Shown here: piece by piece, positions 1-64,000 of the stretch
How positions within the stretch are numbered: the stretch's first letter is position 1
How the letters are laid out: every line of letters begins with the position of its first letter
Virus record (IMG/VR): IMGVR_UViG_3300021961_000023
Direction: 5' to 3' (one strand)
Length of the DNA stretch: 64,000 nucleotides
Origin: a virus
Notes under the pieces: generated by a model
Seen by the model: the letters and a program-made list of their open reading frames with translations, nothing else
The model's database searches: none
Told to the model about the DNA's origin: nothing
Position numbers and translations under genes: made by a program

Positions 1-237
1 CCCGTCATGGGTCTCTGGACAAGTTCTATCGGTATTATTGGACTCGCTCTTAATCTTCGTGCTTACGACTTTGTATCTCAAGAGATTCGTGCGGCAGAAG
101 ATCCAGAGTTCGAGACTTTCTACACCAAGAACATTCTCCTGAATGAAGGTCTACGTGCTTGGATGGCACCTGTTGATCAACCTCACGAGAACTTTGTGTT
201 CCCAGAGGAAGTCTTGCCAAGAGGAAACGCACTCTAA
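1..237 (+). CDS. psbD: Photosystem II D2 protein, 3' part (truncated by window edge)
   Basis: Diagnostic D2 C-terminus [34 protein letters not shown]...[11 protein letters not shown]. Confidence 0.98.
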
Positions 238-245
238 AAATAAAT

Positions 246-273
246 AAAAGGAGTTCTCTGAACTCCTTTTTTT
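246..273 (+). terminator. Intrinsic terminator after psbD
   Basis: aaaaggagttc-tct-gaactcctttt stem-loop ending in a T-run. Confidence 0.85.
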
Positions 274-354
274 ATGACTACTATTCTAGTGTCATTTATA
301 ATATTTGGAATTTTTATGTTCCTGATATCACTTACAGACCACTATCACTACTAA
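274..354 (+). CDS. Small hydrophobic peptide (26 aa)
   Basis: MTTILVSFIIFGIFMFLISLTDHYHY; stop overlaps the next start (TAATG). Confidence 0.4.
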   Translation: MTTILVSFIIFGIFMFLISLTDHYHY

Positions 355-470
355 TGATTACTTCTGAAACACCTTACAAACTCGCAGATATTATCAGAGA
401 TACCTGGCCAAATCTTTACTTTCCTAAAAGGGAGAGTAAAGAAACTAAACAAGAAGAAAAAAATAAATAA
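354..470 (+). CDS. Small hypothetical protein (38 aa)
   Basis: MITSETPYKLADIIRDTWPNLYFP...; coupled start via TAATG. Confidence 0.5.
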   Translation: MITSETPYKLADIIRDTWPNLYFPKRESKETKQEEKNK

Positions 471-488
471 GTACAGTTGCATAAGTTT

Positions 489-863
489 ATGGAACTCTAC
501 AATTCTCCTCAAGCATATTTGTTTAACTTACACGTTACGAAATCGTCAGAAGCTAAACGAATATGGAGGAGAAACATTAGAGAAAAATGGGACCATAAAT
601 GTGCATACTGCGAATCTGATGTAGATATAACGATTGATCACATTGTTCCACTTTCAAAGGGTGGACTAGATTTTACAAACAATGTGGTTGCTTGTTGCAA
701 ATCTTGTAACCAATCAAAGGGACACACTCCTATGATGGAGTGGTATGAGAATCAAGAGTTCTTTACTGAAGCAAGAAAGAATGCTATTATCAACTGGATG
801 GAAGCAAATACTGAAAAACCAGAGAGGTATAGATATCCAGCAAGACGTAACAATGCTTCTTAA
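489..863 (+). CDS. HNH endonuclease (McrA/HNH_5-like)
   Basis: CAYC...TIDHIVPLSKGG...NVVACCKSCNQSKG; ATG at 489 preferred over the TTG at 477. Confidence 0.9.
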   Translation: MELYNSPQAYLFNLHVTKSSEAKRIWRRNIREKWDHKCAYCESDVDITIDHIVPLSKGGLDFTNNVVACCKSCNQSKGHTPMMEWYENQEFFTEARKNAIINWMEANTEKPERYRYPARRNNAS

Positions 864-894
864 AAATACTATATAAACAAGTAACTAAAATACG

Positions 895-1131
895 ATGACA
901 TTTGTAATCTATTCAAAAAATGGTTGTCCTTACTGTGACAAAATCAAACAAGTAATGCGACTTGCTGAGTTGAAACATGTTATTTACACCCTTGATGCAG
1001 ATTTCTCAAGAGAACAGTTTTATTCTGAGTTTGGGCAAGGATCTACATTTCCACAAGTTCAACTTGATGGACAAAATCTGGGTGGATGTACTGACACTGT
1101 TAAGTATCTGAAGGAGCAGAATATCGTGTAA
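895..1131 (+). CDS. nrdC: Glutaredoxin (NrdC-like)
   Basis: CPYC active site, TFPQV and GGCTD motifs. Confidence 0.92.
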   Translation: MTFVIYSKNGCPYCDKIKQVMRLAELKHVIYTLDADFSREQFYSEFGQGSTFPQVQLDGQNLGGCTDTVKYLKEQNIV

Positions 1132-1493
1132 TGGAACAAACCTCTGTAAACCAAATCTGTCAAGACGTAAAAAAAGCAATAGACTATGCGTTTAATGGAA
1201 AGTTTACTTTGAACCTTTACGACTACTTCAGAACTATAGAAATCAAAAGAGATAAAGTTGAACAGTTTTTAGAAAGTGCAACCGCAAACGAAATAACTTT
1301 TTTGATTCAAGATCTAGATGAATACTTGATAGGAGGATCTGACGACATTCATAAACAACTTAGAGAAGGTTACGGTCACATTCCTAAACCAGAGGCAAGG
1401 AAAATTAAAAACTATTTGAAACAAATGCTTGACGATGCGGAAAGATACCATTATGATAAGAGACCAGGACGCAGACCAAAGCAATCTAAATAA
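1131..1493 (+). CDS. Hypothetical protein
   Basis: 120-aa ORF coupled to glutaredoxin. Confidence 0.75.
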   Translation: MEQTSVNQICQDVKKAIDYAFNGKFTLNLYDYFRTIEIKRDKVEQFLESATANEITFLIQDLDEYLIGGSDDIHKQLREGYGHIPKPEARKIKNYLKQMLDDAERYHYDKRPGRRPKQSK

Positions 1494-1680
1494 AAACAAA
1501 CCCGAAATTAATCGGGGAGTTGAACTACTACTTAGAAATAGGAGGAGAAAAAAAGAGGGACCAAAAACTTTTTCGATGAAGTTTGGTAAACTTATTTCTC
1601 TTCTTAACCGAGAGATTCGCATAGAGTTTGGATTCTTCATCGACATTAAGAAAAAACAAGCATCTATCTCGGGAGAATAA
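1429..1680 (+). CDS. Hypothetical basic protein (start uncertain)
   Basis: Fills the gap in the operon; INRGVELLLRNRRRK core. Confidence 0.55.
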   Translation: MTMRKDTIMIRDQDADQSNLNKNKPEINRGVELLLRNRRRKKEGPKTFSMKFGKLISLLNREIRIEFGFFIDIKKKQASISGE

Positions 1681-1682
1681 AA

Positions 1683-1910
1683 ATGTTAGCAGTAACTCTC
1701 ACCATCGGCACTTTAGTTTCTATAATGTTCTTTTTTGTTGGTGGAGTAATAGGATGGATGGCAAAACAACATGTTTATGAAACAAATGTTGTTGCATATA
1801 CACACCCTGAGATGTTTGATTCAAATGGGAATGTAATACCTGACGAAATTTTAGCAGTACGATTTGAGAATGACTATGACAGCTACGACGACGAGGAAGA
1901 AGAAGGTTGA
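1683..1910 (+). CDS. Small membrane protein with acidic tail
   Basis: GGAG RBS; N-terminal TM helix; HPEMFD motif. Confidence 0.75.
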   Translation: MLAVTLTIGTLVSIMFFFVGGVIGWMAKQHVYETNVVAYTHPEMFDSNGNVIPDEILAVRFENDYDSYDDEEEEG

Positions 1911-2445
1911 AAAACCCGTTGATTCTCTTCCAACTAATCCTTTTATTTTTGAGATTTTAGAACTTGCATCTAAGCAACGTTCTAATCAAAAGAAAGTAGA
2001 AGTTCTTAAGATGTATGAGCATGACTCTTTAAAAACAATCTTTATTTGGAACTTTGATACTTCAGTAATCTCCCTCCTTCCTGAGGGAGAAGTTCCTTAT
2101 TCTGATCTCAACGATCAAACAGTTTACTCTGGCACTCTTTCAGACAATCTTATACGGGAAGCATCTGGTGGTGAATCTGCCACTGGACAGGACCTAGATG
2201 GGCGAGGGAAGACCTCTTTACGCAGAGAGTACGCAAACCTCTATCACTACGTTAAAGGGGGCAACGACAGTCTCTCAGGCATCCGTAGAGAGATGATGTT
2301 TATCAACTTACTTCAAGGTCTTCATCCAAAAGAAGCAGAGGTTGTTGTTCTCACCAAAGACAAACGCTTAACCGATAAGTATAAACTTACTTTGGATATT
2401 GTTAAAGAAGCATATCCAGATATTACTTGGGGAAATAGAAGCTGA
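1864..2445 (+). CDS. Hypothetical protein (T4-like conserved type)
   Basis: LPEGEVPY ... REMMFINLLQGLHPKEAE motifs. Confidence 0.75.
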   Translation: MRMTMTATTTRKKKVEKPVDSLPTNPFIFEILELASKQRSNQKKVEVLKMYEHDSLKTIFIWNFDTSVISLLPEGEVPYSDLNDQTVYSGTLSDNLIREASGGESATGQDLDGRGKTSLRREYANLYHYVKGGNDSLSGIRREMMFINLLQGLHPKEAEVVVLTKDKRLTDKYKLTLDIVKEAYPDITWGNRS

Positions 2446-2699
2446 TGTACATCTTACATCAAAATTGTGATCCAGAACTTGCCAACGATAGGACTTTACC
2501 TTACACTGCATACATTGTTGAATACAAGGATAATGACTCTACATGTTGGGATATAGTAATCACAAATAAGAGAACCGATATTTTTGATTACTATTGGGAT
2601 CGATATAGAGAAGATTTAGTTGGGTTCAAACAAACAGAGGGAAGGGTGAATCCTAAACTCTGGGATGGAAACAAAAAACAATCAAACAAAAAAAGATGA
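2445..2699 (+). CDS. Hypothetical protein
   Basis: Coupled ORF, 84 aa. Confidence 0.7.
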   Translation: MYILHQNCDPELANDRTLPYTAYIVEYKDNDSTCWDIVITNKRTDIFDYYWDRYREDLVGFKQTEGRVNPKLWDGNKKQSNKKR

Positions 2700-2911
2700 G
2701 TGCTGGATTTGGTGGAGCGGGAGATGACCGCACAGGAAAAGACGCAAAGATCACAATCGATCTTGATAATGTTGCTAAACTTACAAAGCAATATAAAAAA
2801 CTGAAGAAGTATATGAGATCAAACTATTACGATCTTCTTGTCATGAATGGCACAGAAAAAGTGATAACCAACTTACTAAAAGAAACTGAGGAAGAACAGG
2901 AGGATCTATGA
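2696..2911 (+). CDS. Hypothetical protein
   Basis: ATGA-coupled ORF, 71 aa. Confidence 0.7.
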   Translation: MSAGFGGAGDDRTGKDAKITIDLDNVAKLTKQYKKLKKYMRSNYYDLLVMNGTEKVITNLLKETEEEQEDL

Positions 2912-2914
2912 GAA

Positions 2915-3241
2915 ATGGGAAAGCATTATTTACTAAACCTTTATGGTTGTTCCTTTGTCCTTTTGGATGATGAGCGTAGTCTCATAGATTTATTAGAAAA
3001 TGCTGCTGTTGCTAGTGGAGCAACAGTTATTCAAACCATTTCAAAAAAGTTTGATCCTCAAGGAGTTACTGTCATTTGTCTATTGTCAGAAAGTCATATT
3101 AGCATTCATACATGGCCAGAAGAAGGTAAAGCAGCAGTTGACGTTTATACTTGCGGCGATTGCAACCCAAAAATTGGGTGTGATATAATCATTCAACAAC
3201 TTTATGCTACGAATCATACCTTGAGTTATATCGAAAGGTAA
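2915..3241 (+). CDS. speD: S-adenosylmethionine decarboxylase proenzyme
   Basis: MGKH...LSESHISIHTWPE...AAVDVYTCG, including the pyruvoyl cleavage motif ESH. Confidence 0.95.
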   Translation: MGKHYLLNLYGCSFVLLDDERSLIDLLENAAVASGATVIQTISKKFDPQGVTVICLLSESHISIHTWPEEGKAAVDVYTCGDCNPKIGCDIIIQQLYATNHTLSYIER

Positions 3242-3597
3242 TGCTAAATAACCCTATATGGAGACTGCATATGCTCTCTACACAATATCGCCTTCGCCTT
3301 GAAGCAATCTGTGATAAGATTGCAAAACATCAAGAGGTGACTTTGGAAGATATGATCTGGGCAGAAAAACTTGCAAAAGCAAATAGAACTGCTGGTACTA
3401 TGTTACGTCAAGCAAGAAGAACTGCTGAAAATCCCGACATGCAAGAGGGGGATATGGATGATTTTTTAAACCAACTTGACATCGGCGGTCTAGGTCACGA
3501 GCGTTTTGGTAAGCGTGGTTTTGATAGTGTCGATGATATGGTAGATTGGTGGACTGAAGGTAGAGATAAACCTGATGATTGGAGACAACGTGATTGA
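3241..3597 (+). CDS. Hypothetical protein (start may be 3271)
   Basis: MLSTQYRLRLEAIC...DWRQRD. Confidence 0.75.
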   Translation: MLNNPIWRLHMLSTQYRLRLEAICDKIAKHQEVTLEDMIWAEKLAKANRTAGTMLRQARRTAENPDMQEGDMDDFLNQLDIGGLGHERFGKRGFDSVDDMVDWWTEGRDKPDDWRQRD

Positions 3598-3600
3598 GTG

Positions 3601-3629
3601 TTGACAAATCCAGAGATCCCGACTAGATT
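3601..3629 (+). promoter_or_regulatory. Sigma70-like promoter
   Basis: TTGACA-17 nt-TAGATT (a TATAAT also lies at 3635). Confidence 0.55.
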
Positions 3630-3651
3630 CATATTATAATACTATTAGATT

Positions 3652-3846
3652 ATGGAATACAAACCTTACTCTCCAGAATGGCATAGAAAAAGGATCTTGA
3701 AAGAAGCACTTGATCAGTATTTTAATGCGTATGTAGATAATGATGTTATCTATGAGGATCTAATGAGTATATTGCATGAAAGATCTGAGGCAGCATATAA
3801 AATATTTCAGAAAACTGTAGAACTAGAATCAAAGATATATTCTTAA
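3652..3846 (+). CDS. Hypothetical protein
   Basis: 64-aa ORF, YKPYSPEWHRKR. Confidence 0.7.
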   Translation: MEYKPYSPEWHRKRILKEALDQYFNAYVDNDVIYEDLMSILHERSEAAYKIFQKTVELESKIYS

Positions 3847-3883
3847 ATTAATATAAAACTGTAACATTTACAACAGTTTCGTC

Positions 3884-3912
3884 TTGCTATATAGGATGAA
3901 TAGGAGTATACT
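3884..3912 (+). promoter_or_regulatory. Sigma70-like promoter for the riboswitch/DUF4278 transcript
   Basis: TTGCTA-17 nt-TATACT ending 10 nt before the first CGTTC. Confidence 0.6.
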
Positions 3913-3922
3913 AATCTCCTAA

Positions 3923-4166
3923 CGTTCATCCTATGACTAAGGCACTTTTGCTCTTGGCATGGGTTCCACTTTTTACCGTTTCAACGCCACAACCAGAATC
4001 ATTTCCAGTGAGTATAAGTTGTGACGCAGCGTGGGAACTAATGGACATCGTTAAAAACAACGATGTAACAAATCAAAAAATGGAAGACCGATTGCTACTA
4101 GAACTCCGAAAGGATGTAGTTCAGAGGTGCTAACTTAATAGGACGGAAGTAAGCCGACTCGGAACG
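3923..4166 (+). ncRNA. Glutamine riboswitch-like motif 1 (glnA/Downstream-peptide type) with ~200-nt coding loop
   Basis: P1 CGTTC(3923)/GAACG(4162); P2 TCCTAT(3929)/ATAGGA(4138); core CGGAAGTAAG. Confidence 0.7.
3933..4133 (+). CDS. Small possibly secreted C-x35-C protein nested in riboswitch motif 1
   Basis: 66 aa; hydrophobic N-terminus; paralog of 4179..4334. Confidence 0.7.
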   Translation: MTKALLLLAWVPLFTVSTPQPESFPVSISCDAAWELMDIVKNNDVTNQKMEDRLLLELRKDVVQRC

Positions 4167-4169
4167 GGA

Positions 4170-4341
4170 CGTTCATCTATGGAACTACTTTTTTTAACTT
4201 GTGTTCAAGCAAACTTTCTTATTAGTCGAGTGTTGGTTCATAAAGATTTAAACCCACAACAGCGTAATGAGATTGTTTGGGAGATTAAACAAGTTACAAA
4301 AAAAGGTTGTTTTATAGACGCAAAAGCCGACTGAAGGAACG
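4170..4341 (+). ncRNA. Glutamine riboswitch-like motif 2 (Downstream-peptide type) with ~130-nt coding loop
   Basis: P1 CGTTC(4170)/GAACG(4337); P2 TCTAT(4176)/ATAGA(4314); core CGCAAAAGCCGACTGAAG; directly upstream of a DUF4278 gene. Confidence 0.75.
4179..4334 (+). CDS. Small C-x35-C protein nested in riboswitch motif 2 (51 aa)
   Basis: MELLFLTCVQANFLISRVLVHKDLNPQQRNEIVWEIKQVTKKGCFIDAKAD; ungapped similarity to 3933..4133. Confidence 0.65.
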   Translation: MELLFLTCVQANFLISRVLVHKDLNPQQRNEIVWEIKQVTKKGCFIDAKAD

Positions 4342-4372
4342 CTCTTTAACCTAACACTTAAGGAGAACCCTA

Positions 4373-4510
4373 ATGTCTAAAGTCGTTTATCGCGGTGTTG
4401 AATACGATACGCAAAAGCGTTTAGAGTATCAACAGCAGATGATGCAGCAACCCCAACAATACAACGAAACCTATCGTGGTGTTAAGTATGTAAAGGAGGG
4501 GCATAAATGA
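4373..4510 (+). CDS. DUF4278 ('downstream peptide') protein, 45 aa
   Basis: AGGAG RBS; two YRGV motifs (VVYRGVEY, TYRGVKY). Confidence 0.88.
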   Translation: MSKVVYRGVEYDTQKRLEYQQQMMQQPQQYNETYRGVKYVKEGHK

Positions 4511-4608
4511 ATACTTACTTCGTTCGATATCTTAAAAGAAAAGCAAAGAAGGAACAACTTCTTCACATTGCACAAGTAAATATGGCGAAGCAACCACAAG
4601 TTGCTTGA
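4507..4608 (+). CDS. Small basic peptide, 33 aa
   Basis: GGAGG RBS, ATGA overlap; MNTYFVRYLKRKAKKEQLLHIAQVNMAKQPQVA. Confidence 0.6.
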   Translation: MNTYFVRYLKRKAKKEQLLHIAQVNMAKQPQVA

Positions 4609-4611
4609 TAC

Positions 4612-4638
4612 AAAGGAGGTTGATCCCCTCCTTTTTTT
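4612..4638 (+). terminator. Intrinsic terminator overlapping a downstream promoter
   Basis: aaaggagg...cctccttt stem plus T-run; TTGATC(4620)-17-TATAAT(4643) overlaps it. Confidence 0.75.
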
Positions 4639-4669
4639 ATGGTATAATGACTAGAGATAATAATATCTC

Positions 4670-4837
4670 ATGGATAAAAATAAACTTAAAGTTTTAGTTG
4701 AAAAACTAAAAAAACTTGTCAGTGAGTTAGAATCTGAGATATACTCAGATGTAAGTGCTTACACAAATAATCAAAGTATTCCTATTATGGATTACGATGA
4801 AGTTTTCTATGGCGACGACGACGGTTACCCTGATTAA
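4670..4837 (+). CDS. Hypothetical protein (55 aa)
   Basis: MDKNKLKVLVEKLK...ELESEIYSD...DYDEVFYGDDDGYPD. Confidence 0.75.
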   Translation: MDKNKLKVLVEKLKKLVSELESEIYSDVSAYTNNQSIPIMDYDEVFYGDDDGYPD

Positions 4838-4840
4838 TCT

Positions 4841-5560
4841 ATGAACTCAATTGTTAAACTTATTTCTGTAACTCAAGGTGCAGGAGATCTTGCAGGTAAA
4901 TCTGCACAAGAAGTGATTACATACACGGCTCGTGTAAGTAATCCAAACAATCAACTTAACTTTGATACTGCTGCTGGATTACTCCGCTACTGTATCAAAC
5001 AAAATCACTGGTCGATTTTTGAGCAGGCAGATATGACTCTGGAGATTAATACTACTAGAGGTATCGCAGCTCAAGTGCTTCGTCATCGTTCATTTACATT
5101 TCAAGAATTTTCGCAAAGGTATGCAGATACAAAACTTCTGACTGAACTACCTGAAGTTCCTGAACTTCGTAAACAAGATGAAAAGAATCGTCAAAACTCA
5201 ACGAATGATCTTGATGATCATACGAGAGAAAAGTTTGAGGGTATGATTGAGCAGCACTTTGAAGAGGCACAACGTCTTTACGATAAGATGCTTGAGAAGG
5301 GCGTGGCAAAGGAATGTGCAAGGTTTGTGCTCCCCCTGGCAACCCCTACAAGGATCTACATGAAGGGCTCTGTAAGGTCATGGATCCACTACATCGATCT
5401 TCGATCTGCCCATGGTACTCAGAAGGAGCATATGGACATTGCAGAGGCAGCACGATGCGTCTTCATCTGTCAATTCCCCGACATTGCCAAAGCACTTGAA
5501 TGGACTAAATCTGAAGATTGTCCAGAATGTTCTGATGCTCCATCACTCATAATCCCCTAA
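4841..5560 (+). CDS. thyX: Flavin-dependent thymidylate synthase
   Basis: HWSIFE and RHRSFTFQEFSQRY ThyX motifs. Confidence 0.96.
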   Translation: MNSIVKLISVTQGAGDLAGKSAQEVITYTARVSNPNNQLNFDTAAGLLRYCIKQNHWSIFEQADMTLEINTTRGIAAQVLRHRSFTFQEFSQRYADTKLLTELPEVPELRKQDEKNRQNSTNDLDDHTREKFEGMIEQHFEEAQRLYDKMLEKGVAKECARFVLPLATPTRIYMKGSVRSWIHYIDLRSAHGTQKEHMDIAEAARCVFICQFPDIAKALEWTKSEDCPECSDAPSLIIP

Positions 5561-5587
5561 ATATTTTACACAAAATGGAGGTGAAAG

Positions 5588-5836
5588 TTGCCAACGTATC
5601 CCGTTATTAATAAGACTACTGGTGAACAAAAAGAAGTAAAAATGAGTATTCATGACTGGGACCAGTGGAAAAATGATAATCCAGATTGGGACAGAGATTG
5701 GTCAGATCCATCAACCTGTCCTGCATCTGGAGAGATTGGTGAGGTTTACGACAAACTTAAAAAATCCCATCCAGGTTGGAACGATGTTCTCTACAAGGCA
5801 TCAAAAGCACCAGGATCAAAAGTAAAACCAGTTTAA
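5588..5836 (+). CDS. Conserved hypothetical protein upstream of phoH
   Basis: GGAGG RBS with TTG start; MPTYPVINKTTGE. Confidence 0.75.
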   Translation: MPTYPVINKTTGEQKEVKMSIHDWDQWKNDNPDWDRDWSDPSTCPASGEIGEVYDKLKKSHPGWNDVLYKASKAPGSKVKPV

Positions 5837-5839
5837 TCC

Positions 5840-6592
5840 ATGACAAGAAAGAGAAAGACAGATCATCCTATTGGTGTAGGTATGACGGCAAAACAAATGA
5901 AACGCAGAAAACCACTTAACAGTGAGTTGTTGGTTGACGTTCAACCGTTAACAGTCAATCAGAAGAACTTCTTCGAACAATATGAAGACGAAAAGCAAGT
6001 CATTGCTTATGGTGCTGCTGGAACAGGCAAAACATTCGTTGCACTTTACTTAGCACTTAGAGATGTTCTTAATGAAAACACTCCTTACGAAAAAGTTTAT
6101 ATCGTTAGGTCTCTTGTTTCTACTCGTGAAATTGGGTTTCTTCCTGGTGATCATGAAGACAAGTCCTCACTTTATCAGATTCCTTACAAGAACATGGTAA
6201 AGTATATGTTTGAGATGCCATCAGACGCAGACTTTGAAATGCTCTATGGAAATCTTAAAACTCAGGAGACGATTAAGTTTTGGTCCACGTCTTTTCTACG
6301 TGGAACAACTCTTGATAATGCAGTGATTATTGTTGATGAGTTCCAAAACTTGAACTTTCATGAACTTGATAGTATAATCACTCGTGTTGGTGAAAATAGT
6401 AGAATCATTTTCTGTGGTGATGCTACTCAAACTGATTTAATCAAAACAAATGAAAGAAATGGAATCATTGATTTCATGAATATTTTACGCAAAATGGAAT
6501 CGTTTAGTCTGATTGAGTTCGGCATCGATGACATTGTTCGTTCTGGACTCGTAAAAGAATATCTCATTGCAAAACAGGAATCTGGAATGTGA
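5840..6592 (+). CDS. phoH: PhoH-family ATPase
   Basis: GAAGTGKT, IGFLPG, RGTTLD, DEFQN, GDATQTD. Confidence 0.96.
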   Translation: MTRKRKTDHPIGVGMTAKQMKRRKPLNSELLVDVQPLTVNQKNFFEQYEDEKQVIAYGAAGTGKTFVALYLALRDVLNENTPYEKVYIVRSLVSTREIGFLPGDHEDKSSLYQIPYKNMVKYMFEMPSDADFEMLYGNLKTQETIKFWSTSFLRGTTLDNAVIIVDEFQNLNFHELDSIITRVGENSRIIFCGDATQTDLIKTNERNGIIDFMNILRKMESFSLIEFGIDDIVRSGLVKEYLIAKQESGM

Positions 6593-7269
6593 ATTTTAAC
6601 TTTATTAATACTGAGTTACCTCAACTTGAACGTGAAACAATCGATGGAGTCAGGTACTACAAAGTGCCTGACAATGGTGAACTTTTAAAACTTGTATCAA
6701 TCACTTCTATTACTAGTCACTTTAATAAAGATATATTTGTTAAGTGGAGAAAAAAGGTTGGTAATGAGGAAGCAGAACGTATCACAAAAGCGGCAACGAG
6801 TCGTGGAACTGATATGCATACTTTGGTAGAAAACTATCTCTCTAACCAAAATCTTCCACCAGTTCAACCTTTATCAGATTTCTTATTTAAGATTGCAAAA
6901 CCAGAACTCAATAAGATAAATAACATACGTGCTCTTGAAGGTTCTCTCTATAGTAAACAGTTAGGTATCGCAGGTACAGTGGACTGTATTGCTGATTATG
7001 ATGGAGAACTTTCAATCATAGACTTCAAAACATCTAAGAAACCCAAACCACGAGAGTGGATTGAACACTACTTTGTTCAATGTATGGCATATGGATGTAT
7101 GTTATATGAACTGACTGGCATCCCAGTCAAAAAACTTGTAATCATCATGGCTTGTGAAAATGGAGAATGTGTCGTCTATGAAGAACGAAACAAATCAAAG
7201 TACATCAAACTACTCACCCAATACATTAGAAAGTTTGTTGGGGATAAACTGGAACAATATGGAAAATGA
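6589..7269 (+). CDS. PD-(D/E)XK exonuclease (RecB/Cas4-like)
   Basis: RGTDMH, AGTVDCIA, IIDFKTS, Q..AY. Confidence 0.9.
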   Translation: MNFNFINTELPQLERETIDGVRYYKVPDNGELLKLVSITSITSHFNKDIFVKWRKKVGNEEAERITKAATSRGTDMHTLVENYLSNQNLPPVQPLSDFLFKIAKPELNKINNIRALEGSLYSKQLGIAGTVDCIADYDGELSIIDFKTSKKPKPREWIEHYFVQCMAYGCMLYELTGIPVKKLVIIMACENGECVVYEERNKSKYIKLLTQYIRKFVGDKLEQYGK

Positions 7270-7516
7270 ACTAGAAAAAGCCCTAGAGAGTAAGTTCTTT
7301 TGTCCTACTAAGTTTGCTCAAGAGATTGAGTTGATCGTCAAAACAAATACAGAAATGAATTATATTGATGCAATCATCTTCTTTTGCGAAAAGAACAATA
7401 TTGAGTTAGAATCTGTGCCGAAGTTAATCTCTAAACCACTGAAAGAAAAGATCAAATCAAATGCGATTGATCTTAACTTTCTAAAGAGAACTTCTCGTGC
7501 AAAACTTGTATTCTAA
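7259..7516 (+). CDS. gp33: Late transcription coactivator gp33
   Basis: FAQEIE...YIDAI...LISKPLKEKIK...LNFLK; syntenic before gp59 and gp32. Confidence 0.88.
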   Translation: MENELEKALESKFFCPTKFAQEIELIVKTNTEMNYIDAIIFFCEKNNIELESVPKLISKPLKEKIKSNAIDLNFLKRTSRAKLVF

Positions 7517-7519
7517 ATC

Positions 7520-8122
7520 ATGTTCAAAGTGGGACCATTTGATACCTATAAAACATACCTCTCACTAAAAAACCATTTCACTCGCAAGAACTACGATTAC
7601 CACAAGTATTGTGGAAAGAGTCGTGCGACTGTACAATCCTTCTATAAAAGGAAGGATCGTTTTTGGTTTGAAAAACTTTCTAGGCAAAAGAGTGATAAGG
7701 AAATTCTAGATTTTTTCATTGCTAACTTTGTGTGTTGCACTGATCCTCAGTCCTTGTGGATTGGGGATATCATTCGCAACGGAGAAACAAACTACAAAGA
7801 GTGGCAAAGAAAAGTTCAATCTCTTTCATATTTGTTTAAAGAAGAATCTACAAACTTGTTTTCTGAAAACAAGGTAGATGATATTTTTGATTGTTCTAAA
7901 GGACATCCTCCAGTTCTAAAGAAGTTCCTGAGCGGGAACATTAGCCTGGAAACCCTAGTCATATATGATAGAATATTCCTGTTCGGGAACGATTTTGATA
8001 AGAAACTTTCCGATCCAGTGTGGGAAACCGTCAGTTTAAAAATGAAAAAATATTCACCTTTCCTACATATAGATGTATTCCGTTTTAAAAAAACACTAAA
8101 AGAGATTGTTGTAGGAGAATAA
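7520..8122 (+). CDS. gp59: Helicase loader gp59
   Basis: YLSLKNHF..YDYHKY...F.KRKDRFWF; ISLETL. Confidence 0.92.
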   Translation: MFKVGPFDTYKTYLSLKNHFTRKNYDYHKYCGKSRATVQSFYKRKDRFWFEKLSRQKSDKEILDFFIANFVCCTDPQSLWIGDIIRNGETNYKEWQRKVQSLSYLFKEESTNLFSENKVDDIFDCSKGHPPVLKKFLSGNISLETLVIYDRIFLFGNDFDKKLSDPVWETVSLKMKKYSPFLHIDVFRFKKTLKEIVVGE

Positions 8123-8466
8123 TGGGATTCTTTAACTCCGAAATCGTAAGATCAGAAATGGCAAGAATTTCTGAACTTCAAGAAGACATTTATAAAAGTG
8201 TCTTTTCTTTCTATCAAATGGATAAGGAGCAGAAACTTAAGCATATTGAAATGCTTCAAGAACTTCTGGGAGTACAAAAGATCTTGTATACTCGCCTATC
8301 TCTTTCTGATGATCCAGAAGCTATTCAGATGAAGGATCAGATTCTCTTAAGTGCTGAAATGATGGGTCTTCAAAAAGGTGCTGACATGAACACCTTGTTC
8401 AAAAACATGGAGTCCATGATCGACCTGATGAAAAACCAGATTGACAAAGCAGGGTCCGACCTGTAG
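8122..8466 (+). CDS. DUF1825-like protein
   Basis: MGFFNSEIVR...YTRLSLSDDPEA. Confidence 0.75.
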   Translation: MGFFNSEIVRSEMARISELQEDIYKSVFSFYQMDKEQKLKHIEMLQELLGVQKILYTRLSLSDDPEAIQMKDQILLSAEMMGLQKGADMNTLFKNMESMIDLMKNQIDKAGSDL

Positions 8467-8469
8467 AAT
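8441..8469 (+). promoter_or_regulatory. Sigma70-like promoter of gp32
   Basis: TTGACA-17 nt-TAGAAT. Confidence 0.7.
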
Positions 8470-8515
8470 AAATGGGTACACAAAAGCCAAATACGTACAA
8501 ATCCGAGGTAATCCT

Positions 8516-9457
8516 ATGTCTTCTTTTTCCGATCTTAAAAAGCAATCTTCTCTGGGTTCTTTGACTTCTAAACTTGTCAAAGAAGTTGAGAAAATGAATA
8601 ACGTATCATCCTCTGTGGATGATCGCCTTTGGAAACCTGAACTGGATAAAACTGGTAACGGTTTCGCTGTGATTCGTTTCCTCCCTGCCCCCGAAGGTGA
8701 AGATCTTCCCTGGGCGAAGATCTACTCTCATGCTTTCCAAGGTCCTGGTGGTTGGTACATTGAAAACTCTCTGACCACTCTCAATCAGAAGGATCCTGTT
8801 TCTGAATACAATCGTGAACTGTGGAACAGTGGTAGCGATAAAGATAAGGAGACTGTTCGCAAGCAGAAGCGCAAACTGTCTTACTACTCCAACGTTTATG
8901 TTGTGAAGGATCCTGTTAACCCTCAGAATGAAGGTAAAGTCTTCCTGTTCAAGTATGGCAAGAAGATCTTTGATAAAGTCATGGCTGCCATGCAACCTGA
9001 GTTTGAAGATGAAACTCCGATTAATCCCTTTGATTTTTGGGGCGGTGCTAACTTCAAACTGAAGATCCGTAAGGTTGATGGTTATTGGAACTATGACAAA
9101 TCTGAGTTTGAATCTCCCAGTGTTCTTCTGGATGATGATGACGCTATGGAAGCAATCTGGAAGAAAGAGTTTTCTCTTGCTGCAGTAGTTGCTCCTGATC
9201 AGTTCAAGGATTATGATGCATTGAAAAAGCGTCTTGATTATGTTCTGGGTAACAAGACTTCTCGTGCTTCTCAGGTTGCTGAAGAAGATGTCTACGAAGA
9301 GTTTGTTCAAACTAAAACTCAGGAAGATAATGTGATGGAAGAACTGGAAAACTCTTATCGTAAGAGTAAAGCACCTGCTCCAGTTCAGCAAGTGTCCTCA
9401 GATGATGAGGATGAAGATGATGCTCTCAGTTACTTTCAACGTCTAGCAGAATCCTGA
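8516..9457 (+). CDS. gp32: Single-stranded DNA-binding protein gp32
   Basis: GNGFAVIRFLP, WYIENSLTT, YGKKIFDK, NYDKSEF, acidic tail; GAGG RBS before ATG 8516. Confidence 0.96.
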   Translation: MSSFSDLKKQSSLGSLTSKLVKEVEKMNNVSSSVDDRLWKPELDKTGNGFAVIRFLPAPEGEDLPWAKIYSHAFQGPGGWYIENSLTTLNQKDPVSEYNRELWNSGSDKDKETVRKQKRKLSYYSNVYVVKDPVNPQNEGKVFLFKYGKKIFDKVMAAMQPEFEDETPINPFDFWGGANFKLKIRKVDGYWNYDKSEFESPSVLLDDDDAMEAIWKKEFSLAAVVAPDQFKDYDALKKRLDYVLGNKTSRASQVAEEDVYEEFVQTKTQEDNVMEELENSYRKSKAPAPVQQVSSDDEDEDDALSYFQRLAES

Positions 9458-9858
9458 TGAAACTCCTTCTAGCAACTCTCGTAGTTCTTTTCCCTACTGC
9501 AGCATTTGCAGACCATAGGTATACTTATTCACAACCTGGATGGTCTTCATCTCAAACTTGTATCAAAAAAGTTTATCGTGAAGAATATGTTCCTGGTACA
9601 GTGGATAATCCTGGATATGTAAAGCAGTATTATGACGAAGTGAAAGTTCCTTGTGAAAGATCTACTTATCGTCAACCATTAACTACTCCACCTCCAGTTT
9701 CTCAAAATCGTAACTGTGTTAGAGGATCTATTCTTGGAGGTATTCTAGGTGGTGGTATTGCTGCTGGAGTATCTAAACCAGATGCGATGGTTTGGTCAGT
9801 ACCAGTTGGTGTTGTAACAGGTGCAATCGCTGGTTGTGAAGTTCAACGAGGTAATTGA
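9457..9858 (+). CDS. Secreted protein with glycine-zipper C-terminus
   Basis: Signal peptide ...PTAAFA; GSILGGILGGGIAAG. Confidence 0.75.
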   Translation: MKLLLATLVVLFPTAAFADHRYTYSQPGWSSSQTCIKKVYREEYVPGTVDNPGYVKQYYDEVKVPCERSTYRQPLTTPPPVSQNRNCVRGSILGGILGGGIAAGVSKPDAMVWSVPVGVVTGAIAGCEVQRGN

Positions 9859-10542
9859 TTAGAAGGTAAATATTCTTAGGTTCTCGCCACGCTTTAAGGA
9901 TCTGCTCACATACTGAGTAGATCCTTTTTTATACGGCATTATCTTACTGAGATCATCAAAGATTAGATTCAGATATTCTGGTTTGATGATTCTGATTCTT
10001 CTCTTTTTATTTTGAAGATCTTCTTCGTACTGAAGATTAGTAACGGGATATGTAATATTCGTGGCAGTTTGTAATGATCCATTTGCTCCACCCACTAATG
10101 GATCAAAATATGTGATTGAAAAATCAGAGGAAACTCGCATTCCTTGAGGAACAATAATACTGCCGATAGTATTCTTTACCTCATAAGTTTCGTAATGATG
10201 AACACTGTTAACAATATCATATGTACCATACTTTTCTAACAAAAAGTTATCAAATGATTTTTGTGTCAAAGGCCATTCATCTTGAACATTGATGATATTA
10301 TTTGCAAGCAACACTAACCAATCTAGATTCTCATCATTATAAACTTTATATGCAACGTTATCTGGGCGATCATCATAAAGAACATTGTAATCAGTAAAAT
10401 ATGTAACCGTGTTGATTACATCATCACGAAGTTTAACTCTTTTGAATAGATTTTTAGTGGTGATGTAGTCTCCAATATTCTTTGCATTAGCACCTCTGCT
10501 AATATAATCAAAGTTTGGAACTCTAGAAAAATAACCTGCCAT
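9859..10542 (-). CDS. gp53: Baseplate wedge protein gp53
   Basis: YFS..PN; RPDNVAYKVY..LDWLVLLANNI..EWP (LysM-like); HHYET. Confidence 0.9.
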   Translation of the reverse strand: MAGYFSRVPNFDYISRGANAKNIGDYITTKNLFKRVKLRDDVINTVTYFTDYNVLYDDRPDNVAYKVYNDENLDWLVLLANNIINVQDEWPLTQKSFDNFLLEKYGTYDIVNSVHHYETYEVKNTIGSIIVPQGMRVSSDFSITYFDPLVGGANGSLQTATNITYPVTNLQYEEDLQNKKRRIRIIKPEYLNLIFDDLSKIMPYKKGSTQYVSRSLKRGENLRIFTF

Positions 10543-10544
10543 TT

Positions 10545-11585
10545 TTAGAATCCTATTTCGTCTGTTGGAACGTTCGTATACTCATCAGCAAATACTGGTT
10601 CAAGTTCAGTGAATGTCATTGTCATACTGTATGCAGTCATAGTGCTTTTTGAATCATTAAACGTTGAATATGTTCCTGCTGGAGTATAATCAACTGATAG
10701 ATTCTGTAAGGCACATTCTTTGATTCTATTGATACTGGGGTGAAGTCCATTTGCTGTTGAACTTTTATATTGAATCCTAAAAACATTAGGAGACTTTAAG
10801 AATACATTAATTGAAGTTCTTTTAACTGCCATATTCTGTTTGAAGAATCGAATGATTCTTCTAATTTGAGTTGCTTCATCTGGATTTCTTGCTGACATTA
10901 TAAAAGTGAACGAAAATGGTCTCAGTTCAGGTCCTTGAAATAAAAGTTCTAAGTTAGGGTTAGCGATAGATCCTCCTAGACGAGAGAGTAATCCAGTTGC
11001 AGAAGATGCTTTTTCCGCAAACATATAATCAATCGCTTTTCTAACTTCTGGATCTGTTATTGTTGAAGTTAAACTTTTTACTGCTGCATCAGCATCGTCT
11101 CCAGTGATTGCTTTTGCAGAGAGACCAGCTGCCGCAACTTGTAACGGAGTTAATGTTTGTCCAGTCCAGTTAACTAAATTTTGATCTTGGATTTTATTTT
11201 GAATAGGAAGTATTACAGTTGGACTTAGTGGTTTAAAGTTTCTTTGTGAAAATCCAACGTTTCCTCCTGTAAGATTAAAGTCAGTTTTCCCATATTCAAG
11301 AGCAGTAAACAAAATATAATCTTGTTTAGATGGCCAGTTAGTATTTGGATACCTTAATGAACCTGCTGTTATTCCTTGAGCACCTTGTTGAGCAAGACTT
11401 TGAGATGCATTACTTGCTATAGTCTCTGAGTTAGGTGAAAGACTTACTCCTTGTTGAGCAAGTTCATATCCTGTTGACCCAACGTTTATTGTCGTTGGAA
11501 ATGGATATGATTGACTGGGACTAGGAGTACTAGACAGAGTAATACCCTGAGCAGCAGCAGTGAATCCATTAAAACTAGATGGCAT
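10545..11585 (-). CDS. gp48: Baseplate tail-tube cap gp48
   Basis: NPNLELLFQGPELRPFSFTF...SVDYTP...TFTELEP. Confidence 0.88.
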   Translation of the reverse strand: MPSSFNGFTAAAQGITLSSTPSPSQSYPFPTTINVGSTGYELAQQGVSLSPNSETIASNASQSLAQQGAQGITAGSLRYPNTNWPSKQDYILFTALEYGKTDFNLTGGNVGFSQRNFKPLSPTVILPIQNKIQDQNLVNWTGQTLTPLQVAAAGLSAKAITGDDADAAVKSLTSTITDPEVRKAIDYMFAEKASSATGLLSRLGGSIANPNLELLFQGPELRPFSFTFIMSARNPDEATQIRRIIRFFKQNMAVKRTSINVFLKSPNVFRIQYKSSTANGLHPSINRIKECALQNLSVDYTPAGTYSTFNDSKSTMTAYSMTMTFTELEPVFADEYTNVPTDEIGF

Positions 11586-11590
11586 TTTTC

Positions 11591-11920
11591 CTATCCGTTA
11601 GTTGCTAAGTCAATCAAAATAGTATCTTTAAGATCTTGAGTTGCACTTTTAGTGATTCTATTGCCACTTCTTTCTCTGTATTTTGCAGCCTCTGCTGGAG
11701 GTTGTCCAATACTAGGTACAAGTTTCACTAGATCTGTTACTGATTCACCAGGTGCATATTCTTTCCATTGAAAATTAACACTTGTTTTGGATACAAAAGT
11801 AGGAACACTTTGTCCTTTTGCAGTCCATGTAGACTCACCAGTTTCAGTAGTGACAGTTAAAGTGCCAGGTATAGTGATACCACTAATCACGTATGGCATA
11901 TTTTTAGATATGTCTGGCAT
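11591..11920 (-). CDS. Hypothetical protein
   Basis: 109-aa ORF in the minus-strand structural operon. Confidence 0.6.
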   Translation of the reverse strand: MPDISKNMPYVISGITIPGTLTVTTETGESTWTAKGQSVPTFVSKTSVNFQWKEYAPGESVTDLVKLVPSIGQPPAEAAKYRERSGNRITKSATQDLKDTILIDLATNG

Positions 11921-11941
11921 TTTCAGATAGATCTTTTTTAC

Positions 11942-12307
11942 TTATTTATTGACGATTTTTTCATAAGAAAGTTCTCTTAGATATCCAATCTCTTTTGGAT
12001 GAACTAAGTGAAGTCTTCCTACCACTTCATTCCAAGCATATTGTCTAGGTTGCCTCCAATGATAGTTGATGCCACGAAATCCCCATGAATGAATACTGGT
12101 CACAGCAACTAGGGGATATTGGTCATAAACAATCTCTGGGCTCTTAGGAGAGTATATGAATGTATAATATTGCCCTACGTCAGGTATGAACTCTTGTTCT
12201 GTAAAAAGTTCAATAATATTTTCCATGATAAAGTCAGCATCATTTGAGTTACCAACTTTATCTTTGAGTTCGAGTGTTCGATCTAACTCTAAACCTTCTA
12301 GTGCCAT
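11942..12307 (-). CDS. gp2-like DNA end-protector family protein
   Basis: GQYYTFIYSPK...YDQYPLV...GFRGINYHW; adjacent to gp4. Confidence 0.6.
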   Translation of the reverse strand: MALEGLELDRTLELKDKVGNSNDADFIMENIIELFTEQEFIPDVGQYYTFIYSPKSPEIVYDQYPLVAVTSIHSWGFRGINYHWRQPRQYAWNEVVGRLHLVHPKEIGYLRELSYEKIVNK

Positions 12308-12750
12308 TGCTTGATTCCAAGTTCTTTTTCTGTGATAACTCTGAACTGAATCGCATGATCTTTACAGAACTCGTCTGCAGCTTTCCACTTTGCTTGATTT
12401 ACTGCCCAAGTTTTAGTTTCATATATGAATGATTTTGTGACTCTATTACCTTTCTTCGGAGGTTTTGTTTGTTTTTCTGGTTTGATTTCAACTAGGTAAG
12501 TTTTAGTTCCACCATTTTGTTCTTTTACCTTAATCAAAAAGTCTGGGTAATAGCGATGAACTTTATGGTCTAAAGGAGACAAATATGGAATGGCAACTTC
12601 TTCACTTGCCCATTGTACAATATCTGGATTTAAGTCTGCCCAGTGACAAAACTTTCGTTCCCATGAAGAACGACAAACTATGTTGTTGGGATTGCCAACA
12701 TATTTTTCAGGATTAGATGGTTTGTATCGTGACTTTAAACTTTCTCCCAT
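12298..12750 (-). CDS. gp4: Head completion nuclease gp4
   Basis: YKPSNPEKYVG..RSSWE..WASEE..HRYYPDF..EIKP..NQAKW. Confidence 0.92.
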   Translation of the reverse strand: MGESLKSRYKPSNPEKYVGNPNNIVCRSSWERKFCHWADLNPDIVQWASEEVAIPYLSPLDHKVHRYYPDFLIKVKEQNGGTKTYLVEIKPEKQTKPPKKGNRVTKSFIYETKTWAVNQAKWKAADEFCKDHAIQFRVITEKELGIKQWH

Positions 12751-12779
12751 TTGTCACATACATAATATATCAGTAGTAC

Positions 12780-12787
12780 TATTTATA
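12780..12787 (-). promoter_or_regulatory. T4-type late promoter
   Basis: TATAAATA on the minus strand ~30 nt upstream of gp4. Confidence 0.7.
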
Positions 12788-12788
12788 G

Positions 12789-13691
12789 ATGGCAATAGTA
12801 GGCCCAAAGAAATATACTATGTCAGATTTGAAGGCTAGAATCCTTCAACCATCTCTGACATCTCATTATCAAGTCTCCTTTCCTGTCCCAACAAGAGTAA
12901 TGGCCTACCTTGGGCAAAGGGGAGTAAATGTTACTGCGATTAATATTGAAGATTATATAACTATCCCTTGCACTGAAGCATCTCTTCCTGGTTCTCGTCT
13001 TGCAACTCATGAGTTAAATGACGACTACACTGGAGTTACTCTTAGACATGCATATAGAAGACTGTATGATGAGACATCAAGTTTTACTTTTTACGTTGAT
13101 GCTCAAAAGTATTATGTGATTCGTCTTTTTGAAGGGTGGATGGGATATACTATGTTAGAGGGTGTTACTTCAGCAGGAAATTATGTTAACTCTAGAAGAT
13201 TTGAACTAGATTATAGTCATAGAGTTGCATTTCCAGATCATTATAAAACTAATGAGTTATCTATTATAAAATTTGAGAGAGATTATCAGCAAGGAACTGG
13301 AGGAACTCCATCTGGATCTCTTACATACAGTTTTACTGATGCGTATCCAATCAATGTTGCTGCTGCACCTATTTCCTATGATTCATCTCAACTTTTAAAA
13401 TGCACAGTTGATTTTAACTTTAGTAGATATTTGATTGACACTGCAAATCCACAACCTGTGGCACCACCAGCTCCAACTCTTCCACCACCAACTTCAAACC
13501 CAGCACCACCTCCACCACAAGAGTTCAACTATAATCCAACAGTTATTACTAATGAATACTATAACAATGGTATTGAAGGAACGAATAATAATCAATCACA
13601 ATCATTTGGTAGGAATGCTCAGAACGCAACTAACTTTGCCGACTTTACTGATGGTAGTGTGAGTGGTCCATTTGGACAGGCAGTTGGATAA
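12789..13691 (+). CDS. Tail-tube initiator (gp54/gp19-like) with Pro-rich extension
   Basis: ASLPG, FTFYVD, F..W, F.DAYPINV tube-fold motifs. Confidence 0.75.
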   Translation: MAIVGPKKYTMSDLKARILQPSLTSHYQVSFPVPTRVMAYLGQRGVNVTAINIEDYITIPCTEASLPGSRLATHELNDDYTGVTLRHAYRRLYDETSSFTFYVDAQKYYVIRLFEGWMGYTMLEGVTSAGNYVNSRRFELDYSHRVAFPDHYKTNELSIIKFERDYQQGTGGTPSGSLTYSFTDAYPINVAAAPISYDSSQLLKCTVDFNFSRYLIDTANPQPVAPPAPTLPPPTSNPAPPPPQEFNYNPTVITNEYYNNGIEGTNNNQSQSFGRNAQNATNFADFTDGSVSGPFGQAVG

Positions 13692-13692
13692 T

Positions 13693-13718
13693 AAAAAAGA
13701 GGGTCCGAAGACCCTCTT
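13693..13718 (-). terminator. Intrinsic terminator between convergent units
   Basis: GAGGGTC-(UUCG on minus)-GACCCTC with a U-run on the minus strand. Confidence 0.85.
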
Positions 13719-13857
13719 ATGTTTGAGTAGAATATTCTACATCTCCTTCATTTGGTACGGGGAATCCTCCCTTTATTGAGTTTAAAGAGTGATAGCATGA
13801 AAACAAAGAGAATGGTATAATAGTAACTGAAAGTGCTATAATCAAAACTCGTTTCAT
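13717..13857 (-). CDS. Small membrane or secreted peptide (46 aa)
   Basis: MKRVLIIALSVTIIPFSLFSC...; ATGA-coupled to the upstream ORF. Confidence 0.55.
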   Translation of the reverse strand: MKRVLIIALSVTIIPFSLFSCYHSLNSIKGGFPVPNEGDVEYSTQT

Positions 13858-14099
13858 TTGTCTTTTTTAAGTCCTTGAGAGAGACCAATAGCACTGACAA
13901 CTCCAGTAAGACCGTAAATGCCTCCCCACAATCCCAACCAGAGAGAGTTGTTACGGTGAATTTGAGATGCTTCTGGAGAAACTTTATGATACTTATATGC
14001 AGCATCATACTCTTGTACATACCAAACAAAACATGCTCCAGTTGCTACAGTGGTAACTGAAAGAGCAGACATTAGGTAGAAGTTGAGAAGTGCCTTCAT
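13854..14099 (-). CDS. Small two-TM membrane protein
   Basis: Two hydrophobic segments; own TATAAT at 14126-14121. Confidence 0.7.
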   Translation of the reverse strand: MKALLNFYLMSALSVTTVATGACFVWYVQEYDAAYKYHKVSPEASQIHRNNSLWLGLWGGIYGLTGVVSAIGLSQGLKKDK

Positions 14100-14156
14100 G
14101 AGGTTGTTTTAACTGTGTTTATTATAGCATCGCATTTCGCCTCTTTGATACCCTAT

Positions 14157-14178
14157 GTGCCACTTTACAATCTGGCAC
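14157..14178. promoter_or_regulatory. Palindromic box GTGCCA-N10-TGGCAC (copy 1)
   Basis: Perfect inverted repeat, 30 nt from the minus-strand TATAAT. Confidence 0.7.
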
Positions 14179-14219
14179 AACACCCATAAATAATCACACT
14201 GAACATTCTATAGGACATT

Positions 14220-14936
14220 ATGCCTTTACCAAAGATTTCGACACCAACTTATGAACTTGAGTTGCCTTCGACAGGAAAACCAGTAAAATATAGACCGTTC
14301 TTAGTAAGAGAAGAGAAACTTCTTGTTCTTGCTATGGAATCAGAAGATACCAAACAGATTACCGAAGCAGTAAAAGAAGTTATTAAAAACTGTATTCAGA
14401 CAAGAGGTATTAAAGTAGAGTCTCTTCCTACTTTTGATATTGAATATCTCTTCCTTAACATTCGTGGTAAGTCTGTTGGAGAAGAACTTGAAGTTAATCT
14501 CATCTGCCCTGATGATGAAGAGACTACTGTTCTAACTAAGATTAGTGTTGAAGACATTAAAGTTAGAAAAGATACTGACCACACTCCAAAGATTAAAATT
14601 GATGATACGATTGTCATGGAGATGAAGTATCCATCTCTAGATGAGTTTATTAGAGATAACTTTGATGTTCAATCAAGTACAATGGATAAGTCATTTGAAC
14701 TTATTGCATCATGTATTGATAAAATCTACACTGAAGAAGAGGTGTGGTCCGCTGGTGATGTTACAAAAAAAGAACTGATGGAGTTTCTAGATCAAATGAA
14801 CTCAACACAGTTCAAAAAAGTTGAGAAGTTTTTTGAGACTATGCCAAAACTTATGCATGAAGTCAAGATCAAAAACCCAAATACTGGAGTAGAAAGCACT
14901 ATCGTTCTGGAGGGTCTTTCTAGTTTTTTCGCCTAG
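14220..14936 (+). CDS. gp26: Baseplate hub / tail assembly protein (cyanophage 'gp26')
   Basis: MPLPKI.TPTYELELPS..YRPFLVREEK..FDIEYLFLNIRGKSVGE..GL.SFF; CATAAATA late promoter at 14185. Confidence 0.88.
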   Translation: MPLPKISTPTYELELPSTGKPVKYRPFLVREEKLLVLAMESEDTKQITEAVKEVIKNCIQTRGIKVESLPTFDIEYLFLNIRGKSVGEELEVNLICPDDEETTVLTKISVEDIKVRKDTDHTPKIKIDDTIVMEMKYPSLDEFIRDNFDVQSSTMDKSFELIASCIDKIYTEEEVWSAGDVTKKELMEFLDQMNSTQFKKVEKFFETMPKLMHEVKIKNPNTGVESTIVLEGLSSFFA

Positions 14937-14938
14937 CA

Positions 14939-15112
14939 ATGTGCTATACAGATCTTGAGAACTATTATAGACTCAATTTTGCCTTGATGCAGTTCCATAA
15001 ATATTCATTGACTGAGATTGAAAACATGATGCCTTGGGAAAAGGATGTTTATGTTATGATGTTGATGGAACATTTAGAAGAAGAAAAACTAAAAGCACAA
15101 CAGCAGAAATAA
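14939..15112 (+). CDS. gp51: Baseplate hub assembly catalyst (cyanophage 'gp51'), 57 aa
   Basis: LENYYRLNFALMQFHKYSLTEIENMMPWEKDVY. Confidence 0.85.
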   Translation: MCYTDLENYYRLNFALMQFHKYSLTEIENMMPWEKDVYVMMLMEHLEEEKLKAQQQK

Positions 15113-15115
15113 AGA

Positions 15116-18100
15116 ATGGTCGAGGCAGGTAAAAGTACATATCAAGGTAAGAACGAAAGTGACCTCATTGAAGAAAAAATCGATGAGGTCATTCTTCGTG
15201 CTTTGGGTCTTGATGATGTATTTGACCTTGACTACGGAACATATAAGACTCTCTTAAAAGAGAGAATGATGGCTGACCGTATGGGTCAGAAGATGGATTC
15301 AAGTGAAGTAGAAGCAGTAACGAATGAATATAAAAGAGTAAAAACAAAAACTGGTAGATTTCGTTTAAACAAAAAGAAAGTAACTGCCAGCGCGTTTAAA
15401 ACCAAAAAAACAGGTCCAACAACTGCACCAATCACAGCAGCGTCAAGAATATTACCTGGATCAACATTTGCACCAGCACAAAAACTTATTGCACCAGAAA
15501 AAGAAACTGCTATTGTTCAAGCACCTCAACAGCAGACTTCTATTGCAAAGACGAAACAAGCATATACATATAACTTCTCAAAGATAGAAGGTGCTTTAGA
15601 TGATATTAATAAGAATTTAAAAGGATCTTTCTCCTTTGAAAAAGAAAAAGAGAAAAAGAAAAAGCAAGAAGAAGGGAGAAAAAAGAAAAAAGAGAGAGAA
15701 TCAAACTTAGAAAAGACGATTGGTGCTATTGCAAAGATTGGTAAAAAGATTCTTCAACCCCTCAAAGGTCCACTAGATTACATTATAAACTGGATCACAT
15801 ATACGTTCTTAGGAAAAGTAGTACACAATCTTCTGAACTGGATGTCTGATCCAGACAATGCCAAGAAGATGATGTCTCTTGGTAGATTTTTTAAAGATTG
15901 GTGGCCTGCTTTAGTAGGAGCATATTTAATTTTTGGTAATAGTCTTGGTAGATTTGTATCTAGACTTATCTTTACTGTTGGCGCATTCACCACTAAAATG
16001 TTGGTTGGTGCGATACCAAAACTTTTAAGAGTTGTTAGAACACCTTTAGGTGCTGGTGCTTTATTGTTTGGAGCAGGGGCAGCAATCCCGATGCTCATGC
16101 CAGAAACTGTTGATGAGCAAGAAAGAAAAACAAGTAAGGCAGTAAAAGAGCAGGGTCAAGACAAGGTTAGAACTGAACTTGAAAGAAAAGCAAATAAACC
16201 AAACTTCTTTGAAAGACTTACGGGACAAGATGCAGAGGCAAAAGAACAACTCTATAAAATGGATACAGGACAAACAAAGTCCTATGGATTCCGTAAAGGT
16301 GGAAAGGTAACTACAGCAAGTGGAACAGATATTAAAGGTGCTGGTGTTGATACTCAACTGATTGCTGCTCGTCCTGGTGAAGTTGTAATCAATAAAGAAA
16401 CTGTTGATGCACTAGGAGCAAACTTTTTCTTAGCACTGAATAAAAAGTATGGTGGATCTAATGCAAATAAACCAAAGTTAGCAAAGAATATTCAGACTGC
16501 TGCTGGTGGTGGATTAGTTCTTCCTGCTTTTGCTAATGGTGGAAGAATCAGAGATGATTATGATGGTCCAGATCCGAGAGATTCTCCCACTGGTTCCTTT
16601 GCTAATGATCCAATCGGAGCATTGATGAGAATATACAATAGAGAAAGTGAAAAATATTTCCCACGGGGTTCTGGTGAACGTAATATGCCACCAGAATCTG
16701 ATTCAAAACCGACTCCATCATCACGTCAACCAAAACCTGGCGGTGGATCAACTGGATCTTTACTTAATGATCCATTTGGTGCTGCTAAAAGAGTTTATGA
16801 TAGGTATTTTCCAAGTAACCAATCTTCAGGCACCATTCCACCTCCTCTACCTCCATTAAAAGATGGAAAACCAACTACTTCTGGATCAACTCCTAAACAA
16901 GAAGAACCAGGAATAGCAGAAAAGATTTTAAAGAGTTCAACTTTTAGAGATTCTGGATTGCAATATTTGAGATCTATGATGGGCGGGATCGGTGGACCAG
17001 TTACTGAAACACAACTATCAAAAGAATCCAAAGATGAACTTACAAAAGCAATAGAAAGAGCGAGAAAAAGAACTAGTAGAGAGCTTGCTATTGCAACACA
17101 AGATCTTGCAAAAGCTAAAAAGGAAAAGTGGTCAAATCTTGCTGAAGTTCAAGGCGTTTATGATCGATTAAAACGAGGTGAGATAAGAGTAGAATATGAA
17201 GATTATTTTGAAAAAGGTAAAATATCTCCTGCTGCTGAAGACGCAAAAAGTATTCTCGGTAAGTTTTGGGCAAGAGCAAGTACTGATGGTGGATATAGGG
17301 TTGTAAACGAGAAGTATGATTTTGTTGATATGCCTGATCCTTGGGCTGTTATAAGGGGAGATTCTAGAGGAATCTCAAAAGTTGATGCAAATAAAGCAAA
17401 AAGATCAATAACATTAAGAGAAAGATTGCAAGCATTTTATCAAATAAATCCTTTTGCAAGAGATATGGAAGTTGATATGGTTCTTGGGAAGAAGAAAGGA
17501 GACCCACTAAGAACTATACAAAATACAGCAACAATGATGATTAGATCTAATCCTCTAGTCAACGATGCATTTTATCTTGCAGATCAACTGCGTGGTAAAC
17601 CACAACCACCAATGAGTGAAAAAGAAAAAATGAATCAAAAGAGATTAGAATCTCAACGTCCATGGTGGGATAAAATGGGATGGTTTGGTGGTGCATCTGC
17701 TGAAAAACAGAGACAACAAAAAAATAAACCAGTGTATGGTCCTGGAGGATCTGCAACTGGTTCTGGTAGAGGTCAAGCACAACAGAAACCAAAACCAAAA
17801 CCAAAACCAAAACTTAATAAAGCACAGCAGATTTATGGAGCAAGTACACCATCAATCACTAAGACTAAACCACCACAGAGAGCATGGTATGATCCTCGTG
17901 GATGGGTAGGAAAGCAAGGAGGTGGGGAGATCACAGAGTCAACTGGCATGAATATGCCTGGTGCCGCTGCTGATAGACAGTTGATTGCAACTCAACCAGG
18001 GGAGTACATTCTTCCAGTTGATGCAGTAATGAAACTTGGTGGACCTAATACAATCGATAGATTAGTTGCCACTCTTGATTCAAATTCTACACCAGCAAAG

Positions 18101-18310
18101 ATGGGTGCAAGAAAACTAAAACCAATCCCTGGTCCACCATCAGTTGCTGGTAGATCTGGGATGATGACTTTACCACCAATCACAAGTGGATCTTCTTCAG
18201 GTGTTGGAGGATCTGGAAAAGGTGAAAGAAAACAAGTTCCAAGTTTTTCTGCGACTTCTCCATACACAGGAGAAAGAAAAAATAACGCAGATATTTACGG
18301 TATCAGATAA
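15116..18310 (+). CDS. Large tape-measure/hub-like virion protein
   Basis: Position after gp26/gp51; K-rich coil, hydrophobic segment, two GG.....D.Q..A..PGE motifs. Confidence 0.65.
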   Translation: MVEAGKSTYQGKNESDLIEEKIDEVILRALGLDDVFDLDYGTYKTLLKERMMADRMGQKMDSSEVEAVTNEYKRVKTKTGRFRLNKKKVTASAFKTKKTGPTTAPITAASRILPGSTFAPAQKLIAPEKETAIVQAPQQQTSIAKTKQAYTYNFSKIEGALDDINKNLKGSFSFEKEKEKKKKQEEGRKKKKERESNLEKTIGAIAKIGKKILQPLKGPLDYIINWITYTFLGKVVHNLLNWMSDPDNAKKMMSLGRFFKDWWPALVGAYLIFGNSLGRFVSRLIFTVGAFTTKMLVGAIPKLLRVVRTPLGAGALLFGAGAAIPMLMPETVDEQERKTSKAVKEQGQDKVRTELERKANKPNFFERLTGQDAEAKEQLYKMDTGQTKSYGFRKGGKVTTASGTDIKGAGVDTQLIAARPGEVVINKETVDALGANFFLALNKKYGGSNANKPKLAKNIQTAAGGGLVLPAFANGGRIRDDYDGPDPRDSPTGSFANDPIGALMRIYNRESEKYFPRGSGERNMPPESDSKPTPSSRQPKPGGGSTGSLLNDPFGAAKRVYDRYFPSNQSSGTIPPPLPPLKDGKPTTSGSTPKQEEPGIAEKILKSSTFRDSGLQYLRSMMGGIGGPVTETQLSKESKDELTKAIERARKRTSRELAIATQDLAKAKKEKWSNLAEVQGVYDRLKRGEIRVEYEDYFEKGKISPAAEDAKSILGKFWARASTDGGYRVVNEKYDFVDMPDPWAVIRGDSRGISKVDANKAKRSITLRERLQAFYQINPFARDMEVDMVLGKKKGDPLRTIQNTATMMIRSNPLVNDAFYLADQLRGKPQPPMSEKEKMNQKRLESQRPWWDKMGWFGGASAEKQRQQKNKPVYGPGGSATGSGRGQAQQKPKPKPKPKLNKAQQIYGASTPSITKTKPPQRAWYDPRGWVGKQGGGEITESTGMNMPGAAADRQLIATQPGEYILPVDAVMKLGGPNTIDRLVATLDSNSTPAKMGARKLKPIPGPPSVAGRSGMMTLPPITSGSSSGVGGSGKGERKQVPSFSATSPYTGERKNNADIYGIR

Positions 18311-21300
18311 TGGCATTAGTAGGATTTTTACCACCTAGTTCTTATAATACTGGAAGTGCTCTTGTTAGAGCATCGACTCGTAAAGTCGTGATTAAAAAAT
18401 CTAATGATGAATCTTTTAAAGGTGCAATAACTAAGTCTTTTAAGAAATCAGACATTGCTACAACAGAAAAAAAGAGTGGTGCTTTAGTTTATAGTGGAAA
18501 CAAAAAGGATGATACTGAAGAACAAATCATAAGAGTAAAGGTTAAGGTAATAAAACTGCGTGATATTTTTAAGAATAGATATGTCTATGATAAGATAAAG
18601 GATAAAAAAGAAACTAGAGATAAAACAAATGATGACAAGAAAAAAAGAGAAAAAGAGTTAGAAGGAAAAAAGAAATCTAATAAGTTTAATATTGGAAAGT
18701 TAGGTGCTTTGATGCCTAAGACTGGTATATTTGATTGGATTACTAACTTTTTACTTTATACTATTCTAGGGTATCTGAATAATCGTTTTGAAATCATACC
18801 AAAACTAGTTGGATTGATTCCTCTCATTGAGAAGTCAATGAACTTTATTGTTAACATTGGTGGAATTTTATTAAATGGATTAACAACTTTTATTGATTTT
18901 GGGTATGGATTAGTTGACAAGACAAAGGGATTCATTAAAGCAATCGGTGGTGATGGTGCAGCAAAAGTATTTGATAAGTTTTTAGGTACATTAAATACTC
19001 TCTTTAATCTGGCATTAATCGCCGCAATGATTAATGCTGGTGGTGGATTTGGTGGAAAAGGAAAAGGTGGAGGAGCACCTAAAGGGGGAGTTAAACCAGG
19101 AGGAAAACCTAGAGTAACTACAAGTGGTGGTCGAACTGCTGGTAAACCTGATATAAGAAATCCTCTCAGACAAAAACCAAAAGTAACCACAGGAACAGGT
19201 GGTGGGAAAGGATCTAGATTACCAAAACTTCCAAAAGGAATAAAAGCAAAAGGAGCTGGACTTCTTGGAATGGCGTTCCTCATTCCAGATCTTATTGAAT
19301 CTGGAATGTTAGCAAAGGAAGGTAGGGGAAAGGATGGACTCAGAACACTTATCAATGCAGTTAGTGGGACAGGAGCAGGCATGGCCGCTTCTGCTGCTAC
19401 ACTTGCTGGCGCTGGGGCATTAGGATTAACTGGTGTTGGATTACCAGCTGCTATTGCTCTAGGTATTGCATCTCTTGGTGTCGGAACAGTAGCAGGAACT
19501 GCCGCATATAATGCATCTGATGCTGGTCTCAGAAAGATGGGATTAGTAGATACAGATCCTAAAACTGGAAAACCATATCAGTATGCGTATGGAGGGATGA
19601 TTGGTAAGGCAGGTGCAGGATTACCCATTCTTGGTGGAATGATGAGTCTTCCACCAATGCCTAAACTCACATTACCAAATCTTGTACCAACTCTGATAGG
19701 CAATGCTATTGGTGGAGTTAAAAAACTACTTAGTTTCTTTGGTGTAGGAACCGAGGATGAAGCAAAATCTTCAAGTGAACCACTAATCAATCTCGCAAAT
19801 AAAGTAAAAGATATTCCTTTGATTGGTGGTGCAATGTATGCTGCACTACAACTTGCTTTAGGAATGAGAGTTGATCGCAATGTATTAAAGTATGTTGGTG
19901 CTCAGTTTACAAACTTTTCAAACTTAGATGCATTTAAAGGTATCAGTGCATCTACATCAAGACTGTCATCAGCATTAAAGTTTGAAGAGGGTGGTCAGGT
20001 TACATCTACTGTTGTTTCGTTATCACAATCTGATAACATGAAATCAGTGAACTCTCTTGCAACTTACTTAGATAGAGAAATAGGTTCTATAGAACTAGAA
20101 GTAATTGATAAAGAACCACCTCCTGCTTCTGGTCAAGCAACAGGAACAAGTCCTAGAGATAGAGATATAAATGCAAGAGGAGGATTTGATCCTCGTTATG
20201 ATACTCCTGGAGGCGCAACTTTTGGTGGAGCTAATCTATCCAAACTACAAAAACAAGCACTCGCTATCCTTTCTAAGTACGAATCTGCTGGATCTGGAGG
20301 ATATAATGCTGTTAACCAGATAGGAATTGCTGGAGGTAGAGGTGTTGCTGGATTTTCTGGCGATTTTCGTAAAATGAAACAACATAGAGGTAGAGCATTA
20401 ACTGAGTTAACGATACAAGAAATCCTTAACTTACAGGCAGAAAAACCTGGAATGTCAAATGATGAATGGATTAAACAAGGTAGATTACATGCAGTAGGTC
20501 GTTATCAGTTTATTGGAAATACTTTACCTGGAGTTGTAAAAAGAGCAGGAATACCAACAAATGCTAAATTCACTCCTGAAGTCCAAGATTTACTTGGAAT
20601 GCAGTATTTGAAAGAAAGAGGTATTGGTGCTTGGGTTGGCCCATCAGATAAAGCAACTCGTGAAGAAAGAGCACTCATAGAAAGAGCGAGAAGAGAACCT
20701 ATTAAGTATCAACCACAAATTGCAACTGGTTCATCATCTAATCCAGGATTTAATCTTTTAAATCCTTCAACATGGTTTGGCGGCAAAGGAGGTAAAAAAT
20801 TTCCATTACCAAAGGGAATGATTGGTACTGGAGAAGGTCAAGTTTTTGGAGCTCCGAGATCTTATGGTGGACATGCTGGTGTTGATGTTGTTGAAAGACC
20901 ACCATGGGGAGGAGATCCTAAACTTCCAGTTGTTGCATATCGTGATGGTACAGTTATTAGTGGTTCACCAGGATATTCATACAAAAGGTCTGGGTATACC
21001 TCCAACTTATCAATTGATCATGGTGGTGGTTTAAAAGTAACCTATCTTCATATGACTCCAGGATTGAAACCAGGAGATAAAGTTTCTGCTGGACAAAATA
21101 TTGGAAGACTTATAGACTTAGGAAACCAAACACACTTACACTTTCAGGCATATCAAGATAATAAACTCATAAATCCAACTGGATTATTGAGAGGTGCCGC
21201 ACAAGGTGGTGGATACATTGGCAAAAATCCAAAAGTATATAAAGGTATAAATGAATCGGCATCATATGAACAATCTGGAGTTCTTCTGATGATTCAACCA

Positions 21301-21420
21301 ATGATCATTGAAAAGCAATCAGATAGATCAATATCGTATGGATCTAATCTAAGCAAAACAACTTTTGCTGGAAATGGCAGTGTAAATAGTGGATATAACC
21401 CTGCTGCAAGTCGAGGATAA
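18310..21420 (+). CDS. Large virion protein with lysozyme-like and M23 peptidase domains
   Basis: YES..GGYNA...AVGRYQF; HAGVD...TYLHM...HLHF. Confidence 0.8.
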   Translation: MALVGFLPPSSYNTGSALVRASTRKVVIKKSNDESFKGAITKSFKKSDIATTEKKSGALVYSGNKKDDTEEQIIRVKVKVIKLRDIFKNRYVYDKIKDKKETRDKTNDDKKKREKELEGKKKSNKFNIGKLGALMPKTGIFDWITNFLLYTILGYLNNRFEIIPKLVGLIPLIEKSMNFIVNIGGILLNGLTTFIDFGYGLVDKTKGFIKAIGGDGAAKVFDKFLGTLNTLFNLALIAAMINAGGGFGGKGKGGGAPKGGVKPGGKPRVTTSGGRTAGKPDIRNPLRQKPKVTTGTGGGKGSRLPKLPKGIKAKGAGLLGMAFLIPDLIESGMLAKEGRGKDGLRTLINAVSGTGAGMAASAATLAGAGALGLTGVGLPAAIALGIASLGVGTVAGTAAYNASDAGLRKMGLVDTDPKTGKPYQYAYGGMIGKAGAGLPILGGMMSLPPMPKLTLPNLVPTLIGNAIGGVKKLLSFFGVGTEDEAKSSSEPLINLANKVKDIPLIGGAMYAALQLALGMRVDRNVLKYVGAQFTNFSNLDAFKGISASTSRLSSALKFEEGGQVTSTVVSLSQSDNMKSVNSLATYLDREIGSIELEVIDKEPPPASGQATGTSPRDRDINARGGFDPRYDTPGGATFGGANLSKLQKQALAILSKYESAGSGGYNAVNQIGIAGGRGVAGFSGDFRKMKQHRGRALTELTIQEILNLQAEKPGMSNDEWIKQGRLHAVGRYQFIGNTLPGVVKRAGIPTNAKFTPEVQDLLGMQYLKERGIGAWVGPSDKATREERALIERARREPIKYQPQIATGSSSNPGFNLLNPSTWFGGKGGKKFPLPKGMIGTGEGQVFGAPRSYGGHAGVDVVERPPWGGDPKLPVVAYRDGTVISGSPGYSYKRSGYTSNLSIDHGGGLKVTYLHMTPGLKPGDKVSAGQNIGRLIDLGNQTHLHFQAYQDNKLINPTGLLRGAAQGGGYIGKNPKVYKGINESASYEQSGVLLMIQPMIIEKQSDRSISYGSNLSKTTFAGNGSVNSGYNPAASRG

Positions 21421-21423
21421 ACA

Positions 21424-22764
21424 GTGAGCACTCCAAACAAGGTAACAGAGTCTGGAAGTATAGAAAAGTTTATTATCGTGTCTGACTACACGGATAATCT
21501 TGATATTTCTATGGGTGTAGTCGAGTTGCATTACTATGAGTCAATGCTTGATACAACAGTTCGTGTCTCTGCCAAAGTAGTTGATAGTGGTCTTAGGAAA
21601 GCTGCCATTCAAAAGAAAGTAGGTTATGAAGCAGCATTAGAAAATGATGAAGTTTTTGAAGCACCTGGAGACGATAACACTACTATCACTGGTGGGGAAA
21701 AAGTTGAACTTAGCTTTAGTGATAATCAAGGAACTACCTTGTCCTTTCCAGAACTAAGAGTACAAGCAACTAGAGACATCTCAGAAAACAGTCAGTTTAG
21801 TACATTTACGATTGATCTTTTTTCAAAAGAAGCAATCACTAATGAATACGTTGACACGAGAGTTGTTCTTCGATATGAAGGAAAAATATCAGATTCTGTG
21901 AGGAAAATTATAACAAGTAATCTTCAAACTCCAAATGAAATAGAGATTGATACGACAATCAATGAATGGGTATTTAATGGTAATAATGAAAAACCATTTT
22001 ATAAACTATTGGGACTAGCAACTAGAAGTGTGCCTGAAGACGTTCCTAATGCACTTGGCAACATCGCAGGATACTTTTTCTTCGAGACAGCATCCGAAGG
22101 AGGAGGAAAAAAGTATTTGTTTAAGTCCATTGATAAGTTGTTCTCTCAAGGACCAAAGAGAACATTGACTTATACTGATACTCCTGGAGGAACTATTTTA
22201 GATTACTCTTTTATGTCTACGATGGATGTGAAAGAAAAGATTTCTAACTCAGCATATTCAAGTAGTAAGTTAATATCTCATACTCCATGGAACCAAGAGT
22301 ATAAAGAAGATGCATCAACTAGCAAAAAACAGGAAGAAAATGGTATACTTGGTGGTAGGGAGTTTCCAAAAATGGCAAAGGATTTGGATTTGCCAAACAA
22401 AGCAACTAACATAAGCAAGCAAATCCTTGATACGGGAACTTTACCACCTGGTGCTAATCTTGGAGCACAACTGCCTAAAGCAAAGCAAGTTATCTTTGAC
22501 ACTGCTCAGATCATGAGACAAGCAAGACAAAGATATAATCAGTTGTTTACAAATAAGTTGACTGTTACTATTGCAGGTGATTTTTCTCTTAGAGCAGGTG
22601 ATTTAGTTACAGTGCAGTTCCCTGAAGTAGACTGGGAAACGAACGGATCAATAAGTAATCTGAAAAGTGGGATATATATGATAGTAGATGTGTGTCATTT
22701 GATTAGAACGGAAGACACTTTTACGAAGTTAAATCTAATCCGAGATTCAGTATTTAAAAAGTAA
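21424..22764 (+). CDS. Baseplate hub protein (gp27-like)
   Basis: YYESM, GYFFFET, FKSIDKL, GDFSLRAGD, SGIYMI..VCH. Confidence 0.7.
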   Translation: MSTPNKVTESGSIEKFIIVSDYTDNLDISMGVVELHYYESMLDTTVRVSAKVVDSGLRKAAIQKKVGYEAALENDEVFEAPGDDNTTITGGEKVELSFSDNQGTTLSFPELRVQATRDISENSQFSTFTIDLFSKEAITNEYVDTRVVLRYEGKISDSVRKIITSNLQTPNEIEIDTTINEWVFNGNNEKPFYKLLGLATRSVPEDVPNALGNIAGYFFFETASEGGGKKYLFKSIDKLFSQGPKRTLTYTDTPGGTILDYSFMSTMDVKEKISNSAYSSSKLISHTPWNQEYKEDASTSKKQEENGILGGREFPKMAKDLDLPNKATNISKQILDTGTLPPGANLGAQLPKAKQVIFDTAQIMRQARQRYNQLFTNKLTVTIAGDFSLRAGDLVTVQFPEVDWETNGSISNLKSGIYMIVDVCHLIRTEDTFTKLNLIRDSVFKK

Positions 22765-22768
22765 AACT

Positions 22769-22981
22769 ATGGAAAGTATCGATCAACATATTCAAAAAGA
22801 TAAAGATGAACTGAACGATCCTCAGATTTCATCTCAACGTCGTCGTCATATTGAAGGTGAGTTAGAACAACTTGAAGCGTATAAGCAACGTCATCCAGAG
22901 GATCAGCATGATCCAACCTCACTTGAACTTTATTGTGATGCAAATCCAGAAGCACCAGAGTGTCTAGTTTATGATGACTGA
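22769..22981 (+). CDS. cp12: CP12 Calvin-cycle regulator
   Basis: C-terminal LELYCDANPEAPECLVYDD. Confidence 0.92.
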   Translation: MESIDQHIQKDKDELNDPQISSQRRRHIEGELEQLEAYKQRHPEDQHDPTSLELYCDANPEAPECLVYDD

Positions 22982-25800
22982 TGGCAAATAATTTTAACAG
23001 TGAAGTCCTAAGTGACGGGAACTTTTATTGGTTCCATGGACAGATTGTTGACGATTCAACATGGCAAAAGAACATTATTGAGAAAGGACATGTTCCCCCA
23101 GATAGACCTGGATGGGGACATCGATATAAAGTAAGAATTTTTGGTCAACATACTCCTAATAAAAAACTAGAACCACCTGATGAACAACTTCCTATGTGTG
23201 AAGTTCTTCTTCCAGTAACTGGTGGAAGTGGTATCTACGGTTCAAAACAAACACCTAACTTGTCACAAGGTGATTATGTTATTGGATTCTATAAGGATGG
23301 TGTAGAACAAAACGAACCTGTGATCTTAGGTTGCTACTCAACTGGTGCCCAAACTAACTTGTTTCCTGGAGATCCTCCAGCAGGATTTATTCCAAGAACA
23401 GGTTATAAAGGTTTGTCTGGAGATAAAGTAGTTCATCGTAAAGACCAAGTTGGTGATACAGGAAAACCAAGAGAAAATACTGACGATCCAAATCAACAAC
23501 CTGCAAGTAACTTTGATCAGGAAGATGATTTTGAGAAAGAAACTCAAATACAAAATAACTGTGAAAGTAAGAACTCCGAAATGAAAGGAGTTCAGTTAGC
23601 AATAAAAAATCTACTAAAATCAGTTAACAAAGCAAAGAAAGCAACACAAACAGTTCAAGGTGCTTTGGGAGCATTCAATGCCGCTGGTGGTCCAGATTTT
23701 ATAACAAATGAACTAAACAAAGCATCTCAACTTATTTCTGGGTTTGTAAAAAGTATCCTGACAAGAATACGTGGATATGTTAATCTAAAAATAACAAATG
23801 CTATCAAAGATGTCACAGCATTAACATTTCCAAACCAACGACAAAAACTACAAAAAGCATCTGAAACTGGACTTAATACCTTTTATTGTGTTATAGAAAA
23901 ACTTATAGATCGACTTCTTAGTTTAGTAAATAGTCTTCTTAAGGATTTAATTGATAAGTTTGTTAATGCTCCACTTTGTGCTGCTGAACAGTTCATTGGA
24001 GATTTGCTTGGCAATCTCATGGGAGATCTGATCAACGGTATCTCTTCTGCACTAGCTCCAATCACTTCTCTTGTAGGTTCTATTGCAAATCAAGTGAGTG
24101 GTATAGCAGATGGTGTAATGAATGCTTTGAATATTGCATCAAATATTCTCCAGTTCTTCTCTTGTGATAATGAACAACTATGCCCTGATTATGATTCATG
24201 GACATGGGGATCTGGTGCTCAGAGTCTCCCATCTCCATCAGCAGCACTAGGCAAAAAGTTAGAAGAATATTCCTCAAATATCAATATCCCTGGAGGAGGT
24301 TCTGCTCCACCATGTAATACAAGTGGAATACCTTGTGGTCCTCCACAGATTCAGTTTGTAGGTAATAGTGTAAGCCCAGCAACTGGAAATCTAGTTGTTT
24401 CTGCTGCTGGTGCCATTTTAGGTGTTGATTTAACTGGATCTGGTAGTGGATATACAAGTCCTCCATTGGCAGTTGTTGTTGATATGTGCGGACTAGGACA
24501 AGGTGCAGTTCTTGAAACTGAAATTGATCCTCTACTAACTGGTCCAAGTTTAGTTCCAGTTGCAGTTGGGTCAAATGGTGGATCTCCAGTTTCTGTTGGT
24601 GGAACTGGTGGAACTCCAGTTACAACTCCTGATGGAACTCCAGTAACTGCAGGTGGAACTGGTGGTACTCCAGTTGTTGTACCATCAACTACAACCACAA
24701 CTCCTGGAATTACAACCACTGGTACAGGAGGAACACCAATCGTAACAACAAGTGGAACACCATTAACAGTTGGTGGAACAGGTGGAACTCCAGTTTATGC
24801 AGGCGGAAGTGGTGGAACTCCAGTTACCACTCCTAATGGAACACCAGTAACTGCTGGAGGAAATGGTGGTACATCACTAACAACAACAAATGGAACTCCG
24901 ATTGTAACTCAGTCTTCTCCTGGAGGAGTTACTAGTGTCCAGGTAGTTGATCCTGGATTTGGATATTTACCTGCACCAAATGGAAGTGTTGGTGGAAATG
25001 GAGATGTATTTGCCAATAATAATGATGCTATCTACACCTCATCAAATGGAAATATAGATTCTTATCCACCAGGAACAACGATTGCTGTTACAGAGGGTGG
25101 AACTTTAGGTTTACCATCTGGTACGACTGCAGAAGTATATGATAATGATGGCAATCTTGTACAAACAGTGGTTGGAACAGGATTATTAACTCCAACTGTA
25201 ATCGATTTTGGCGGACAAATATATAGTCTGTATGAATCGTTGACTGATGGTAATTTAAATAACATTCCATCACAATCTCCAGATAACTGGTTGCTACTAC
25301 CAAGTGATTTTGAAGTATCAGAATCAACTCCATTGTGGGATAGTACTTATTCTTACTCTGACGGAAACGTTGTTAAGTACAACTCAACAGCATCATCTGG
25401 AACTGTGACTATTCCAGATACAACAAATGAAAACATTACAGTGATTGGTCAATCTTCTAATCTTTCTAGTGGAAATACATATCCAGTTGTTCTTTGCTTA
25501 GAAGAAGTAGTGATTGATAACCCTGGGTATCTTTATGATCCAAGCGATAATATTTTTATCACACCAAGTAATGGCACTCAACTTGAAGTTAAGTATGATC
25601 AGTTTGGTAGAGTGACTAAAGTTGATGTTATCAAAAAAGGATGTGGATTTACAGATATCCCTGAAATTGGTATAATATCATTGACAGGATATAATGCTAA
25701 ACTAAGACCAATCCTACGTCCACGTAGAGTTGGAGAGGATGAACAACTTCCAGATGGAATAGAAGTTATTTCTGTAGTAGATTGTGTAGGTAAAGTTTAA
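22981..25800 (+). CDS. gp5: Baseplate hub/spike protein gp5-like
   Basis: N-terminal OB fold WFHGQIVD..RYKVRIFGQH..LP..GDYVIGFY.DG..PVILG. Confidence 0.75.
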   Translation: MANNFNSEVLSDGNFYWFHGQIVDDSTWQKNIIEKGHVPPDRPGWGHRYKVRIFGQHTPNKKLEPPDEQLPMCEVLLPVTGGSGIYGSKQTPNLSQGDYVIGFYKDGVEQNEPVILGCYSTGAQTNLFPGDPPAGFIPRTGYKGLSGDKVVHRKDQVGDTGKPRENTDDPNQQPASNFDQEDDFEKETQIQNNCESKNSEMKGVQLAIKNLLKSVNKAKKATQTVQGALGAFNAAGGPDFITNELNKASQLISGFVKSILTRIRGYVNLKITNAIKDVTALTFPNQRQKLQKASETGLNTFYCVIEKLIDRLLSLVNSLLKDLIDKFVNAPLCAAEQFIGDLLGNLMGDLINGISSALAPITSLVGSIANQVSGIADGVMNALNIASNILQFFSCDNEQLCPDYDSWTWGSGAQSLPSPSAALGKKLEEYSSNINIPGGGSAPPCNTSGIPCGPPQIQFVGNSVSPATGNLVVSAAGAILGVDLTGSGSGYTSPPLAVVVDMCGLGQGAVLETEIDPLLTGPSLVPVAVGSNGGSPVSVGGTGGTPVTTPDGTPVTAGGTGGTPVVVPSTTTTTPGITTTGTGGTPIVTTSGTPLTVGGTGGTPVYAGGSGGTPVTTPNGTPVTAGGNGGTSLTTTNGTPIVTQSSPGGVTSVQVVDPGFGYLPAPNGSVGGNGDVFANNNDAIYTSSNGNIDSYPPGTTIAVTEGGTLGLPSGTTAEVYDNDGNLVQTVVGTGLLTPTVIDFGGQIYSLYESLTDGNLNNIPSQSPDNWLLLPSDFEVSESTPLWDSTYSYSDGNVVKYNSTASSGTVTIPDTTNENITVIGQSSNLSSGNTYPVVLCLEEVVIDNPGYLYDPSDNIFITPSNGTQLEVKYDQFGRVTKVDVIKKGCGFTDIPEIGIISLTGYNAKLRPILRPRRVGEDEQLPDGIEVISVVDCVGKV
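24556..24910 (+). repeat. Coding G/T/P-rich repeats (GGTGGTPV) in gp5
   Basis: Repeated ggtggaactccagt / GGTPV units. Confidence 0.75.
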
Positions 25801-26402
25801 TGGCTGACGGAAAAAAGAAAACCTTTAGATCCGTTGAGTACGGAACTACAGATGGTCAACTTAGATTTGGACATCTGCATGGAAAACCAGATTCAGATGT
25901 TCAATCAGATGTGATGCTCCAAGCATCGGATCCATTGCATTATATGACAATGGATAAAGATGGTAAGAGAGCAGGATGGACAGTAAATCGTTGTCCAAAC
26001 GTTTGGGAACTTAAGTGTGGTGATAATACACCAGACAAGAAACCAGCTTTATATGTCGAAGCGATTAATGGAGACATTGTTTTGAATGCCCCGAATGGTC
26101 GTATCAGACTTCAAGCTCTTGACATTGACATTCTTGCAACTGGACCAGATACAAAGAGAGGTGTCATTGACATCAAATCAAACCAAGCGATTAATCTGGA
26201 CAGTAATAAAATTGATTTCAAAGCAAAGGCATCTTTGAAAATGGTTTCCAGTGGTGCGGGGGAAATGGCATTCAATCAGTCATTGAAAATGTATTATGGA
26301 TTTGCTCAGGCAGTATCTGGAACCGTAGGTACTGCAGGTAAAGACTCTAAGTTTGGAGTCGCTAAAGATTACCATAAGAGATATACTGATAATCTAGTAT
26401 AA
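25800..26402 (+). CDS. Spike beta-helix-like virion protein
   Basis: Follows gp5; beta-strand periodicity (NGDIVLNAPNGRIRLQA). Confidence 0.55.
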   Translation: MADGKKKTFRSVEYGTTDGQLRFGHLHGKPDSDVQSDVMLQASDPLHYMTMDKDGKRAGWTVNRCPNVWELKCGDNTPDKKPALYVEAINGDIVLNAPNGRIRLQALDIDILATGPDTKRGVIDIKSNQAINLDSNKIDFKAKASLKMVSSGAGEMAFNQSLKMYYGFAQAVSGTVGTAGKDSKFGVAKDYHKRYTDNLV

Positions 26403-26415
26403 GAGGAAAAATAAA

Positions 26416-27195
26416 ATGCAGTTTGATGATGCTTCCGTAGGAAAAAGATTATTTGTTGGCGAAGGAAGTCCTATTTGTTTAGGTCTTGGTCCAACAGAAA
26501 TTCGTGGATCTTCTTTTATTGAAGGACCACAGGTTATTGGAGATCCAGGTAGTTTCCCTATTGTAGCTGCCACTTTGATGGTAGGTAAAACTGAAAATCC
26601 AGATTCTCCAACTCCCATTATTCCTGGTGCGGTGTGTGGATTTAATCATAGTCCATACTCTCTTGCCGTTGATGGGGATGCAGCAATCTTTCAGAACTTA
26701 ACTTTGAATGGACAAGTCGAAGTAGGAACTCACGTTCTTGCTCAAGGGGAAGTTATTTCTAGATACGGTGGAGGATTCCATATCCTCTCAATGAAGAAAA
26801 ACTTTGATATTCCCCACCCATCTAGAGAAGGGTGGAGACTCAGGCACACTTGTCCTGAGGGACCTTATAATGACGTTTATATCAGAGGAAGAGTTACCAG
26901 CAAGAAGGAGATTGAACTTCCAGATTATTGGAAAGACTTTGTAGATATTACAACAATCACGGTAAATCTCACGCCAATCGGTGCTCATCAGCATGTGATT
27001 GTAAAGAGAATCGATGAAGAAAAGGTGTACTTACAGTCACAAGGTAACATGCCTATTGACTGTTTTTATCACATCTATGCAGAAAGAAAAGATGGTGATA
27101 GACTGATTCCAGAATATCCTGGAACAACACCTCAGGATTATCCAGGCGACAACTCTCAATATTCTGTTGTCGGTTGGAACTATGATGTTCGTTAG
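26416..27195 (+). CDS. Virion protein with C-terminal FDIPHP/EGP domain (paralog 1)
   Basis: KNFDIPHP..LRH.CPEGP..Y.RG..IELPDYW..DYPG. Confidence 0.75.
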   Translation: MQFDDASVGKRLFVGEGSPICLGLGPTEIRGSSFIEGPQVIGDPGSFPIVAATLMVGKTENPDSPTPIIPGAVCGFNHSPYSLAVDGDAAIFQNLTLNGQVEVGTHVLAQGEVISRYGGGFHILSMKKNFDIPHPSREGWRLRHTCPEGPYNDVYIRGRVTSKKEIELPDYWKDFVDITTITVNLTPIGAHQHVIVKRIDEEKVYLQSQGNMPIDCFYHIYAERKDGDRLIPEYPGTTPQDYPGDNSQYSVVGWNYDVR

Positions 27196-27210
27196 TAAGG
27201 AGTGAGTTAA

Positions 27211-28047
27211 ATGGCAGAATCAGATTTTGCAAATATTGGAGGATCAGAGGCAGCAGCAGAATCAAAAGGAGCAAACAAAACAAGTACTCCAAGTCAATCT
27301 TCTAATGGTCCAGAGACTGGATTTGAAACTAGAACTAAGGGTCAGCAAGACTGTGCAGAACCAACTATTGTTGGTCAACCAGGAATGAGATATGACTATG
27401 TTGCAAAGGTTCACAATGAAGATAATGATTTTGATGGTGATCTCAAAAAGTTAGTTGGTGAACAATGCCAGCCTTGGTATTATTATAATATGAAGGCAGG
27501 AAACTTTTGGGCAGAGCAAAACATTCGTGCTACTGGTAACATTCAGGCAACTGGAGAGGTCTCAAGCCTCGGAGGTGCTCATGTTCTTTCCATGAAAAAG
27601 AACTTACCATTTGATATGGTTCATCCAACAAAACCTGGTTGGAGATTGCGTCATGTATGCCTAGAAGGACCAGAGATTGGTGTATATCTCCATGGAAAAA
27701 ACAAAGGTAAGGTGATTGAACTACCTGATTACTGGAGAGGTCTTGTAAGAGAAGAAACTATCAGTGTTCATTTGACACCGATTGGAAAACCATATGTTTT
27801 GTTTATTGAAAAAATTGAGGATAACAAAGTTTACATTGGGACAAACTGGGAAACTTCTGGAGTTGATATTGAATACAACTATGTGATTCATGCATCACGA
27901 GTTGATGATGATCTGATTGTTGAGTATGAAGGAGAGTCTCATCTTGATTATCCTGGTGGTAACGAAGGGTATTCGTTTAACTATGAACATAACTATGTTC
28001 ATAACCTGATTAAGGAAACGATTAGAGAAGAGATGAGGAAAAACTAA
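27211..28047 (+). CDS. Virion protein with C-terminal FDIPHP/EGP domain (paralog 2)
   Basis: PFDMVHP..LRHVCLEGPE..IELPDYW..DYPG. Confidence 0.75.
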   Translation: MAESDFANIGGSEAAAESKGANKTSTPSQSSNGPETGFETRTKGQQDCAEPTIVGQPGMRYDYVAKVHNEDNDFDGDLKKLVGEQCQPWYYYNMKAGNFWAEQNIRATGNIQATGEVSSLGGAHVLSMKKNLPFDMVHPTKPGWRLRHVCLEGPEIGVYLHGKNKGKVIELPDYWRGLVREETISVHLTPIGKPYVLFIEKIEDNKVYIGTNWETSGVDIEYNYVIHASRVDDDLIVEYEGESHLDYPGGNEGYSFNYEHNYVHNLIKETIREEMRKN

Positions 28048-28784
28048 TGGCAATCGGAACATTTTTTCATGCAGAACCAAATAATGGTCCTAATAAGTCT
28101 CAAGTAACTGGAGCTGGTCCTAATAATATTACAGATTCTCAGTATCCAAGTTGTGGGATTTCAACACAACGTGGAGATCATCAGATCTTAGCATGTAGTG
28201 GATATAGTGGTAATCTTCTAATAAACGGAAACTTTACTGCTCAGGGAACCACTCATACTCTTGCATCTGTAACTATTGCTTCTAACAGTGTTACTGCAAC
28301 AACATTTAATGGTAACCTCAACGGAGTTGCAAGTGGTAATAAGGTTCTTCCATTTGATATTCCTCATGTAAAGCAAAAAGGAAAGAGAATCCGTCACATT
28401 ATTGCAGAAGGTCCAGAAGCAGGTATATACATTCGTGGTAAACTTAAAGGTTCCAACAAGATTGAACTTCCAGAATACTGGGATGGACTTGTTGATCCAG
28501 AATCAATCACAGTAACTTTAACACAGATTGGATATTCCCAAGATTTAATCGTAAAAGGTGTTGAAAATAATGTAGTAAATATTGTATCTGGAAACGCAGC
28601 AAATATTCATTGTTATTATGAAGTATGGGCTGCAAGATGGTTGAATCCTATGAACCATGAAGAAAAACTTCATGTCGTTTATGAGGGCGAAACTCCAGAC
28701 GATTATCCTGGTGGTAATCAAAACTTCTTGATTGGTGGATGGGACTATGATAGAAGAAATCCTCAGTGGGGGACACCTGAGTAA
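28047..28784 (+). CDS. Virion protein with C-terminal FDIPHP/EGP domain (paralog 3)
   Basis: PFDIPHV..IRH..AEGPE..IELPEYW..DYPG. Confidence 0.75.
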   Translation: MAIGTFFHAEPNNGPNKSQVTGAGPNNITDSQYPSCGISTQRGDHQILACSGYSGNLLINGNFTAQGTTHTLASVTIASNSVTATTFNGNLNGVASGNKVLPFDIPHVKQKGKRIRHIIAEGPEAGIYIRGKLKGSNKIELPEYWDGLVDPESITVTLTQIGYSQDLIVKGVENNVVNIVSGNAANIHCYYEVWAARWLNPMNHEEKLHVVYEGETPDDYPGGNQNFLIGGWDYDRRNPQWGTPE

Positions 28785-28827
28785 CTGGCACAGTGGACTT
28801 GACATCCCATCGTTCGTGTCCTATACT
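28770..28827 (+). promoter_or_regulatory. Box copy 2 plus sigma70 promoter
   Basis: GGGACA-N10-TGGCAC; TTGACA(28799)-17-TATACT(28822). Confidence 0.75.
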
Positions 28828-28851
28828 ACTAAGGTAATCAAAACAAAGCAA

Positions 28852-29043
28852 ATGCAAGAAGAGTTTCTGACACGTTGTGTTGTCGATGCTGCTAAGCGAA
28901 CCGTCTATCTTTATTCTAGTGAAGGATCGACAAAAGAAGTTGTGTGTGAAACTCCTGATGAGTTCCTAAATGTGTTAAAGTTTGTTCGTGAAAATCTTGA
29001 CGAAGAAACTCTTGCATTCTCTGAACCTCTTGTTGCTTCATGA
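28852..29043 (+). CDS. Hypothetical protein (63 aa)
   Basis: MQEEFLTRCVVD...; first ATG downstream of the promoter. Confidence 0.7.
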   Translation: MQEEFLTRCVVDAAKRTVYLYSSEGSTKEVVCETPDEFLNVLKFVRENLDEETLAFSEPLVAS

Positions 29044-29052
29044 TTACAGTGT

Positions 29053-29134
29053 GCTCAAGTGGCGGAATTGGTAGACGCGCTGGGTTTAGGTTCCAGTAGA
29101 TTTATCTGTGGGGGTTCAAGTCCCTTCTTGAGCA
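29053..29134 (+). tRNA. tRNA-Leu(UAG)
   Basis: Acceptor GCTCAAG/CTTGAGC, anticodon TAG, long variable arm, TTCAAGT T-loop. Confidence 0.93.
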
Positions 29135-29142
29135 CTCTTTAT

Positions 29143-29213
29143 GCGGGCATGGTGTAGCGGTAACACGCCATCCTTCCAAGTTGGAATCACGGGTTCGATC
29201 CCCGTTGCCCGCT
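29143..29213 (+). tRNA. tRNA-Gly(UCC)
   Basis: GCGGGCA/TGCCCGC acceptor, anticodon TCC, U73. Confidence 0.93.
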
Positions 29214-29292
29214 TTCCAAAAATGAAGTTTAGTTTCATTTTTGGTCGAAAAAATTTCCCCAGAAATTTTTGCCCTATTACTTTTTTCAAAGT

Positions 29293-29499
29293 ATGAATCC
29301 TTACAAAATCAATAAGAACGCATTAGTAGAAGTGCCTGTAAAGACAACCCCTGATAATGTTCGTGAAGCAAATGAAGGATTATTTCATGCAAAGATGACT
29401 CTACCTGCTGCTGCAAAACATTGTGGGATGACACAAAAAGAAATGAAGTTGACATTCTTTGAGTATCTGAAGTATAATCCTAAAACCTACGAGGGTTGA
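29293..29499 (+). CDS. Hypothetical protein (possible HTH-like)
   Basis: MTLPAAAKHCGMTQKEMK. Confidence 0.7.
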   Translation: MNPYKINKNALVEVPVKTTPDNVREANEGLFHAKMTLPAAAKHCGMTQKEMKLTFFEYLKYNPKTYEG

Positions 29500-29505
29500 T
29501 TTTTT

Positions 29506-29578
29506 GGGAGTGTAGCCCAGCGGAAGAGGCAGTGGACTTAAAATCCATCCAGGGTGGGTTCGAATCCCACCACTCCTA
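29506..29578 (+). tRNA. tRNA-Leu(UAA) with short variable loop
   Basis: GGGAGTG/CACTCCT acceptor, anticodon TAA, TTCGAAT T-loop, A73. Confidence 0.88.
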
Positions 29579-29616
29579 TTCTCTGTTATAAATAAAAAAC
29601 AGAGTTATAGTCCGTT

Positions 29617-29979
29617 ATGCTATTCAACGAATGCACCAATAGTCAATCTCAAGGTAATGTTGGTATGGGGCAAGCAATTGCTCACTACACTCAAAAAGGA
29701 TATACTGTTAGTATTCCTTTAAATGATTGCCAAGAGTATGATTTGGTTGTAGAATACCCTGACGGATTAAAAAAAGTTCAAGTAAAAACGACAAAATCAA
29801 AAGCACAATCTGGAAAATACGTTGTTGGATTACGCACTATGAGTGGGTATAAAGACAAATATTCTTACAAGATTGGTTCTTATGATATTTTGTTTGTAGT
29901 TACTGAACTTGGTAAAACATATGAATATACTTCAAAACAACTTGAAGGATATAAAAATTGTATTACCTTACCTATCTGA
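29617..29979 (+). CDS. Free-standing PD-(D/E)XK endonuclease (I-Ssp6803I/PDDEXK_5-like)
   Basis: G..G...A..Y...GY.VSIPL.D...YDLVV...KVQVKT; TATAAATA at 29587. Confidence 0.85.
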   Translation: MLFNECTNSQSQGNVGMGQAIAHYTQKGYTVSIPLNDCQEYDLVVEYPDGLKKVQVKTTKSKAQSGKYVVGLRTMSGYKDKYSYKIGSYDILFVVTELGKTYEYTSKQLEGYKNCITLPI

Positions 29980-30014
29980 GGTTCTACCCCTAAATAATCA
30001 AAAATAGGTTATCT

Positions 30015-30284
30015 ATGAAATACCGCATAGATACTGCTTACTGCTGGTACAACAGAGGAAAAGAGATTGTTTTAATGTATTTCATTGAAAATATCCCTTT
30101 TACATTTGATGAACTACCACACAAAGACATGTATACAACTGATATGGTAGAATCAGCAAATAAAAACCTAATGTATGAACCAGAAGACCTCTATCAAAAC
30201 TCATATTATTTGATTTTAGAAGAGTGTCATCCACTTATGTTTGAGTTAGATCTGGAAAATCCAGAGTTACTACCTGTAGATTAA
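30015..30284 (+). CDS. Hypothetical protein
   Basis: IVLMYFI..IPFTFDEL...EECHPL. Confidence 0.75.
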   Translation: MKYRIDTAYCWYNRGKEIVLMYFIENIPFTFDELPHKDMYTTDMVESANKNLMYEPEDLYQNSYYLILEECHPLMFELDLENPELLPVD

Positions 30285-30285
30285 T

Positions 30286-30357
30286 GCCCTTGTAGCTCAG
30301 TGGTAGAGCAACGGTTTTGTAAACCGTTGGTCGCTGGTTCAAATCCAGTCGGGGGCT
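30286..30357 (+). tRNA. tRNA-Thr(UGU)
   Basis: Canonical cloverleaf, anticodon TGT. Confidence 0.93.
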
Positions 30358-30375
30358 CTGAGTTCTATAACTCCA

Positions 30376-30531
30376 ATGTCACTTATTTCGCAAAAAGATA
30401 GAGAAAATGTTATCGAGTCTCTTGACTTCTACCTCTTTAGTAAAGGAAACGATTTTTCCGAAGAAAGACGAGCAGAACTCAATGCACTTCTCAACTGGGT
30501 ACGACTCGAATATTTCAAACATGAAAATTAA
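30376..30531 (+). CDS. Hypothetical protein (51 aa)
   Basis: MSLISQKDRENVIESLDFY...LLNWVRLE. Confidence 0.6.
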   Translation: MSLISQKDRENVIESLDFYLFSKGNDFSEERRAELNALLNWVRLEYFKHEN

Positions 30532-30694
30532 TCTTTGGTATTGTGCCCAAATGAAACAGTGGCGCTGGACATTAGTAGATAGTCATAGACCTGTTATTCG
30601 CCAAGAATCTGGACAAAGACCATTTCTTCGTGATGCTATGAATGATGTGGCAAATACTGTAGAGTATATGTTAGAATGTAATCAGTCAGAGTGA
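30521..30694 (+). CDS. Hypothetical protein (57 aa)
   Basis: MKINLWYC..MKQWRWTL; ATG at 30521 preferred. Confidence 0.65.
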   Translation: MKINLWYCAQMKQWRWTLVDSHRPVIRQESGQRPFLRDAMNDVANTVEYMLECNQSE

Positions 30695-30747
30695 CCCTTC
30701 CGTTATATGATAAATAATCTATAACGGAAACTATAATCATTAATAAG

Positions 30748-33700
30748 ATGGGTCTCAGCAGACTGGATAACTTTCTTAAGAATACAAAAGGTGAAATTCT
30801 TTACGTTGATCCAAACAATCTGGATTCAACAGATAGTGTAGAAAATCAAGGCAACTCGCTTGCAAGACCCTTCAAGACATTACAAAGGGCACTGATTGAA
30901 GCTGCAAGATTCTCTTATCAAAGAGGAGTTGATAATGATAGATTTGGAAAAACAACTATCATGCTCTATCCTGGAGAGCATCTTGTTGATAACCGTCCTG
31001 GGTGGATTCCCATTGCAACAAATAACTATCGTCTGAGAAGTGGTGCAACTTCAGGCAACCTGTCTCCTTTCGATAGTACAACAAACTTTGATCTAAGAGA
31101 CGACGATAATATTCTCTACAAACTGAACTCCATTTACGGTGGAGTTATCGTCCCTCGTGGTACTTCTATTGTTGGTATGGATCTTCGTAAAACGAAGATT
31201 ATTCCAAGGTATGTACCTGATCCAGAAAATAATCAAATCGAAAGATCTGCGATTTTTAGAGTAACTGGTGCTTGTTACTTCTGGCAGTTCTCGTTCTTCG
31301 ATGGTGATCCAACTGGTATCGTATATAAAGATTATACAACAAACAAGTTTGTACCTAACTTTTCTCACCACAAACTTACATGCTTTGAGTATGCTGATGG
31401 TGTGAATAACGTCGATATTGACGATGATTTTATTTCAGGTTCTGATGGTGCATTTACCAAGACTGACTTGGATATGTACTATGATAAAGTTGGTAGAGTC
31501 TACGGTACACTCAGTGGTCGTGCTATTTTCCCTGAGCAAGTAAGTCAAACTCTTGATATTCAGAAGAAAGTTGATGAATATCGTATTGTTGGTTCACAGG
31601 GTGCAGAAGTTGGAATCAGCAGTATCTTCGCTGGTAACAGCACTACATCATCAACAACCGTCACTGTTCAGTTAGAAAGCGAACTTCCTGACCTTGATGT
31701 TGATACTCCGATTCGTGTTAATGGAGTAATACCTTCTGGATATGATGGAGTTCATACTGTAACTGAAGTTGTAAGTTCAACTCGTGTAAAATACTTAGTT
31801 CAAAATCCTCCAGCAAATGCAAAACCAAGTGCTGCCGATGTTGCTGGTGCTACTCTGAATATTCTTGTTGATACTGTAACTTCCGCGTCTCCATATATCT
31901 TCAATATTTCCTTGCGTTCAGTTTTTGGCATGAATGGTCTTCATGCTGATGGAGATAAGGCAGCAGGATTTAAATCAATGGTTGTGGCACAGTTCACTGG
32001 TATTGGTCTGCAAAAAGATAACAATGCTTTTGTGAAGTATAATACAACCAATGGTTTATGGGAAGATCAGTTTGCAGCTGGAAACCAGAATCTATCGTCT
32101 GATTCTAGAGCAAGATTTAAACCATCATATGAAAACTTCCACATTAAAGCAAGTAACAACGCATTCCTTCAGTTAGTTTCAATCTTCTCGATTGGATTTG
32201 GAAAACATTATATTGCAGAAAGTGGTGGTGATATGTCAATCACCAACTCTAACTCTAACTTTGGTGCAATCGCACTTAACTCTAAAGGTTATCAGGAAAC
32301 TGCTTTTGCAAGAGATGATGTAGGATATATTTCACATATCATTCCACCAAAAATGATTGAAGGTGGAGCAATCACTGTTGAATTTGATGCTATTGATATT
32401 GGTGTAACAACAACTGCAGCTGCAGCAAGTAATCCAGGTATCGGTACAACCAGTCGTTTATATCTACTGAATAGAAAGAACATCAAGGATGCTCCAGATT
32501 CTGTAATCGATGGATATAGAATCGGTACAAAGACAAATGACTATCTTAAGGTAAATCTTTCGATTGCTGGATTCACTACTGATCATTCGGCAAAAATCGT
32601 GATGCCAGATACTCAAGATGATGCAGTTAAATGTTCTGGGGAAAAGTCATACAGAGTTCAAAGAACCAGTTCTGGTATTAGTAGTATCTCTACAAATATT
32701 GTTACTCTTGAAACGGATCATCGTTTTATAAATGGAGAATCGATTCGTATTCTGAGTGATAACGGACATTTACCTGATGGTTTAGAACCAAATACAGTTT
32801 ATAATGTCATTACAATCAGTCCATCAACTCCTCTGAATACAAAGCAAATCAAAATTGCACAGACATTCGGAGATGCAATCAATGATAATGCTCTTACCAT
32901 CAACTCAAAAGGTGGTTATTTAAGAGTTGTCAGTCGTGTAAGTGATAAGAAAGCAGGAGATATTGGTCATCCAATACAATATGATACAAGTAGAGGTCAG
33001 TGGTACATTAACGTTTCTTCTGCTTCCACAGAAAACTCTATCTACACTAAGTTAGTTGGATTTGGTACAACCACATTTGGAACGGCGACTTCAAGAACTT
33101 ATATTGAAAGGCAAAATGATCCAAGAGCATTTGGAGATACTGTTTACAGAGTCAGATACATTTTACCAAAGGATTCATCAACAGTAGCAAGACCTCCAGT
33201 TGAAGGATTTGTATTACAGGAATCAAACTCAACTATTCCTTCATCCACCAACGAAATCCAGAAATATTTTAGTGGACCATCTTCTGTTAAAACTTTAACA
33301 AACTCTGCTGAACTCAGGATTCCACGATTTATTGCGGATGTTTCTTGGGTAGGAACTGCGGCAACATTTAGAACTGAACTTCCTCATGATTTAAGTATTG
33401 GCAATACCGTTGAAATCAAAAACGTAGTTAGTACAGCAAACACAACAGGTGCTGCTAAACTTGGTTTTAATGGTGAGTTCGTTGTAACTTCGATAAGAAG
33501 TAGAAAGGAGTTTACTGTAACTATTCCTACAGCACCTGGAACATTTACAAATGATACTTCTACCAGAAATACAAACTTACCATACTTCAGAAAGAAGAAG
33601 TATAACGGCACTTACGTTATTTACAGAACAAGAGAAATTCAAGAGTATGTACCACAAAAACAAGATGGTATCTATGATCTCTTGGTTATCAATGCAGATA

Positions 33701-35673
33701 ATACTCCTGTCGTAAGTCCATTTACATCACAACGTTATTCGCAACCAGTTGTTAATCTTTATCCTCAGGTTAACAGAGATAATCCAAAGTCAGATCCACC
33801 AGCAGCAGATTGCTTTGCATCTTCGGATATTATTGGTGAAGTTGTTATCAATGACCCACAAAATTCAATTACTGCAGAAACTCTTGGTAAAGGTCTGATT
33901 GATCAAGGAGTTGGTATTGGTATTTCTAATATTGTTTCAAACGCAACTGGAACTGCACATACCATTACAACCAGAATAGAGCATGGTTTTAATAGAGCAA
34001 CTAAACTTTCTGTTTCAACTCCTGGTGCTGGATATGGATCTGGTGGTTCTGGAAGAATCTACAATGCAAGACTTGAGGGAACATCATCTGCAGGAAAGAA
34101 TGCAACTGCAGTTATTACTGTAAATGCTTCTGGATCGATCACATCTGCAGAGATCATGGATGGAGGAAGTTCCTATAGTGTAGGTGATTCTCTTAATGTT
34201 GTAGGTGTTGGAACTACATCAGGATTTACTGTTGGTGTTGTAAGTGTAACTCAGATTTACAACAATCTAAATGAGGTAATCTCTTTACAAGGAATCACTG
34301 GTTCTAGAAATAATGAATACAATCAGCAGTATAGAGTTACTTCTATTGTTCCTGGTGATCCATATAGGATTCAAGTTGCAAGTGCATCTACAGTATCTGC
34401 TCCTTCAGTTGGATCAGCATCAGGTGTCGGTGCAACAGATGTAGCATCTGCATTTGTTTATACAGTTGGTAAAGGTATTCTTGTTAATACACTTTCCTAT
34501 AATCAGGGAACTGGTGTTGGTATCATCACATGTAGAGAAGCACATGGTTTCTTTGTAGATAATAAAGTTCGTATTGTTGGTGCAACAAACGACTTCTACA
34601 ACAGAGAATATGTAATCAAATCAGTTGGAACTACAACATCATTTACGATTGATATTGGTATTGGAACTGTTACACATCCCGCCTCTGGAACAATCTATGC
34701 ACTTCCTACAGGATTTAGTGCTCAGGGTGGAAACACAACAGATGATAATGAAAACACTGCAGGAAGAATGGTAGCAGCATATGCTGGTATTACCACAACA
34801 TTAATCAATATGGGCGCAAGTGGTTCAGCAGCATTGACAACAGATCAAATCGAAATCGACACTGATTATCTTGATATTAAGATTGGGGATTATCTACAAA
34901 TTGATGAGGAGATTGTAAGAGTTAAAGAAACTGTTACAAGTGATATTATTAAGGTATTCCGTGGTGTCATGGGAACCAGAAGAGCAGATCATGCTGCTGG
35001 TGCTGTTGTTAAGAGAATCTCTCCAAAACAGATTGAACTTAGAAGAAACTCTTATCTACGTGCATCTGGACATACTTTTGAATATCTTGGTTTTGGTCCT
35101 GGTAACTACTCGACTGCTCTACCACAACGTCAAGATAGAATCCTTTCTGGTTCTGAAGAGATTCTATCACAAGCACATAAAGAAGATGGTGGTGTAGTTG
35201 TCTACACTGGTATGAATAATGATGGTAGTTTCTATATCGGAAACAAGAAAGTCAGTTCTGCCACAGGAAAAGAAGCAACATTTGATGCTCCTATTCCTAC
35301 TGTTACAGGTGAAGAACTTGGTTCAAACCTAAACATTGGATTTGACGTTTTAACTCCTGTTGAAGCAACAATCACAAGAGGTATTCGTGTTGAAGGTGGT
35401 ATCGATCAGTCTGTAACTTCAAGATTTGATGGTCCAGTTGTGTTTAACAATAAGATTACATCAAACTCTGTAAAAGGCATTGAAGCACAATCTATCTACA
35501 TTCAAGGTGATAGTACTGTTTCTAGAAAGTATACGGTTGGTATTGCAACCCCATCTATTGCTGGAAATCCAGGTGATGTTGTATACAATGCAAATCCAAC
35601 AAATGGAGGAACAGTAGGTTGGATTTATACTATCAATAATGAATGGAAAACCTTTGGAAATATTAGCAGTTGA
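30748..35673 (+). CDS. Large virion structural protein
   Basis: 1641 aa; ILYVDP...GNS.ARPFKT.QRA start typical of beta-helix virion proteins; RASGHTFEYLGFGPGNYS. Confidence 0.8.
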   Translation: MGLSRLDNFLKNTKGEILYVDPNNLDSTDSVENQGNSLARPFKTLQRALIEAARFSYQRGVDNDRFGKTTIMLYPGEHLVDNRPGWIPIATNNYRLRSGATSGNLSPFDSTTNFDLRDDDNILYKLNSIYGGVIVPRGTSIVGMDLRKTKIIPRYVPDPENNQIERSAIFRVTGACYFWQFSFFDGDPTGIVYKDYTTNKFVPNFSHHKLTCFEYADGVNNVDIDDDFISGSDGAFTKTDLDMYYDKVGRVYGTLSGRAIFPEQVSQTLDIQKKVDEYRIVGSQGAEVGISSIFAGNSTTSSTTVTVQLESELPDLDVDTPIRVNGVIPSGYDGVHTVTEVVSSTRVKYLVQNPPANAKPSAADVAGATLNILVDTVTSASPYIFNISLRSVFGMNGLHADGDKAAGFKSMVVAQFTGIGLQKDNNAFVKYNTTNGLWEDQFAAGNQNLSSDSRARFKPSYENFHIKASNNAFLQLVSIFSIGFGKHYIAESGGDMSITNSNSNFGAIALNSKGYQETAFARDDVGYISHIIPPKMIEGGAITVEFDAIDIGVTTTAAAASNPGIGTTSRLYLLNRKNIKDAPDSVIDGYRIGTKTNDYLKVNLSIAGFTTDHSAKIVMPDTQDDAVKCSGEKSYRVQRTSSGISSISTNIVTLETDHRFINGESIRILSDNGHLPDGLEPNTVYNVITISPSTPLNTKQIKIAQTFGDAINDNALTINSKGGYLRVVSRVSDKKAGDIGHPIQYDTSRGQWYINVSSASTENSIYTKLVGFGTTTFGTATSRTYIERQNDPRAFGDTVYRVRYILPKDSSTVARPPVEGFVLQESNSTIPSSTNEIQKYFSGPSSVKTLTNSAELRIPRFIADVSWVGTAATFRTELPHDLSIGNTVEIKNVVSTANTTGAAKLGFNGEFVVTSIRSRKEFTVTIPTAPGTFTNDTSTRNTNLPYFRKKKYNGTYVIYRTREIQEYVPQKQDGIYDLLVINADNTPVVSPFTSQRYSQPVVNLYPQVNRDNPKSDPPAADCFASSDIIGEVVINDPQNSITAETLGKGLIDQGVGIGISNIVSNATGTAHTITTRIEHGFNRATKLSVSTPGAGYGSGGSGRIYNARLEGTSSAGKNATAVITVNASGSITSAEIMDGGSSYSVGDSLNVVGVGTTSGFTVGVVSVTQIYNNLNEVISLQGITGSRNNEYNQQYRVTSIVPGDPYRIQVASASTVSAPSVGSASGVGATDVASAFVYTVGKGILVNTLSYNQGTGVGIITCREAHGFFVDNKVRIVGATNDFYNREYVIKSVGTTTSFTIDIGIGTVTHPASGTIYALPTGFSAQGGNTTDDNENTAGRMVAAYAGITTTLINMGASGSAALTTDQIEIDTDYLDIKIGDYLQIDEEIVRVKETVTSDIIKVFRGVMGTRRADHAAGAVVKRISPKQIELRRNSYLRASGHTFEYLGFGPGNYSTALPQRQDRILSGSEEILSQAHKEDGGVVVYTGMNNDGSFYIGNKKVSSATGKEATFDAPIPTVTGEELGSNLNIGFDVLTPVEATITRGIRVEGGIDQSVTSRFDGPVVFNNKITSNSVKGIEAQSIYIQGDSTVSRKYTVGIATPSIAGNPGDVVYNANPTNGGTVGWIYTINNEWKTFGNISS

Positions 35674-35742
35674 TGTAGTCTTCAATCTAAATACTTATAA
35701 ATAATCCAGAGCAAAGTCCCTTTAAGAAGGCAAAGTAGCAAA

Positions 35743-36375
35743 ATGTCAGTATTACAAGTAGATACTATCAGAGATAGAAGTGGTAACGGTTCACCAACTC
35801 TTGACAAAGGTGTAGTCGTTTCTGGCGCTTCTACATTAGGTTATGTGAGAGTCATTCCTGGTAATCACGGTGCTGGTGGTATCATCACCGCGACTGCAGG
35901 TATCGTAACTTTCTACGGTGATGCTCAATACATGTCCAACGTAGGTCTTGCAGTTACCTACATTGATAATAATGTTACCATCGCTGGAACAATCACAGTT
36001 TCGGAACTGGTTCTAACTGGTGGTGGTGGAGTTGGTGGTGGTGCTGGAATCGCAGCATCAACTGTCAATATCTCTGGTATTTCTACTCTTAACGGAGTTC
36101 AGATTAACGCTGGTATTGTAACTGCTGCTCCTGGATCTGGATTCTCAACTGTCAGATATTATGGCGATGGTGCTGGTTTAACCAGACTGATGGCAGAGCA
36201 TCTTCTTGTTCATCGTAGACCTGCAACTAATAGATGGTCTCTCGGTCAGAACATTACTCAGATTGCACTTACCAACAATCCAGATACTCAAACTGGTACG
36301 TTCTCTGTAACCGCAAGAACTGGAATCGTAACAGTAGCATACGGAATGGCTGGACAACCACCTCTGTCTATCTGA
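35743..36375 (+). CDS. Short tail-fibre-like protein
   Basis: TATAAATA at 35696; GIxTA and YGDG fibre motifs. Confidence 0.7.
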   Translation: MSVLQVDTIRDRSGNGSPTLDKGVVVSGASTLGYVRVIPGNHGAGGIITATAGIVTFYGDAQYMSNVGLAVTYIDNNVTIAGTITVSELVLTGGGGVGGGAGIAASTVNISGISTLNGVQINAGIVTAAPGSGFSTVRYYGDGAGLTRLMAEHLLVHRRPATNRWSLGQNITQIALTNNPDTQTGTFSVTARTGIVTVAYGMAGQPPLSI

Positions 36376-36438
36376 TAACCATTATATCATAAATAAAATT
36401 AATACCTAACGAGGGGATAGTGAACCTCAGGAGATCTA

Positions 36439-39400
36439 ATGGCCGTCAATAAGAACTTTGTAGTTAAGCACGGTTTAGAAGTAAAAACTGATCTTCTCTA
36501 CGCTGATGCACAGTTAGCAAGGGTTGGTGTTGGAACCACTCTTGCATTTCATAAACTTCACGTTAATGGCACCACTAAAATCGAAGATGATCTCCAAGTT
36601 GTTGGAGTCACCTCGTTAGGTACAAACACAAAGATTATTAACGGCACCTTAGAAGCAGGAAATACAGGTGTTGGTACTTACGGACAATTTTTAATCGCAA
36701 CAGGTGCTGGTATTGCATGGACCACAGCACCAAATCTTAGAAAACAAGAAATATTCACTGCATTAGAAGGTCAGAAACAGTTTAACTTTGCTCATACTCT
36801 TGGATTTCTTGACGTATTCTTAAACGGTGTTAAGTTATCTACATCAGAATACACAGAAACTGCGGCATTTGTAACGTTACTCAACGGTGCAACTGCTGGA
36901 GACACAGTTGAACTGATTGGGTATTATCTTTATGACAACATTGGTGCTGCAAACACCACTGGCATTCAAGGCATTACAGTTCTTGAAGAAAATACAATCA
37001 CAGGAACTCCCTCCAATGTTACATCTATCAACTTTGTTGGTGCTCATGTAACTGCTGCAGGAACTGGTGCTGGAGTTACTGTTACATTCTTAGGTGCTGG
37101 TGTAGGTATTGCATCCTCAGGTACTCAGATTGGTTATGGATTTACTAATCTAAACTTTATAGGTGCTGGAAATACATTCCAAATCAACGGACAATCTATT
37201 GATATCTCAATCAATAGTGGTGCTGAAAACTTCTGGATGAAGAATACAGCATATTCTTCTGGTATTGTTACAACTGGTAGAGTTGGTATTGGTTCAACAT
37301 TACCAATCACCGCAGAAGGTTTGGATACTAGGGGAGTTGTTAAGACAGATTCGCTGTTCGCAACTAAAAAGACTTTAGATAAGAATGTTGAAACCTTTGC
37401 TGGTTACAACATGTTTGCAGCAGGATCACTTGCCATTGGTGCTGGTAAGTCGATTACTGTTGTTGATGATGCAACTTTAACGATTCTTGATGTTATTGAA
37501 ACTCCTGTTAATGCAACTCTTGGAGTTTTCAGAAATGGAACTAATGTTGGTTATGGAATCACTAGAATCAACTTTACTGGTGCAAACAACTTTGTAACTA
37601 GTGCATCTGCAACTGGTGTTGATGTTAAGATTGATAGTGGAGTTGGAATCTATTCTGGTGGTCAACCAATTGCATTTGGTATCACTGCACTTAACTTTGT
37701 GGGGGCAGCAAATACTTTTGGTGTTGATGGTAGTCAGATTAATATCTCAATTAATAGTGGATCAGGTGGATATTTTACTCAAAATCAAAACGGTATTCAT
37801 ACTACAGGTAGAGTTGGTATTGGATCAACTCTACCTCATACGGGTGCTGCTCTTGATGTTGATGGTGTTATCAAAACACACACATTCTTCGCTAACAAAG
37901 CAGTTGTTGATCAAGATGTAACCACGATTGCTGGTTACAACATGTTTGGTGCTGGACCAATCACAGTTGCAAGTGGAAAAATCATCAGTGTTATTGATGA
38001 TTCTACTCTCTCAGTTCTTGATGCATACACTGTCCCTGGTGGATCTCGTTGGGCAAGTAATACCACTGGCATTCACACATCAAGAAATGTTGGTATCGGA
38101 ACTAGCACATGTAATGGTGCAGCAGATCCAAACAATACATTCATTCTGAACGCTGGTATTGTTACTGCCAACTACTATTACGGTGATGGTAGATTTTTAA
38201 GAAATGTTGGTGTTGCTGTATCTACTGCTGCTCCTTCAAATCCTGAGAGTGGTAACTTATGGTGGAGTGAAGTATTAGGTCGTGGATTTATTTACTATGG
38301 TGCTGCAAATGCATGGGTAGATTTTGCACCTACTGGAGGAGGTGGTGGAGGAACCATTTCAGTAACTGGCACTGGTGGCAGCGGCGGTGGTTTCTTCAGC
38401 AATACACAAACAAACTCTGGCATTCATACTACATCACTTAATGTTGGTATAGGAACAACCAATCCAAGATTCCAACTAGAAGTTGGACCTGTTGGTGCTG
38501 CAGGAACTTCATTATGGGTAAATGGAAATGCAAGAGTCACAGGCATCTTAACAGTTGGTTCTTCATCTATTGTTTTGGATGGAGTTTCTAATCAAATCAG
38601 AATAGGATCTGGAGTTGTCATCGATTCTAACGGATTAGGATCTGTCACAACGTTAAGTGTGTCTGGCATTACGACTCTTGGTATAGTTACTGCTGGAAAC
38701 ATTTATTCGACTGGTATTATCACTGCAACTTCATTCAGTGGTAACGCTACTAGCGCAACAACAGCGACTTATGCATCAACTGCTGGTATTGCAACTTACA
38801 CTGATACCGCAGGAATTGCAACGTATTCTGCATCTGCAGGCATTGCAACCTATGCATCAACTGCTGGTATTGCTACTTATACTAACACTGCAGGCATTGC
38901 AACCTATGCATCAACTGCTGGAGTAAGCACATATGCATCTATTGCTGGTATTGCAACTTATGCATCAACTGCTGGTATTTCAACAGTTTCTCAAGGTCTC
39001 ACTGGCACACCAAATATCTCAGTAGGAGTCTTAACCGCAACTTCTACAATCATTGGATCTGGAGTTACGATTAATGCTGGAGGTATTAATGCAAGTGGCA
39101 TAATTACTGCTTCTACTTTTATTGGAACGTTCGCTGCTAACAACTTAGTTGGCGCACTTCCTGCTCTTGATGGTTCACTACTTACTGGAGTTGTTGCTGC
39201 TGGTACTGGTGTTATTGTTAATGATGATGATGCTTTAGTTGGAACAGCAGGTACAATCAACTTTGGTGCAAACCTATCAGTATCTCCTGTTTCTGCTGGA
39301 GTTGTTACAGTCACTGCTACTGGTGGTGGACAATCTTATTGGATAGGAACAACAGTAGGTATTCATACATTTTCTAATGTTGGTGTAGGAACTACAAATC

Positions 39401-40179
39401 CAACGAGCACTCTTACAGTAAAAGGACATACTTCTCTTGAAACATTAAATGTTTCTGGAATAACTACAACAACAGGTCTTATTGTTGCAAATATAGCAAA
39501 CTTTGATGGAGTTGATGCACTTTTATATTATAACAATGAGCAAAAGTTTTCGACAGTAACTGATGGCATTCGTGTTATTGGTTTAAACAGAATCGTAACA
39601 GATGGTTTTGGAACTGGAGATTATAATGATGGTGGTATTAGAATCACCACAAATTCAACAGACCAAGCAGACATTTATCACCAATCTGCTGGGCTTCTTC
39701 ACATTGATAATTATAGAGCAACTGGGGGAAGTATAGCATTAAGAGTTAATGCTAGTGGTTCAGGTTCAGTAACTGAACAAGCAAGAATCACAAGTTCTGG
39801 AGTTGGAATCGCAACCACAAATCCAGTAAGCACTTTCCAAGTTGAAAGATTTGGAACTCAGACTGGATTTGGAACCTTCGCAGCATCTGCAGGTATTACT
39901 ACCTTCATTGATTCCTTCACAATCTCTTCTACTAACTTCAGAACTGCTGAATATACAGTTCATGTAGAAAGTGCATCTAGTATTCAAACTCAAAAAGTTC
40001 TTGTAATGCAGAATGGATCTACTGCATACTCGCAAGAATGGGCAGTGATGTCTCATCCTGACTTACTTGTTTCTATCGGAGCTACTGTTACTTCTGGTGC
40101 TGTCAGGTTAACTGTAACTCCAGAAACAGGAGTCTCTGGCATCATAACCTATAGATTTACCAGAAACACAATGCTCTAA
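36439..40179 (+). CDS. Long tail-fibre protein
   Basis: KNFVVKHGL start; repeated VGIGT/GIxTA motifs; internal duplications. Confidence 0.8.
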   Translation: MAVNKNFVVKHGLEVKTDLLYADAQLARVGVGTTLAFHKLHVNGTTKIEDDLQVVGVTSLGTNTKIINGTLEAGNTGVGTYGQFLIATGAGIAWTTAPNLRKQEIFTALEGQKQFNFAHTLGFLDVFLNGVKLSTSEYTETAAFVTLLNGATAGDTVELIGYYLYDNIGAANTTGIQGITVLEENTITGTPSNVTSINFVGAHVTAAGTGAGVTVTFLGAGVGIASSGTQIGYGFTNLNFIGAGNTFQINGQSIDISINSGAENFWMKNTAYSSGIVTTGRVGIGSTLPITAEGLDTRGVVKTDSLFATKKTLDKNVETFAGYNMFAAGSLAIGAGKSITVVDDATLTILDVIETPVNATLGVFRNGTNVGYGITRINFTGANNFVTSASATGVDVKIDSGVGIYSGGQPIAFGITALNFVGAANTFGVDGSQINISINSGSGGYFTQNQNGIHTTGRVGIGSTLPHTGAALDVDGVIKTHTFFANKAVVDQDVTTIAGYNMFGAGPITVASGKIISVIDDSTLSVLDAYTVPGGSRWASNTTGIHTSRNVGIGTSTCNGAADPNNTFILNAGIVTANYYYGDGRFLRNVGVAVSTAAPSNPESGNLWWSEVLGRGFIYYGAANAWVDFAPTGGGGGGTISVTGTGGSGGGFFSNTQTNSGIHTTSLNVGIGTTNPRFQLEVGPVGAAGTSLWVNGNARVTGILTVGSSSIVLDGVSNQIRIGSGVVIDSNGLGSVTTLSVSGITTLGIVTAGNIYSTGIITATSFSGNATSATTATYASTAGIATYTDTAGIATYSASAGIATYASTAGIATYTNTAGIATYASTAGVSTYASIAGIATYASTAGISTVSQGLTGTPNISVGVLTATSTIIGSGVTINAGGINASGIITASTFIGTFAANNLVGALPALDGSLLTGVVAAGTGVIVNDDDALVGTAGTINFGANLSVSPVSAGVVTVTATGGGQSYWIGTTVGIHTFSNVGVGTTNPTSTLTVKGHTSLETLNVSGITTTTGLIVANIANFDGVDALLYYNNEQKFSTVTDGIRVIGLNRIVTDGFGTGDYNDGGIRITTNSTDQADIYHQSAGLLHIDNYRATGGSIALRVNASGSGSVTEQARITSSGVGIATTNPVSTFQVERFGTQTGFGTFAASAGITTFIDSFTISSTNFRTAEYTVHVESASSIQTQKVLVMQNGSTAYSQEWAVMSHPDLLVSIGATVTSGAVRLTVTPETGVSGIITYRFTRNTML
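38764..38979 (+). repeat. Eight tandem 27-nt coding repeats (ATYASTAGI)
   Basis: gcaacytatgcatcaactgctggtatt-like units. Confidence 0.88.
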
Positions 40180-40180
40180 T

Positions 40181-42100
40181 ATGAAAACAACTTTTAATCC
40201 ATTTGAATCCAGACAAGTTCATCTAAGCAGATATTTAAGTGATGATCCTCAACCATACGAAATCTGTGTACATTCTGCTGATGATTGGCAATATGTTCAT
40301 GACATCTTAACACAGGATGGAACACTAGAAGATAACATTCCAACTAGATCATGTGAGTGTATATCTGAAAAGTGCTGTTCTCCAACAAGAAGTGTTTATA
40401 TGTTATCTGATGATGAAGTAGCAAACCTTATCAATCATGAAAAAATTAGATGGATTACTAAAGCATCGCTACACAATCCTGATGTTATTGAGCAAAGAAA
40501 GTTAGATAAAGATTTATTTCCCCATCTATTCACTAACAGATATAAGTCCAACAAAGAAGCAGTAAGAAGCGAACCTAATACATTATCTACAACAAATCTT
40601 AACTATACCCAATGGGGTCTTTTGAGATCACAGCAGAAATCAAATGCTTTTGTTGGTGTAGGTACAACTTCTTTATCTTCTGATATTCAGTTTACATTGA
40701 CTGGAAAGCATGTTGATGTTGTAATCATGGACACTGGAGTTCGTTGGGATCATCCAGAGTTTTTGGGCATTGGATATACATCAGTTCCTGTTGGAGTCGC
40801 AACAACATCGGTAAGTAGAGTTAGAGATATCTTGATTCATGGTGCTTCTGAATATGGTATTAACTGGGCATCTGAAGGATTAGTTGCTCCAGGTACAGGT
40901 TCTCTTGCAAACTATACTATTGCAAATGCACTACAATCTGCATCATTTAATGGTTCTTGGCATGGTTCACATGTAGCGGGTACTGCTGCAGGAAATAACT
41001 TTGGCGCTGCATTTGAAGCAAATATTTGGAGTATTGCTTGTGTCGATAGAGATGATGTAGGATTTACTGATCCTTCTGACGGATTTGATTATATCAAAGT
41101 TTGGCATAAGAATAAACCAATCAATCCTGAAACTGGTAGAAGAAATCCAACCATTGTCAATGGTAGCTGGGGGTTTACTGAGTTTGTTCAATACACTGCA
41201 TCATATAATGTATCTTTTAGAGGTAAGACATATTCATCAGTAGATGTGGAAGCAAGTGGTACGTTTCTTCCTGCAGTATACTGGATGAATAACTATGGTG
41301 AGTATTATTGGTTTACTTCATCCTTTGCAACGTCACAAACAAAAGCAGATGAAATCTTTGATGATCCAGACTGTGCTGATATAATTTTTGTTTTTGCTGC
41401 AGGAAACTCTGGATATGGTAATGGTAAGCAAGATATTACAACAGGATTTGATTATAACAACACATTTTCAAGTGCAACCTATGCATTAGGATCTGGAGGA
41501 TTATATGATCAAGGTCTAGGAGCAAGTTCTCTACATTATAATCGTTCAGGTACTCCTGCTATTACTCATAATGGACTACCTGATGCACCAATCATTGTAG
41601 GAGCACTAGATTATCATGCCGATACAACATCAGGATTCACCTCAGAAAGATCTGCAGATTTTAGTAATAAGGGTCCACGTATTGATGTTTGGGCACCTGG
41701 TGATGCAATATTAAGTCCTTGGTCTAGTGGCATCAAAGATCCAAGAAATAGAAACTATTATAATCAGTATCTTGGTGGAACTAGTATGGCAACTCCAAAT
41801 GTATGTGGAGTTTTAGCATTATACTTACAAGCATATCCAAATGCGGATAGAGTAGCAGCTAGACAATGGTTAGCAACTCGTGGCACAGTTGGAGTCGGAA
41901 CCTTTTTCAGAGATCGTTATACACATGAAGCAAATGGTCCTTCTGTGGGTGCTGGAACCTCAGTAGATTACTGGGCAAATGATTATGAACCTCGTGGTGC
42001 TGCACATAATATTCTTTATAATCCATTTGCTAATAATCTTCAACCAAATGTTTCAGGGAATATCACTATCACTGGTGACATTTCTATTAAACAACTATAA
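40181..42100 (+). CDS. Subtilisin-like serine protease (S8)
   Basis: MDTG, HGSHVAGT, AAGNSG and GTSMATP catalytic motifs. Confidence 0.92.
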   Translation: MKTTFNPFESRQVHLSRYLSDDPQPYEICVHSADDWQYVHDILTQDGTLEDNIPTRSCECISEKCCSPTRSVYMLSDDEVANLINHEKIRWITKASLHNPDVIEQRKLDKDLFPHLFTNRYKSNKEAVRSEPNTLSTTNLNYTQWGLLRSQQKSNAFVGVGTTSLSSDIQFTLTGKHVDVVIMDTGVRWDHPEFLGIGYTSVPVGVATTSVSRVRDILIHGASEYGINWASEGLVAPGTGSLANYTIANALQSASFNGSWHGSHVAGTAAGNNFGAAFEANIWSIACVDRDDVGFTDPSDGFDYIKVWHKNKPINPETGRRNPTIVNGSWGFTEFVQYTASYNVSFRGKTYSSVDVEASGTFLPAVYWMNNYGEYYWFTSSFATSQTKADEIFDDPDCADIIFVFAAGNSGYGNGKQDITTGFDYNNTFSSATYALGSGGLYDQGLGASSLHYNRSGTPAITHNGLPDAPIIVGALDYHADTTSGFTSERSADFSNKGPRIDVWAPGDAILSPWSSGIKDPRNRNYYNQYLGGTSMATPNVCGVLALYLQAYPNADRVAARQWLATRGTVGVGTFFRDRYTHEANGPSVGAGTSVDYWANDYEPRGAAHNILYNPFANNLQPNVSGNITITGDISIKQL

Positions 42101-42118
42101 ATACCTCTAAAAAGACAG

Positions 42119-42454
42119 ATGGCAGACAAAAAGTTTGGAGTAAGGCAGATAGATCTTGTTGGCACTTCTGGTGCTACAAATATCGAATCTCCCAACACAA
42201 TTAATCTTAAGTCAAATCAAGTTGCCATTAGCACTGATTTAAGTGTTGGTGGAAATGTGGTTTCTAACTTGATTGTCAGCTCAGGATTTTCAGTCGGTAT
42301 TGGAACTACGATTCCTCAAACTAATCTTGATGTTAATGGTGGCATAAAAGCAGGTATTAATACTGCACATGGAGTAATCTTGACTGCAGCAAACGGTACA
42401 AGGTATAGATTATTTGTACAAAACAACGGTACTTTAGCAACCGTTGCTATCTAA
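42119..42454 (+). CDS. Small fibre-associated protein
   Basis: TATAAATA at 42096; VGIGTTIP motif. Confidence 0.7.
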   Translation: MADKKFGVRQIDLVGTSGATNIESPNTINLKSNQVAISTDLSVGGNVVSNLIVSSGFSVGIGTTIPQTNLDVNGGIKAGINTAHGVILTAANGTRYRLFVQNNGTLATVAI

Positions 42455-42483
42455 TAAATACCTAAAAGACATAGTAACTAAAA

Positions 42484-42915
42484 GTGGCAATATCCTTTCC
42501 ATCTAGTCCATCTATCGGTCAAATATTTACTGATGCTACCTCTGGTAATCAGTATCAGTGGAATGGAACAGTCTGGGTTGGAAGATCTCCGATCACGATT
42601 AGTGGAAATAATGTTGGAATAGGAACAACGATTCCACTGTTTCCACTTACAGTTGGATTCAGCACTCTTGGATATGATCCTATTGCTGGAACTGCTGCAA
42701 CATCTCTTTATGTCCAAGGAAGTGTCACAGTCACTGATAGATTAACAGCACATAAAGTTGTAGGAGCAACCACATTTACTTCCATGCCATCTGGTGATTT
42801 AGGAGATTTTAGTTCACCAGCTGCAGATGCTTTTGATGTTGAACTAAGTGCAAACTATGATTTAAAGTTTGATCCTCCAGGAACTCTTCGTAGCAATGAC
42901 CTTGGAGTTCTATGA
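42484..42915 (+). CDS. Small fibre-associated protein
   Basis: MAISFPSSP..YQWNGTVW; VGIGTT. Confidence 0.7.
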   Translation: MAISFPSSPSIGQIFTDATSGNQYQWNGTVWVGRSPITISGNNVGIGTTIPLFPLTVGFSTLGYDPIAGTAATSLYVQGSVTVTDRLTAHKVVGATTFTSMPSGDLGDFSSPAADAFDVELSANYDLKFDPPGTLRSNDLGVL

Positions 42916-42952
42916 TTCTGTCCACGCTAAATAACTAGAAAGATAAAAGAAA

Positions 42953-44335
42953 ATGCCTACCGAAGTTCAATTTAGAAGAGGCACTACAGCTCAAAACAAC
43001 GCCTTCACTGGTGCTGCTGGTGAACTCTCAGTAAATATTACAAATAAATCGTTGAGAGTCCACGACGGATCTACCGCTGGTGGTTTTGAGTTAGCAAAAG
43101 CAGACCTCTCTAATACGACTGGTCTTGGCACAGTTTCAGCAGCTAATGTTGCTATTGGATCCACGATTGTTATTTCTGCTGGATTCCAACTTCAAAACAT
43201 TCAATCTCTTGACGCAACAACAACGGCAACGATTGAGAGTGCGGTTGCTGCTGCACCAAATAATTTTACGAGTCTCAATATTAGTGGAATCGGAACTATA
43301 GTTGAAAACTTCAATGTTGGAACTGGAGGAACAGTTCTTACAGCACTTTCTGGATCAGGTGTTGTAGGTGTCAATAGCACTGCTCCAACTGCTACTCTAG
43401 ATGTTGTAGGAACATCAAAGATTTCTGATACGATTACTATTGGATCAGCAACTACGATTGCAGCAAATAATCTTAAGGTAGGTCAAACTGTAGAAGTTAC
43501 TAGTAGTGCTCTTAAGTTTGCTGGTGTAGAAGTATTAAACACAACTGGTGTTTTCTTCCCAACTGGAATCATCACAGCACAAACATTTGTTGGTAATCTC
43601 ACTGGAGTTGCGTCTTCAGCAACCACATTACAAGCAACTTCTTCAGTTAATACAACTGGAATCATCACAGCATCACGATTCAGTGGAGAACTTGTAGGTG
43701 CAGCAGTCACTACAGTGGGTGGTTTGCACCAAAATACTGGCATTGCAACGATTGCTCAAGTTGTTGGCAATCTAACAGGATCTGTGAACTCTGGTCTTGC
43801 AACTGTTACTACTGTTCTTGGTGTAACTGGTATTACTACTTTAAGTGGTCCAGTTGCGATTGCAGGAGTTTCTACATTCTTCTCTAATGCAAGATTTGAA
43901 GACAATGTAAAAACAGTCTTTGGAAGTGGTGGTGACTTAGAAATCTATCATGATGGTAGCAACAGTTTTATTGCTGATGTTGGTGGCGGAAGTCTTCAAC
44001 TTAATGCAACACCAGATATTAGATTCTTAAACAACTCCACTGGCATTTCTACAGTTGGTGCTGGCGGTTTTGATATCGCTGGTGGTATTGCTCTTGGAGT
44101 TTCTGGTATTGCAACGATTCCTCAACTCAGAGTTGGCACTGCACTAACTGCAAATGCTTCTGGTATTCAGATTGCTGGAGGAACTAATATCGGATCTGCA
44201 TCTGGTATCATTACAGCACCTGGAGGATTTATCAGTGGTGTTGGTCAAACTTCGGCGGTTATGATTACTTTCTCAGGTAATCAGTTGACCTTTACTGTTG
44301 CTGGAGTTGGTTCAACAACTCTTGCTCTTGCCTGA
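42953..44335 (+). CDS. Tail-fibre protein with hyaluronidase/Mtd-like N-terminus
   Basis: VQFRRGT....FTGAAGEL.V...LRVHDG.TAGG; DLEIYHDGSNS. Confidence 0.78.
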   Translation: MPTEVQFRRGTTAQNNAFTGAAGELSVNITNKSLRVHDGSTAGGFELAKADLSNTTGLGTVSAANVAIGSTIVISAGFQLQNIQSLDATTTATIESAVAAAPNNFTSLNISGIGTIVENFNVGTGGTVLTALSGSGVVGVNSTAPTATLDVVGTSKISDTITIGSATTIAANNLKVGQTVEVTSSALKFAGVEVLNTTGVFFPTGIITAQTFVGNLTGVASSATTLQATSSVNTTGIITASRFSGELVGAAVTTVGGLHQNTGIATIAQVVGNLTGSVNSGLATVTTVLGVTGITTLSGPVAIAGVSTFFSNARFEDNVKTVFGSGGDLEIYHDGSNSFIADVGGGSLQLNATPDIRFLNNSTGISTVGAGGFDIAGGIALGVSGIATIPQLRVGTALTANASGIQIAGGTNIGSASGIITAPGGFISGVGQTSAVMITFSGNQLTFTVAGVGSTTLALA

Positions 44336-44361
44336 TAAGTAGTATCAAAGGTTCATAAGAA

Positions 44362-45156
44362 ATGCCAAATCCCAGAGAACTATCACAGTTTGGTTCGTTT
44401 TTAGAGATTGATGATACCACAAAAAACATTGGTATCGCAACATCTGGGACTCCATTTGTTGGTATAGGAACACTAATCCCTCAGGAAAAACTACACGTAG
44501 TTGGAAACCTGAGGGTTGACGGTATCGCAGATTTTGATAACTTAACGGTTGGAGTTGCAACTTTTGCAACTATCAACAATCCTAACTTAACGGTACAAAA
44601 TCTCACTGTAGGCACTGCAGCAACGTTTGCAAAGTTAAGAACTACAGATATAAACGCAACAGGTATTGTAACAGCTGGTATAGTTACTGGTGCAACATAT
44701 TATGGTGATGGACAATATCTTCAAAATGTAGGTCTTGCAGTTACTTATATTGATAATAACGTAACGATTGCAGGAACTATTACTGTTAATGAGTTAGTAT
44801 TAACAGGTGGAGGAGGAGTTGGTGGTGGTGCTGGTATTGCTGCATCTACTCTAAACATCAGTGGTATTTCTAGTATTGGAGGAGTTAAAATCTCTTCTGG
44901 TATCATTACAGCAGGAGCAGGAACTACTACAGTAGTTTACTATGGTGATGGATATAATCTTTCAAACATTCAATGTTCTGCACTTACAGGATTTCAAGTT
45001 GCGATTCATAGAAGACCTGCAACAGGAAGATGGTCATTTGGACAGAACATTACTAAGATAACTGTTGCTGCAAATGATACATTCCAAGTTACAACACGTA
45101 CTGGAATCGTAACAGTATCTATTGGAAATGCTGCTGTACCACCTCTGACTGTCTAG
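44362..45156 (+). CDS. Short tail-fibre-like protein, paralog of 35743..36375
   Basis: Shared NVGLAVTYIDNNVTIAGTITV.ELVLTGGGGVGGGAGIAAST and HRRPAT.RWS.GQNIT. Confidence 0.75.
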   Translation: MPNPRELSQFGSFLEIDDTTKNIGIATSGTPFVGIGTLIPQEKLHVVGNLRVDGIADFDNLTVGVATFATINNPNLTVQNLTVGTAATFAKLRTTDINATGIVTAGIVTGATYYGDGQYLQNVGLAVTYIDNNVTIAGTITVNELVLTGGGGVGGGAGIAASTLNISGISSIGGVKISSGIITAGAGTTTVVYYGDGYNLSNIQCSALTGFQVAIHRRPATGRWSFGQNITKITVAANDTFQVTTRTGIVTVSIGNAAVPPLTV

Positions 45157-45231
45157 TAAGATAAATACCTTCATAACACAGAGGGATATATATTCCTCTT
45201 ATTGATGGTATATACCAGGGGTTCGTAGTAA

Positions 45232-48200
45232 GTGGCAGATCCAAAAATTCGTATTAAAAGATCAGCAGTAGCTGGTCGTATTCCCAGTGTAGATCAGGTT
45301 CCTTTAGGTGAACTCGCACTTAACACATGGGATGGTCATCTGTATGCTTCCAAAAATGTAGGATTAGGAACAACAGTTGTTGCAATCAACCCCTGGTTAG
45401 TAGGAACGGGAACAAATACATATAACTCATATTTTACTGCTGGAAATATTGGTATTGGGTCAACAACCCCAACTTCAAAACTACACGTTGTAGGTGACAC
45501 ATACGTTTCTGGTGTTGTTACCGCCAACGCTGGTTTTAATCTTGGTATATCATCTGGTGGATCAGTTATCACCTCTGGTCCGATTAAGACTTTAAACTTT
45601 ATTGGTCTAGGAAATACTTTCTTAATCAATGGAACCACAGTAGATATTAGTATTCAAGGTGGTAGTGGTGGAGAGATTGGTGTTCAAGCAAATGGTTCTG
45701 TCGTTGGTTATGCACAAACAACACTAAACTTTGTTGGATCTGGTGTTACTGGCGTTTCTATTGGTACTACAACAACGATTACCATTGAACCTGGTCTTGT
45801 AGGTGCCGCAAAGTCTGTTACATCATTTACTGCAACTGCTGGACAGACAACTTTTAATGTTAACTACAGTCAAGGACAGGAAAACGTATTCCTAAACGGT
45901 GTTAGACTCTCTGAGTCACAATATACTGCTACTAGTGGTTCATCAATTATTTTAAATGACCCTGTTGGTGATGGAGATTCTATTGATATTGTTGTATATT
46001 TAAGAGGTTCAGACCCTAATAGAAACGTAGAGGTCACACTTCTTCCACCTTTCAACGGAATCACAACTGCCTTTACAATGTATAAAGGTACAACAAGTTA
46101 TTTGTTTGATCCGATTGATGAAAGACAAATCGTTGTATCCCTTGGTGGTGTTGTTCAGCAACCTGGAGTTGCTTATACTGTAGGCACAGGTTCTTCTATT
46201 TTCTTTTCATCTGCACCTGGTGCTGGTGTAAGCTGCTTTATCACTGCATTATATTCTAATACTGTTGGTGTTCCCACTGATGCAGTTAAACTTAATAAAC
46301 AAACATACACCCCAACAGGAATCCAAACAACATTCACAGTTACTGAAGGATATCGTTCTGGTTATCTTGATGTATATCGAAATGGTATTCGTCTTGTAGA
46401 TGGATCAGACTTCACTGCATCAAATGGATCTACTTTTGATCTAGTCACTCCTGCAACTGGTGGAGATGTCGTTGACATTATTGCGTATCAAACACTCAAC
46501 ATCCAATATTCAGAGTTTGCTGGTCTTTCTACAAATGTGGATGGTGGATATGGAAGTTTAACTAATCTTCAGGTATCTGGTATATCAACTCTTGGAAATG
46601 TTTTAATCGGAGTTGGTGGCACAGATCTTCTTGTAAAGGGCAATGCAAGAGTTACTGGTATTCTTACTGTTGGACCTGGAAGTATTACTTTTGATGGTAT
46701 TAATAATAAAATCACTGGTATCACAGAAACTCAGACAACAAATACATTAGTCACTGGAATCGCAACTTTTTCAAATGGTCCAGTTGTGATTGGACAAGGA
46801 TCAACTGACACAAGTAATGCACTTCAAATCATTAAAACTCTTGGAGGAGCAATACAAGTTAGGGGAGAAGTAAACTCTATTGGATCTACAAGTTTAATGT
46901 TTGATTGTCCAAGAGGTCAAGCAAGAGTGATGGCAACAGGACCTGATGCATCAACAAAAGGAACTCTGACATTCATTACAATGTCATCAAATGCTACACA
47001 GTATGTTGAAGCAATGAGAATCACAAAAGATGCTCGTATTGGTATTGGTAATACAGATCCAGATAAACCATTGGTTATTAAAGCACCAAATCCTGGGAAC
47101 TACATTACAGAAATAAGTAACACACAAAACTCAATCAATGCAAATGGTCTTTATGTAAATACAGTTAACACAGCTGCAACAACTCAACCATTGAATGTTC
47201 AAGGATCTTTGATTGTAGATGGTGCTGGTAATGTTGGAGTTGGTTCAGATAGACCTACCTTAAGATTAGACACTCTCATTACTACTGCAAATCTTTCATC
47301 TGGAACTGTACTGACTTCTCATCCTATAGCACAATTTATTAACTCTGCAGCAGGGCAAAGAGGTTTAGAAATTGGATCACCTTCTGGTGGTATGGGAGGC
47401 CCAGTATACTTAAAAGTTTCTGGTACTGCAAATCGATTTGCAGTTTTAAATCAAAATAATAATGAAAATTTAACGATTTTAGATACAGGCACTGTTGGTA
47501 TAGGAACAAGTAATCCAGGAGTTGCCTTTGCAGGACAAGGAACAGAAAAACTTCAAATTACTGGTGGAAATCTTAGATTAAGTTCTGGACGAAAAGTAAA
47601 TAGAAGTTATCCATTGATTTTATCTACAATGGAAAGTTCCAATAATATGGAACTAATATTTCAGCAAGAAGGATCCTCTTATTATTCAATACAATCAGTC
47701 AATCAATCTGTTGAGTATACTCCATTATCACTTCAACCAGCAGGTGGTAGTATTGGCATAGGAACAACAAATCCAAGAGCAAGTTTTCAAGTTTCTTCAG
47801 CACCGACTCCCAATGGTCAGATCTTTGCAATGTTTGGTAATCAAAATGATAGAAAACAATCAGATTATCAAAGGGCTTATGGAACCAATCGTCCTGTTAT
47901 TATTATTGGTAATAATAATAGAGCAACTGATGGTGCTTATGGATTATTAGGGTTATATAGTGGAGATACTACCCCTTCAACTAGTACATATTTGGGAATA
48001 GTTGAGTTTGCTATGCCTGAAAGCGGGAAAACAAACCCAAACGCATCCTTAAAAGCATTTATCGGTGGACAATCAATAGGAAGTGGGGGAGCTACGGGAG
48101 GATTTGGTGGTGCAATTGTTTTCAGTTGCCTTTCCGATAATGGTGGAGGAGTTCCTACAGAAAGATTTAGAGTTAGTCCAGATGGAGTTACTTTCAATGG

Positions 48201-48609
48201 AGATACTGCAGCAGCAAATGCACTAGATGATTATGAAGAAGGTACATGGACACCAACTTTAATAAATGGTGGTACTATGGGAATCGGTGCTGCGACATAT
48301 ACAAAAATAGGTAGGTTAGTTACAGTTTATACATATCTCACAAATGTTCAACCAACTAATAATGGAGGTACGTTTGCTATCGGCAATCTTCCATTTGCAC
48401 AAATGGGTGGAAATAGTTTTAATGGAGGTTCTATTCTTTATACTGACACTGGAGTTTTAACTGGTTGGAGACCATTAGTATGGACAGGTGATAGTTTTGT
48501 ATATTTTCATGTAGTTACTGGAAGCGGTGTAATTCGTACAAATGCTAACTGGGTTACTGTAAACAATAATGGACCATTGATATTTACAGTAAGATATTAC
48601 GCAGCATAA
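45232..48609 (+). CDS. Long tail-fibre protein
   Basis: IRIKRSAV.G..P..GELALN; C-terminal AANALDDYEEGTWTP..YTKIGRLV. Confidence 0.82.
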   Translation: MADPKIRIKRSAVAGRIPSVDQVPLGELALNTWDGHLYASKNVGLGTTVVAINPWLVGTGTNTYNSYFTAGNIGIGSTTPTSKLHVVGDTYVSGVVTANAGFNLGISSGGSVITSGPIKTLNFIGLGNTFLINGTTVDISIQGGSGGEIGVQANGSVVGYAQTTLNFVGSGVTGVSIGTTTTITIEPGLVGAAKSVTSFTATAGQTTFNVNYSQGQENVFLNGVRLSESQYTATSGSSIILNDPVGDGDSIDIVVYLRGSDPNRNVEVTLLPPFNGITTAFTMYKGTTSYLFDPIDERQIVVSLGGVVQQPGVAYTVGTGSSIFFSSAPGAGVSCFITALYSNTVGVPTDAVKLNKQTYTPTGIQTTFTVTEGYRSGYLDVYRNGIRLVDGSDFTASNGSTFDLVTPATGGDVVDIIAYQTLNIQYSEFAGLSTNVDGGYGSLTNLQVSGISTLGNVLIGVGGTDLLVKGNARVTGILTVGPGSITFDGINNKITGITETQTTNTLVTGIATFSNGPVVIGQGSTDTSNALQIIKTLGGAIQVRGEVNSIGSTSLMFDCPRGQARVMATGPDASTKGTLTFITMSSNATQYVEAMRITKDARIGIGNTDPDKPLVIKAPNPGNYITEISNTQNSINANGLYVNTVNTAATTQPLNVQGSLIVDGAGNVGVGSDRPTLRLDTLITTANLSSGTVLTSHPIAQFINSAAGQRGLEIGSPSGGMGGPVYLKVSGTANRFAVLNQNNNENLTILDTGTVGIGTSNPGVAFAGQGTEKLQITGGNLRLSSGRKVNRSYPLILSTMESSNNMELIFQQEGSSYYSIQSVNQSVEYTPLSLQPAGGSIGIGTTNPRASFQVSSAPTPNGQIFAMFGNQNDRKQSDYQRAYGTNRPVIIIGNNNRATDGAYGLLGLYSGDTTPSTSTYLGIVEFAMPESGKTNPNASLKAFIGGQSIGSGGATGGFGGAIVFSCLSDNGGGVPTERFRVSPDGVTFNGDTAAANALDDYEEGTWTPTLINGGTMGIGAATYTKIGRLVTVYTYLTNVQPTNNGGTFAIGNLPFAQMGGNSFNGGSILYTDTGVLTGWRPLVWTGDSFVYFHVVTGSGVIRTNANWVTVNNNGPLIFTVRYYAA

Positions 48610-48652
48610 ATAATCTCACCATAAATCTGTTTCAACTGGAGGTTGATCCTAA

Positions 48653-48916
48653 ATGGCATTTACAGAAAGACACGAACATAAACTGGAAATCATTCCACCA
48701 TATAATATTATTCAATGTCGTAGGGCAGATATTATTGAGAAAGATGGTAAGGAAGTTGGTAGATCTTATCATCGACATGTAAGACATCCTGGTGATGATG
48801 TGTCAGAAGATTGTGCAGAACTTCAAGCAGTTGCTGCGGCACTCTGGAATGATGAAGTTATCGCTGCTTATCAAGCATCAAAACAAATCACATATACAGA
48901 CATCACCTCAACCTGA
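48653..48916 (+). CDS. Fibre-associated small protein (putative assembly chaperone)
   Basis: GGAGG RBS; IIEKDG.E..RSYHRHV..PG...A.A.W. Confidence 0.7.
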   Translation: MAFTERHEHKLEIIPPYNIIQCRRADIIEKDGKEVGRSYHRHVRHPGDDVSEDCAELQAVAAALWNDEVIAAYQASKQITYTDITST

Positions 48917-48951
48917 GAAATAATATTTACTGGATAAATACTTATAAAATT

Positions 48952-49008
48952 GGAAAATGGGTCTCAATGATCGATGGTATAAAAAATAAGTATCCAAAAC
49001 CTGATTGA
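48952..49008 (+). pseudogene. 3' remnant of a fibre-chaperone gene
   Basis: GKWVSMIDGIKNKYPKPD* resembles the C-terminus of 57842..58183 (GSWYVGITSVKSQYPKT*); no upstream in-frame ATG. Confidence 0.6.
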
Positions 49009-49047
49009 AAAAAGTTATAAATAACTAAAAATAAAGACACAGGAAAA

Positions 49048-51066
49048 ATGGCGGATCGTTACCCATTAGTTGTTGACAGTTCAACTGGAACAGTAAAAGA
49101 GTTGCCTACTGGCGACAACTTAAATTTGAATGGAAGTGCTGTTGTAAATGCCACAGTATCTGGAGAAATAACTCTTACTCCAACAAGTGGCACTACGAAT
49201 GCAGTAACTGTCAATGGAACTTCCCCCTATGACACGGTAATCACTGGTGTTGGATCAGTTGGTATCAATACTTCTCTTCCAAATGCACCTCTTCAAATCA
49301 ATCTTCCATTTCAACCAAATGGTTCAGTTCTTGGACCATCTACAGTTGGATTCCCAACTGTTCCAACGGTAGTTGGACATCATGGTGGACTCGCCATTGG
49401 TTCAACTATAGGACCACAGATTTGGGGTGCGTCTATTACAGGTATTATTGGTGGTGGTAGTGATGGTGCTCGTGATGGAGGTGGTATAGAAATTGGTGGT
49501 GGACCATCAGTAAATAAGGGTACTTGGATCAGTCTAGCTGGTGCTAATAGAGGTGATGGATGGGCAAACTTCTTACAAGTCGCTAACGGTCCTCAAGGCA
49601 ACTTCTATAATCGTCTTAGAATTAATCCAAATGGAAATATTTCATTGGGATCTTCTCTTGGAATTGCAACTGATGTAGGAACTCGTGTTGCTGCTGGTTA
49701 TGGTACAACTGCATTTTCTATTGATGCAGGTGTCCTTCAAGTTTATACTAAACCAGCAATCGGTGATACTTGGGGATTTATTAGACCACCAGCAGTAGAC
49801 CTTGGATTTACTGGATTTGCTACAGTTCCAGTTTCACAACAACAAATTTATTCTTGGACATTTGGTGATGGATATACTGGTCCAAATGCTTGGGGTAAAC
49901 CACTCACCGCATATCTACATCACGTTAACTATGTTGATTCATCTCTCAACGGTTCTGGTTTAGAAATCGGTGCAGGACCTGCTAATGACCGTGGTGTATG
50001 GTTAGGTCTTGGTGGTGCTGCTAGAGGTGATGGTAAGGCAAACTGGTTCACTCTTGCTTCAGGTGCTTCAGGAAACTTCAAGCAAAGAATGGCAATCAAT
50101 GGAAGTGGCGACACTTACATTGGACCTGGCGGTATTGGAGCAACTTCAATTCTCATTGATAATGCTACAGGATCAGTAACTATTGGTAGTAGCTCCGTTG
50201 TAAGTTATCTGACTCCATCTGGTGGTGAACATAAGTTAAAAGTTGTTGGATTTTCAACATTTACTGATAACGTGCATTTTGGTAATGATTGGGTTGTTTC
50301 TGGAGGGGGTGACGGTATTTTTGGTCTTTATTACAGATCTCATCTAGATCCCGTATTTGGTCCAAGTGGACAAAGTTCTCAATGGGGATTTGTTAGAGCA
50401 ACTGGTGCAGGAACAACTGCAGTAAGACTCTCAGCTCCTGGTTATCTAAGCAGTGGTCCATACATTACACTCGGAACAAGTAATGTCGAAGTTACTGGTG
50501 CTCTAAATGTCACTGGTGCTCTTTCTAAAGGTTCTGGATCGTTCCGTATTGCTCACCCACTTTTACCTGGTAAAGATCTTGTTCACTCCTTCGTTGAAGG
50601 TCCTAAGTGTGATCTGATTTATAGAGGTAAGTCTACTTTAGTTGCTGGTAGTGCAACTGTTGAAATGGACTCTGAAGTTGGGTTAACTGCTGGTACTTGG
50701 GATGCTCTTACAAGAGATCCCCAGGTATTCGTAGTAAACAACTCTGGATGGACTGCTGTTAAAGGATCTGTTTCTGGTTCGACTTTGACAATCACCGCAC
50801 AAGATCCTACATGCACTGATGAAATAGATTGGATGATTGTTGCAGAACGTCAAGACGATAATATTAAGAATGCTGATTGGACTGATTCAGAAGGTCGCCC
50901 AATCCTTGAACCAGATTCTTTACCTCAAGTAGAAAATGGTATAGTTGAGATTGAAACAAGTTCTAACTTAGAAGCTGAAGTAAGTGGATATTGTGATACA
51001 AAACATGATTGTACACCAGAATGCTACTATGATCCTTTAACTGATTCAGTAGTTCATAACGAATGA
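49048..51066 (+). CDS. Tail-fibre protein (MADRYPLVV family) with FxIxHP/EGP C-terminal domain
   Basis: C-terminus LSKGSGSFRIAHP..LVHSFVEGP..IYRG. Confidence 0.8.
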   Translation: MADRYPLVVDSSTGTVKELPTGDNLNLNGSAVVNATVSGEITLTPTSGTTNAVTVNGTSPYDTVITGVGSVGINTSLPNAPLQINLPFQPNGSVLGPSTVGFPTVPTVVGHHGGLAIGSTIGPQIWGASITGIIGGGSDGARDGGGIEIGGGPSVNKGTWISLAGANRGDGWANFLQVANGPQGNFYNRLRINPNGNISLGSSLGIATDVGTRVAAGYGTTAFSIDAGVLQVYTKPAIGDTWGFIRPPAVDLGFTGFATVPVSQQQIYSWTFGDGYTGPNAWGKPLTAYLHHVNYVDSSLNGSGLEIGAGPANDRGVWLGLGGAARGDGKANWFTLASGASGNFKQRMAINGSGDTYIGPGGIGATSILIDNATGSVTIGSSSVVSYLTPSGGEHKLKVVGFSTFTDNVHFGNDWVVSGGGDGIFGLYYRSHLDPVFGPSGQSSQWGFVRATGAGTTAVRLSAPGYLSSGPYITLGTSNVEVTGALNVTGALSKGSGSFRIAHPLLPGKDLVHSFVEGPKCDLIYRGKSTLVAGSATVEMDSEVGLTAGTWDALTRDPQVFVVNNSGWTAVKGSVSGSTLTITAQDPTCTDEIDWMIVAERQDDNIKNADWTDSEGRPILEPDSLPQVENGIVEIETSSNLEAEVSGYCDTKHDCTPECYYDPLTDSVVHNE

Positions 51067-51090
51067 TTGATTAAAATATAATCCACCAAT

Positions 51091-51117
51091 ACCCTTCAGG
51101 AAACTGAAGGGTCTTTT
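51091..51117 (+). terminator. Intrinsic terminator
   Basis: ACCCTTCAG-GAAA-CTGAAGGGT followed by CTTTT. Confidence 0.8.
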
Positions 51118-51139
51118 ATTATATCTCCATAATACCCTC

Positions 51140-51169
51140 TTGACAATACCCCTTAGATCTCTCTATAAT
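51140..51169 (+). promoter_or_regulatory. Sigma70 consensus promoter
   Basis: TTGACA-18 nt-TATAAT. Confidence 0.75.
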
Positions 51170-51209
51170 ACCTTTGTTAGGGTTGATAAGAAAGCTTTAA
51201 GACTCTAAG

Positions 51210-51267
51210 AGGACAATCTAGAAACTGGCACACGGGGCCCCACAAGACCCTGTTTTTTTGGTATATT
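51210..51267 (+). promoter_or_regulatory. Box copy 3 plus extended -10
   Basis: AGGACA-N10-TGGCAC, 30 nt, then TGg-TATATT. Confidence 0.65.
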
Positions 51268-51289
51268 ACATAAGAACTGAGAGAGATCT

Positions 51290-52516
51290 GTGATTCAACT
51301 CCGCCCCCACCAAGAACGTGCTGTTGCTGCAATGCAGAAATACAGCAAGGGTCAGATTATTGTACCTACTGGTGGTGGTAAGACTCTGAAGATGATCTTT
51401 GATTCGATTCGTAACTTTCAATCTGAGATCGATCAGACTGTGGTTGTAGTTGCTCCTCGCATTCTGCTTGCAGAGCAACTGTCTTCTGAGTTTCTTGAGT
51501 TTATCACAAACGCTAAGGTTTTCCACGTTCACAGTGGCGAAACTCATCACGAATCTTCTACCAAACCTGGTGAGATTCATGCTTGGGTCAAGAACACTGC
51601 TGGTCACAAACTGATCTTCACCACTTATCACTCTCTGCAGCGTCTGCAACAGGCAGAAGTTGATGTAGACACGATCTACTTCGATGAAGCACATAACAGT
51701 GTTCAGCGTCATTTCTTCCCTGCTACTGAGCACTTCTCTGCGACTGCTAAGCGTTGCTATTTCTTTACTGCAACTCCTAAGCATTCTGTCGCTATCTCCA
51801 AACCTGGCATGAATGATTCTGCAGTCTATGGTCAAGTGATCTGCAAAGTTCCTGCTCCTGAACTGGTTAAGGGTGGTTTTATTGTTCCCCCTAAGGTTGC
51901 CGTGAAGCAGCTGCCTATGGTTCCTAAGGGTATGCAAGTTGCTGAGGTTGATGCTGAGAATCTGATCGAAACCATTGATGAGCATGGTGTTGGTAAGATT
52001 CTGATCTGTGCCAAGGCAGTCAAGCAGATCATCAATCTGGTATCTGAGTCTGACTTTTGTGCTCAACTGACTGAGCGTGGTTACTCTTACATGTACATCA
52101 GTGCTAAGACTGGTGGTGTGATTGATGGTCGCAAGGTCAATCGTGAGGTGTTCTTTGACACTCTGAGTGCATGGGGCAAGGACAATGACAAGAAGTTTGT
52201 TGTTCTGCACCACAGTATTCTGAGCGAAGGCATCAACGTGTCTGGTCTTGAAGCAGTGATCTTTATGCGTTCGATGGACTACATTGGTATTTCTCAAACC
52301 ATCGGTCGTGTGATCAGGTTGCATCATGACGACGCAAAAGGTCTTCGTGATGGTTCAATCCAACCTGGCAATCTGAATCAGTACAGCAAGTCTTTCGGTC
52401 TTGTTTGCATTCCTGTGTTCAGCAATGTTGGTATCACCACTGCTAAGCGTGTTCAGGCAGTTGTTGACACTATCTTTGAGCAGGGCGAACCTGCCATCAG
52501 CGTGGTCAAGCGTTGA
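51290..52516 (+). CDS. SF2 helicase (ResIII/DEAD-like)
   Basis: LRPHQ, PTGGGKT, DEAH, TATP, LSEGINV, QTIGRVIR. Confidence 0.92.
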   Translation: MIQLRPHQERAVAAMQKYSKGQIIVPTGGGKTLKMIFDSIRNFQSEIDQTVVVVAPRILLAEQLSSEFLEFITNAKVFHVHSGETHHESSTKPGEIHAWVKNTAGHKLIFTTYHSLQRLQQAEVDVDTIYFDEAHNSVQRHFFPATEHFSATAKRCYFFTATPKHSVAISKPGMNDSAVYGQVICKVPAPELVKGGFIVPPKVAVKQLPMVPKGMQVAEVDAENLIETIDEHGVGKILICAKAVKQIINLVSESDFCAQLTERGYSYMYISAKTGGVIDGRKVNREVFFDTLSAWGKDNDKKFVVLHHSILSEGINVSGLEAVIFMRSMDYIGISQTIGRVIRLHHDDAKGLRDGSIQPGNLNQYSKSFGLVCIPVFSNVGITTAKRVQAVVDTIFEQGEPAISVVKR

Positions 52517-52621
52517 GTCTCACTGAGATCCCAGTCCAGCACTGGGGTCAAAACCCTTTTTTTCTGCATTTTCCTCTGATGTGCCCTCTACTACCTATCC
52601 AGCAGTCCCGATCACGATTTT

Positions 52622-52793
52622 TATGAAAGAAGGCTTTATTACGAAAGATGGGTACGCTGCAGTACCTTTTGGCAATCAACTCATGATTATTTTTAACGGA
52701 CAGCAGATTAAAGTTTGTCGCACCGTAGATTCAGCACACAAGTTTATCAAAGCACATCGTGCCAGCCCAGAAACTGGCACAGTGTTTGTCTGA
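52622..52793 (+). CDS. Hypothetical protein (start uncertain)
   Basis: MKEGFITKDGYAAVPFGNQLMII. Confidence 0.6.
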
Positions 52794-52816
52794 TCGATTC
52801 CTTTTACCTCTATAGT
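52759..52816 (+). promoter_or_regulatory. Box copy 4 plus -10 (leaderless gene follows)
   Basis: Perfect GTGCCA-N10-TGGCAC, 30 nt, TATAGT, then ATG at 52821. Confidence 0.7.
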
Positions 52817-52820
52817 ATTC

Positions 52821-53039
52821 ATGAAAACTTCAACTGCCATGTGCGTCAAGAAAAAGTTTGTCTCTGTCACTCCATTGTCAAGTAAAGCAAAGAATCGATT
52901 CATCAACATTATGAACTCGTTTCACTCTTGTGAAGTGGAACAGGAAACTGCTGATAAGTTCTTTCTTGTTTCTTTGAATCGTCAATACTGCTTCTGGATT
53001 CAAAAGCAAGGAAATGAGCACTGGAAGATTGAAAGGTAA
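52821..53039 (+). CDS. Hypothetical protein
   Basis: V.V.PLSSKAKNRF.N.M...C.VEQ. Confidence 0.7.
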   Translation: MKTSTAMCVKKKFVSVTPLSSKAKNRFINIMNSFHSCEVEQETADKFFLVSLNRQYCFWIQKQGNEHWKIER

Positions 53040-53079
53040 ATAGAACTGTGCTATAATCCTACAACCTGGAGGAATTCCT

Positions 53080-53280
53080 TTGGAAGATCTCACTCAACAA
53101 AAACGCAAAGATGCATGGGGTCTCTTCTATGAGAGCGTTTTAAAACCAGATCATGATCTTCGTCAAGATTCTCATGATCAGAAGTGTTTTAATGAACTGA
53201 TGGGATGGAGAGACGAAATACTTCTATATCTTAAAACAAGATACCACCAAGAGTTCGGACTACAAAGCGGAGATGAATGA
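53080..53280 (+). CDS. Hypothetical protein
   Basis: GGAGG RBS with TTG start. Confidence 0.65.
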   Translation: MEDLTQQKRKDAWGLFYESVLKPDHDLRQDSHDQKCFNELMGWRDEILLYLKTRYHQEFGLQSGDE

Positions 53281-53978
53281 TGGACTTTTATGATGATTAC
53301 TCTTTGAAACAACTGGAAAACTGGGTGCATGATGCTATTACATGCACCAATAACTCTCCAAAAGAAATCTATGATGTGATCAAAAAAGCAGTAGAGGAAG
53401 AGTACAATGATTTTAAAGTACGGTCTGATCGCGCATATGAACTTATTCAACTTCTGAATGGGCATATGATCAACACACAACTTCCTTTGACTTGTGATAA
53501 AGATGATCCTTCAGATGAATGTAAAAACTCTTGGAATAGTTTTTGGGAAGAAGCAACGATTCAAGACAAAAAATATTCTTCTCAGTATACCGAAGAAGAA
53601 TTAAATGAGATGTGTAATAAAGCAGAGCAAGATGAGAAAGAACGTTATCGTGAGTATAATCTGCGAGAGGCAGAGTATTATGACAAGCGAGCAAAACTTG
53701 ACATCACTTATAATGGCATGATTGCTAAGGGATACACAATGACTGCTGATGGTTTTTGGATTAAAGAACCTACCAAGACTGATAGAGTTGTTAAGTGGCA
53801 ACTTCCTGTACAACAAAAGATTGAAGAAGGCATTGATGATTATTATGTTCAGTTCCCTGACGATCTGTTGGAAGCAGCAAATCTTAAAGAGGGTGATCTG
53901 GTAGAATGGATTGATAACAATAACGGAACCTATACACTTCGTAAAGTTACTTCAACACTAAAACAGGATGAGTGTTGA
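53277..53978 (+). CDS. Hypothetical protein with C-terminal AbrB/MazE-like domain
   Basis: VQFPDDLLEAANLKEGDLVEWID..GTYTLRK. Confidence 0.65.
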   Translation: MMDFYDDYSLKQLENWVHDAITCTNNSPKEIYDVIKKAVEEEYNDFKVRSDRAYELIQLLNGHMINTQLPLTCDKDDPSDECKNSWNSFWEEATIQDKKYSSQYTEEELNEMCNKAEQDEKERYREYNLREAEYYDKRAKLDITYNGMIAKGYTMTADGFWIKEPTKTDRVVKWQLPVQQKIEEGIDDYYVQFPDDLLEAANLKEGDLVEWIDNNNGTYTLRKVTSTLKQDEC

Positions 53979-54274
53979 TGGGTACTTTATCTTTTCTTGG
54001 TCCATTGCTACTATCTGCTTGTGTAGATGGTATTCTTGGTAAGGGAAATGCAATCATATGTAATTTTGAATCTCCACCTCCTGTCACAAAATACTATGAA
54101 CCAGAAAAATCTTGTTACATCGAAGGAGTCTTCTATCCAAGATGTGCTGATTATGACAACAAACTGGTAAAACACTATCACGATTTATTGAAAAGAGATC
54201 ATGAAAAAACTTTTCCTCCTGGTTGTATTCCTTTTGAGCACACCTGCTTTTGCTCAAACGGAAAAAGTTGCTGA
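53978..54274 (+). CDS. Putative Cys-rich lipoprotein
   Basis: MGTLSFLGPLLLSA-C lipobox-like motif. Confidence 0.5.
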   Translation: MGTLSFLGPLLLSACVDGILGKGNAIICNFESPPPVTKYYEPEKSCYIEGVFYPRCADYDNKLVKHYHDLLKRDHEKTFPPGCIPFEHTCFCSNGKSC

Positions 54275-54587
54275 GAAAAAAACTTATCGTCCATTTCGAT
54301 ATGAAACTCCTTGTCTTCTAGAGGCAAGTGTTCAAACGTACCCTGATACCTGTGTGGTGATTGAAACTCGTGAAACTGGCGGCGCACTTCGCACTCGTAA
54401 TATCTTTTCTAATAAACATGGATTGACAATCAAAGGTCGATTCGATAAAGAAAAGGGATATGTGACTTGGGATTCTCACAACAAGTTTGAGTATAAGTGG
54501 GAATATAAGGTCGGTGGTAATCAAGAACTTGGTGCCTGGACCTATGTGATGCCTGGATTCCTTGTACAAAACATTAGTTGGGACTGA
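54201..54587 (+). CDS. Secreted protein
   Basis: Signal peptide MKKLFLLVVFLLSTPAFA. Confidence 0.7.
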   Translation: MKKLFLLVVFLLSTPAFAQTEKVAEKKTYRPFRYETPCLLEASVQTYPDTCVVIETRETGGALRTRNIFSNKHGLTIKGRFDKEKGYVTWDSHNKFEYKWEYKVGGNQELGAWTYVMPGFLVQNISWD

Positions 54588-54589
54588 TT

Positions 54590-54895
54590 ATGATTATTGC
54601 TGCTTTGATGTGTGGGATTGCTACATACTACGGAGTTGGTGATGGTTTTCATGGACAAGTTACGGCAAATGGTGAGCGGTTTGATGCTTATCGTTGGACT
54701 GCAGCTCATCCTCATCTACCTTTGGGTACACGCATACGGGTGACAAATCAAGACAATATGAAACAAGTAATCGTGAGGATTAATGATCGTGGTCCATACT
54801 CACATGCTGATCTGGATCTTTCTTATGCTGCTTTTGCTCACATTGCTTCTGTGAGAAAAGGAAATGCTACTGTTTGTTATCGTGTTATAGGTTAA
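54590..54895 (+). CDS. rlpA: RlpA-like (DPBB) lytic transglycosylase
   Basis: ATYYG..FHG..TANGERFD...TAAH..LP.GT..VTN..VRINDRGP..DLSYAA. Confidence 0.9.
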   Translation: MIIAALMCGIATYYGVGDGFHGQVTANGERFDAYRWTAAHPHLPLGTRIRVTNQDNMKQVIVRINDRGPYSHADLDLSYAAFAHIASVRKGNATVCYRVIG

Positions 54896-54909
54896 AGGAG
54901 GATTAACCC

Positions 54910-55311
54910 ATGGGGATGTTTGACTATCTAAGAAGTTCATATGATTTGGGTGAACACTTTACGAATGTGGAGTGTCATACAAAAGATATTGAGGATGGCA
55001 TTGGTGGAACAATGACTCATTATTGGATCGATCCTCATGGGTATTTGTATGAGATTGATATCTCACAGACTGCAGATTTTGTAGAACTTAAAGAGGGTGA
55101 TGAGGGATATGAGCATGGAGTCGGACGTTCTTTTTTAAACTTTAGATGGATTCCAAACGGCAATCATGGCAAAGTCACTCCAAAACTGATTACCAAATAC
55201 GTTGAGATTTATCCATCTATATGGGGAGGAACCTGGGAATCATGGCCTCGATGTCGTGTTCACTTTAAGTATGGTAGACTTATGGACTTTGATGATGTCA
55301 CTGGGCGATGA
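54910..55311 (+). CDS. Hypothetical protein
   Basis: AGGAGG RBS; MGMFDY...TKDI. Confidence 0.75.
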   Translation: MGMFDYLRSSYDLGEHFTNVECHTKDIEDGIGGTMTHYWIDPHGYLYEIDISQTADFVELKEGDEGYEHGVGRSFLNFRWIPNGNHGKVTPKLITKYVEIYPSIWGGTWESWPRCRVHFKYGRLMDFDDVTGR

Positions 55312-55802
55312 AAGAGTTTGATTATGAACTTGATTACAAGGTTTTGAATTTTACAGAACCCAACAATCGAAGAAAGTATCGTATTGGCAGAGGGGAACAG
55401 GGTGTTCTTATTGTACGCCCTTATACAGACATTATTGGAAAGCATTGGCGATTTAAAAACGTAGACATTGCCAAGAAATCATCATGGAAGATTTATTCGA
55501 TATTTGAAGAATATTTGAATGCTGGTGACTTTATCGGTGCTGATATGTGCCGCAAGTTCCTTGAGATGGGATTCACGCGTGCTCGTCGCTATGCAAACCA
55601 CAAAACTGGTAGAAAATACGTTACTAATCCTCCTTATTATCACACTGGTGATCGTGGAGGTGTCGCAGTATTACCACAAGAACCTGATGCACTTATTAAT
55701 GAAAAAGCACAAGCAGCACGAGTATTCAAGCATGTAAGGGATATTGCTGCAAAACACCCAAAGTATGTTATAATGAGAAAAGAATGGAGGTCTCAAGAAT
55801 GA
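55308..55802 (+). CDS. DUF4385-like protein
   Basis: YRIGRGEQGVL.VRPY..HWRFK..DM.RKFLEMGFTRARRYANH. Confidence 0.82.
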   Translation: MKEFDYELDYKVLNFTEPNNRRKYRIGRGEQGVLIVRPYTDIIGKHWRFKNVDIAKKSSWKIYSIFEEYLNAGDFIGADMCRKFLEMGFTRARRYANHKTGRKYVTNPPYYHTGDRGGVAVLPQEPDALINEKAQAARVFKHVRDIAAKHPKYVIMRKEWRSQE

Positions 55803-55918
55803 CTACTGTACCTAAGAAACAGTTTACTAAAAAAGACGCAAAGGGTCATACTGAAGTTTGGGAATGGGAAGAAACTCCTGAACTCCGTAAGTTCATTGAA
55901 GTTTATGGTAAGAAATAA
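55799..55918 (+). CDS. Small hypothetical protein (39 aa)
   Basis: GGAGG RBS, ATGA overlap; EVWEWEETPEL. Confidence 0.6.
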   Translation: MTTVPKKQFTKKDAKGHTEVWEWEETPELRKFIEVYGKK

Positions 55919-55920
55919 TC

Positions 55921-56100
55921 ATGTACGAAGATTTAGATACCTTTGAGAAAGCACTTTCTCATTTTGGAACTCGTGTTGATGTTATTTGTGCAATGGAAAT
56001 GGGAGGAAGAATAGATGCAGAAACTGCTTACAAAAATATTAAACTTGAACTCAAGGAACTTAAACGAGTCCGTAAACAATATAAAAAGGAAGTGCAATAA
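55921..56100 (+). CDS. Hypothetical protein (59 aa)
   Basis: MYEDLDTFEKALSHFGTRVDVICAMEMGGRI..E.AY..IK. Confidence 0.7.
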   Translation: MYEDLDTFEKALSHFGTRVDVICAMEMGGRIDAETAYKNIKLELKELKRVRKQYKKEVQ

Positions 56101-56242
56101 ATGTGATGAAGAAAAACCATTAGACCTAAATCACTTTCAGTCAGTAAAGTATTTTAAGTCTGGTTTCTCATACTACTGTAACGAGTGCAATAAACCAAAA
56201 TCAAGAGAATAAATAGTCTTACTGCTTAGTGTAAGACTATAA

Positions 56243-57841
56243 ATGGCTCTGACAAAACTTTCGGGAAGTCAAATTGAATCTCCAGTAGAGATCTCTGCGG
56301 TTAATCTTACTGGAGTTACTACGGCACAGTCTTTACTTGTGGTTGGTTCTGGTTCAACTTCTAGAACACCAGATCAACCACTTCAGGTTATTGGCAGTGC
56401 TTACATTAGTTCTGCTAAAGTTGGTATTGGAACTACGCTGTTTAGTTCAAATCCTGCTGCAAGAGGAGCTTATATTTTTGGTGAGGGAAACAATACTGTT
56501 TTAAGAGTTCAATCTGGAGGTAGTGGAAATACTTCTGCAGAATTAGATTTAATATCAAATGGAACACAAAACGCCTTCATTGATTATGGTCCAAATAGTC
56601 TTGTTTATAGAACAACAAATACTGATGGTTCTGCTTTAGTTTCAAATGTTTTATTATTAGATAATAATGGCAGATTGGGTATCAACACAAGTGCAGTTCC
56701 TGGATCGTTTCCTGCAAAACTTAATATTTTTGCAGATGGAGTTATAAATCAACACACACTCCGTCTAGATACAAATACTAAAACTGCCAATAGTGCGTCT
56801 ATATTTTTTACAAATATTGCAGGAGCTGGAACATCAGATAATTTTTCTGCAGGATTTGTGATTGGTAATGGGTATAATGGGCCCGCCATTAATAATACTT
56901 ACCAGTTTCAGATTGCTAATGGTAATCCTTTTCCTAGAACTTTTGCATATGTAGATAGAAATAGTTTTGATGCATCTTTCTTTGCTCTATCATCAAACTT
57001 AAATGAGTCATTGTTTAAAGTTGGAATGGCAAATGATCAAAATCCTGCATTTGTTGTTGACTCAAGAAATAATAAAGTAGGCATTGCCACTAGTACACTT
57101 ACTGTACAGTTAAACGTTGGTGGTAATGCAAACATTACTGGATTTGCAACAGTATATGGGCATCTTACCTTAGATGGATTTTATAATCCAGGTGGTAGTT
57201 ATATTTCTTTAAGAGACGGATATAAACCGTATAATGGTGGTGGAGTTGGATTTGCTGCCACAGATTTTAATGGTGGAAATAATGACGGTCTTGGGATATA
57301 TGGACAAGATGGTATTGGTTTATATACATCTCAGATTCGTAGAATGGTTGTTAGAGATACTGCTAGTGGTGGAGTAGTAGGAATATCTTCAGCAATTGTT
57401 AATGATTCAGGTAGATATATATTAAAACAAAGTGATAGTATTATTCAAGTTAAGCACATAACTTATTATACTGGTACTTCTACAAACTCTACTTCTTATG
57501 TTGATGCAGGACCTTCAATAACAATAACACCACATTCAACGAGTAGTAAAATACTTGTGTTTGTTTCTCAGGCTATTTCTGCAATATCTGCTGGGACAAA
57601 TGTTTATGGATTCTTGAGATTACTAAGAGATGCAACTACTTTATGGGAATGGGAGAGAGTAGACATGTATCAACAATTTAATCATAATACTATAACATTT
57701 TCTTATTTGGATACTCCAGCATCAACATCATCATTGACTTATAAAACACAAATTGCAACTATTAACAGCGCATATTACATTGAAGCCCAACATGCAAGTA
57801 TAAATGAATCAACAATAACTTTAATGGAGATATCAGGATAA
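56243..57841 (+). CDS. Tail-fibre protein
   Basis: MALTKL start; GIGT motifs; C-terminal IIQV..SITITP.STSSKILV..ITLMEI. Confidence 0.8.
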   Translation: MALTKLSGSQIESPVEISAVNLTGVTTAQSLLVVGSGSTSRTPDQPLQVIGSAYISSAKVGIGTTLFSSNPAARGAYIFGEGNNTVLRVQSGGSGNTSAELDLISNGTQNAFIDYGPNSLVYRTTNTDGSALVSNVLLLDNNGRLGINTSAVPGSFPAKLNIFADGVINQHTLRLDTNTKTANSASIFFTNIAGAGTSDNFSAGFVIGNGYNGPAINNTYQFQIANGNPFPRTFAYVDRNSFDASFFALSSNLNESLFKVGMANDQNPAFVVDSRNNKVGIATSTLTVQLNVGGNANITGFATVYGHLTLDGFYNPGGSYISLRDGYKPYNGGGVGFAATDFNGGNNDGLGIYGQDGIGLYTSQIRRMVVRDTASGGVVGISSAIVNDSGRYILKQSDSIIQVKHITYYTGTSTNSTSYVDAGPSITITPHSTSSKILVFVSQAISAISAGTNVYGFLRLLRDATTLWEWERVDMYQQFNHNTITFSYLDTPASTSSLTYKTQIATINSAYYIEAQHASINESTITLMEISG

Positions 57842-58183
57842 ATGAGAAAACCAACTACGATAGATGCAGTCATCGCATTAGTGCCAGATGCACAAGTTGT
57901 TGTGTCTGGAGAAACTTCTGAAACTCTAGGTGAAATAAAATGGATTAACTATGAAACTCCTCCAGTAACAAATGATGAAATTGAAGAAGAGTATGAAAAA
58001 CTTATTATAGAGTATGAAAATAAAGAATATCAAAGAAAACGAGCTAATGAGTATCCAGAACTAAAAGATCAGTTTGATCAACTATATCATGATATGAAAA
58101 ATGGACTTTTGGGCACATCAGCAACTACAGGTTCTTGGTATGTTGGAATTACCAGCGTAAAATCACAATATCCAAAAACTTAA
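57842..58183 (+). CDS. Putative tail-fibre assembly chaperone
   Basis: YQRKRANEYP...QFDQLYHD...W...I..VK..YPK. Confidence 0.72.
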   Translation: MRKPTTIDAVIALVPDAQVVVSGETSETLGEIKWINYETPPVTNDEIEEEYEKLIIEYENKEYQRKRANEYPELKDQFDQLYHDMKNGLLGTSATTGSWYVGITSVKSQYPKT

Positions 58184-58221
58184 TACTGTTATAAATAACT
58201 AGAAACAAAGACACAGGAAAA

Positions 58222-59598
58222 ATGGCGGATCGTTATCCTTTAGTTGTAGCATCTAGTGTGGTCCAAGAGATCGCAGCAGGTGATAATTTAAGTTTGGTTG
58301 GTACTGGTATCACTGGTGCAACTACAGTTGGTGTAGGAACAATTGTATTTTCTGGTGGAACTACAATCACTGGAACAGCAACTACAATAGTTACTCAGAG
58401 AGATATTGATGTTAATGGTATTTTGATTGGAAATGGTCCAAATGGTACTGTAGGATTCTCCACTCTTGGAGCTGCAGACGTTGCAATGAATATTCGTCTT
58501 GCAACTGGAGATACTTATTCAAATTTTGTTGGCATCACAACAACTACCGCTGGTGTTCCCTCGGTAGCAATCGGTCATAATGTTCTTAGAAACTTTACTG
58601 GATTAGCCATTACAGGATATCCAGCAAGTTATGGTGAAGTTACATATCCAGTATATGGTCCTCCTTCTGGAGTATCTACTGCTGTTTTCGGGCCCATGTT
58701 TGGAAACACTGTTATTGGATATGAAGCAGGATATAACCTAACTGTAGGTGCTGGTAATATTGTATTAGGAAGGGTTGCTCTTTACACTTCAAGAAGAGGA
58801 GTTGACAACGTAGCAATCGGTGATGCTTGTATGGTTGCTGCTGGATCAACAACTGGTAGTCCTGGAGGAACTCAAGAACACAGTCAGTTTGCTGGCAACT
58901 GTGCAGTTGGTTCTGCAGCAATGTATAGAACAAGAACTAGCGAAAACTGTGCATTTGGAAGATCCGCACTTCTCTTAAATCAAGATGGATATGCTTTATC
59001 TGCTTTTGGCGCATATGCATTAAGTCAAAGTACAGGTACAAGAAACACTGCTGTAGGTCATTATGCACTGTACACAAATACATCTGGAAATGATAACGTT
59101 GCTATTGGTGTTTCTGCTGGATATGTTTCTGTTGGTGGAACAAGTTCATTGGGTAACTCCACTGGATCAAATAATATTTTTGTTGGAACAAACTGTGTTG
59201 GACCAACAGCAACCACCAGCAATACTATAAACTTAGGTAACCATAATCATACATCTTTAAGATGTAATGTTCAAACAATCACTGGACTTTCTGATGGTAG
59301 AGATAAAACTGATGTTGAACAACTTACTCTTGGATTAGATTTTGTTAACTCATTGTCTCCTGTTAGATTTACTTGGGATAGAAGAGATGAATCTATTTTA
59401 AATGGTACTCAAGATGCTGGATTTATTGCTCAAGATCTCCAAACAGTTGTTGCTGATAACTCAGCAGAATGGTTAGGTTTAGTATCAGATGAAAATCCAG
59501 ATAAGTTAGAAGCTTCTTATGGCAAACTGATTCCAGTTCTTGTTAAAGCAATCCAAGAACTCAAAGCAGAAGTTGATGCTCTAAAAGCAGCAAAGTGA
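58222..59598 (+). CDS. Tail-fibre protein (MADRYPLVV) with beta-roll repeats and S74 chaperone
   Basis: N.A.G..AL repeats; SDGRDK...GFIAQD...LVKAIQEL. Confidence 0.85.
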   Translation: MADRYPLVVASSVVQEIAAGDNLSLVGTGITGATTVGVGTIVFSGGTTITGTATTIVTQRDIDVNGILIGNGPNGTVGFSTLGAADVAMNIRLATGDTYSNFVGITTTTAGVPSVAIGHNVLRNFTGLAITGYPASYGEVTYPVYGPPSGVSTAVFGPMFGNTVIGYEAGYNLTVGAGNIVLGRVALYTSRRGVDNVAIGDACMVAAGSTTGSPGGTQEHSQFAGNCAVGSAAMYRTRTSENCAFGRSALLLNQDGYALSAFGAYALSQSTGTRNTAVGHYALYTNTSGNDNVAIGVSAGYVSVGGTSSLGNSTGSNNIFVGTNCVGPTATTSNTINLGNHNHTSLRCNVQTITGLSDGRDKTDVEQLTLGLDFVNSLSPVRFTWDRRDESILNGTQDAGFIAQDLQTVVADNSAEWLGLVSDENPDKLEASYGKLIPVLVKAIQELKAEVDALKAAK

Positions 59599-59614
59599 TT
59601 CAATCAGTATTCGG

Positions 59615-59643
59615 AAGACCCTCTACGTAGAGGGTCTTTTTTT
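59615..59643 (+). terminator. Intrinsic terminator
   Basis: Palindrome AAGACCCTCT-ACGT-AGAGGGTCTT followed by a T-run. Confidence 0.85.
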
Positions 59644-59684
59644 GTGCATAAATACCCTTGAATCCTGAATATAAGTATAGGAAA

Positions 59685-59900
59685 ATGACTGAACAACAAG
59701 CACATCTTCAACAAGTTCTTGAGCAACAACAACAACTCGTAAAAGAGTTTGATGAACTTCAACGTCAGATTACAGCAAAGAGAGAACTGTTTACCAAACT
59801 TCAAGGTATCGTTGAGTATCTTCAACAAACTGGTGTAACTCTTCCTGAAGCAGAAGAAGAGATTGCAACTCCAGAAGTTGAAGTACAGACTGCTGAGTGA
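59685..59900 (+). CDS. Small coiled-coil protein
   Basis: AGGA RBS; Q-rich heptads; KLQGIVEYL. Confidence 0.7.
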   Translation: MTEQQAHLQQVLEQQQQLVKEFDELQRQITAKRELFTKLQGIVEYLQQTGVTLPEAEEEIATPEVEVQTAE

Positions 59901-59932
59901 CCTAAATTATTAAATAAGATCCAGGTAGAATA

Positions 59933-61861
59933 ATGCCAATCACCAGAGCAACAAATCTTGCAGGATTAGGTACGGTTTTTGATGCCCTCACTGAGGGTGG
60001 AGGTTTGTCGGTCTCTGGTGTTTCTACCTTTACAGATTTAAACTCCACTAGAATAAATGTAACGGGTGTTTCTACATTTACAACAGAGGTTGATTTTACA
60101 AATGGTCCAGTATTAATTGGCACTGGAACTTCAACGGGAACTGTATCACAACGACTTCAAGTTACTGGTGGTGCTTATATAAGCGAAAATATTGGCATAG
60201 GAACTACAAAACCTGTAGAAAAGTTACATATTTCAAATAATTCTGCTACTGGACCATCAATCTATATTACAAACAACTCTACAGGTCATACTTCATCTGA
60301 TGGGGTTCAGATTGGATTTGATGCATCAAATGATGTTGAAATACGTAATAGAGAAAACACCAGATTAAGATTTTATACTAGTAATATAGAAAGACTACAG
60401 ATACTTTCCAATGGACAGGTTGGTATAGGTACATCATCAACTCTTAGAGGATCTCTTGATATTACAGAAAGTTCTCAATGGTCATCAGCTAACTATGGAG
60501 CAAGTTTAGTTATAGGTGGTGGTAGAAATAATGCTATTGGATTACTTGATTCTACAAGTGCTTTTCCTTGGGCAATAGCAAATACAGGAGGAAGTCTTTC
60601 ATTTTCAACAATGCCTCTTCTTGGCATTACTACACTTCCTCCGAATGTAAGAATGCAAATAGATTCTAATGGTAATGTATTAATCGGAGGCGGGGGTGGA
60701 GTACTTGCTAATGGAACTGCATCACAACCACTTCAAGTTACTGGTGGTGCTTATATTTCTGGATCTGTTGGTATAGGAATCACAAATCCAGTTGGATTGG
60801 CAATAGGTTCAACACAAACTTTACATTTGAATGGTGTTGATGCAGTTTTAAGAGTTGGTCCATATTATTCTACTGGTGGTGATAGAGATAATATTTTATT
60901 AGTTGCAGATGATACTGATACTTATATTCGTTCCAATAATGAAAGATTTCATATCTATAATAGTAATGGTGATGTTGTAGTACACGCTGGAGCAGGAGAT
61001 ACTGAAAGGGCTAGGATATACTCAAATGGTTATCTAGAGTTAAAAACAATAAATCCTCAACTTAACTCAGATTTTTATGCTATTAATGTTTTGTCTGCAT
61101 TAACATTAACTTCAGATCTGTCAACTAATAATGGTGCCGATGCAAGACCTCAAATATCATTTAGAGCTCCTTATGCTGCTAATAATGCAGATAGAGTAAC
61201 TTATGCTGCTGTATGTGGATTTAAACAAGATACTGGTCAAGGCGGCCGCCTTGGGGTTTTACAATTTCTAACAAACGATGCGAGTAACACTACACCAACA
61301 GAATTGAAAGAACGGGCCAGATTTAATGGTGCGGGAGAACTACTAATAGGATATACATCTGATAATGGTGCATATTTGCTGCAAGTTAATAGTCAAATAT
61401 TTGCTACAAGTTCAACTATTGCAACTTCTGATGGAAGATACAAAGAAAATGTTTCTGATTTAGAAAACTGTACAGAAATAATAAAAAAACTAAGACCAGT
61501 AAGTTTTACATGGAAAGAACAAACTAACGTAGTTGGGTATAATACAGATGGATCTTTTGTTGAAAGAGAAGGGCATAACTTTCCTAAAGGATACCAAGTT
61601 GGATTCATCGCTCAGGAAGTTCAGGAAACTTTATCTGGAAAATCTTGGGTTGGTAGCATTGTGAAGGAAAATGTTAGAAAACCTATACTTAATGCATATG
61701 ATGAAGAAATCATTCCTGAAGAAAAATTTTATGGAATTGCGGAGGGTAATATGATTGCAGTATTAACATCAGCACTAAAAGAATCTATTTCAGAAATAGA
61801 AATTCTTAAAAATAAAGTATCAAATCTTGAATCACAGATTGTAGGTATTGCAAGTACATAA
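59933..61861 (+). CDS. Tail-fibre protein with S74 chaperone
   Basis: GIGT repeats; TSDGRYK...LRPVSF.W...GFIAQEV. Confidence 0.85.
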   Translation: MPITRATNLAGLGTVFDALTEGGGLSVSGVSTFTDLNSTRINVTGVSTFTTEVDFTNGPVLIGTGTSTGTVSQRLQVTGGAYISENIGIGTTKPVEKLHISNNSATGPSIYITNNSTGHTSSDGVQIGFDASNDVEIRNRENTRLRFYTSNIERLQILSNGQVGIGTSSTLRGSLDITESSQWSSANYGASLVIGGGRNNAIGLLDSTSAFPWAIANTGGSLSFSTMPLLGITTLPPNVRMQIDSNGNVLIGGGGGVLANGTASQPLQVTGGAYISGSVGIGITNPVGLAIGSTQTLHLNGVDAVLRVGPYYSTGGDRDNILLVADDTDTYIRSNNERFHIYNSNGDVVVHAGAGDTERARIYSNGYLELKTINPQLNSDFYAINVLSALTLTSDLSTNNGADARPQISFRAPYAANNADRVTYAAVCGFKQDTGQGGRLGVLQFLTNDASNTTPTELKERARFNGAGELLIGYTSDNGAYLLQVNSQIFATSSTIATSDGRYKENVSDLENCTEIIKKLRPVSFTWKEQTNVVGYNTDGSFVEREGHNFPKGYQVGFIAQEVQETLSGKSWVGSIVKENVRKPILNAYDEEIIPEEKFYGIAEGNMIAVLTSALKESISEIEILKNKVSNLESQIVGIAST

Positions 61862-61903
61862 TAAATAACTTATAAATAACTAAAAACAAAGACACAGGAA
61901 AAA

Positions 61904-63172
61904 ATGGCTGATCGTTATCCTCTAGTTGTTGATTCTTCTAACTATAGAATCGAAGAAGTCCCTTCTGGGGATAATATTAATCTTAATGGAAACAGTATCG
62001 TCAACGCTGTTAATGTTTCTACAGCAGGTGTTGCTGCAACAAGTGTCACCGTTAGTGGCACAGTTGTAACTCAAGGTTTGAGAGTAACTGGCATCTTGAC
62101 TGCAGATCAAAACATTAGTGTTGAGGGTCTTGCAATAGGAATAGGTACTTTTAGTGGTATTGGTGTTGGGGTTAGAACCACTGGTGATCCTGGTGGAGAA
62201 GTTATTATTCCAATGCAACAACTTCGTAAAAATGTAACCATTGGATCAACAATGGGTGCCAATATTTCTGGATATGCAAATATTGCCATTGGTGAAAACG
62301 CTCTTGGGGAATGTATTAATGCCCGTCAAAATATTGCAATCGGTGTTGATGCTCTAAGAAGAGTTGGATCTTATACCACTATTCCAGCAGTAGGATATGG
62401 ATTTACTCCATATAGCAATACTTTTGATTACAAAATGCAGTTTGGTAATATTGCCATTGGACAATCTTCTGGAAGAGAACTCCAAAGTGGATATATGAAT
62501 GTCCTGATTGGTAATAACAATATGATGAAATGTGTAAATGGCACTCTCAATATATGCTTAGGTGATTTCAATCTAACTGAACTTGTTACTGGATCTGAAA
62601 ATATTGCTATTGGACATGCTGCACTTGCATATGGATTAGTATCAGGGAGACAAAACATTGCTATTGGAGTTAATGCGGCTAACACATTAGGGTTTAATAC
62701 CTGCACTCATATTGGACATCAGTATAATGCAATCACTGGAGATCTCCAGGTACAACTGAATAGTCCTCAGCAAACAGTTTATACTTATAATGCTGTTCAA
62801 ACACGCTCTGATGAGAGAGATAAAGCAGATATTCGTGACACAGTTCTTGGACTTGACTTTATTAATCAACTGAGACCAGTTGATTGGAAATGGGATTATA
62901 GAGATTTTTACAATGAAGTTACTAATACAGGTGAAGTTATTAATCATCCAAAGGATGGATCTAAAAAGCGTAATAGATATCATCATGGATTAATCGCACA
63001 GGAAGTTAAAGCAGTTATTGATCAAATGGGAGTTGATTTTGGTGGTTATCAAGATCATACTGTAAATGGTGGATATGAGACCATGACTATTGGTTATGAA
63101 GAGTTGATTGCTCCAATGATCAAAGCTATTCAAGAACTCACAGCAAGAGTAGAATCTCTTGAAAATGCTTGA
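61904..63172 (+). CDS. Tail-fibre protein (MADRYPLVV) with beta-roll repeats and S74 chaperone
   Basis: NIAIG repeats; RSDERDK...GLIAQEV...IKAIQEL. Confidence 0.85.
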   Translation: MADRYPLVVDSSNYRIEEVPSGDNINLNGNSIVNAVNVSTAGVAATSVTVSGTVVTQGLRVTGILTADQNISVEGLAIGIGTFSGIGVGVRTTGDPGGEVIIPMQQLRKNVTIGSTMGANISGYANIAIGENALGECINARQNIAIGVDALRRVGSYTTIPAVGYGFTPYSNTFDYKMQFGNIAIGQSSGRELQSGYMNVLIGNNNMMKCVNGTLNICLGDFNLTELVTGSENIAIGHAALAYGLVSGRQNIAIGVNAANTLGFNTCTHIGHQYNAITGDLQVQLNSPQQTVYTYNAVQTRSDERDKADIRDTVLGLDFINQLRPVDWKWDYRDFYNEVTNTGEVINHPKDGSKKRNRYHHGLIAQEVKAVIDQMGVDFGGYQDHTVNGGYETMTIGYEELIAPMIKAIQELTARVESLENA

Positions 63173-63212
63173 TTAATGATGTATGATTATATCATTGATA
63201 ATTTCTAACTAG

Positions 63213-63860
63213 ATGAAAAAAGTTATTATTGGAACACCTGCTCTCTATGGGCAGGTTTCTGCTTATTATACCCATGCTTTAGCCGAATCTACAAAAATAT
63301 GTACTTTAAGTGGAGTTGATTTAACTGCTCTTTTTCTATCAAATGAATCTATCTTGCCGTTAGCAAGAAATGAACTTTTAAATATAGCGTACAAAAGTTC
63401 ATGTGATGAGTTTATTTTCATTGATGCAGATATTTCTTGGAATCCTCAACACATAATGGAAATAATAAACTCAAAATATGATGTTGTAGGTATTCCTTAT
63501 CCTAAAAAAACTGATAAATCTTCTGAATATGATATAGTCGTTACTTCAGGACAATCTTTGGGTGATTATATTGAAGTTGATTTAATCGGAACTGGTTTTT
63601 TAAAACTTAGCAAAAAAGTTCTACATGATCTTTGGAATGAAAGTGAAGAAGTAGTTTTCAGAGAAAAATCTATCAAAGAAATATGCAAGTATGGTAAAAA
63701 AGGTAATAAGTTCATTGGTGAGGATTATAATCTTTGTGAGACTATACAGGGATTAGGTTATAAAATATATGCATATACTAAACACACTTGCAACCATATC
63801 GGAAGTAAGGTTTATACTGCTGATTTTTATTCAGATTTAGTAAAATCTTTGTATGGATAA
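63213..63860 (+). CDS. GT-A-fold glycosyltransferase
   Basis: IGTP, ARN, FIFIDADI (DxD), GTGF, GED..LC, HIG. Confidence 0.8.
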   Translation: MKKVIIGTPALYGQVSAYYTHALAESTKICTLSGVDLTALFLSNESILPLARNELLNIAYKSSCDEFIFIDADISWNPQHIMEIINSKYDVVGIPYPKKTDKSSEYDIVVTSGQSLGDYIEVDLIGTGFLKLSKKVLHDLWNESEEVVFREKSIKEICKYGKKGNKFIGEDYNLCETIQGLGYKIYAYTKHTCNHIGSKVYTADFYSDLVKSLYG

Positions 63861-63862
63861 AT

Positions 63863-63921
63863 GTGCCACTTTAAAAACTGACACAAGGGGGGTTGCGACC
63901 CCTCTTTTTTTATGCCATACT
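63863..63921 (+). promoter_or_regulatory. Box copy 5 plus promoter, overlapping a terminator hairpin (63885-63911)
   Basis: GTGCCA-N10-TGACAC; TTGCGA-17-CATACT; aagggggg...cccctctttttt hairpin. Confidence 0.7.
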
Positions 63922-63945
63922 ACTAAGGTAATCGAGAGATCCCCC

Positions 63946-64000
63946 ATGGGAACCGCTTTTGCTGACTTCTGTGCTGAGCAAGATGCCCGCAACACTATTC
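63946..64000 (+). CDS. 5' end of a hypothetical gene (truncated by window)
   Basis: ATG after the promoter; frame open to the window end. Confidence 0.5.
   Translation, partial: MGTAFADFCAEQDARNTI

Follow-up and report, generated by a model that had tools for sequence, protein, structure and literature searches.

The 64,000-nucleotide stretch of DNA analysed here (IMG/VR virus record IMGVR_UViG_3300021961_000023; the window in what follows) comes from a T4-like cyanomyovirus (Kyanoviridae), and its region 3600-4700 is closest to Synechococcus phages S-SRM01, DSL-LC02 and DSL-LC03 and to Prochlorococcus phage P-SSM4. Positions 3923-4341 hold two glutamine-riboswitch-like units, in each of which the P2 hairpin encloses a whole open reading frame (66 and 51 codons); a DUF4278-like gene lies downstream of the double unit. 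Every coordinate assigned to these elements in the initial annotation matches the sequence and the ORF list. The neighbours of the locus are genes for S-adenosylmethionine decarboxylase (2915-3241; PF02675, E 1e-34) and ThyX (4841-5560; PF02511, E 1e-43), and four tRNA genes are clustered at 29053-30357. The features of the locus are as follows.

3884-3912, + strand: sigma-70-like promoter, TTGCTA-17-TATACT (TTGACT...TATAAT at the same place in relatives)
Unit I, + strand: CGTTC 3923-3927, A3928, TCCTAT 3929-3934, ATAGGA 4138-4143, CGGAAGTAAGCCGACTCG 4144-4161, GAACG 4162-4166
3923-3927, + strand: P1 5' strand CGUUC, invariant in 134/136 double units; in the interlaced model the outer P1, with 4337-4341 as partner
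3929-3934, + strand: P2-I 5' strand UCCUAU, which includes the A and U of the ORF1 start codon
3933-4133, + strand: nested ORF1, 66 aa, hydrophobic N-terminus, Cys30 and Cys66
4138-4143, + strand: P2-I 3' strand AUAGGA, paired in the unconstrained minimum free energy (MFE) fold
4144-4161, + strand: unit I core CGGAAGUAAGCCGACUCG; the Gln-I counterparts of G4145 and G4146 are the triple-forming G22 and the linchpin G23
4162-4174, + strand: GAACG-GGA-CGUUC, the candidate inner P1 as a local hairpin, formed in the MFE fold; G4167 is the proposed linchpin partner of C4321
Unit II, + strand: CGTTC 4170-4174, A4175, TCTAT 4176-4180, ORF2, ATAGA, CGCAAAAGCCGACTGAAG 4319-4336, GAACG 4337-4341
4176-4185, + strand: P2-II 5' strand UCUAUGGAAC, which holds the entire ORF2 start codon
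4179-4334, + strand: nested ORF2, 51 aa, Cys8 and Cys44, ending in DAKAD, with its stop in the core
4309-4318, + strand: P2-II 3' strand GUUUUAUAGA, inside the final ORF2 codons
4319-4336, + strand: unit II core CGCAAAAGCCGACUGAAG; C4321 is the linchpin base and the ORF2 stop UGA is at 4332-4334
4337-4342, + strand: GAACG (candidate outer P1 3' strand) and C4342, the proposed linchpin partner of G4146 and first anti-Shine-Dalgarno base
4342-4365, + strand: hairpin sequestering the Shine-Dalgarno sequence, CUCUUUAA (4342-4349) with UUAAGGAG (4358-4365), in the MFE fold; relatives have the same tail
4373-4510, + strand: DUF4278/IF17-like gene, 45 aa, two YRGV motifs
4507-4608, + strand: basic ORF, 33 aa, overlapping the DUF4278 stop (ATGA) and conserved in S-SRM01
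4612-4641, + strand: intrinsic-terminator-like hairpin (4612-4634) and T run, the operon end

A promoter-like site at the 5' end and a terminator-like hairpin after the 45-aa and 33-aa ORFs make the whole stretch one small operon, and the predicted start of its transcript likely lies a few bases 5' of the aptamer. The -10 box TATACT falls within the loop of an inverted repeat (TAGGAG/CTCCTA, 3901-3921), the stem of which covaries in relatives (GGAG/CTCC, GGGG/CCCC, GAGG/CCTC); in this it resembles the promoter-early stem-loops found next to mobile cassettes of T4-type phages. The context of a DUF4278-type gene, which had been named from the sequence, is supported: the 45-aa ORF at 4373-4510 matches phrog_5049 (E 2e-10), and its match to PF14105 (DUF4278) is weak (E 7e-4, 20.3 bits), under the gathering cutoff of 25.3.

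Within the double unit, the loops closed by P2 are 203 and 123 nt long, and the P2-II pairing reaches 10 bp (4176-4185 with 4309-4318). P2-I, P2-II, the GAACG-GGA-CGUUC hairpin and the Shine-Dalgarno hairpin are all included in the unconstrained MFE fold of 3912-4400 (z = -3.4). The 3' core pattern AAGCCGACN{2,4}GGAACG occurs twice in the window, compared with 0 occurrences in 100 shuffles. Neither core is canonical: unit I is without GAAG before GGAACG, and unit II is without GGAAGUA.

An Rfam scan of the window yields no glutamine match to RF01739 or RF01704 at the gathering threshold or even at E 10. That covariance scans would miss aptamers split in this way had been anticipated, and they do; since hit length is limited and the units span 172-244 nt, the missing match is not counted against the element. 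Natural short-loop homologues were used in place of an in-silico loop deletion. At the homologous position, DSL-LC02, DSL-LC03, S-SRM01 and S-CREM1 have the same flanks around a short P2 hairpin, and they match RF01739. Short-loop relatives with cores identical to those of the window score 35.0-37.2 bits for unit II and 35.6 bits for unit I (cutoff 35), and the published annotation of S-CREM1 assigns its entire 99-nt double unit to the glnA riboswitch, with a score of 44. The proposal that the window contains halves of glutamine-riboswitch aptamers split by real coding ORFs is borne out.

The correspondence to Gln-I extends to P1 and P2. Both P1 strands, CGUUC and GAACG, with the C1:G59 and G2:C58 pocket pairs, occur twice in the window and are identical in 134/136 double units; P2 is directly flanked by CGUUCA and CG, and it covaries. 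The window units have no P3 hairpin between E-loop strands AGUA and GAA; of these two strands, unit I has AGUA alone and unit II GAA alone. The 2-bp mini-stem drawn by Infernal is without covariation. Two candidate pairings, a mini-P3 (AG-CCGA-CU) and one of GCCGAC with the DUF4278 start region, were dropped for the same lack of covariation. The H-type pseudoknot of RF01704 (CGUUC, hairpin, CGC, then GGAACG in the downstream P2 loop) has a different order of strands and finds no match in the window; marine relatives reach ~25 bits with this model, for which the cutoff is 33.

The arrangement is widespread among phages. Two pattern scans of viral contigs yielded about 136 double units, 70 of them distinct, in which a type I core (CG[G/C]AAGUA..GCCGAC..GGAACG) has, with few exceptions, a type II core (CGCA....GAC.[G/A]AAGGAACG) 3-6 nt downstream of it; in the viral double units a Shine-Dalgarno sequence and a DUF4278-type gene come next. 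The spacer between the units is 3 or 4 nt in 42/42 parsed tandem pairs, with a few of 5-6 nt among the variant-core units. The length of the P2 loop is bimodal in the 136 double units, at either 2-18 nt or 114-212 nt, and the unit I-unit II combinations are short-long in 52, short-short in 43, long-long in 24 and long-short in 17. At least one nested gene is found in 93/136 sampled double units. P-SSM4 has the long-long form, like the window, and a manA RNA (RF01745, 184 bits; L004 722-907) lies ~90 nt upstream of its nested glutamine element. One locus (L123, ~6504-6830) has an array of three units (short, long, short) rather than two. For hosts, the nested form was not found among the inspected matches of a pattern scan of 401 cyanobacterial genomes, these matches being coding sequence (miaB, KADSER), and a scan of genome contigs gave only chance matches among those listed.

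Pairing of the P2 strands across the intervening genes is conserved and covaries, as the initial annotation required of a genuine aptamer. Because a MAFFT alignment of whole units gapped the P2 5' strand, the conserved flanks served to anchor the register in which pairs were counted, and the counts used helix positions that had played no part in picking the units. In type II long units P2 is paired, with four pair types, in 57/59 and 55/59 distinct cases, compared with 8-40 of 59 when the partner is slid; in type I long units it is paired in 29/32, 32/32 and 27/32 cases, and shuffled controls have far fewer P2 pairs. The helices extend up to 14 bp and are made of the first and last codons of the ORF. 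P2-I, with its 6 bp, has 203 nt to bridge and may not form well in cells that are translating.

The start codons of the nested genes are part of these helices. AUG1 (3933-3935) has two bases in P2-I, AUG2 (4179-4181) lies wholly within P2-II, and none of GGAG, GAGG, AGGA and AAGG occurs 4-14 nt upstream of either. What had been noticed in the window, starts in P2 without Shine-Dalgarno sequences, is general among its relatives: at least one AUG base is in the P2 helix in 95/104 distinct long units, and an SD-like motif upstream of the nested AUG is found in 0/104. A variant nested ORF at L077 (2091-2327), with an AGGAGG of its own and an AUG that lies 21 nt inside the loop, is the sole unit seen with a Shine-Dalgarno sequence. 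The stops are placed differently in the two units. That of ORF1 (4131-4133) is 5' of the P2-I 3' strand; that of ORF2 (TGA, 4332-4334) is in the core, and 65/68 type II units stop at this same core position (GAC-UGA/UAA-AGG). In S-SRM01 the ORF2 stop has been lost and the ORF continues through an unchanged core, which places the conservation there at the RNA level.

The loop ORFs are genes under selection, as had been conjectured. An intact ORF of 49-69 codons occupies 113/117 long loops, and median pairwise dN/dS, with the codons overlapping the RNA core trimmed, is 0.34 for the ORF1 family and 0.51 for the ORF2 family, indicating purifying selection. Both families have an invariant pair of cysteines, 35 residues apart, after a hydrophobic N-terminus. 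Alignment of the two families by hhalign (E 3e-5, probability 73%) aligns both cysteines; ORF1 and ORF2 are thus probably paralogues, and the nested ORFs constitute a single Cys-x35-Cys helical-hairpin family. The AF2 model of ORF2 is a two-helix hairpin (pLDDT 87), and that of ORF1 is of the same kind but weaker (pLDDT 68.5). Searches for named relatives gave little: ORF1 and ORF2 have no match in Pfam, ORF2 matches only phrog_504 (a family of unknown function), Foldseek finds only generic two-helix matches in the PDB for the ORF2 model (E above 1), and an Atlas search with that model finds only unnamed clusters. Metagenomes contain 492 members of the family, none of them named. At 80/80 loci selected through the ORF1 protein the start codon has the CGTTCATCCT-ATG flank, and the 3' core is present at every untruncated one; across very divergent phages the ORFs have diverged to <30% identity while the core and P1 bases have stayed nearly invariant. 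The present analysis shows the architecture and that it is conserved, as well as the covariation and the ORFs' coding status.

How the two units are joined is judged here largely from one base pair. In both classes of glutamine riboswitch the ligand-dependent linchpin is a Watson-Crick pair, G23:C60 in Gln-I and C19:G41 in Gln-II (PMC6698751, PMC11477058); when Gln-I binds glutamine, G23, which follows the junction CG, is placed opposite C60, which follows GAACG (PMC6698751, PMC11477058). The two units of the window had been taken as independent tandem aptamers, each with its own P1 (3923-3927/4162-4166 and 4170-4174/4337-4341) and one ORF in each P2, and with the same mutual exclusion of folding and translation. 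Here that proposal fares badly, because the within-unit linchpin combinations are mismatched (G4146.G4167 and C4321.C4342) and the cross-unit combinations are Watson-Crick (G4146:C4342 and C4321:G4167). Among the relatives, the unit I base and the base after the unit II GAACG are complementary in 136/136 double units, and the unit II base and the base after the unit I GAACG in 128/136, compared with only 57/136 and 56/136 for the within-unit combinations; in the window and in 72/136 units both within-unit linchpins are mismatched (G.G, C.C) and both cross-unit linchpins are G:C. Read across the units, the window also presents the Gln-I consensus CGGAAGUA...GAAGGAACGC, which neither unit alone has in both its parts: unit I is always without the 3' GAAG, and unit II always without the 5' GGAAGUA. 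A nearly always ordered pair of two unit types, 3-6 nt apart, likewise speaks against simple tandem repetition. Together, the within-unit mismatches and the cross-unit complementarity make it more likely that the sensors are interlaced, one inside the other, with the outer P1 probably formed by 3923-3927/4337-4341 and the inner P1 by 4162-4166/4170-4174.

The simple tandem has its own points. Rfam aligns the short-loop relatives in just this way, at gathering score; tandem glnA RNAs have been described (PMC2864571); the marine allele (C,G,C,G) and a rare G,C,G,C allele have Watson-Crick linchpins within the units; and its constrained energy is equal to that of the interlaced fold, nearest-neighbour energies of -124.3 and -124.4 kcal/mol for the two topologies not discriminating between them. 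Most of the support for interlacing comes from a single widespread allele (G,G,C,C); the marine allele suits both topologies. On the ORF1 tree, the two outer linchpin bases change together twice on well-supported branches and 10 times on the best tree; block inheritance could be part of the cause. With the linchpin mismatches weighed in, two self-contained aptamers are an unlikely arrangement, though the main rival, and interlaced sites are the preferred reading. A slightly less probable idea is that P2 loops are merely permissive sites, which tolerate insertions and in which gene cassettes have landed, or have recombined by way of the aptamer flanks, so as to share the promoter without any regulatory coupling. 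An identical 9-bp short hairpin, TTCGCTATT/AATAGCGAA, serves as P2 sometimes in unit I and sometimes in unit II, depending on the phage (in one unit type at L003, L028, L072 and L074; in the other at L013, L088, L103, L112 and L115), which suggests that P2 modules have been exchanged by recombination between conserved flanks, and such exchangeability, the occurrence of every combination of short and long loops, and the AGGAGG and deeper AUG of L077 would all suit passive hitchhiking. So would a promoter in a stem-loop presumably like those of mobile early-promoter cassettes in T4-type phages. Its difficulty is the intimacy of gene and aptamer: the Shine-Dalgarno sequence is missing from all 104 distinct long units and the AUG is inside P2 in 95 of them, the type II stop is fixed in the core, P2-II builds 10-14 bp from the first and last ORF codons, which exceeds the need of an aptamer, and every ORF1 homologue from the protein search is nested. 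That the ORF insertions have destroyed the aptamers, leaving their flanks as sequence relics or as protein-coding or recombination signals, accords with the lack of an Rfam match in the window and with the departure of the cores from consensus; it is very improbable in view of core and P1 bases that outlast the divergence of the ORFs between them, of covariation in P2, and of the core sequence that S-SRM01 keeps despite the loss of its ORF2 stop.

The reading preferred here, with a probability of about 0.6, is that the 5' leader of this small cyanophage operon is a double glutamine aptamer in which both P2 hairpins have been expanded around translated small genes and in which the sites are most likely interlaced. 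Glutamine binding, the interlaced topology and the direction of regulation are inferred. The outer site would consist of CGUUC 3923-3927 with GAACG 4337-4341, P2-I, the CGG of the unit I core and C4342; the inner site would consist of GAACG 4162-4166 with CGUUC 4170-4174 (the local hairpin), P2-II, the CGC of the unit II core and G4167. With the nested AUGs in P2 helices that abut the glutamine pockets, and without Shine-Dalgarno sequences, the folded, glutamine-clamped RNA is proposed to block initiation at these codons; conversely, ribosomes on ORF1 or ORF2 would keep the P2 strands separated, so that the pockets could not form. This mutual exclusion, by which glutamine would hide the nested start codons and ribosomes would melt the aptamer, was proposed in the initial annotation and is plausible as a hypothesis. 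In known glutamine riboswitches the hairpin stems form without ligand, and occlusion of the nested AUGs may accordingly be independent of glutamine.

The downstream gene would respond in the opposite sense. C4342 is both the first base of the hairpin that hides the Shine-Dalgarno sequence and the outer linchpin partner; glutamine binding should therefore weaken that hairpin, and by pulling C4342 away would turn on translation of the DUF4278 gene. The prediction fits the published ON behaviour of these elements upstream of DUF4278/IF17 genes: in cyanobacteria, glutamine riboswitches turn DUF4278-type genes on (PMC6212724). A ribosome terminating at the UGA at 4332-4334 would cover the outer P1 3' strand and the anti-Shine-Dalgarno sequence. 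The outcome would be a reciprocal switch, with nested Cys-x35-Cys proteins made at low glutamine and IF17-like protein at high glutamine. It is a tentative step, and a somewhat doubtful one, from there to a two-output riboswitch in which the interlaced pockets, one of them circularly permuted, form only when both internal genes are free of ribosomes, and in which glutamine locks these genes off and the IF17-like gene on. If this is true, a single RNA integrates the state of translation with the level of a metabolite, in hundreds of cyanophages.

Known systems supply the parts but not the assembly. With Gln-I (the glnA motif, RF01739; the Synechocystis gifB leader, PMC6212724) the window shares the CGUUC/GAACG helix, a hairpin that starts immediately 3' of CGUUCA, the glutamine-contacting CG(G) junction bases and a 3'-terminal GAAGGAACGC, as well as a DUF4278/IF17-like gene downstream, a sequestered Shine-Dalgarno sequence and a place at the 5' end of the transcript. 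It differs from Gln-I in its protein-coding P2 loops of 203 and 123 nt, in being without a canonical P3, and in a consensus split over two units, which are probably interlaced and are missed by the Rfam model. With Gln-II (Downstream-peptide, RF01704; 6QN3, PMC6698751) it shares the pocket bases: the unit II core starts with CGC, and a G follows the unit I GAACG, as in C19:G41. That a two-piece Gln-II riboswitch binds glutamine (PMC6698751) indicates that split strands can work. Unlike Gln-II, the inner site of the window has GGAACG 5' of CGUUC, a circular permutation, and lacks an H-type pseudoknot with its P2 downstream. Tandem riboswitches (tandem glnA RNAs, the glycine riboswitch) likewise have a pair of ligand sites a short, fixed distance apart in a single leader, but here the units are dissimilar, their order is constant, their strands are probably exchanged and there are genes inside them. 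Leader-peptide attenuation and translational coupling offer the precedent of a short upstream ORF, translation of which sets the RNA fold that controls a downstream gene; the present ORFs, however, are conserved folded proteins rather than codon-sensing leaders, and they lie inside the ligand-sensing domain. A full-text search of the literature, which covered part of the primary papers, found no account of a glutamine aptamer that houses a gene, nor of glutamine aptamers that interlace.

The usual view of a riboswitch aptamer is that of a compact domain without coding sequence, and search methods assume as much; nested-gene aptamers are invisible to standard annotation, though common in cyanophages. 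The aptamer class described here is a natural one in which entire genes within a structural hairpin are tolerated and probably put to use. It provides a testable model for the coupling of metabolite sensing to translation of internal ORFs, what would be a natural example of strand-swapped, partly circularly permuted ligand sites, and an entry point to the question of how cyanophages sense the nitrogen status of the host while they express an IF17-like protein, a candidate glutamine synthetase regulator.

The core UGA is also the junction between ORF2 and the downstream gene. In the window a second stop follows ORF2, and the frames of ORF2 and the DUF4278 gene differ. Unlike the window, one marine subclade (L007; proteins P0056, P0067, P0075 and P0080) has the two in-frame, separated by nothing but the core UGA; where TGA is taken as Trp, gene callers give ORF2-DUF4278 fusions of 106-114 aa (DAKAD-W-RNG...MAQVTYRGV), and readthrough of the UGA from ORF2 into the DUF4278 gene is conceivable in that subclade.
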